Below, in pieces: positions 1 through 31,095 of a stretch of DNA of 31,095 nt (positions are counted from its first letter, which is position 1; each line of letters opens with the position of its first letter). The translations under genes were made by a program, and so were the position numbers. Location: positions 1 to 31,095 of the IMG/VR virus record IMGVR_UViG_3300029775_000377; one strand, written 5' to 3'. The DNA comes from a virus (Duplodnaviria > Caudoviricetes). Under the pieces are notes generated by a model. That model did not search any database, was not told where the DNA came from, and saw nothing but the letters and a program-made list of their open reading frames with translations.

Positions 1-138
1 TTATGCGCTGTAATCCCCGCCGGTTATCTGCTTGTACTCTGCAGCTGTAATCCAGCCGAGCGTTACGGCCTTTTTAAGCCCTGCCTCCGTGAGCTTGCCC
101 TTGCCGCCGTTATAGAGCCTTAAAAGTGTGTAATACAT
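1..138 (-). CDS. XkdX-family small phage protein (45 aa)
   Basis: MYYTLLRLYNGGKGKLTEAGLKKAVTLGWITAAEYKQITGGDYSA carries the XkdX-type V..GWIT..EY..ITG motif. ATG at 138 overlaps the upstream stop (TAATG), with GGAGGT RBS at 145-150. Confidence 0.85.
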   Translation of the reverse strand: MYYTLLRLYNGGKGKLTEAGLKKAVTLGWITAAEYKQITGGDYSA

Positions 139-536
139 TATGATACCTCCAGTTGTGATAATGTCAGCGCGTTTACCGTGCTTTGCAGCTCCGCTATTTG
201 TAGCTCCGCATATGTAAGCTGTGCCAGCGTGACACAAAGCCTGTCCTCCGTTACCGCCGCCGTTGTAGGCGTCGCCTCGGTTATTGTAACCGGCTTTAAG
301 GCAAACTCTGTACGTATACTGTAGTTGTCGTACTCATACTGCTTGTCGCCGTCTATGACTGTTAGTTTGCCGGTATTGCTTGAGCTGCCGGTTAAAGTGT
401 CCAGCGCGTCAAATGTTGTAGTTGACTTAGCTATCTGTATTTCCAGCGCGTCGCGCTGTGCGCCCTGATGGTATGTAGATTTACCGCTGACGGACAAAAC
501 GTCAAGCGCTGTGCCGTCATTAAACTCGATTTGCAT
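138..536 (-). CDS. Hypothetical phage protein preceding XkdX (132 aa)
   Basis: Clean ORF with GGAGGT RBS, C-terminal coiled-coil-like segment, typical position upstream of xkdX. Confidence 0.75.
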   Translation of the reverse strand: MQIEFNDGTALDVLSVSGKSTYHQGAQRDALEIQIAKSTTTFDALDTLTGSSSNTGKLTVIDGDKQYEYDNYSIRTEFALKPVTITEATPTTAAVTEDRLCVTLAQLTYAELQIAELQSTVNALTLSQLEVS

Positions 537-546
537 AATTTACCTC

Positions 547-1173
547 CTAAATCATTGGAACTCTAAAAGTACCATATTCTGTGGTTGTTATGTCTGCCCA
601 AGTGTTAATTTCGAGCGGCTGTGATTTATCACTATAATATAGTTGCGCGCCAAAGCCGACGTATATTTGAAATTCATCGGATTGGCTCAAATATATACCT
701 GAGCCAAAATCGTATTCAGCGCTTTTTATGCCATCACATCTATGATTATATGACCATACAATAATTTCCGGTTTTTGGAATATTTCGCCTGCATACACCT
801 GTACAAAAATCACTGAATCGCCATCATATGTCATTGTCCCTGAATTAATTATCTCTACATAAAGTGTTATTTTTAAAATGGTAATCCCATCACTAAAAGC
901 AGAGTAAAAACGTGCTCTAGCGTTGTTAAGCGCCTGAGAACAATTTATATGATTTTTACCACTTACTGTATATGCGTTTAAATCATACCAGCCATTGTCA
1001 CTATATGTTACTCGGTATGTAGCTGTCGGCAGTGCCTTATACACGCACCTGTTAACCCCGCCCGTCTTAACCCATGCCTCTTTTATCGGACGCACAACCC
1101 CGTTGACTTTCGCGTATAGTTTCTTGCCCTTGCGGGTCACGCCGCCTACATTATCGTAAATACTTGCACCCAT
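547..1173 (-). CDS. Putative tail-tip / receptor-binding accessory protein (208 aa)
   Basis: N-terminal Y.KV.GV.R.IK..WVK.GG motif typical of small fibre-associated proteins; aromatic, beta-rich, AT-rich C-terminal part; GGAGGTG RBS; follows the fibre gene. Confidence 0.55.
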   Translation of the reverse strand: MGASIYDNVGGVTRKGKKLYAKVNGVVRPIKEAWVKTGGVNRCVYKALPTATYRVTYSDNGWYDLNAYTVSGKNHINCSQALNNARARFYSAFSDGITILKITLYVEIINSGTMTYDGDSVIFVQVYAGEIFQKPEIIVWSYNHRCDGIKSAEYDFGSGIYLSQSDEFQIYVGFGAQLYYSDKSQPLEINTWADITTTEYGTFRVPMI

Positions 1174-1184
1174 TATTACACCTC

Positions 1185-2270
1185 CTACTCATACACGCAG
1201 TATATCTCGCCGTTGGCCACGGTACTGGGTGACGACGTGTGAAACGTAACATACGGTACTTTAGCTGTTCTAGCCGCACTGCCGTCGTAAACAGTGCTGC
1301 CGCTGCTGCCATATCCCGCAGATACAGTTAGCGCGATTGGATTTTTTAACACACTGGGCGATACGTACAGTATTTTGTTGTCTACGTCCGCAATGGCGGC
1401 GACGTAGCTGTTCTTAATCCACGCACCCGTAGTCAGCGCGGAGCCGTTTGTTGTCTTTAAAGTATAGGCCGTGCCATCTATCGTCACGGTATCGCCATTA
1501 GCGTAGGTTGCCGCCCCCGAAAACATCACTGGCACGAACCCAGACGTTGCCGTAAGGCCGGTAAGGACGTAGACGGTGCCGGACTTAGTGCAGGTAAGGG
1601 CGGTTACGTGGGCGGAGGCGTCGGATTTGTGGGTATTAATCAGGTTAAGCAGATTGCCCGCGGTATCCGCGTCCAGCACATCTTTAAGCCCCTCAACCCA
1701 CGCCGTAAAATCGGCCTCGTTGGTCGCTCGGAACTGCGCTAAATCGTCCTGTATCTGATTGTAAAACGTCGTAGTGTCTATATGGTCTACTGTCGCGTGC
1801 ACAATGCCGCAGACGTCGCTGTCAAGCCGCGTGTCGGTGATAAGCGACTGCGTAATCGCCGTCGTGCCGGTCGGTATGCTTATCTCGGCAAGCTTTAAAT
1901 CATATTGCTCGACCGTGCGGGTAATCACCGGCGCCGCCGCGGAGCTTGCGGGCGTGCCCTTAATAACCTGCGCTGTAATGCTCCTATTGTTTATATCCCA
2001 CCGCAGGACAACAATATCAATACGGTTTAATATGCCGTCGGCGTTATCGATTGCCAGCGTCATGTCGCCATCGTTGCGGTAATGATAACCATTAATCCAT
2101 GCCCTCCCGGCGGGCAATGTAACCGCCATGGCGCTGCCGTCCGCCGTCACCGCAAGCTCGCTCTTATATACGCCGTTGCTGATAAACGCCGCAATGTATT
2201 TTGCCAGCCAGTCGGACGTGTACTCACGGTCACCGGACACGTCCGGGAAAAATCCACTTGTTTCTGCCAT
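1185..2270 (-). CDS. Baseplate / tail fibre protein (361 aa)
   Basis: N-terminus SGFF...GDR.Y...GRAWINGY...RID.VVLRWD...LAEI....G...ITQ..ITDTRLD...CG.V is typical of Bacillota siphophage baseplate/fibre proteins; Thr/Gly-rich C-terminus. Confidence 0.75.
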   Translation of the reverse strand: MAETSGFFPDVSGDREYTSDWLAKYIAAFISNGVYKSELAVTADGSAMAVTLPAGRAWINGYHYRNDGDMTLAIDNADGILNRIDIVVLRWDINNRSITAQVIKGTPASSAAAPVITRTVEQYDLKLAEISIPTGTTAITQSLITDTRLDSDVCGIVHATVDHIDTTTFYNQIQDDLAQFRATNEADFTAWVEGLKDVLDADTAGNLLNLINTHKSDASAHVTALTCTKSGTVYVLTGLTATSGFVPVMFSGAATYANGDTVTIDGTAYTLKTTNGSALTTGAWIKNSYVAAIADVDNKILYVSPSVLKNPIALTVSAGYGSSGSTVYDGSAARTAKVPYVTFHTSSPSTVANGEIYCVYE

Positions 2271-3334
2271 TATGTGTCATCTCCTAAATTCAGTGTTTCC
2301 GGCAGCGGTGAGCCACACGTCGGCGTAATCGTCACGACGCCACCCTCGTCGACCTCCTCGACCTCTGTAATGCGCTGGTCAAGCCTTAATCCCCAATTCT
2401 CAAATGATACGATATCGCCCAAGTCCCAATCGGTGAGATACGCAAAATTGCCTGTATCGACGGCGGCCGCGCTGAAGCTCTCCGACACCGCCGCTTCGGC
2501 CAGCTTTTCAAGGCCGCGCTGTATTAATTGTGCCTTGTAATCAGCGCCGGATAAATCGCCTTTTTGTAAGTCTTTAGCGTCTACCCACAGTTCGCGGCGG
2601 TTGACATCGTAGTCCACATTTGGCAGCCCAACTTGTACAATAGTCCGCGCGCTGCCCTCACCCTCACCGCCTACATAAGCGTAATTGGCGTAGCCTGTTG
2701 TATCAAGCGTATATGCTGGGCCGTCGATATTGCCGTACTCCCTACTAAACAGCACATAAGGCCGTGCTGTCTGCGTCACACTGCGGTCAACGCCGTCGTA
2801 AACCTCAAATACCCACTGCTTGTTTGGCACATCCAAACGGACGCGGAACCCAAGCGACGCAGCCTTGCCAAGTGCCTCGATTGCGTACAATATTGTCTTG
2901 TACGTTACCTGCCCTGCCGCGGTAGGTGTATAAACGCCCTCAGTGCCTAAGGCAAGCCTGTTTATAGGCCGGTTAGTAATCGCGTTGTCGGATACAATTT
3001 TGCGCATGGCGTCCTCAACGCTGCCCGTAAAATTGATGGTCGGCGTGATGATACGCCGGTCAAGCATAGAGGATCCCATCCGGCCGGTTGCGGTTATCTC
3101 GTCGCCGCTGGTATCGGACGTTGCAATAGCGACGCCCTCGATAATGCCCGCCTCGGTGCGGTCAAGCCTGTGGATAATGTTTCCCTCTGCCAGCAGCGAC
3201 AGATTTTCACTCGTTGCCGCACAATGCAATTCAAATTCTCCCGGCTCGAAAAACTTCCTGCGCCAACGAAAAGAGCTGTAGCCGTCAATTACGCCTTGCA
3301 GCTCGATATCCGGGTCGTAAATATATAAATCCAT
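2270..3334 (-). CDS. Siphovirus Gp37-like (ReqiPepy6 type) tail hub protein (354 aa)
   Basis: Y.SFRW.RKFFEPGEFEL N-terminus, N.AYVGGEGEG..R, RRELWVDAKD and DWDLGDIV motifs; position after Dit. Confidence 0.85.
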   Translation of the reverse strand: MDLYIYDPDIELQGVIDGYSSFRWRRKFFEPGEFELHCAATSENLSLLAEGNIIHRLDRTEAGIIEGVAIATSDTSGDEITATGRMGSSMLDRRIITPTINFTGSVEDAMRKIVSDNAITNRPINRLALGTEGVYTPTAAGQVTYKTILYAIEALGKAASLGFRVRLDVPNKQWVFEVYDGVDRSVTQTARPYVLFSREYGNIDGPAYTLDTTGYANYAYVGGEGEGSARTIVQVGLPNVDYDVNRRELWVDAKDLQKGDLSGADYKAQLIQRGLEKLAEAAVSESFSAAAVDTGNFAYLTDWDLGDIVSFENWGLRLDQRITEVEEVDEGGVVTITPTCGSPLPETLNLGDDT

Positions 3335-3335
3335 G

Positions 3336-4184
3336 TCACGCCCCCCAATACGCTTGTGTACTTAAAATCGTCACGGACAAGTTGTCAATCCCGCTTGTTG
3401 CGTCATACCGATATAAGTTATCCCCCTAATATGCTTTAAGCCACTTAGGGGGATACGCCATAAGGTTATTGATGTTACTTGTCGCGCCACCGCTTATCAG
3501 TTTGACGCGCTTATTACCATCCGCTGTGGTAATGATAATCACATCCCCAGCGTGCATTGTTGTGTTAATCTGCATTAGCTCGCGACGGTTGACGTCGTAC
3601 AGCGACGGGTTTGTGACGGTACCTGTTGCCCTAAATGTTACCGTAAGCCCCATTGGCACGGCGGACGGATTATTGACGTTACCTATCAAGGTATTAACCT
3701 TTTTTGTCACCGTAAACGGGTCGGTAATTTGCAGCGGAAATCTTATACCGCCTTGCCAAATAGCAAACTGCGTGAGGTTGTCGTCGAGCGCGTAAAACTT
3801 TGGGTCAGGGCAAATGAGGGAAATAGTCGCCGACCGCACCACTCCGGTTTCTTCGGTATCGATTTTCTCAACATAATAATTTGCTTTGCGTCCGCCGCCG
3901 CCATCATAAGCGTAAAGTGCGCCTTTGCTTCGCGGCTGGAAAAAGCTATATAGTTTATCGCGCTGCGCCTGATAGTCGCTGAATATCTCAACGGTAATAA
4001 CAGGGTTCCTCTTATTTGCCTGCGAGCCGTTATAATTTTCCCCGTCCTGCCCGCTGTTCTGCGAAGTGTTCACCGTGTATTCGGCACTGGAAAGCCCGTC
4101 TGTACTTGATAAACGTATCGGGTCGCCGTCGTATGTAAATTCTATTGTTTCGCCCTGTTCATTCTCACAGACAACCTGCTTCAT
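3336..4184 (-). pseudogene. Distal tail protein (Dit, Sipho_tail family) interrupted by an in-frame TAG at 3426-3428
   Basis: Dit motifs (GQDG..Y, L...F.P...G.L, LICPDP.FY, GTVTNP.L). After WLKAY-TAG the frame continues GDNLYRYDATSGIDNLSVTILSTQAYWGA-TGA, the typical Dit C-terminus, ending 1 nt before the next ATG at 3334. Confidence 0.8.
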
Positions 4185-4188
4185 GTAC

Positions 4189-6783
4189 TCACCCTTTCAA
4201 CTTTTTTACGACCTGCTGCAGGCCGTTACGCGTTTGTCGTGCAGTTTCCGCAGCCGATGGTGTTTCGCCTTGAAAATACTGGTAAACCTTAACACCGCCC
4301 GTACTGCCGTCCGTCGATTGCGCCGATGTGCTGCCGCTTGAACTACCTGCCGTAGTTGTAGACGCTGAATATCCTCCGTAAGCCGCTGCCATTGCTGTAC
4401 GCACCCTAACCGAGCTGCTAAAATCAGTCGGAATAGCAGCGGCCATTGCAGCAGTAACAGGCTTCATACTGTCCGTAAATCCTTGCCCGATGCCTAAGGC
4501 CATGAATTTACCGACTTCATCGGCAAGGACCTGAGATGGGGAGTGAATTTTCAAGTTTTTCTTAAAACCTGCTACAATGCCATCACAAAAGCTTTTTATT
4601 TTGTCATGCAGCCAATCTATAGCGCCGTTAATGCCGTCCCAGATACCGGTAACAATGTTTTTGCCTATATCAAGCATTTTTCCAGGCAGTTCCCCAATAA
4701 AGCTCACGACCGTGGACACAAGCTTCGGAATTTCTGTCTGCGCCGTTGTGACAAGGTTTTCCGCCCAAGTTACGACTTTATTTACGGTATCAACTAAAAA
4801 CGTCCATATTTTCCCCGGCAGCTGCTGAATAAACGAAATTACTTTGCTTATAAACCGCGGAACCTCTACCGCAGCCTTTTGGACCATATTGTTTCCCCAC
4901 AGGCCTATCTTGTTTACAACGTCAACGAGGAACGCCCATATCCTGCCGGGAAGCTGCTGGAACCACTGGATAATACCGTTTATAATCTGCGGCAGCTTTG
5001 TGGTGACCCAGCTCCATGCACTCACGCCAAAATTTACGATACTTGCCAGCATGGTACCAAGAGCTAAGCCGATATTATACGGCAACTGGTTAATCCACTG
5101 GATGAAGCTTTGCACCCATTGCGGAATCGTCTGTGTAAAAAACGAGATAATACCGTTCCACAGGTTCGTAAAGAAATCCCCTACCTGTGTCCAAAGGTTC
5201 GACCACCATGCCGGAACACCCGTAAAAAAGGTGACAAGGCTGTTCCATGCCTGCGGAATCGTTACTGTAAAGAACCCTACGATTACGTTTACAACAGTTG
5301 AAATGACAGTCTTGATTCCGTTCCAGATATTTGTTACGGCGGTGCGGAAACCCTCGTTTGTATCCCACAGATGCTTGATACCGACGACAAGAAGAGCAAC
5401 AGCGGCAACAATAGCCACTACTATCCATGTAACAGGGTTTGCCAATAGAGCAGCGTTCATGCCATATTGTGCCGCCGTTTGAGCAAGGGTTGCCGTCTTT
5501 GACATTGCCAATGCGCCAGATAACGCAGATATTCCACTCGCCACTTTACTAATTATTAATAATATCGGGGACACAACAGCGATTACTGCCGTAACTCCCA
5601 AGGCAATTTTTGCCCCGCTTGGGAGATTATCCACTAAACTTTTCAGCACGGGGATAATATTTTTAACCGCCACCGTCACGGAGTCTGCAACCTCTTTTGT
5701 AAGCTTATTGACATCCGCCCCGGACTGCCCTAAACCGGAAACTAAGTTGGTAACGGAGCTTTTTGCTGCCTCAATGCTGCCGGAGATGGTGCCCTCCGCC
5801 TCTTTCGCGGTGGTCCCGGCAATACCCATGTTTTGTTGCATAACGTGGATTGCCTGGATAATGTCAGAATAACTGCTGATGTTAAATTTCACGCCGGCAA
5901 TCTTCCCGGCGTCCTCCAAAAGGCGCTCCATCTCGGTTTTCGTGCCGCCATAACCGAGATGGAGATTGTCCAGCATTGTATAATTTTGTTTTGCAAAGCC
6001 TTGATAAGCTTGCTGAATACTGCTCATGTCCGAGCCCATCTTGTTGGCGTTATCTGACATATCAGTAATCGCCGTGTTTGCATATTCCGCCGCTTTTTGG
6101 GTATCACCGTCAAGAGACTGGATAAGACTGGCTGAGAACCCTGTAACCGTCTCCATGTATTCGTTTGCGGACAGCCCGGCGGTCTTGTATGCCTGGTCCG
6201 CGTATTTTTCAACGGTCCCTGCCGCGCCTTTAAACAGCGTTTCGACACCACCTATTAGCTGCTCTGCGCCCGCATAAGCGCTGACGACTTTTTCCGCCGC
6301 TACTGCCGCACCGCCCAATATCCCAGCGGCAGCGGTGGACATGCCCTTTGTGGCCGTCGCCATTTTCCCCGCGCCATCGGAAACCTTTGAAGCCGCAGTG
6401 GAGACCTTACTGAGCGCGGCATTTACTTTCCCGGCCTGTTCTTCCAAATCCTTGAGTTGAGATTCTGTTTTCTCGACTTCGCGCCGGAACGCTCTGTATT
6501 TTTCTTCACCAATTTCGCCTTTTTGAAATTGCTGCTCTACCTGTCCCTGCGTTTCTTTTAGTTTCCCGAGCTTTTCTTTTGTCGTATCAATTTCTTTAGC
6601 AAGTATAGCCTGTTTTTGCGTCAGCAGTTCAGTGTTACCCGGGTCAAATTTTAACTGCCTATTCACTTCCCGAAGCTCACTTTGCAAATCCCCAGCCGTC
6701 TTGTTGACACCTTTCAGCGCAGAGGAAAGAGGACCGGTATCACCGCCAATTTCGACCGTGATACCCTTGATATTGTTTGCCAT
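4189..6783 (-). CDS. Tail tape measure protein (~864 aa)
   Basis: MANNIKGITVEIGGDT N-terminus, coiled coil, NYTMLDNL.LGYGGTK.EM.RLL block, periodic W/F amphipathic repeats, IHSPS..... C-terminal motif. ATG at 6783 with AGGTGGTGA RBS. Confidence 0.95.
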   Translation of the reverse strand: MANNIKGITVEIGGDTGPLSSALKGVNKTAGDLQSELREVNRQLKFDPGNTELLTQKQAILAKEIDTTKEKLGKLKETQGQVEQQFQKGEIGEEKYRAFRREVEKTESQLKDLEEQAGKVNAALSKVSTAASKVSDGAGKMATATKGMSTAAAGILGGAAVAAEKVVSAYAGAEQLIGGVETLFKGAAGTVEKYADQAYKTAGLSANEYMETVTGFSASLIQSLDGDTQKAAEYANTAITDMSDNANKMGSDMSSIQQAYQGFAKQNYTMLDNLHLGYGGTKTEMERLLEDAGKIAGVKFNISSYSDIIQAIHVMQQNMGIAGTTAKEAEGTISGSIEAAKSSVTNLVSGLGQSGADVNKLTKEVADSVTVAVKNIIPVLKSLVDNLPSGAKIALGVTAVIAVVSPILLIISKVASGISALSGALAMSKTATLAQTAAQYGMNAALLANPVTWIVVAIVAAVALLVVGIKHLWDTNEGFRTAVTNIWNGIKTVISTVVNVIVGFFTVTIPQAWNSLVTFFTGVPAWWSNLWTQVGDFFTNLWNGIISFFTQTIPQWVQSFIQWINQLPYNIGLALGTMLASIVNFGVSAWSWVTTKLPQIINGIIQWFQQLPGRIWAFLVDVVNKIGLWGNNMVQKAAVEVPRFISKVISFIQQLPGKIWTFLVDTVNKVVTWAENLVTTAQTEIPKLVSTVVSFIGELPGKMLDIGKNIVTGIWDGINGAIDWLHDKIKSFCDGIVAGFKKNLKIHSPSQVLADEVGKFMALGIGQGFTDSMKPVTAAMAAAIPTDFSSSVRVRTAMAAAYGGYSASTTTAGSSSGSTSAQSTDGSTGGVKVYQYFQGETPSAAETARQTRNGLQQVVKKLKG

Positions 6784-6807
6784 GTTTTTCACCACCTAAA
6801 AATGGGC

Positions 6808-6843
6808 ATAAGAAAAGGAACCGGATTAACCCGATTCCTTTTC
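6808..6843 (-). terminator. Intrinsic terminator closing the PH-SHOCT moron
   Basis: Minus strand GAAAAGGAATCGGG-TTAA-TCCGGTTCCTTTTC-TTAT: 14-bp stem (two G-U pairs) with a T-rich 3' arm, 18 nt after the moron stop. Confidence 0.8.
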
Positions 6844-6861
6844 AAGCGTCGTATATTAAAA

Positions 6862-7386
6862 TCACCTTGATAGTATCTTTTGTTTTTCTGCTTCAAATTC
6901 CTCTTTGCTCAAGGCCCCGGAATCCATAAGACTTTTTAGCTTAATCAATTCATCCGCGGCGCTGGAATTTGCATATCCGGCTTGTGTGCTGCTCGCCTTG
7001 TGACTTTCGATCTGCTGATGTACAGCGTCAACAAATGGCGATACTGCTTCTTTTGAAATATTCGTAATTTCCATTTTTGCGGCACCATCCCAAATAGCAA
7101 CTCCCCCTAATAGCAATCCTTTTTTCTGCTCAATCGAATTAATTTTTTCAATCGGAGTTTCCCGTTGCTTAAGGCCATATAGCATCCCCTTGTCGAGAAA
7201 TAATACTCTTTTTTCAGTGCAAACAATAAGCCACGTGTTGCCATCCAAAATGCCGGAGCACAAAGCTTTAATGTGCTCATCGTCATTAAGAATATTAGAC
7301 AATTCCTTAACTTCCTTTTTTGTTCCCCACATATCCTTAGTAGGAAGAGCTTGTATCTCTGCCTTAATATCTTCTAATTTACGCAT
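6862..7386 (-). CDS. Bacterial PH-domain (YokE/bPH-like) plus C-terminal SHOCT domain protein (174 aa); moron
   Basis: KKEVKEL..IL..DEHI....SG..DGNTWLIVCTEKRVLFLDKGMLYGLK..E.P..KINSI is a bacterial PH domain; SAADELIKLKSLMDSGALSKEEFEAEKQKIL is SHOCT. AT-richer than the flanks, with AAAGGAG RBS. Confidence 0.88.
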   Translation of the reverse strand: MRKLEDIKAEIQALPTKDMWGTKKEVKELSNILNDDEHIKALCSGILDGNTWLIVCTEKRVLFLDKGMLYGLKQRETPIEKINSIEQKKGLLLGGVAIWDGAAKMEITNISKEAVSPFVDAVHQQIESHKASSTQAGYANSSAADELIKLKSLMDSGALSKEEFEAEKQKILSR

Positions 7387-7417
7387 AATTTAACACGCTC
7401 CTTTCAATTTTAGTTCC

Positions 7418-7446
7418 ATGATAGGACAATTCAAAGTGCGTGTCAA
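7418..7446 (-). promoter_or_regulatory. Sigma-A/70 promoter of the PH-SHOCT moron
   Basis: Minus strand TTGACA (7446-7441), 17 nt, TATCAT (7423-7418). Confidence 0.85.
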
Positions 7447-7459
7447 TGCCGTTACACTA

Positions 7460-7738
7460 TCACTTCTTTCCAAAATATTGCCGCAGCATTTTTCTGTCCG
7501 GTTCCGTCTGCTCTGCGGCCCAGCAGCGTTCCAAATAATCCCGGCCTCCCTCGGTTTGCTGGCAAGCGAATATCACGGCCTCGCGAAGCAGGAACCAATA
7601 GGAAAAAACGTCAAGATTCTGTACTTCAAAAATACTGATTCCAGCATAATCGGCAACAATTTTATCGTTGCCTGTTATAGCTGTATAATGCCCCTCGTTT
7701 TTTCCGCCTTCCGGGCACGAGGGGACTGTCAGTTTTTT
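7460..7738 (-). CDS. Tail assembly chaperone frameshift extension (gpT-like part of a gpGT fusion)
   Basis: The -1 frame relative to the chaperone reads KKLTVPSCPEGG...KIVADYAGISIFEVQNLDVFSYWFLLREAVIF...TEGGRDYLERCW..EQTEPDRKMLR; no convincing own RBS/start. Confidence 0.8.
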   Translation of the reverse strand, partial: KKLTVPSCPEGGKNEGHYTAITGNDKIVADYAGISIFEVQNLDVFSYWFLLREAVIFACQQTEGGRDYLERCWAAEQTEPDRKMLRQYFGKK

Positions 7739-7740
7739 TT
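7691..7740 (-). other. Programmed -1 ribosomal frameshift signal
   Basis: CAG AAA AAA AAC TGA: slippery heptamer A AAA AAC (7738-7732), 7-nt spacer, then 8-bp stem CCCCTCGT (7724-7717) / ACGAGGGG (7698-7691). Confidence 0.85.
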
Positions 7741-8049
7741 CTGCTTTTCCTTCCCGACCCATGCCATATAGGCCATGAGGATACCTGTAAGCTGGTCAAT
7801 GTCTAAATTATCGACATACTCATTGGGGACAATATATCCGGCTTTATTTTTGCTCAATATAGAGCGCACAGCTTCTTTAAGCTCTGCAACGGCGTCCTCC
7901 TCAGACGCTTTTGCGACAGCGGTAAGTTTGCCGAGCTGCTTTACAGTGGGCGGCTCCAGCTGTAACTCTAATTTGTGCATCCCCTCGTCGTCCTCGACGG
8001 TCAGCCGGATGTCAAAATACCTTTTTGCAATCTGCGAAACATCAAACAT
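7729..8049 (-). CDS. Tail assembly chaperone (gpG-like, 106 aa)
   Basis: Directly downstream of the major tail gene, ends in KKN at a slippery site; AGGTGG RBS. Confidence 0.85.
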   Translation of the reverse strand: MFDVSQIAKRYFDIRLTVEDDEGMHKLELQLEPPTVKQLGKLTAVAKASEEDAVAELKEAVRSILSKNKAGYIVPNEYVDNLDIDQLTGILMAYMAWVGKEKQKKN

Positions 8050-8059
8050 TCATACCACC

Positions 8060-8878
8060 TTACGCTTTCGCTGTCACTGCGCAGATGCCAGCCTTGACTG
8101 CTGCGCCTGCGTCATCAACCTCGGCAACGGTCAAAATATCACCAGTAGCCGCCTTAATGTCGGACGTACCGTCCCATTCAGCCCAGCCGGTCAATGTAGC
8201 GCCAACAGCTGGCGTCTTCGCACCCGTGGAGCACCTGTAGCTATTCCCGGATGCCGGTTCCGGTGTGACCGTCAGCTTTGTCGTCCCCGTTGTGCTGCCG
8301 GCGATGGAAGATACCGTCAGCCCGGATGCTTTCACCGTGTCGCCGAGAACTTCCTCGTCATAGATAATCAGTGTGCCGTCGCTGTCACTCGGCTGTGCAG
8401 TCGCTTCGAGGTCAAGGTTTCCGGCGTCGTCCTGTTTGTAGGTCAGCGTGAAGCCACCCGTTGCTGTACCAACAACGGTAATGCGGACGTCTCCGTATTT
8501 GTCATCCGGATGTACTAAACGGAACAGCCACAGTTTGTTAGATGCATATTTCAGGCCGCCGATTTTTACCGTCCGACGCCCAGCGGTCTCTGTAATCCGT
8601 CCGGAAGCGCAAAACACATCGAGGTTTGCGGAAGACCAGGCAATCAGCGACGCTTTCAGCGTAACCTGTTCTTCCGTGATTACTGTACGGCTAAGCGTTC
8701 CGTAATCGTCTTTGAATGTCTTACTAGTGGGCTTGTACTGCACCGTAGCGCCCTTTTCGACGTAGCCGAGACGGTTATCGTCCGTCTCAATCGCAGCGTC
8801 GGCAGGGACGGCGCCGGTAAAGGCCACAGCGTAAATATAGGCACTGCCAACCGGAATTTGAATAATCTTATCCGCCAT
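8060..8878 (-). CDS. Major tail (tube) protein with C-terminal Ig-like decoration domain
   Basis: NRLGY...GA...YKPT.....DD.G, GRRTVKIGG, DVRITVVG....GF and D.DGTLI.Y.EE motifs; ~88-aa C-terminal extension with W..WDG; position before the chaperones. Confidence 0.88.
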   Translation of the reverse strand: MADKIIQIPVGSAYIYAVAFTGAVPADAAIETDDNRLGYVEKGATVQYKPTSKTFKDDYGTLSRTVITEEQVTLKASLIAWSSANLDVFCASGRITETAGRRTVKIGGLKYASNKLWLFRLVHPDDKYGDVRITVVGTATGGFTLTYKQDDAGNLDLEATAQPSDSDGTLIIYDEEVLGDTVKASGLTVSSIAGSTTGTTKLTVTPEPASGNSYRCSTGAKTPAVGATLTGWAEWDGTSDIKAATGDILTVAEVDDAGAAVKAGICAVTAKA

Positions 8879-9204
8879 CAAATATCAGTCCTTTCAAAAA
8901 TAGGAGTCTTAATTGTGTAAATAGTTTCGTACATATCATCCGGGTCCGGAAGCCACAGCTGTTCGCGCGAAAATGCAAGACCAGCCGCATCAAAAAGCGA
9001 TTCCAATTTATCATTGCTTTTAGCTGTTTCGGAATATCGCTCAACGGTCAGGCTGTGCGTCGTGAGGGTATTCTTCATATCCGCGCCACCACGGTCCGCA
9101 TCGTCCCGGAAATAGATATATGGCAAGCCGGGAGCGTCACCCGGCGGAAAACATGTTTCAGAAACGGGTTCTCCTGACTGTTCCAGCCATGATTTAATGT
9201 CCGT
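8878..9204 (-). CDS. Putative tail terminator / completion protein (108 aa) whose expected start codon is ACG
   Basis: The frame extends upstream of the track ORF to (ACG)DIKSWLEQSGEPVSETCFPPGDAPGLPYIYF...GGAD....H.LTVE.YSE. GAGGTGA RBS at 9217-9211 lies 6 nt before the ACG at 9204-9202, and an in-frame TGA lies just upstream. Confidence 0.7.
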   Translation of the reverse strand, partial: TDIKSWLEQSGEPVSETCFPPGDAPGLPYIYFRDDADRGGADMKNTLTTHSLTVERYSETAKSNDKLESLFDAAGLAFSREQLWLPDPDDMYETIYTIKTPIFERTDI

Positions 9205-9580
9205 TGCGGATCACCTCTTTAACTCGCTTCTCAAATGCCGCGTTCGCCTTTTCTTCGTTCGGCTTGATGTGTGGCTGTGCCTTTGTCCGGCCGCCGTTTC
9301 GCGTGGCATGGCCGTTTTCAAGTAAATGTGTCAAACGGTATTCCTTATTATGAATAACCGTGTGTTTCTCAAGCGGCGTATCAGCCGTAACCGTAACTTT
9401 CCAGCCCTTTTTATACTTTCCGGTTGCACCGACCGGACTGTCAGCCTCAAGACTTTCTTTGCATTCTTTTGCCGTAATATCCTCGGCCTTTTTAACGCCG
9501 TCAATTACAGCATCGGAATACTGCTGCAGAGTGTTGGAAATTGCGCCCGCAAGGCCGTCAACTGATACCGTATCGCTCAT
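9194..9580 (-). CDS. HK97 gp10-family tail component (128 aa)
   Basis: SP...TG.Y.KGW, YRLTHLLENGHA.RNGGR..AQPHI.P motifs. Confidence 0.9.
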   Translation of the reverse strand: MSDTVSVDGLAGAISNTLQQYSDAVIDGVKKAEDITAKECKESLEADSPVGATGKYKKGWKVTVTADTPLEKHTVIHNKEYRLTHLLENGHATRNGGRTKAQPHIKPNEEKANAAFEKRVKEVIRNGH

Positions 9581-9903
9581 GTCGCCACCCCGATTTTTCT
9601 TAATGTTAGCACTGTGACGGGCGGGTTTGTGTCGTAGAGATATTGCGCCTGCTCGATTTTATAGATTACTTTTTCAATAACGGCTCGGTTTTCCGCTGTG
9701 ACATCTCCCCGCAGCGGAATTTGGATTAGCCGGTTAATTTCGGTACTGGCCGCACGGGCAGCGTAAAAACGCTTCATACCGACTGTCCGATTCCCATAAC
9801 TAAGCGTCAGCAGTTTGTCTTTCGGTTTGTTTCCGGAAACAGAGTAGATGTCACAGGAGCCGTCGTTGAACGTCAGAAATTCGGTTGGCGTCTCTATTTT
9901 CAT
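9577..9903 (-). CDS. Head-tail adaptor / head closure protein (108 aa)
   Basis: MKIETPTEFLTFNDG..IY...RTVGMKRFYAA...YKIEQ.Q...DT.PP...LTL. ATG at 9903 overlaps the upstream stop (ATGA); the track's upstream extension overlaps the connector gene. Confidence 0.8.
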   Translation of the reverse strand: MKIETPTEFLTFNDGSCDIYSVSGNKPKDKLLTLSYGNRTVGMKRFYAARAASTEINRLIQIPLRGDVTAENRAVIEKVIYKIEQAQYLYDTNPPVTVLTLRKIGVAT

Positions 9904-10445
9904 ACCATTACCACCCCTGCACGTTCCGCACCGTAATCGGTATTTATCTCGACTATTAAAATTTCGTCGCCGGAATCGGCGACAATAGGCGAAATGCCAT
10001 CCCATGCCGTCCATACGTTACCGGGCGGGCATACCTCTAAACGAGCGGGTAAGTTGTTGCCCACCTTATACACATAGTTATTGCCTTTATCGGCCGCTGG
10101 CGCAACCGTTAAATTATATTCCCCAGGGCTATCCGCCTTTGCAATTATTGTTAGACTGTCGATAATCGATGCCTGTGCAGTCAAATGCAATTCAAGCAAA
10201 TCCGACTCAAAATTGTGCCCGAATACTTCTAATGCTTGGCTGCGCGCGTATCTGCAATAATCGAGCAACAATGCGCGGGGCTGTTCCTCTGCTGTAAAAT
10301 CAAGTGGTGCGCCTGCAATCTGCTGCAAGCGCGCCATCCCTCGATTAATATATCCTGTAATTTCGGCGTCCGTGGCATCGTCCTGCCACGTGATTTTTAG
10401 ATATGCTTTTACTGTATCGAGCAACCCGTTAGGCAGGTCAGCCAT
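9900..10445 (-). CDS. Head-tail connector (HK97 gp6 / SPP1 gp15-like) fused to a C-terminal Ig-like domain (181 aa)
   Basis: LLDTVK.YL.ITW.D..TD......I..G...L....G..LDF.....R.LLLDYCRY.R....E.F..NF...LL.L, followed by ~85 aa similar to the major tail C-terminal domain. Confidence 0.85.
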   Translation of the reverse strand: MADLPNGLLDTVKAYLKITWQDDATDAEITGYINRGMARLQQIAGAPLDFTAEEQPRALLLDYCRYARSQALEVFGHNFESDLLELHLTAQASIIDSLTIIAKADSPGEYNLTVAPAADKGNNYVYKVGNNLPARLEVCPPGNVWTAWDGISPIVADSGDEILIVEINTDYGAERAGVVMV

Positions 10446-10459
10446 AGGTATCCACCTCT

Positions 10460-11665
10460 TTATTCAACGGCTTTGGTGTTGACCGGGCTTGTGGTCGGGT
10501 TGACAACGAATACCTGATGTTTAAGCGGAGTGAGCCCGGAAATGTCCGTGTACACAAACGCATTGTTGTCAAGTGCCATGCCGTTGCCGTACATCTTAAT
10601 TTTGTAGGTGCGCAAGTCGTCGAGGAATTTAAACTCGTCCGAATACTCTATACGGCCGCCGTTACCCCCGACGCCGACGCCCATAAAATATTTATCGGCG
10701 AGTCCAAAAACGGCCTTGCCCGACGGGACGTTAAGGTCTTGAATAACACGCGACGGGTAAGGGAGTACGTTGCTTACATAGCTCCCGGCATTCGTAAGAT
10801 AGGTCATTGCGGGCAGTACAAGCGTAAAGTAGTCCACAGGGTTTACAACCATGAGAATAGACGATACCGGGCGCATACGCCCGTTAGGACCTGTTGCAAG
10901 CGTCGAGGCTATTGTACCGAGCGTCTTAACATCGAGTGCCGTAATGGTAGTCGCGGTTTTGTCGGGATATACGCCCTCACTAATAGACCCGTCAAGGTCT
11001 TTAATCATGCCGATAGGCTGGCCTTTACCAGTACCGGCGACAATTCCCTGGCACAGAGCATAACCGAGAGCTTCCGATAACACCGCGCGCACATACGCGT
11101 CCATCCATTCAGGGCCGACGTCGAGCATATCACGGGATACCGCCATATATGCGGTAAGTTTGTTTAGAGTAATATCGACCGCGGCAATCGCGCCGGACAA
11201 TTCTGTTGATATTGCGCTATTGAGAGCGCCCCACGTCGCAAGCTGCATACCCTGTTTATTTACAATCATCTTTGTGACCGCGCTTGTATTCTGGAAATTA
11301 ATCACAGAGAGTAACGGGAAAGACGACTGAATATCGGACAGTACACTGTCAATAACAGTTGTCGGCAGGGTAGTTGTGTCAAGGCCGGTAAATGACATCT
11401 GCGGACGGTCGTAATTATCTTTTATAGCCGTCATCACAGACCCGTAATAGTTTTTTTCTGCTGATGTCAAAACGCGAATTCCACGGCGCTCAAGGATTTT
11501 TGTGTCCTGTGTCTGCTGAAACTCCTTATAATCGTTTACAATGCCATCCTGCAGCTGAACAGCAAAATCCGCAAACGCGTTTGTAACCGCCTCCGGGTCA
11601 TTGCTCTGCATGGCGGTTGAAAGACTGCTGTTGAGTTCTTGCTTAATTACATCTTTAGATTTCAT
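10460..11665 (-). CDS. Major capsid protein, HK97 fold (~401 aa)
   Basis: RG.R.LTS.E..YY, LP.TVID.V..D.....PLL..I.F.NT, KLTA......DMLD.GP.W.D.YVR..L.EA, GTGK.QPIGM, K.YGNG...DN.AF. ATG at 11665 with GGAGG RBS. Confidence 0.95.
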   Translation of the reverse strand: MKSKDVIKQELNSSLSTAMQSNDPEAVTNAFADFAVQLQDGIVNDYKEFQQTQDTKILERRGIRVLTSAEKNYYGSVMTAIKDNYDRPQMSFTGLDTTTLPTTVIDSVLSDIQSSFPLLSVINFQNTSAVTKMIVNKQGMQLATWGALNSAISTELSGAIAAVDITLNKLTAYMAVSRDMLDVGPEWMDAYVRAVLSEALGYALCQGIVAGTGKGQPIGMIKDLDGSISEGVYPDKTATTITALDVKTLGTIASTLATGPNGRMRPVSSILMVVNPVDYFTLVLPAMTYLTNAGSYVSNVLPYPSRVIQDLNVPSGKAVFGLADKYFMGVGVGGNGGRIEYSDEFKFLDDLRTYKIKMYGNGMALDNNAFVYTDISGLTPLKHQVFVVNPTTSPVNTKAVE

Positions 11666-12503
11666 TTTTTTTGCCTCCAAATAATATTTTGAGTCGAGAA
11701 GCATTTGTCTGCTCCGGCTCATGTTGTTTTGACAATTTGCTGATTTCTTCTGCCGTCTGCTTTGCAGCAGTTTTGGCTTTTTCAAGCTCGGCATAAAAAT
11801 CTTTGGTATCAAGATTCAGCGCCACCGTAACCGCGTCTGGACTTTTAGCCTGCGACTTTGCCGTAACCTTCTGTAATACCTGACGCATGGCGCTCTGTTG
11901 CGCCGTGCTGCTCTGTGTAGTACTCGCAATACTGGTGGCAAAACCCATTTTGACAGCCTCATCCGGCAGAATCCAAGTGCCCTCGTGGTTCTCACCGTCG
12001 AGCATTGCGTCGAGCTGGCCGCGTGTAATGTTTACGTGCTCCATGTAGGCGTTTCCCGCAGCCTTGGATATTTGGTCGAGCTGGTCGGCCTGCTGCCGGA
12101 GCTGCGCGCTGTTGCCAGCATCTGGTTGCATCCACGCATTGTGGATCATCAACACGGACGCCGCGTTCATGGTACGAGTGTCACCGGCCATGAATATAAT
12201 GGACGCCGCAGAACAGGCAAAGCCGTCCACAATGGTGTTGACGGTCGCTTTGCCGTTTTTCAGCACGTTGTATATTGCAAGGCCCTCGTTCACATAGCCG
12301 CCCATGCTGTTGATGTGGACATTGATGGTATCCACATCCAGTGCCTGAATGTCTTTCACAATGGAGAGACTGGACGTTTCGCCAACGTCCAGGCCGAGCC
12401 AATCGGTAAAGCCTGTTTCGGTGGCATCCACAATGTCACCAAAAATATAGAGTTCTGCCGTTCTCGTTTGTTCGTTTGTTTCCAAGGAGTAATATTTTTT
12501 CAT
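11655..12503 (-). CDS. ClpP-type head maturation protease (282 aa)
   Basis: INVHINSMGG.V.EG.AIYN.LK, DGFACSAASIIFMAGD, LMIHNAW and TW....EA...GFAT motifs. Confidence 0.93.
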   Translation of the reverse strand: MKKYYSLETNEQTRTAELYIFGDIVDATETGFTDWLGLDVGETSSLSIVKDIQALDVDTINVHINSMGGYVNEGLAIYNVLKNGKATVNTIVDGFACSAASIIFMAGDTRTMNAASVLMIHNAWMQPDAGNSAQLRQQADQLDQISKAAGNAYMEHVNITRGQLDAMLDGENHEGTWILPDEAVKMGFATSIASTTQSSTAQQSAMRQVLQKVTAKSQAKSPDAVTVALNLDTKDFYAELEKAKTAAKQTAEEISKLSKQHEPEQTNASRLKILFGGKKNEI

Positions 12504-13666
12504 CCTGTATCACCTCCATCCGCCGGTTCATCGACCGGCGCATAATTTTTTGTGCGTACAAATTGCTTACTCCACCACGTATTAAGCGGCGCGTCGCCGA
12601 GCTTTTGGCGCAGCTCGTCGGTGTTGTAAAGTCCGTCGGATATCAGCTTGTCCGCCGACGTCGCAACATCAAATATATCAATGTGCTTTATGCACGTGGT
12701 GTCAAATCTTAAATACGTTTCCACGAGGTAGTTTTTTTTGCCGTATCGTTTCCGGTTAATTTCGGCCTGCAACAAATCAATCAACGGGTCGATGCATACT
12801 GTCAACAATTCATCCATAACTTTGCTGACGTCAGCAATATCCCCCTGCAGCAATGCGGGGGGAATCCGGAACGCCTGTGCAACACGGGCGAACGCTTCTT
12901 TTGTGATATTGGTGATGTCGTTGACTTCTGACGTGGATTTTTTACTACCCTCGCCGGTAATTTCCTGATAGTCGATGCCATTTGGCAGCGCAACAACCGC
13001 ATTTTCGGATTCAAAATATTTTTTAAAGCCCTTTGTAAACAAATCATTCGTCTGCTCTTTTGACTTTTCGTCTCCGGTTGCCGCTTTATTGAGCTTCGCA
13101 ATGCCTTTCCTGCCGCCCGCACGTTTATACTTGCCCATTGCCATAGAGAGAAGCTTGTTATACCCGGACATAACGTTAGACAGCAGTGCCCGGATATTCC
13201 GGCTGTTCAGCCGAAAATAGAGGACATCGGACATACTGAATGTCTTATCAAACGTAAAACTATCATCAAACGTCGTCACCGTTACGCCAGAGAATGTTGC
13301 CGGAAACAGTGCATACCCCGCAGCGGTAAAACTGTCGGCAATAAGCAGCTGCCCGCCGGCTTCCACGACAAGCGCTTCATTATCATGGAGAAGCTTTGAA
13401 ACAAGCTGCTGCAGGAACTGGCTGCTATTCTGATTAGCGTTCGGTTCCACATTCCAAAGGTAATATTCATCGCCTTTAACTTCTTTGCCTTCGACATAGG
13501 TCTTAATTTCGCACTTTGCGATTAACCCGGCCAGCATATTAATGGCCATCTGGATGGCGAAGTCTTCGATGTCCAACTGCAGCTTTGCATTGTCTCCCAA
13601 ACGCTGATTCAGCTTGTATGTTTTACCGGGCTGAAAAATGTCCCGAAAGAAATCAATAATTTTCAA
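12500..13666 (-). CDS. Portal protein, HK97 family (388 aa)
   Basis: YYLWNVEPN.NQNSSQF...L...LL..NEALV, VA.AF.IPP.LL.GD, LISDG....DELR motifs. TTG start with GAGGTGA RBS. Confidence 0.93.
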   Translation of the reverse strand: MKIIDFFRDIFQPGKTYKLNQRLGDNAKLQLDIEDFAIQMAINMLAGLIAKCEIKTYVEGKEVKGDEYYLWNVEPNANQNSSQFLQQLVSKLLHDNEALVVEAGGQLLIADSFTAAGYALFPATFSGVTVTTFDDSFTFDKTFSMSDVLYFRLNSRNIRALLSNVMSGYNKLLSMAMGKYKRAGGRKGIAKLNKAATGDEKSKEQTNDLFTKGFKKYFESENAVVALPNGIDYQEITGEGSKKSTSEVNDITNITKEAFARVAQAFRIPPALLQGDIADVSKVMDELLTVCIDPLIDLLQAEINRKRYGKKNYLVETYLRFDTTCIKHIDIFDVATSADKLISDGLYNTDELRQKLGDAPLNTWWSKQFVRTKNYAPVDEPADGGDTG

Positions 13667-13677
13667 TCGTCATCACC

Positions 13678-15324
13678 TCAATACGAATAGACTTTGAAGC
13701 CTGAAATGCTGCTCTCCTCGCCGCTGTCGGCAAGGTTTTCGCTCGCACATATTGCAGCCACCATTGCTGTAAACCCGTCCGTTTTACGGGACTTTTCCTC
13801 TTTTTTGCCGTAATACTGGTTTCCGTCTTTTGTGATAATGCAAGCATTATTTGTGTACCATGGCATCATTGGGTCGTCGCCCCAAATAATCCGGTGCGTG
13901 TTGAATAATGACGTAATAACCGGCACATAGCGGTTTTCTGTGACACGTTTCGTCAGCATGATATTATTTGCGCCGCCTTTGTCGGTATCAAAGCCAGCTT
14001 CGCGCAGTGCCCGTGTCAATAGCGTATACCGAAAATTATCAAGGCCGAGCAAAGTAATGTTATATTCCTTTGCCTTGTCCGCAAGCCACGCGGCGGGAAC
14101 ATCCGGAGAAATTTCCGGGCCATCGCAGAACGTCAAATAACCTTTTTCCTCCCAGTCGTCGAGTGGAGCTTTTATCCGCGGCAAATCAATACTTGCCCGG
14201 CATACCCAGCTGTGCTGCATCCAACAATAAAAGCCCTTGTACTTAAACAAGAGCCCGGCGCTTAAAAAGTCTGTTGTTTTCATATAGTCGATGCCCGCAA
14301 CGCAATCGCACCATTCCAAATCCGGCAGTGGCCCTTTTGCCGCGAGGATGTTGTTCCAGTCCGTCACGCTTTCATCGTCAAAAGTTTTCGGGAGGTTCAT
14401 GCGTTTTACAACGAACGAGGAATTGCCGGACGGATTGCTTTGATAATTCCCATATTCCTGCTCAAGCTCTTGCCGGAGCACAGGGAAATATTGTAGTGAC
14501 GGGTTCGCCTTATACCACATCTTAGGGTTGTCAACTTCCGCCAGGTCGTCCAGCCGGCAGATGAACGGCAGCATTCCTTTGTCGTCCATACCGCCGTTTA
14601 AAATTTGGTTGGCTTGTGCTTTAATATCGTCCAATGGGCCGCCACGAACATATCCGTCCGTTGTGATGATAGTCTGGCGGGGAAAAGCTTTCTTCCCGAG
14701 GCCAGTGCGGGCAACGTCAACCATTTTGTAATTTTCGTAGGCGTGGAATTCATCAAATACAACGGCACCCGGCCGGCCACCGTCTTTGGTTTTTACCCCG
14801 GAAGTTCGGAAACGGATTCGAGAGCCCGTTGCGAGGTTTGTAATGACTTCCTTATTCCAAGTAAAAAAGCGGCCGAGCTTTGCGCTATTATCTTCCAGCA
14901 CGTTATACACATCTTCAAAGCTGGTCTTTGCCTGGTCCTCAGCCGTAGCGAAAATATCGACGTCGTAGTTTTTAACACCATTAATCGGCGTAATCCAGTT
15001 AAACGCCTCGAAAGACAGATATCCGTTCTTCCCTGCTCCCCGGCCAACCATGATAAAAAGAATAGGCCAGCGGAGTAATCCGTCGGCCCGATATGTACAG
15101 TTGTGAAGCGCAAAAACGAATTTTTCCCACGGCAGCAGCCGAAACGGGAAAAACTTCTGCTTGTCGAGATACCGCGCAAGCTGCCTCTCGTCAATATGGA
15201 TATCTTCTGTTGCAAAACATTTCTCGATGTATTCACATAGCCGGAGCTGGTCTTTGCAGACAGGGACAGCACCATGGCGAACCTGTGCGGTATAATCGGC
15301 GACTTCTTTACAAATCACGTTCAT
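13678..15324 (-). CDS. terL: Terminase large subunit
   Basis: Walker A GRGAGKNG, Walker B VVFDEFH, ITTDG, W.KANPSL, nuclease GID...TTDF and KTDGF.A.V.A. Start probably 15324 or 15327, overlapping the terS end. Confidence 0.95.
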   Translation of the reverse strand: MNVICKEVADYTAQVRHGAVPVCKDQLRLCEYIEKCFATEDIHIDERQLARYLDKQKFFPFRLLPWEKFVFALHNCTYRADGLLRWPILFIMVGRGAGKNGYLSFEAFNWITPINGVKNYDVDIFATAEDQAKTSFEDVYNVLEDNSAKLGRFFTWNKEVITNLATGSRIRFRTSGVKTKDGGRPGAVVFDEFHAYENYKMVDVARTGLGKKAFPRQTIITTDGYVRGGPLDDIKAQANQILNGGMDDKGMLPFICRLDDLAEVDNPKMWYKANPSLQYFPVLRQELEQEYGNYQSNPSGNSSFVVKRMNLPKTFDDESVTDWNNILAAKGPLPDLEWCDCVAGIDYMKTTDFLSAGLLFKYKGFYCWMQHSWVCRASIDLPRIKAPLDDWEEKGYLTFCDGPEISPDVPAAWLADKAKEYNITLLGLDNFRYTLLTRALREAGFDTDKGGANNIMLTKRVTENRYVPVITSLFNTHRIIWGDDPMMPWYTNNACIITKDGNQYYGKKEEKSRKTDGFTAMVAAICASENLADSGEESSISGFKVYSY

Positions 15325-15646
15325 CATCGTCCTGTTTAGCGTTCTTGCTGTCAGCCGGAGGCATAACTGTTTCCGTGCTGAGTCCGAGCGCCGCCAAAAT
15401 AGCAACCATCTGCTTGCTGTATTTCAGTGCTTCTTCCACTGACGGATTATTCTTCTCATAATCCTTACCGGCAGCGGAAACCGTCGTGTAGGTGCGGCCA
15501 CGCTTTTGGATATCAGCCTGCATCTGGTGGAACTGTTGGTAAAACCACATATAATCATCAATCAGAGCGCGGTAAAGTGTGACATCCGCGCCCTTCGCTT
15601 GAAGCTGCTCAATAAGAGATTCTTTTACTTCTTTTGCTTTCGCCAT
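15308..15646 (-). CDS. terS: Terminase small subunit, P27 family (112 aa)
   Basis: SL..QL...GA....Y..LIDDY, DI..RG, K.NPSV.....Y.KQM..IL..LGL motifs; GAGG RBS. Confidence 0.88.
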   Translation of the reverse strand: MAKAKEVKESLIEQLQAKGADVTLYRALIDDYMWFYQQFHQMQADIQKRGRTYTTVSAAGKDYEKNNPSVEEALKYSKQMVAILAALGLSTETVMPPADSKNAKQDDDERDL

Positions 15647-15649
15647 ATT

Positions 15650-15766
15650 TACCGCCTCTTTTCACTCAATTTTTTCTACGTGCACGCGAGGAATCGGAAC
15701 AGTCGAGCCTGTTGCCCGTTCTCCCCACCGTCGACCGCTTTTCGGATTTTTGACCCGGGGGTGGTG
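15650..15766. other. Candidate cos / packaging initiation region
   Basis: Non-coding gap between the HNH-linked ORF and terS, containing CCCCCGGG (minus strand) and short palindromes (GTCGAC, CGTGCACG). HNH+P27 TerS+HK97-type heads normally package from cos here. The exact cut site is not identifiable by eye. Confidence 0.45.
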
Positions 15767-16036
15767 TCACGTTCCGCTCTGAAAAACGTCAAACGCCCCG
15801 CCATAAATCTGCTTCCGCATATTCTCTTTCAGTTCCTCAAGGTCAATGGTGACAGTCGTATTCTCCGCAATCTTAACATCACGGTAATCATGCTTTGCCA
15901 GTGCAGGCATAACGGTAGGCCCAGTAAGTGGCGCGCTCGCCTGTGCCATAAAGGCATTGGCCTCCATCTGCTTGTGCTGGCACGTTCCTGCATACCGACA
16001 CTCGCGGCACCGTCTGCTTAATCTGCTCAGCCCCAT
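15767..16036 (-). CDS. Hypothetical protein with CxxC-x5-C motif (89 aa)
   Basis: MGLSRLSRRCRECRYAGTCQHKQME...; ATG 2 nt after the HNH stop with GAGGTGG RBS. Confidence 0.65.
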   Translation of the reverse strand: MGLSRLSRRCRECRYAGTCQHKQMEANAFMAQASAPLTGPTVMPALAKHDYRDVKIAENTTVTIDLEELKENMRKQIYGGAFDVFQSGT

Positions 16037-16038
16037 TG

Positions 16039-16365
16039 CTACCACCTCTCGTCGTTCCACTTAGATTTTTGCTTATGATGAATATTGTAATGGCACTCGT
16101 CGCATACCGCAATTAAATTACCCTTTGTCAGTGCCAGCCACGGTGCTTGCCTTACGGTCTTGATGTGGTGCACAGTCGTTGCCGAAACGTATAAGCCCTT
16201 AGCTTTACACAGTTGACACTCTCCGTGCTGCTCCCGCAAGACCTCGGCCCGAAGATGCAACCAGGCTTTAGAAATATAAAACGCGTGGAGATTATCCGAC
16301 GCGATAAGCGCCGGTATCCATACCATGAGTTCGGACGGCGTATAGGTTTTATATTGGCGTGACAT
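16039..16365 (-). CDS. HNH endonuclease (terminase-associated, 108 aa)
   Basis: FY.SK.W..LR..VL......CQLC, ATTVHHIK, NL.AVC..CH..IH motifs. Confidence 0.92.
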   Translation of the reverse strand: MSRQYKTYTPSELMVWIPALIASDNLHAFYISKAWLHLRAEVLREQHGECQLCKAKGLYVSATTVHHIKTVRQAPWLALTKGNLIAVCDECHYNIHHKQKSKWNDERW

Positions 16366-16377
16366 TGCGCTACCTCT

Positions 16378-16443
16378 TATGCGTACGAAATGCGTATATA
16401 TTTTTCAAAGGCTCTTGACTTATGCGTATTGAGTGTGTATAAT
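16378..16443 (+). promoter_or_regulatory. hicAB promoter with two copies of a 21-bp operator-like box
   Basis: TTGACT (16415-16420), 17 nt, TATAAT (16438-16443). Boxes TATGCGTA-CGAAA-TGCGTATA (16378-16398) and TATGCGTA-TTGAG-TGTGTATA (16421-16441). Confidence 0.8.
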
Positions 16444-16462
16444 ATAATTATGGGGTGAGGAT

Positions 16463-16636
16463 ATGAAACACAGGGATTTGATAAAAAGATTTGAGCATAA
16501 CGGTTGGTGGATGGCAAGGCACGGAACTAACCACGACGTATACACAAATGGAAAGAAAAGTGAGCCGGTTCCCCGCCACAGTGAAATCGACGAAGATTTA
16601 GCAAAGGCAATCATCAAACGGCAGGGCTTGAAATAA
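16463..16636 (+). CDS. hicA: HicA-family mRNA interferase toxin (57 aa; absent from the ORF track)
   Basis: MKHRDLIKRFEHNGWWMARHGTNHDVYTNGKKSEPVPRHSEIDEDLAKAIIKRQGLK with the G..H catalytic His and VPRH.EI...LA..I motif; upstream of hicB. Confidence 0.93.
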   Translation: MKHRDLIKRFEHNGWWMARHGTNHDVYTNGKKSEPVPRHSEIDEDLAKAIIKRQGLK

Positions 16637-16676
16637 AGCCCGCCGCCGCGGTTAAAATATACGGAGGTGCTTAATT

Positions 16677-17069
16677 ATGAAAAAGGTTTATCCCATTATC
16701 CTCGCCCCTGCGAAAATTGGATACGTGGTATTTGTTCCCGACCTTGAAATTAATACTCAGGGTCACGATATTGCTGAAGCGATTGACATGGCTCGTGACG
16801 CAATCGGCCTATGGGGGATTACAGAACAAGACGCCGGTCGGAAAATACCTGAACCGTCAACTGCTAATGTAAATCATAAGCCCGAAGAAATTGTAACTTT
16901 GGTCGATATTGACTTTGACGCTTACCGCCGCGCAAATGATATGCGGACCATCCGAAAAAATGTTACAGTCCCCAGTTGGCTGAATGACCTAGCCGAAAAG
17001 TCGGGGGTTAATTTTTCTCAGGTTTTGCAAGATGGTTTAAAACAGCGGCTGCACGTTGTTGACCGGTAA
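16677..17069 (+). CDS. hicB: HicB-family antitoxin with C-terminal RHH-type DNA-binding region (130 aa)
   Basis: YP.I......GY.V.VPDL...TQG....EA..MARDAI, IP.PS, RKNVTVP.WLN..AE..GVNFSQVLQ..L; GGAGGTG RBS. Confidence 0.95.
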   Translation: MKKVYPIILAPAKIGYVVFVPDLEINTQGHDIAEAIDMARDAIGLWGITEQDAGRKIPEPSTANVNHKPEEIVTLVDIDFDAYRRANDMRTIRKNVTVPSWLNDLAEKSGVNFSQVLQDGLKQRLHVVDR

Positions 17070-17181
17070 GCGAATCCCCGTCTGATGAAGGCGGGGATTT
17101 TGCTTGATACGGGCACCTCGGCAGCATACACACCCACGCACCGGTACGTTTATATTGGCACCATATGCAGTTGCCGCACAC
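17008..17181 (-). CDS. Small Cys-rich ORF (57 codons) whose 3' half runs antisense into hicB
   Basis: GGAGGTGA RBS, 6 nt, GTG; MCGNCIWCQYKRTGAWVCMLPRCPYQ... Confidence 0.5.
   Translation of the reverse strand: MCGNCIWCQYKRTGAWVCMLPRCPYQAKSPPSSDGDSLTGQQRAAAVLNHLAKPEKN
17073..17105 (+). terminator. Intrinsic terminator of hicAB
   Basis: AATCCCCGTCT-GATGA-AGGCGGGGATT followed by TTGCTT, immediately after the hicB stop. Confidence 0.75.
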
Positions 17182-17208
17182 TGCCGCTCACCTCCGAAAA
17201 TGGGTATG

Positions 17209-17236
17209 AAAAAGGACGCCGGTTAAGGCTGCCCCT
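17209..17236 (-). terminator. Second terminator-like hairpin in the late leader
   Basis: Minus strand AGGGGCAGCC-TTAACC-GGCGTCCT-TTTT (bulged stem, U tail). Confidence 0.55.
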
Positions 17237-17239
17237 ATA

Positions 17240-17500
17240 ATAATTTAAAATTGCTGGTCTGTTCCCGGCTGTCAAGCATAAGTTATACTGTCTTGCCGGA
17301 CAGTGTACGGGTCGTCGATACAGACGGATTGCTTTATCGATAAGCAATCAAACGCCGATTCATGTTAGCTTTGCGCGGTGTTATGAATCAAGAAGAACGT
17401 TCCCGCTTTGTACCACCTGCAGGTCTGCCCTGCTTGGCCCCTTATTTATCCGTGCCCGGTGACATATCTGCCGCCCTGCTGCCAAACAGGACGGCTATAA
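17240..17500 (-). ncRNA. Candidate structured RNA(s) in the late leader
   Basis: No convincing ORF; at least five hairpins (17470-17495, ~17417-17433, 17357-17389, 17327-17349, ~17284-17307). Confidence 0.35.
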
Positions 17501-17539
17501 AAAATGAAGGAGGAACCTGACTTGTAATCGGTTTTAGGC

Positions 17540-17573
17540 AAACAAAAAGGGCAGCCACTAATAGCTGTCCTTT
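17540..17573 (-). terminator. Promoter-proximal terminator of the late transcript
   Basis: Minus strand AAAGGACAGCTA-TTAG-TGGCTGCCCTTT-TTGTTT, starting about 12 nt after the predicted +1. Confidence 0.75.
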
Positions 17574-17591
17574 ACAATCTACCACGATATC

Positions 17592-17619
17592 ATTATAGCA
17601 TTTTAGTAGTACTTGTCAA
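17592..17619 (-). promoter_or_regulatory. Putative late promoter
   Basis: Minus strand TTGACA (17619-17614), 16 nt, TATAAT (17597-17592) with extended -10 TGn. The -35 overlaps the stop codon of the ArpU-like gene. Confidence 0.8.
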
Positions 17620-18047
17620 GGGCTTTTTATAAAGTTTTCAACATCTTTTAAACCAAACCCGTGTAAATTTATTGCCCACGAATATACAATACCCATTTTT
17701 ACGGCGATTACCTCAAAACTGCAATCTGCTATGTACCTCAGCGTTAAGACCTCACGCGCTTGCTTATTACCCACATGCGCTATAGCACGCTGCACCTGCC
17801 CGCCAATGTCGCACAGCTTGTCTACAAGCTTATCCGCTTGGTGCTCTTTTTCATCGATTTTAAAAATTATATCCGTAAATTTATCCGGGTCTTTTGTGCT
17901 TTGCACATGCTCGGACGACGCGTCCTGCGTTGTACCGGTAAGCAGTGCCCTTAATTCCGCTATCTCGTCAAACTTACGGTTGTATGCTTTGTTCACTTTT
18001 TGGTACCGCTGCAAAAATTCTTTTGCGCCTGTTTGTTTTTCAGACAT
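17616..18047 (-). CDS. ArpU/DUF1492-like late transcriptional regulator (143 aa)
   Basis: AKEFLQ.Y N-terminus and C-terminal sigma-4-like HTH R.VL.LRYI....FE.IA..MG..Y.W...LHG..L; last gene before the packaging module. Confidence 0.85.
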   Translation of the reverse strand: MSEKQTGAKEFLQRYQKVNKAYNRKFDEIAELRALLTGTTQDASSEHVQSTKDPDKFTDIIFKIDEKEHQADKLVDKLCDIGGQVQRAIAHVGNKQAREVLTLRYIADCSFEVIAVKMGIVYSWAINLHGFGLKDVENFIKSP

Positions 18048-18051
18048 TACT

Positions 18052-19437
18052 TTATTCTCCTTTCACCTTTTCAATCCGTACACGCAAAGCCCTTAAAAGG
18101 CTTTCCTGCGCCGTATCCTTGCCTTGCAAAGCACTGATAACGTCTTCATCCATGCTGCCCTTAACAATCAGGTTATGTATAAACACCCGGTTTTTCTGCC
18201 CTTGCCGGTGAAGACGTTTATTGAACTGCTCATATAGCTCAAGGCTCCAGTTAAGCCCGAACCATATTACGTGGCTGCCGCCTTCCTGCAGGTTAAGCCC
18301 GTAAGCCGTTGCCGCTGGGTGTGCAAGCAAAACATCAATTTTGTGGTTGTTCCAGTCGACACCGTCCTGCGGCATCCTATATACCCGGACCCTTAAACCG
18401 CTTTTTGCTAATGCCTTTAACAGCCTGTCCCTGTCATGCTGGAAATTATACCCTACAAGCACCGGCTGCCCCTGCAAGGCTTCCACAGTTTCAAGGAACG
18501 CTTCTATTTTGCACTGGTGTATCTCGATTATCTGTTTGTTTTCGCCGTATACCGCGCCGTTGCCAAGCTGTAAAAGCTTATTGCCGAGGGCCGCCGCCGT
18601 TGTAGCTGTTATCTCGTTTTCGTCTATTTCCAAAAGCATATCGCGTTCAAGCTTTTTGTATGCCGCCGCTGCCCTGCTGTTAAGCTGCACCGGAATATCG
18701 TCGTAAATACATTCGGGAAGTTCAAGGTAATCCGACGCTTTCATGCTTATGCAGATATCTGAAATTTTACTTTGTATCGTACCTCCGGCACCGTCCTTCG
18801 GCTTGTATGTAAAAACCTGCTGCGCATTGCGCTTGTCGGGATTGAAATACCTTTGCCTGAACCCGCCTATCGTTTTTCCTAAGCGCTCCCCACTGTCAAG
18901 TAAATATATCTGCGCCCATAAATCAATAAGCCCATTCGGCGCCGGTGTGCCGGTCAGTTCCACAATACGTGAAATTTTATTTCTAACCCATGTAAGGGAT
19001 TTAAAACGCTTCGCCTGGTGGTTTTTAAAGCTGCTGCTTTCGTCAAGCACTACCATGTCGAACGGCCATGAATTACGGTAATAATCTACAAGCCACTGCG
19101 TATTTTCACGGTTTATAACATAAACGTCGGCCGGCGTATTTAAAGCCCTTATACGCTTTTGCGCTGAACCTAAAACCGGGATAATACGCAAAAGCTTCAG
19201 ATGGTCCCATTTTTGTGCTTCCGTCGTCCACGTTGCCTCTGCGACTTTTTTCGGCGCTATCACAAGCACTCGGCGTGCGGCAAAGCGGTTATATATCATA
19301 TCATTCACGGCTGTTAAAACAATAACTGTCTTACCAAGCCCCATATCAAGATAAAGGCCAAGCCCCGGGCCCCATACTGGCATATTGATGATACGGTCAA
19401 TGCAATAGGCTTGATATTCATGCGGTATGAACTTCAT
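18052..19437 (-). CDS. SNF2-family helicase (461 aa)
   Basis: PH.YQ, LDMGLGKT, VLVIAP..VA, DESS, LTGTP.PN, YGLNLQ.GG, RLHRQGQ motifs. Confidence 0.95.
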   Translation of the reverse strand: MKFIPHEYQAYCIDRIINMPVWGPGLGLYLDMGLGKTVIVLTAVNDMIYNRFAARRVLVIAPKKVAEATWTTEAQKWDHLKLLRIIPVLGSAQKRIRALNTPADVYVINRENTQWLVDYYRNSWPFDMVVLDESSSFKNHQAKRFKSLTWVRNKISRIVELTGTPAPNGLIDLWAQIYLLDSGERLGKTIGGFRQRYFNPDKRNAQQVFTYKPKDGAGGTIQSKISDICISMKASDYLELPECIYDDIPVQLNSRAAAAYKKLERDMLLEIDENEITATTAAALGNKLLQLGNGAVYGENKQIIEIHQCKIEAFLETVEALQGQPVLVGYNFQHDRDRLLKALAKSGLRVRVYRMPQDGVDWNNHKIDVLLAHPAATAYGLNLQEGGSHVIWFGLNWSLELYEQFNKRLHRQGQKNRVFIHNLIVKGSMDEDVISALQGKDTAQESLLRALRVRIEKVKGE

Positions 19438-19735
19438 TCCGACACCACTTCCTTTCGCTTTTTAAAACACGGCTTATAAATTCATCTACAAGTTTTTTAC
19501 TGTCAATTACCTCAACAACAAATCCCAAAGACCTTAATTTTTCTTGTTGTATTAGTTGTAGCTTTGTCGGTTTTTTCCCCGGCGCTTTCAGTTCTACAAA
19601 TATTGCCTGGCCGCCGGGTAAGCAAACCAATCTATCGGGGACGCCGTCATTGCCAGGGCTTACAAACTTGTACGCTTTGCCTCCAATCCCTTTTACCCTG
19701 CCGCGGAGATATGCTTCAATAGTGCTCTCTCGCAT
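19418..19735 (-). CDS. VRR-NUC domain nuclease (105 aa)
   Basis: E..IE.YL...V...GG.AYKFVSPG..GVPDR.V.LP.G...FVELKAPG.KP..LQ. Confidence 0.95.
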   Translation of the reverse strand: MRESTIEAYLRGRVKGIGGKAYKFVSPGNDGVPDRLVCLPGGQAIFVELKAPGKKPTKLQLIQQEKLRSLGFVVEVIDSKKLVDEFISRVLKSERKWCRNEVHTA

Positions 19736-19789
19736 TTATTATCATTCCTTTAAAACAATTAATTTTTTTGCATTATACATTATATATGT

Positions 19790-20040
19790 CGCGCGTACAC
19801 CTGCGCGCACGCACGTACATTGTGTGCATATAGGCGGGTTAGGCATATTAGGCGGGCGTATGTACTCTCTAATTACCTATTTATAACTACTCTATAGAAA
19901 AGATGTAAACAATGTAACATAATCAATTTTTTTAGTCTTCATGCGGTTTTAGGTGTTTACATTTGAATATAACGGTTGTAAACAATGTAACGTTTCTTTG
20001 CTTACATGTTTACATGATGTTACATTAAGATGTAAACAAG
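19790..20040. repeat. Iteron-like repeat cluster; putative phage replication origin
   Basis: TGTAAACA at 19904, 19977, 20031; inverted TGTTTACA at 19954, 20007; TGTAAC(A)/TGTTACA at 19913, 19986, 20018. AT-rich, adjacent to RY-alternating GCGCGTACAC...GCGCGCACGCACGTAC and a doubled TAGGCGGG. Confidence 0.7.
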
Positions 20041-22470
20041 CTATTCCTTTTTCTTTTCAAACCCACGCTGAAACTTACAGTACCCAAAACGCGCGGGATT
20101 TTTCATCTTTTTCCATCCGTTAAGCATTGACAATATACCATTGATTTCCTGTGTATCCTGATACCGCATGTAACGCGGGTTACCTTCAAGAGCTTCGCAC
20201 CATATTTCAAGGGCACATACACGATCCCTTTTTATCAGCGGAATCTTATCTTTATCTGCTAAACCGTTACTGTTCCAAAACATTCGGCGGCGCTCCAAAT
20301 CCCAGCTACTCCAATCTATGGGGATTTCCTGTTCAACAAAATCCCGGATAATTCCTTCACGCGGGGAATACTCCCTATGCACTTCTTGTTCTTCGCGCGC
20401 GGCTTTTTCAAGCCCCGCTGGTAAATATAAAGGCTCCCCAAGCCGCCAGCGCATGGCAGCTTCGGCCCATAGCTGATCCACACTATCATCTAAGTCGGTA
20501 AATACATTTTTCGTGGTATCCTGGACCCCGACGTCAATCGGCCAAAACCGGCGGTTTCCCGTTTTATCCCGCAAATATTCAGCCTTGTTTGACGTTCCAA
20601 AAAACACACAGCACCGTGGGCAATCTTGAACGCGTTTGCCATAAGCCGCACGGAAGCGGTCAATCCGTTGGCTTAGAAACTGTTTAATCCGATCAACCTC
20701 CGATTTATTAAATGCCTCCAATTCCCCAATTTCAGCGATCCAAAGACCCTGAATAAATTCGCAGGCTTCCTTTCCGTCAAATGTTTTCATTCCGTCGCTG
20801 TACCATGAACGCCCCATTTTACTAAAAAGTGTGGACTTGCCGATTCCCTGCGGCCCGGTGAGAATCGGCATAGTATCATATTTACATCCCGGTGTCATAA
20901 TGCGTGCGACGGCAGCCGTAAATGCTTTGCGGGTTACTGTGCGGGTGTAGGGCGTATCGGCAGCGCCGAGGTAATCTATAAGCAGGGTATCAAGACGAGG
21001 TACGCCGTCCCATGAAAGTCCTGTAAGATAATCTTTTACCTCATTAAACGCATGGTTCTTGCCGCATAGGGACAAGGCGCTGTCTACTTTAGGGTTTGTT
21101 GATATGTTATAGGTTCGCTCCATCCACCAGTAAGCCCCGTCGTCGTCGGAGTCTTCCCAAACCCTCCGGCCTTCGCGTTTGTCCCACGGTAGTTTGCCAA
21201 GGACATAACCGCGGTGGGCAAAATCATCGAGGGCAATCCGCCCTTTTAAAAGCGGGTCGTTTTCAAGGATAATCCAAATATTATCTATTGTTTTAATTGG
21301 TTCTCCGGTTTTATCATTGACCTGTAATTTATCCATCCAGTTAGCCGGTTCGTCTGTGTTTGCAGCGGGAACGCCTTTAAAATCTTTCGTCGCGTCCTCA
21401 TACCGTTCTTTGTTTATGAGCGCGGCAACGTCTGTATCTGCAACGGCTAATTTGCACATTTCAGTGTATGACGGCAGGCGGTTAGTAGGCGTACCGGGTT
21501 CCGCCACGTCGTCCTTGTCACCGAACATGTGAAGCCGCACAAGGTCGAAACTGTTTACAAGCCGCCCGCTGCACGGGTCGGTCGCATGGTGGCTGTATAA
21601 AAATGTGCCGTTATCATAAACAACAGCACCGCCGGTCGTGCTGCCTGCAGCGTATGTATACCGGTCGTCCATGTTGTCAACGGGCACATAAATACCGGCT
21701 AAGAATTTATCCATAGCGGCGTAAATGTTATACGTCCGGCAGAACGCACCGACAACACCGCGCTTTTGTGCAGGGTCGCCCTGCTTTGCAGCAAGGCGCT
21801 TATGGTTATCTGTGACGCCGGGCACCTGCGGCCACACATTGACGTCGTGCCAGTCCTGTCCGGCCTGCGCGTAGAGCGCCAGCATGCCGTCGGCGCTGAG
21901 GAAGGGCCTGTCGCCGTAGGTATAGACGTATTGGCTGTCGGAGCAGCAGGACGGCCAGTACATGAGGCGCGACGCCTCGAAGGTAGACGGATCGCACATT
22001 TCTATTCCGATGAGCTCTGCGGCTTTACGCGCGGCCGGCTCGTACTCGTCCGCCGTTACCGTGCGGTTGAGTGGTAATAAAATACGCAGGCGCGGCGCGC
22101 CTGGTGAATGTTTCCGCGTTGAGTATATGCAGTACCCGCAGCCAAGACCGTCCACACGGCGCAGCACGTCGTCCGTACCGCCCGCCGGAATATGGTCAAG
22201 GTCGAGTGTCAAAACGTCGCGGCCATCGATTGCCCCGGCCTTCCGCCGGCCGCCGTTATGTACGACGCCGCCCACGAACCCGCCGACGTCCTTCAGGTTG
22301 TCCTGCTGGGCCTTTGTCAGCTTGAGATAAGCTTCGAGGGTTTCCGTGCTACGTGTGGGAACGCGTAACCGTTCGACAAGCTCCGTCCAAAACAGGGTTT
22401 GCAGCGGCCAGCGCTTCGCGTTCCGGCTGCTCCCGGCGCTGATGGTTATTTGTCGGTCATTTTGAAGCAT
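20041..22470 (-). CDS. VirE/VapE-family primase-helicase (809 aa)
   Basis: N-terminal primase-like KDVGGFVGG, LTLDLD, YSTRKH....PRLR; C-terminal SF3-like GPQGIGKST, EIGEL, FRAAYG, FFGTSN, D.TGNRRFWP. Confidence 0.92.
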   Translation of the reverse strand: MLQNDRQITISAGSSRNAKRWPLQTLFWTELVERLRVPTRSTETLEAYLKLTKAQQDNLKDVGGFVGGVVHNGGRRKAGAIDGRDVLTLDLDHIPAGGTDDVLRRVDGLGCGYCIYSTRKHSPGAPRLRILLPLNRTVTADEYEPAARKAAELIGIEMCDPSTFEASRLMYWPSCCSDSQYVYTYGDRPFLSADGMLALYAQAGQDWHDVNVWPQVPGVTDNHKRLAAKQGDPAQKRGVVGAFCRTYNIYAAMDKFLAGIYVPVDNMDDRYTYAAGSTTGGAVVYDNGTFLYSHHATDPCSGRLVNSFDLVRLHMFGDKDDVAEPGTPTNRLPSYTEMCKLAVADTDVAALINKERYEDATKDFKGVPAANTDEPANWMDKLQVNDKTGEPIKTIDNIWIILENDPLLKGRIALDDFAHRGYVLGKLPWDKREGRRVWEDSDDDGAYWWMERTYNISTNPKVDSALSLCGKNHAFNEVKDYLTGLSWDGVPRLDTLLIDYLGAADTPYTRTVTRKAFTAAVARIMTPGCKYDTMPILTGPQGIGKSTLFSKMGRSWYSDGMKTFDGKEACEFIQGLWIAEIGELEAFNKSEVDRIKQFLSQRIDRFRAAYGKRVQDCPRCCVFFGTSNKAEYLRDKTGNRRFWPIDVGVQDTTKNVFTDLDDSVDQLWAEAAMRWRLGEPLYLPAGLEKAAREEQEVHREYSPREGIIRDFVEQEIPIDWSSWDLERRRMFWNSNGLADKDKIPLIKRDRVCALEIWCEALEGNPRYMRYQDTQEINGILSMLNGWKKMKNPARFGYCKFQRGFEKKKE

Positions 22471-22479
22471 TTTGGTAAA

Positions 22480-24474
22480 TCACTCCTTTGTAAAATAATT
22501 TCCAACCCACCCATCCGCGCTTAAAGGTAAACCCGGTGCCCAGGGGATAGGCCGGGACATAATTTTGATTACCGCGTCAAGGTCTGCTTTTTCAGGACAA
22601 CAGTCGATCACTATTTCGTCATGCACATGGAACACAATCGGGTACCCTGCGGCCTCAAGGCGTTCTATATTTTCGGCCAGGCAGTCGCGGGCGACTGCCT
22701 GGGTGATGTTCTCAACGAGCTTCCCGCCCCATGTGTCGACCGTCTGCCATTTGTGTGACGCCTGGTTCATACCCCAGTAGTGCAGCGCGTCGCCGTACTG
22801 CCCTGGTGTAATGTATGGCTTCGCGTAATAGAGCTTCCGGCCCGACGGCAGGGTGACGGTCATAAACCACTGATCCGTGCTTTGGTCGCCATCCATGGCG
22901 AACAGCAGACCCTGGACACCCTGCGGCCTGCCGGTTTTGACGCATTCAAGCGAGGCGTTCTCCACTTTGTACCACAGGTCGCGGATCCGTGGATTACTTT
23001 CCCGCCAGCGGCGGATGATATCCGGGAGTTCTTCTTCCGTCAGTCCCTGTTTGAGGGCTCCCATGGCAATCAGGGCGCCGGCCCCGCCGCCGTAGCCAAG
23101 CGCAAGGGTTGCAATCTTTCCTTTTTGCCGCAGTTCCTTGTTGACGCCGTTCTTTTCGACCGGCACGCCGAACATGCGGGAAGCCGTCGCGCAGTAGATA
23201 TCTTTGCCGCTTTGGAAGACGTCCAGCGTGTCGGTCTGCCCGGCCAGCCATGCAACGGCACGCGCTTCAATGGCGCTGAAATCCGCGTCAACAAACAGGT
23301 TGCCGGGTGATGGGACGAGCGCTGTGCGGATAAGCTGGGAGAGCGTATCGGGAACGCTGCCGTAAATCAGCTTCAGGTTTTCCACCTTGCGGCCTTTCAC
23401 GAGTTCTCGGGCAAAGTCGAGCATCCCGCCATGGATGTACGTTCGCGGGAGGTTTTGCGGCTGAATTATTCGGCCACTCCATCGCCCGGTTCGGTTGGCA
23501 CCGTAGAACATAAGCGTCCCGCGGACCCGACCGTCATTGCAGGCAGTACCTTGCATGGCAACATACTTTTTGGTGCTGGTCTTTCCGAGAAGCTGCCGGA
23601 TTTCCAGTACCCGGCGGGCCGAAGGGTCTAATGTTGTGCCCTCCAGTAGTGTCGTTACATCGTCCTTGCGGAGCGTCGATACATCATATCCGTGCTCCTG
23701 CAGCCAGCCCTTGACCTGCGCCATGCTGTTCGGGTTTTGCAGGCCGGTCAGCTTCTGCGCTTCGTCGATCAACGGACGGGAAACGGTATCGTCACAGTCC
23801 AGCGCACCGTGGATCAGGTCGAGGTCCAGTCCAACACCGCGGGAATTGATACGCAGGTCGGTTTCCCATTGGCGCTGCACGTCGTCCGGGACGGGGAATG
23901 GCGAAAGCCGCCGCTCGATCTCCTGTTCCGCCGTGACGTCGCCCGTGTTGTAGGTTTTGAAAAGCTCCCATTTCTCCGGTTCGTCCTGCGGACGGATGCG
24001 TGTTCGAGGGTCGCGATCCGTCGGAGTATGCGGCGTACAGAATAGCTTGATCAGTGCTTTGCCGGTCGTCAGTTTGCGCTTATCCTCCGGCAAGCCGAGC
24101 GCTTTGCCTGCCGCGTCCAGGCTTGCAGGATATCCGCAGTACAGCGCGTGGAGCATCGTATCATGCCATTGGTGTAGGGTGGTAAATGGGTCGCCGGTGA
24201 TCAGATATTGTTTTGTATGGTAGGAAAGGCAATACCATTCAAAGGCCGCGTTGTAGGCGTGTTTGATGACATTCGGATCATTGAGAGCACGGAGCAAGTC
24301 GCCGGGAATCTTATCCCCGGAAGCAAGGTCCAGCACAACCGGCGGTGCTCCATCGAGAGAATACCCGAAAAGCAGGATTTCAAAATCCGGTGACTGCACG
24401 TATTTGTAAAGGCCGGCCTTATTAATGGGAACGGAAGAATAGGTTTCCAAGTCAACGTTCAGGTGATATGTCAT
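22480..24474 (-). CDS. Phage DNA polymerase, family A (664 aa)
   Basis: Exonuclease DLETYS and AYNAAFE; TGRWSGR..Q.QNLPR; motif A DFSAIEAR, motif B RQKGKIATLALGYGGG, motif C VHDE. Confidence 0.95.
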   Translation of the reverse strand: MTYHLNVDLETYSSVPINKAGLYKYVQSPDFEILLFGYSLDGAPPVVLDLASGDKIPGDLLRALNDPNVIKHAYNAAFEWYCLSYHTKQYLITGDPFTTLHQWHDTMLHALYCGYPASLDAAGKALGLPEDKRKLTTGKALIKLFCTPHTPTDRDPRTRIRPQDEPEKWELFKTYNTGDVTAEQEIERRLSPFPVPDDVQRQWETDLRINSRGVGLDLDLIHGALDCDDTVSRPLIDEAQKLTGLQNPNSMAQVKGWLQEHGYDVSTLRKDDVTTLLEGTTLDPSARRVLEIRQLLGKTSTKKYVAMQGTACNDGRVRGTLMFYGANRTGRWSGRIIQPQNLPRTYIHGGMLDFARELVKGRKVENLKLIYGSVPDTLSQLIRTALVPSPGNLFVDADFSAIEARAVAWLAGQTDTLDVFQSGKDIYCATASRMFGVPVEKNGVNKELRQKGKIATLALGYGGGAGALIAMGALKQGLTEEELPDIIRRWRESNPRIRDLWYKVENASLECVKTGRPQGVQGLLFAMDGDQSTDQWFMTVTLPSGRKLYYAKPYITPGQYGDALHYWGMNQASHKWQTVDTWGGKLVENITQAVARDCLAENIERLEAAGYPIVFHVHDEIVIDCCPEKADLDAVIKIMSRPIPWAPGLPLSADGWVGNYFTKE

Positions 24475-24719
24475 TGCGGATTCTCCTTTAGCTCTACCTC
24501 GAATGGAAACCGCATTTTTCGGCGCTGAGCTTCCGCTATGGCTTGTGAAAAGCGCGGGTAATCTTTTTCCGGAAGTTCATATTGACGATAAGTGTAATTC
24601 GTTTTCGGGGTCTTTACGGTTTCGGTGACAACCGGAATATCCGTATTGAGGTCGATATGTAAATACCGATTCGTGATGATCCTCGGATGGTAATTCGGTG
24701 ATTGATAAATTATGCGCAT
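24471..24719 (-). CDS. Hypothetical protein (82 aa)
   Basis: AGAGGAGAGG RBS; stop overlaps the polymerase ATG (ATGA). Confidence 0.7.
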   Translation of the reverse strand: MRIIYQSPNYHPRIITNRYLHIDLNTDIPVVTETVKTPKTNYTYRQYELPEKDYPRFSQAIAEAQRRKMRFPFEVELKENPQ

Positions 24720-24787
24720 TTTGTTCCTCTCCTCTTTATTTTGGATTTTCGGGGCGGGGCCTTGTACGATGGCCCCGCGGGGAACGG

Positions 24788-25558
24788 TTAATACTGCTGC
24801 GGGTATCCGGGATACTGCGGAGCTGCGCCCTGCTGCGGGGCATATGCCTGATATCCCTGTGCCGGGGCCTGTGGATAGCCCTGCGGCATTTCATTCGGCT
24901 GCGCGGCATACTGTGGGGCCGCGGGGGCCTGCGGTGCATACTGCGGGTACTGCTGTGTGTGGCCGGGGATATCAGCGTTTGCCTGTGGGTATGCGCCGGC
25001 GGCTGTTTGTACAGGTTGGGCTATACCTTCAAAATCGCTTTTAGCGCTTGCGTGCCCGCCGAGTGCGTCGCCGTCACGGGTTTTCATAACATTGCCGAGG
25101 CCGCAGCCTATGCCGCGCTTGCCGTTACTATCATAGGCAAAAAACTTTACCGTTACACGTGCGTACATACCGGAATAAATATCAGACGCGCTTGTAATCG
25201 GCTGCAAGGTTGGCTCTACGACTTCGGGTTTTTGCTTGCTCGACGCGGATATAACCCAGCAGCCTTTGCACTCGTCACCGAACGGTTCGCCGTTTTCTTT
25301 AGCGCCGTCGCCGTCATGTATAGGCATATGTATCTGCGGTGGCTGGTGGCCGTGCCATTTAGTCCCAACGCCGTCCTGTATTGCCGCTTGGATAGACCTG
25401 TCCATATCGGCTTTCGTTGCTGTATCGGTTTTCAGTATAAGCAATGTAACACTGTATTTCGGGTCACCGCCGTTCTGTGGTGTGCGCGGCTGTAAAAGGT
25501 TTGCATAGGATAAACGGACTTCGCCGGTAAGTACTTTCTGTGCGTCGTTTTGGTACAT
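24788..25558 (-). CDS. DUF2815-family single-stranded DNA-binding protein with Q/P/A/Y-rich tail (256 aa)
   Basis: V.TGEVRLSY..L..P, KYSVTLLI.K.D, P.HDGD, IYSG.YARV...FFAY...G.RGIGCGL.NV.K..DG..LGG. Confidence 0.9.
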   Translation of the reverse strand: MYQNDAQKVLTGEVRLSYANLLQPRTPQNGGDPKYSVTLLILKTDTATKADMDRSIQAAIQDGVGTKWHGHQPPQIHMPIHDGDGAKENGEPFGDECKGCWVISASSKQKPEVVEPTLQPITSASDIYSGMYARVTVKFFAYDSNGKRGIGCGLGNVMKTRDGDALGGHASAKSDFEGIAQPVQTAAGAYPQANADIPGHTQQYPQYAPQAPAAPQYAAQPNEMPQGYPQAPAQGYQAYAPQQGAAPQYPGYPQQY

Positions 25559-25560
25559 AA

Positions 25561-25896
25561 TTAATTTTCTCCTTTATATTTTAAAAATGAGGTTTGTATT
25601 TTAAGCATACGTTCATAATTTGCTTTTACTTCGGGGATTGTATAACCTTTATCGTCTATGAAAATCCACTTGTTTTGATAATCAACACTTGCTTCCTGCC
25701 ATTTTCCCTTTGCTTTTTTTACCGCAAATGTTATCCATTCCTCTGTTTTCCGAATAGCTTCCGCGTTCTCGTATGAATATAAAAACATGAGTTTAAAGAG
25801 CTTTCTAATTTTGGTAAGCGTTTGGTATATTATGAGGTTTCCTGGATATATTTCGGCGGTAAAATTGCCTGTTGAAACAGTTATGCTATCAGTCAT
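25561..25896 (-). CDS. Hypothetical AT-rich protein (111 aa)
   Basis: ATG overlaps the DUF2800 stop (ATGA); its end carries the RBS of the SSB gene. Confidence 0.7.
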   Translation of the reverse strand: MTDSITVSTGNFTAEIYPGNLIIYQTLTKIRKLFKLMFLYSYENAEAIRKTEEWITFAVKKAKGKWQEASVDYQNKWIFIDDKGYTIPEVKANYERMLKIQTSFLKYKGEN

Positions 25897-27179
25897 TTTA
25901 CCGCCACATCCTTAAAATCACTTGCCGCGTCGTGCGGGTGGTACGGTGGCCGCTTGTCCGACTCCTGTACAAGCGCCGGCTTTCCGGCCGATACAACAAC
26001 ATGTTTACCGGCGACCTCCGCAAATTTGCTTTTGCCAAGCGTCTTTTCAACGGCCGCAAGCGTCAGCGGCTTGCGTTCATAGAGCATTGCTTCGTCATAC
26101 CCGGCGGCCTCGATATCCTTAAACGCCGTATCCATATTGTCAAATACCCGCTTGCTGCGCCCCTCGACTGCTTTCCAGCCGGGTATTACCTTGCCAGCAA
26201 GCGTCGCAGTCAAAGCATACTCTTTAAGGTCTGCCGCCCATTTTTCAAGGTCGACGGCTTTTTTCAGCACTTCGCCGACTTCACTGTCTGTTAAAAGCGT
26301 CGGTTTCGGGAATTCTCCGCTTTCTGCCTTACTCGGCGCCGCAATGCCCTTAAAATCTTCAAGGGCGGTATTTTCCTTTGCCCTCGCCCTGCATGTATAC
26401 CGTGCCCGGCAAAACCGTCAGGTATCCGGTGAAGGTTTAAACTCGCCCTCACCTTTGAAAGCTTGATCTGCTAAAGGCTTTACGGTAAATACACCCCAGT
26501 TTACAAGGCTGTCGCGTGATATTTTCCACTCTTTTACCGTATCACCCTCAGCGCGCGGCTGGAATACAGTTAAAATGATATTCGGTGTATTATAGAATTT
26601 GCCGTAAATCTCAATAGCCCCAAGACCGTAAAGCATAAGCTGTGGATTATTTTCTACTTCGACTATCACGCCTTTGCCGTATTTGAAATCAATGACATGC
26701 AGCGTATCACTGCCGATTATGATACAGTCGCCTGTGCCGAAGCCCTCGGGCGCATAGCGTGAATAATCAAGTTTGCGCTCCACTGCGATTGTAGGTTTTT
26801 CCTTATATGACATATATACTTTGGATATGTAGTCAAGGTAATCGTCCGTACAGCGCTGCATTTCTTCACTGTAGTGCCCGTCCTTTTTCAGCTTATTCAT
26901 ACGGGTGTTGAATGTACGCGGCCCCATCGGCTCTACAAATTTCTTGCGTACTTTAAGTTCCGCAATACTATGCGCGAGCGTCCCTTCGGCGGCATATTCG
27001 CTGCCGGTGTCGGGAAACTGTTCTTCAAGCCGCGCCGACGGTGTGCAGTGCAGCCAGCGCGCCGCGCCGGACGCGGATAAGATTGCATGTTTACGCGCTT
27101 TTGTTTTCTTAGGTCCTACACTTTCGCATGGGATACGCCCCTCACACATTCCATCGACAATATCATCCGCAGCATTCAT
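25893..27179 (-). pseudogene. DUF2800 Cas4-like PD-(D/E)XK nuclease, one 428-codon frame with in-frame TGA at codon 254 (26418-26420)
   Basis: HA.LSAS...RW..C.PS, A.EGT.AH, GFGTGD, VIDFKYGKG, N.QL.LY.LGA; then PDT-TGA-RFCRARYTCRARA... continuing in frame into the track ORF 25893..26270 (PGWK.VEGRS.R, GKPALV.ESDKRP). Confidence 0.85.
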
Positions 27180-27724
27180 ATTTTCACCCCCAACCCGCGT
27201 AAAGCTGTAGCGTATTCCCCGTACCGCTCTTTGGGCAACGCCGTTAACTGCTGAATGCCGAATTGCTGGAAAAGCTGCTGAATCTGCTGTATTTTGCCCA
27301 TGTCGGCTAAAACTGCTGTCGCCCTTGCAAGCTGTTCCCGTGTGTATTGTGGAGCAGCGGCTACGGGCGCTTGTTGCGGCATAGGATGGATGTTTGCTGG
27401 CGCGGGCGTGTACTGCCGTGGCGTATATGTAGGTGCTTGCTGTGGTGTAGGCTGTGTAACAGGCGGGTTATTATTTACCGGTGCCTGCTGCTGTGTTGCC
27501 GGTGCCTGTGTATATGTAGGCTGCTGTTTAGGCATAGGCGCGGGTGCTTGCATAGTGTTTACCGGTATTACGCGCTGCCTTGCCGCCATCTCCGTCGGTG
27601 ACTGTGGCGGAGTCTGCCGGTTTACTGTAACCGGGGTAACCCTTGCTATTTTTTGCAGTACCGTTAAAAGTTCAGGCGCTGCCGTAAGGGTAACGGTAAC
27701 TGTTAGATTAAAATCTGTCTGCAT
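27176..27724 (-). CDS. Conserved-type phage replication-module protein with Q/P-rich linker (182 aa)
   Basis: C-terminal YT.EQLA.A...L.D.GK......L..QFG...LT.LP.E.YG..AT.LR.LG.KI domain typical of the gene preceding DUF2800; ATGA-coupled to it. Confidence 0.75.
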   Translation of the reverse strand: MQTDFNLTVTVTLTAAPELLTVLQKIARVTPVTVNRQTPPQSPTEMAARQRVIPVNTMQAPAPMPKQQPTYTQAPATQQQAPVNNNPPVTQPTPQQAPTYTPRQYTPAPANIHPMPQQAPVAAAPQYTREQLARATAVLADMGKIQQIQQLFQQFGIQQLTALPKERYGEYATALRGLGVKI

Positions 27725-27726
27725 AA

Positions 27727-28002
27727 TTATTTGTCCTCCTTATTAGTTTTTAACAGATACTGTATCGCCAATCTATTTAAAACGGATATAAAATCCGGCA
27801 GGTCGGTGTCATTGCCCGTTAGGTCTTTAAACTGCAGTTCTAAGGCCAATAGCTCTGCTGTAAAAAATGCTGTTATGTTACTGCCGTCTTTGCCGAGGTC
27901 GATTTTAGCAATCTCGGGGCGGCGGTCCTTCGGGTCAACCAAGACACGTGCCATGTTGTCATAAACGGATACCGCTATCTCCTGCTCTTTATTAAGTTGC
28001 AT
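27727..28002 (-). CDS. Hypothetical protein (~91 aa)
   Basis: GGAG RBS before the ATG at 28002; its end carries GGAGG for the next gene. Confidence 0.65.
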   Translation of the reverse strand: MQLNKEQEIAVSVYDNMARVLVDPKDRRPEIAKIDLGKDGSNITAFFTAELLALELQFKDLTGNDTDLPDFISVLNRLAIQYLLKTNKEDK

Positions 28003-28085
28003 TTTAATCTCCAATCTGCTATAATGCAGTTAGTGTATTATTGTTTACTGCCGCTTTTCCGATTGCAGTCGGAGAGCGGCTTTTT
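27997..28085 (+). ncRNA. Small antisense RNA unit (promoter, ~55-nt transcript, terminator)
   Basis: TTGCAT (27997-28002), 17 nt, TGc-TATAAT (28020-28025); hairpin GCCGCTTTTCCGAT-TGCA-GTCGGAGAGCGGC (28050-28080) followed by TTTTT; no ORF with RBS inside. Confidence 0.65.
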
Positions 28086-28126
28086 GCGCCATGCGGCATA
28101 CGGGTTAACTATCGGTAAAATTTTAA

Positions 28127-28288
28127 TCACCTCCTGCATAATCTCTGTAATCGGTAGTGCCGTGCTTGTCCCATACTGACTATGCCGATGTGTGTGTCAT
28201 GCTCTACGGCCTTTTTATACTTTTTGCAGCTGTGCCGGCAGGTATTTTTATGCGGCTCACACGGACAGTTGTAGCATACGTTATACAC
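28127..28288 (-). CDS. Small Cys-rich hypothetical protein (53 aa; absent from the track)
   Basis: AGGAGG RBS, GTG start; MYNVCYNCPCEPHKNTCRHSCKKYKKAVEHDTHIGIVSMGQARHYRLQRLCRR. Confidence 0.6.
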   Translation of the reverse strand: MYNVCYNCPCEPHKNTCRHSCKKYKKAVEHDTHIGIVSMGQARHYRLQRLCRR

Positions 28289-28442
28289 GTCTATGCCTCC
28301 TATGCACCTGCCAAAGCAGTTTTATGTTTGCGCAGCGTATTTTGGCGCGCATGGTATGTATGCCGCAGAGCAGGGCGCTAACAACGATTACGGCCGTGCC
28401 AATGATAACGAGATAAATAAGCGTATCAAGTAGGGCAGTCAT
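28281..28442 (-). CDS. Small predicted membrane protein (53 aa)
   Basis: AAGGAG RBS, ATGA overlap; hydrophobic LIYLVIIGTAVIVVSALLCGI followed by a basic tail. Confidence 0.6.
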   Translation of the reverse strand: MTALLDTLIYLVIIGTAVIVVSALLCGIHTMRAKIRCANIKLLWQVHRRHRRV

Positions 28443-28684
28443 GGCTTGTCTCCTTCCAGCGTCGGGTGCACCTGTTCCCATGTTATGCCACCGTGTGGTG
28501 GTTCAGCGGTTTGTTCTGCAGTTGGTAATAACGGTTTGTGCGGTACACATGTTTGCCGTATTATTTGCGGTGCCGGTTCAGTATTTAAAATGCTTGCCGC
28601 CAGTGTGTTAAAAATTCTGTCGCACTTGTCACTTGGCAGTTTTACCGACAGCCTTTTGTTTTCCGTACTAAGCACCAATTTCAT
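28439..28684 (-). CDS. Hypothetical protein (81 aa)
   Basis: AGGAGGT RBS and coupling to the downstream ORF. Confidence 0.6.
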   Translation of the reverse strand: MKLVLSTENKRLSVKLPSDKCDRIFNTLAASILNTEPAPQIIRQTCVPHKPLLPTAEQTAEPPHGGITWEQVHPTLEGDKP

Positions 28685-28719
28685 TGCTTGTTACCTCCTG
28701 CCTTGTAAATTTTCCTTTC

Positions 28720-28914
28720 TTAGGCGAATGCCCTTGCCAACTGTTCAGCTGTGATAAGTCCGCTCAGCCCGCGGCGATACAGCGTGCTAACTGATACTCC
28801 CATGACTTTCGCGGCCTCAGGACGTGTAAGTAACAGCTTGTCCGGATATAATTTCTCGGCACGCGTCCGTATTGCTTCAAGGGTAGGTACATAGAGTTCT
28901 TTTTCACAGGGCAT
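28720..28914 (-). CDS. Small HTH DNA-binding protein (Xis-like, 64 aa)
   Basis: LLLTRPEAAKVMGVSVSTLYRR HTH; GAGGTGA RBS before the ATG at 28914. Confidence 0.75.
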   Translation of the reverse strand: MPCEKELYVPTLEAIRTRAEKLYPDKLLLTRPEAAKVMGVSVSTLYRRGLSGLITAEQLARAFA

Positions 28915-28924
28915 AAAAATCACC

Positions 28925-29764
28925 TCACTGAAAAACGACGTTATAGGACTTGTCCAACACAATCGGGCTCTTCCTGCCTTGAGTTGTAATCCAGTTGCGC
29001 ACCATGTCAAGCACCGGCGCTTTATAACGGTCGTAGTCGTCGGAGTGGCCGTTCGCTGCAAACGGAGAATGCTCAATCAGACTCGCCGGGACGTTCAGCG
29101 TGCGGATAATTGCTGCTATGGCCTGCGAATGTGGCTTGCCTGATTTGGAGTACACGCCAAGGGCTTTTGCGATCTGTTCTTTGTCGTATGTCTTTTCGCA
29201 TTCAACCGGGGCACCGGGAATGTCGATTCCGAGTTCGCCATAGACCTGCTTATAGATTCCGGACACGGCGGCAGCGGAACGCTTTTCATCGACACCGGCA
29301 GCAAGCCACGCCTTTTTCAGAATTTCCACAGAGTGGTTAACCGGAGGTAAAGCTCGGTATTTTGATTTCGATGGCGTTGCTCCATGGCGTAAAAATGCAT
29401 TTGCAAGTACCTTTTGTGCCTTAAGCTGATACTGGACGAGCTTGTCCACTACTTCGGGATGTTCTTTTTTCATGGTCGGGGTAATCGTAATTTTTGCGAG
29501 CCAGAGTGGAACAAATTCGTTGTCAATGCACTGGACGCTTCTGACCTGCCCTTGAAATTTCAAGGGCAGGTTTTTCGCGCCCTTACACAAAACAACATCT
29601 TTTTGGATTTTCTGAACTTGCGTGTCCTTTTGGCTTTCAGTTAGGCCAATCCCTTTACATATGTAGGACACACCCGCATAGATTTTCCCGGATTTTTCGT
29701 CTTTCGCCGCCATGAGTTCGTCGCCCATGAATGGAACTGTTTTGACTGATAATTGGTTTTCCAT
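28925..29764 (-). CDS. Phage antirepressor with P22 Ant-like N-terminal domain (279 aa)
   Basis: K.VPF.G.ELMA......KIY.GV.YIC.GIGL...Q...Q..KI..D.VL, FVPLWLAKI.ITP.M....PE...KL..YQLKA..VLA.AF; AGAAAGGA RBS. Confidence 0.82.
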   Translation of the reverse strand: MENQLSVKTVPFMGDELMAAKDEKSGKIYAGVSYICKGIGLTESQKDTQVQKIQKDVVLCKGAKNLPLKFQGQVRSVQCIDNEFVPLWLAKITITPTMKKEHPEVVDKLVQYQLKAQKVLANAFLRHGATPSKSKYRALPPVNHSVEILKKAWLAAGVDEKRSAAAVSGIYKQVYGELGIDIPGAPVECEKTYDKEQIAKALGVYSKSGKPHSQAIAAIIRTLNVPASLIEHSPFAANGHSDDYDRYKAPVLDMVRNWITTQGRKSPIVLDKSYNVVFQ

Positions 29765-29779
29765 GAAAAACTTCCTTTC

Positions 29780-29808
29780 TTGAAATTCCCCTCCCACTGG
29801 TGTAGAAT
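29780..29808 (+). promoter_or_regulatory. Promoter of the oppositely oriented accessory gene
   Basis: TTGAAA (29780-29785), 17 nt, TAGAAT (29803-29808); GGGAGG RBS at 29815-29820. Confidence 0.65.
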
Positions 29809-29823
29809 CGGGGCGGGAGGGAG

Positions 29824-30177
29824 ATGCGCAATATGAAAATTAAAGAAGAACAGCAGGCACTAAAATTTTTAATTGAAACAGCTGAAGGCTGTGATAGTAG
29901 CAGTTTTTCGAAAACGGTTTTTGACCATTTTGGGGCTGACACAATTGATGTACTGGACATCCTCAAAGATGATGGCCTCATAGATTTCCGCCGAATGGGA
30001 AATGAATTGCATTGTTTTCGAATAACTCCGGGTGGGCAAAAATATTTTGATATAAAGCGGCAAACAAAACTGGAATATTGGAAAAAGTTTGCTGTTTCGC
30101 ACATTTGGAACATCATTGAATCCGCTATCGTTGCTTTTATCACATCCCTGATAACCTTAAAACTAAGCGGCAAATAA
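29824..30177 (+). CDS. Accessory protein: winged-helix-like N-domain plus C-terminal membrane anchor (114-117 aa)
   Basis: L..L...GLI..........FRITP.G..YF wHTH-like pattern, then hydrophobic IWNIIESAIVAFITSLITL; AT-rich; start 29824 or 29833. Confidence 0.75.
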   Translation: MRNMKIKEEQQALKFLIETAEGCDSSSFSKTVFDHFGADTIDVLDILKDDGLIDFRRMGNELHCFRITPGGQKYFDIKRQTKLEYWKKFAVSHIWNIIESAIVAFITSLITLKLSGK

Positions 30178-30247
30178 AGTAGGAAACAACGGCGGATTCA
30201 ATGATTCTCAGTACAGGGTCAATAACTTTTGCCTTAGTTGAATGCAT
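30140..30247 (-). CDS. Small hydrophobic peptide (35-39 aa), convergent with and overlapping the accessory gene
   Basis: AGGTGA RBS 8 nt before the ATG at 30247 (or GTG at 30259); MHSTKAKVIDPVLRIIESAVVSYFICRLVLRLSGM; directly follows the Cro-like gene. Confidence 0.5.
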   Translation of the reverse strand: MHSTKAKVIDPVLRIIESAVVSYFICRLVLRLSGM

Positions 30248-30281
30248 CCATTTTTTCACCTGCCTTTCCGTATGTAAGAAC

Positions 30282-30452
30282 TCAGGCCGTTTTCCGTGTT
30301 TTCTCGAATGCGTCGATATCATCTTGACGAATTCGATAATCACGCCCGATTTTGATTGCAGAAAGTTTTTTCTTGCGGATCCAATCCCAAACAGTAAGAG
30401 TTTTTACTTTGTACATTGAAGCAATTTCTTCACAGGTAAAATATTTGGGCAT
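30282..30452 (-). CDS. Cro/excisionase-like HTH_17 DNA-binding protein (56 aa)
   Basis: YFTCEEIA.MYKV...TV..WIR..KL.A.KIGR.YRI...D...F; first gene of the leftward early operon; AAAGGGGG RBS. Confidence 0.88.
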   Translation of the reverse strand: MPKYFTCEEIASMYKVKTLTVWDWIRKKKLSAIKIGRDYRIRQDDIDAFEKTRKTA

Positions 30453-30480
30453 AAAAATTCCCCCTTTCATTAAAAAATAC

Positions 30481-30641
30481 TTGCGTTTACTTCGGCTTAG
30501 TGATATACTTCGATTGTCGGTAAAAGTAGATCATTATTCGAAGTAGTACGTTTCTCGTTTTGTATTGCTTCGGTATTCGTGGTATGCCTATAATATACAA
30601 CGAGTTTCGTTTTATGTCAATAGGTTTGCTACGCAATTCGT
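30481..30641. promoter_or_regulatory. Lysis/lysogeny switch region with opposing promoters and operator repeats
   Basis: Leftward TTGACA (30620-30615)-17-TATATT. Rightward TTGCGT (30481)-17-TATACT (30504) and TTGCTT (30565)-18-TATAAT (30589). Repeats (A/T)CG-N4-TCG(T/G) at 30510, 30548, 30570, 30600, 30631. Confidence 0.7.
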
Positions 30642-30666
30642 TATATTATTTTAGGTTTGTGAGGGA

Positions 30667-31095
30667 TTGACAAAAATGTATGAAATTTTTGAACAACTTT
30701 TAAAGAAATACAATGTTACTCCCTACCGTGTCCATAAGGAAACAGGTGTTCCTCAAAGTACATTGAGTGATTGGAAAAACGGAAAGGGTGTTCCTAAAGT
30801 TGATAAATTAAAAGCAATCGCCGATTATTTTCATGTGTCGGTCGATTATCTTCTTGGAAATGAGCAAAAAGAAACGCTCGCCCTTACAGAAAAGGACGAG
30901 CGCGATATATCCAAACGATTAGATCAAACACTTAGTGACCTTGAAAATTCGCAAGGTGCTTTAATGTTTGACGGTGAACCGCTTGATGATGTTACAAAGG
31001 AATTGCTGATTGCGAGTTTGCGTAAAGACCTTGAAATGGGAAAAAGAATAGCCAAACAAAAATTCACGCCTAAAAAATATCGAAAGCCTGAGTGA
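30667..31095 (+). CDS. XRE-family prophage repressor (CI/ImmR-like, ~139-142 aa)
   Basis: HTH V.K.TGV.QSTLSDWK.G...PK.DKL..IADYF.VSVDYLLG; C-terminal L.FDGEPL...AK.KFTPKKYR domain; divergent from the early operon. Likely start is the ATG at 30676. Confidence 0.92.
   Translation: MTKMYEIFEQLLKKYNVTPYRVHKETGVPQSTLSDWKNGKGVPKVDKLKAIADYFHVSVDYLLGNEQKETLALTEKDERDISKRLDQTLSDLENSQGALMFDGEPLDDVTKELLIASLRKDLEMGKRIAKQKFTPKKYRKPE

Follow-up and report, generated by a model that had tools for sequence, protein, structure and literature searches.

Temperate phages must disarm their own defences at induction, the mechanism of most antidotes is unknown, and the small hypothetical genes of Clostridia-type prophages are mostly unexplained. 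Here we ask what two such genes do at the right end of a provirus (IMG/VR record IMGVR_UViG_3300029775_000377, the whole 31,095-nt stretch of which is referred to below as the window), where gene A is set backwards among the early lytic genes and gene B runs into it tail to tail, coding for what looks like a short copy of A's hydrophobic end. The answer that we favour, and hold to be slightly more probable than improbable, is that the two form a conserved module in which A is a membrane effector expressed in the lysogen, likely anti-phage, and the look-alike B is a lytic antidote that silences it.

Two converging genes at the right end of the window

The provirus record, which is the window itself, has head, tail, replication and immunity genes (Pfam annotation), and its right end reads antirepressor (-), gene A (+), ORF B (-), a cro-like HTH_17 gene (-) and cI (+), an order that is identical throughout in one related locus (L002). 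The features of this region are:

28925..29764, - strand: antirepressor (Pfam P22_AR_N, E 2e-18), the next lytic-strand gene past the promoter-like site of A
29780..29808, + strand: promoter-like site of A, TTGAAA-17-TAGAAT, sigma-70-like (motif scan)
29833..30177, + strand: gene A, 114 aa (or 117 aa if started at the ATG at 29824), with a predicted winged helix and a long C-terminal helix with hydrophobic tail
29833..30045, + strand: predicted winged-helix domain (residues 1-71; modelled as three helices plus a beta hairpin)
30103..30159, + strand: tail helix of A, predicted to be transmembrane (mean Kyte-Doolittle value 1.81 over 19 residues)
30112..30125, + strand: left arm of a 14-bp inverted repeat, IIES codons of A (repeat search)
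30140..30177, both strands: tail-to-tail overlap of A and B, 38 nt (ORF coordinates)
30140..30247, - strand: gene B, 35-aa predicted single-helix membrane peptide (ORF list, hydropathy; frame and stop kept in a relative)
30192..30205, - strand: right arm of the inverted repeat, IIES codons of B (repeat search; broken in the X13 relative)
30256..30261, - strand: ribosome-binding site AGGTGA of B, 8 nt ahead of its ATG and common to an out-of-frame ATG at 30251
30282..30470, - strand: cro/excisionase-like HTH_17 gene (Pfam HTH_17, E 1e-11), directly upstream of B
30592..30620, - strand: likely early lytic promoter TTGACA-17-TATATT, its function inferred, with 11/12 consensus matches
30667..31095, + strand: cI-like repressor (Pfam HTH_3, E 3e-11; PHROG 8)

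A first-pass annotation of this DNA had placed A on the plus strand and the 35-residue B on the minus strand after the cro-like gene, with the overlap given above, and both genes are where it put them. The 38-nt overlap is found again in L003, L004, L010, L031 and L041. Because a named homologue of A comes from Cellulosilyticum, locus L004 is part of a Eubacteriales genome and 4/5 of the antirepressor matches are Clostridia phages, the relatives of the window genes point to Clostridia. Elsewhere in the window we observed a DUF2800 gene split in two (26418-27179 and 25893-26270, - strand, covering model positions 1-221 and 262-368) and a HicB-like antitoxin gene (16677-17069, + strand) on the strand opposite to the lytic genes.

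The annotation had also taken A for a winged-helix protein with a transmembrane segment, and modelling agrees. The predicted structure (pLDDT 83.8, from 11 sequences) has, besides three helices and a beta wing, a C-terminal helix of 40 residues, and the product ends in NIIESAIVAFITSLITLKLSGK; as this hydrophobic tail is preceded by a basic-aromatic patch, A is predicted to be a tail-anchored membrane protein, and in its relatives the tail helix reaches Kyte-Doolittle values of 2.0-2.9 over 17 residues. Fold searches with the model return generic wHTH domains (Z about 7, rmsd 2.3-3.1 over 63-65 residues) among which no solved structure stands out (best Z 7.8), the similarity to PadR and MarR being weak and of this generic kind only (Z under 8, E above 0.04), together with uncharacterised siphovirus proteins. 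We found no match for A in Pfam, NCBIfam or PADLOC and none to YjcQ or DUF2513, YjcQ appearing at E 0.044 in 1/11 members; among 15 A proteins there was one weak and no credible PADLOC match, the ESM Atlas held A in unnamed clusters only (0.92-0.93), and PHROG 12206, a family with no function or partner gene attached, matched it weakly (E 1e-4).

Such a fold invites another reading, namely that A, tethered to the membrane, regulates lysogeny or host physiology and is modulated by B through the helices on induction. The predicted winged helix would suit it, as would the position of A between cro and the antirepressor, a transcript of A that would run antisense to cro, and the lack of any defence-model match for A. 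We nevertheless consider a regulator unlikely, since some of the wHTH domains matched in the fold searches (kleisin, MukF) are binders of protein and not of DNA and, by inspection, an acidic stretch lies ahead of the wing; two further points against it emerge from the relatives described below.

The annotation's claim that A has a promoter of its own also holds up, as far as motifs can tell. Five sigma-70-like sites were found in the region where 2.8 were expected, so that a single site is weak evidence alone, but an extended -10 precedes A in 10/16 loci, where shuffling leads one to expect 0.53 (the promoter-like site of the window belongs to the 6 that fail this test), which suggests that A has an independent promoter. 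A strand opposite to the lytic operon, combined with a promoter-like site of its own, is a feature of effector/antidote modules that A would thus share.

The product of gene B (30247-30140, - strand) is MHSTKAKVIDPVLRIIESAVVSYFICRLVLRLSGM. A five-codon frame, MDAFN, at 30251-30234 (- strand) opens at the out-of-frame ATG 4 nt behind that of B and shares its ribosome-binding site, and this competing start may lower or tune the translation of B. Matches to B in the ESM Atlas scored under 0.8.

Recurrence of the pairing and conservation of B

Does the arrangement exist outside the window? The first-pass annotation had proposed a search of prophages for the same architecture, and this search succeeded twice over, in the winged-helix relatives of A and in a second, unrelated family. 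Of the A family 12 representatives pass E 0.001, and the 10 of similar length were aligned, leaving out two long ones. Profile searches gave 16 other distinct membrane-tailed relatives, 11 of which lie beside a convergent membrane ORF, either overlapping it by 12-50 nt or set 2 nt apart from it, and in 9/11 pairs B has a ribosome-binding match of >=5. The 5 relatives lacking a partner occur in L014, L015 and L030, with no phage gene within the 3.3 kb examined, and these three loci were left out of the pair set, as were L003 and L032 for their soluble C-terminal domain; L017, L018, L022-L024 and L033 were dropped as weak, MarR-like or unrelated.

Several of these loci have peculiarities of their own. 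L014 and L015, from small genomes, have two convergent winged-helix-plus-membrane genes beside a RadC-like gene, with no B and no phage gene in the part examined. L003:2501-3064 and L032:1480-2031 begin with the same winged helix but continue into a soluble C-terminal domain, and each meets a soluble convergent partner (overlap 38 and 23 nt). L011 carries two modules in tandem within one early operon (625-927 and 1492-1824), with near-identical upstream regions and differing genes, and L031 likewise has two (574-954 and 1413-1757).

Other searches added less. Scans of viral contigs with single proteins and subsets for A and B returned nothing or little, GenBank phages gave little for A relatives and B (one match at E 1), and order-level genome searches for A/B loci yielded few new ones; a two-strand PIxVS pattern scan found 2 stretches, the module of L016 and a chance occurrence, and across 401 genomes of the phylum PHROG 12206 had matches in 2, one of them with stops inside the match.

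A second line of evidence comes from 80 loci selected by cI alone. These contained three more membrane-tailed A genes with other N-termini, all with a convergent membrane partner, and one of the three led to 80 loci, many of them near-identical, of a second A family that is coiled-coil and unrelated to the first. Here B lies beside A in 77/77 readable loci, those without a readable A frame (L117, L119 and L123) having been left out; in L117-L123 several A genes look frameshifted in their first part, and the B genes that were read, those of L118 and L120, are intact. A tail with a partner is thus also found behind coiled-coil and other N-terminal domains, so that the winged helix is not the shared part, which tells against A as a regulator.

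A census of 62 of the 80 cI-selected loci (the filter missed L089 and L095) gave a convergent partner for 17/21 distinct antisense genes, and we found that the antisense slot of the early operon holds varied cargo, like defence slots, the remaining point against a regulator. With one duplicate removed, membrane A genes had membrane partners in 6/6 cases and soluble A genes soluble partners in 10/10 (Fisher p 1.2e-4, some rows being related and the hydrophobicity cut of 1.8 having been set after seeing the data). Among the soluble genes, two that are antisense to the rest of the early operon code for DUF2321 zinc ribbons, each lying tail to tail with a small cysteine-pair gene (L054:3438-3920 with 3906-4076; L105:2347-2817 with 2795-2953); in L105 the motif QKYCSQCGTET of A stands against DKYCQYCGKAT in B, and one of the small partners has a weak zinc-ribbon model match. 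These pairs are possibly a soluble version of mimicry. The DUF2513 gene L058:3516-3887 and the similar-looking L004:2566-2919 have small, beta-rich-looking convergent partners with no resemblance to them, and to the left of cI in L041, L055, L072, L074 and L090 there are antisense genes with an N-terminal membrane helix and convergent membrane partners, some of these with two helices.

Is B kept as a protein? In the second family, and outside the overlap, B has pN/pS of 0.34-0.40 (p 0.002-0.008; three allele groups of 4, 17 and 4, groups under 3 alleles being dropped), the signature of genes under purifying selection as protein. The closest relative of the window copy, X13, is one 178-nt contig whose flanks match P0002, a protein 66% identical to A. 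It differs from window 30109-30199 at 12 positions without a gap, keeps the B frame with its stop changed from TGA to TAA, and prolongs that frame as DVVDLIVRIA against KVIDPVLRII in the window (a hand translation of a loose contig end). Moreover, the B of L012, which does not overlap its A, is identical to that of the window at 12/35 residues. Combined, sequence comparisons show that B is a real gene conserved as protein, as the reading of the first-pass annotation presupposes, and that the layout recurs across related prophages. A small conserved gene on the lytic strand, next to the effector or overlapping it, is another feature of effector/antidote modules, and B fits it.

Likeness of the two helices and the inverted repeat

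The annotation had further reported a perfect 14-bp inverted repeat, with likeness continuing past it at the codon level. Both were confirmed, and the likeness runs longer than was claimed. The repeat reaches 21 nt at 86%, and repeats of this kind are expected 0.01 times per window in 100 block-shuffled windows; the one other 14-bp arm pair in the window, at 29544-29571, is a perfect 28-bp palindrome without spacer inside the antirepressor gene. With 30158/30159 as the axis of symmetry, A and B are in register over their final 21 codons and their stops, with 10/21 residues identical (one of these a serine, encoded by AGC in A and by TCA in B), and past the fifth codon only 24/51 nucleotides agree.

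Across families the likeness is a matter of protein. Cognate B scored above the median of 41 other phage membrane helices in 25/26 pairs (13/14 diverse and 11/11 winged-helix pairs; the window excluded throughout), and cognate pairs had a shuffle-corrected z of 1.39, against 1.46 when non-cognate partners came from one motif group, 0.37 when they came from different groups and 0.01 in the controls, the motif groups having been defined after seeing the data. Permutation of the cognate pairing gave p 0.006 for all 26 and 0.054 for the 14 diverse pairs, and within families p was 0.10 (11 winged-helix pairs) and 0.34 (13 second-family pairs). Given the last three values we read helix likeness as a family-level trait, and pair-specific covariation is unsupported by these sequences, which is the outcome of the covariation test that the first-pass annotation had suggested. 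An overlap-masked version of the test was rejected, since shared truncation inflates cognate scores.

Single-genome comparisons vary in what they bring out. PHROG 12206 matches both A and B of L016, its sole 2 matches in that genome and the latter through its tail part, and also A of the window, L006 and L011. Scored against A's own tail, the window's B came second among non-self frames, one point below a tape-measure-like gene, and with a tail profile lacking the two closest sequences it ranked only 10th (1.7 bits), B not being singled out. In L004, L005, L006 and L010 B is longer and loosely like A.

It could be asked whether mimicry is needed at all. A and B might simply be inherited together, B having its own lytic job or an unrelated contact with A, or being harmful and A guarding against its leak, with the likeness left over from an inverted duplication long ago and added to by the composition common to membrane segments. 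In keeping with this, within-family covariation is not supported, any common ancestry of two convergent genes will have the appearance of an inverted repeat, the helices are rich in S/T and Ile/Val (S+T content 0.15 in A, 0.12 in B and 0.08 in controls, so that composition may explain part of the likeness), and many soluble pairs show no likeness. We doubt this account about as much as the regulator, since the likeness remains in pairs that have lost it at the DNA level and overlap by 8 nt or not at all (L184, L012), the class of B follows that of A in 16/16 census pairs, and zinc-ribbon A genes have small cysteine-pair partners.

The repeat itself raises a further possibility, already noted in the first-pass annotation, that RNA is the functional element, as a junction hairpin or processing site or through antisense interference alone, and that the B frame is incidental. 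The junction does fold on either strand (z -3.2 and -3.5), the 14-bp arm of the window exceeds the expectation from its two proteins and local codon use (p 0.022), and opposing transcription contributes in the Tha/Ith system (PMC11087260). However, 25/27 pairs have no arm beyond this expectation, the other exception being L013 (12 bp, p 0.04); X13 breaks the arm in B, while P0002 keeps IIES; the second-family B genes are selected as protein; and we found no Rfam match near threshold and no terminator-like site at the junction. We therefore regard an RNA element as very improbable. A conserved structured RNA or type I antitoxin RNA was rejected, base pairing not being conserved across relatives.

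By these alignments the perfect 14-bp repeat is a local feature of the window copy and not a family trait, most simply a recent homogenisation between the arms or a chance agreement of codons. Template switching is reported to homogenise inverted repeats (PMC8604942). A glutamate within both helices is missing in the other aligned relatives except P0002 and, in B, likely X13, a distribution that fits copying between the arms, although this is speculation.

Proposed mechanism and comparison with known systems

Returning to a defence gene and its antidote, we propose the following course of events. In the lysogen A would be made from its promoter-like site, backwards among the early lytic genes; it would sit in the membrane and assemble through its tail helix, and in this form act against a superinfecting phage. 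On induction the cro transcript would supply B and, by opposing the transcription of A, might silence A further. B, a headless copy of the tail, would pack into the A assembly and inactivate it in a dominant-negative manner. We favour this course because the same layout is proven to serve defence and antidote in Tha/Ith, TerI/anti-TerI and Tab/anti-Tab, and because a self-fragment inhibits SieB.

A broader version, which we put forward tentatively and with more doubt than belief, is that in Clostridia-type prophages each lysogen-expressed effector of the early operon has, tail to tail with its gene, a mini-gene for a decoy of the effector's assembly element, be it a membrane helix or a DUF2321 zinc ribbon, and that the decoy poisons the effector at induction. 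Convergence would make a quasi-palindrome of the two copies, through which template switching could carry effector changes over into the antidote; the shared IIES arm suggests this. If such pairs do work by self-mimicry, they would show an antidote arising from its target and indicate the surface by which the effector assembles, and the tail-to-tail, like-for-like signature would serve as a rule by which defence genes still without annotation, and the inhibitors that go with them, could be recognised from sequence in Clostridia-type prophages.

How does the pair compare with systems already described? A was compared with Tha, TerI and Tab through family models and fold, and with TerI and Tab by description. 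In S. aureus prophages Tha/Ith is an effector and small antidote whose expression switches between lysogeny and lysis, encoded like A and B on opposite strands, and antisense transcription adds to protein inhibition; Tha is, however, a HEPN RNase whose gene belongs to the cI operon, and it is ith that has a promoter to itself, so that the A/B arrangement is reversed, and the available text does not mention a likeness of Ith to Tha such as B has to A (PMC11087260). The closest layout is that of TerI/anti-TerI in Listeria phage 10403S, where the gene for TerI is set within the early lytic module but on the other strand, behind a promoter of its own (a promoter-like site in the case of A), and the overlapping lytic-strand antidote anti-TerI binds TerI; unlike A, TerI is a 65-aa terminase inhibitor with two antidotes, and neither a transmembrane segment nor mimicry is mentioned in the text at hand (bioRxiv 10.1101/2025.02.27.640495). 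Similarly, in Pseudomonas phage JBD26 the minus-strand, self-promoted defence gene Tab opposes the lytic strand and adjoins a lytic-strand gene, anti-Tab, whose product binds Tab, although Tab belongs to the late operon and targets tail assembly, and what is accessible of that report mentions no sequence likeness between the two (PMC10884400). Inhibition by a variant of the self is described for SieB/Esc/sas of lambda and P22 and for the S107 antiholin, in which an exclusion or lysis protein is inhibited by its own variant and the SieB/Esc switch is controlled by antisense RNA. There, as in B (10/21 residues in register), the inhibitor resembles part of the effector, but it is read in frame from the same gene, whereas B is a separate gene on the opposite strand and free to diverge (PMC3224144, PMC12197685). 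In the literature searched, mostly at the level of titles and abstracts, we found no separate convergent gene coding for a look-alike of its partner. Taken together, these comparisons make it likely that A and B belong to the prophage effector/antidote kind, with likely mimicry between their helices, and form a new variant of its layout.
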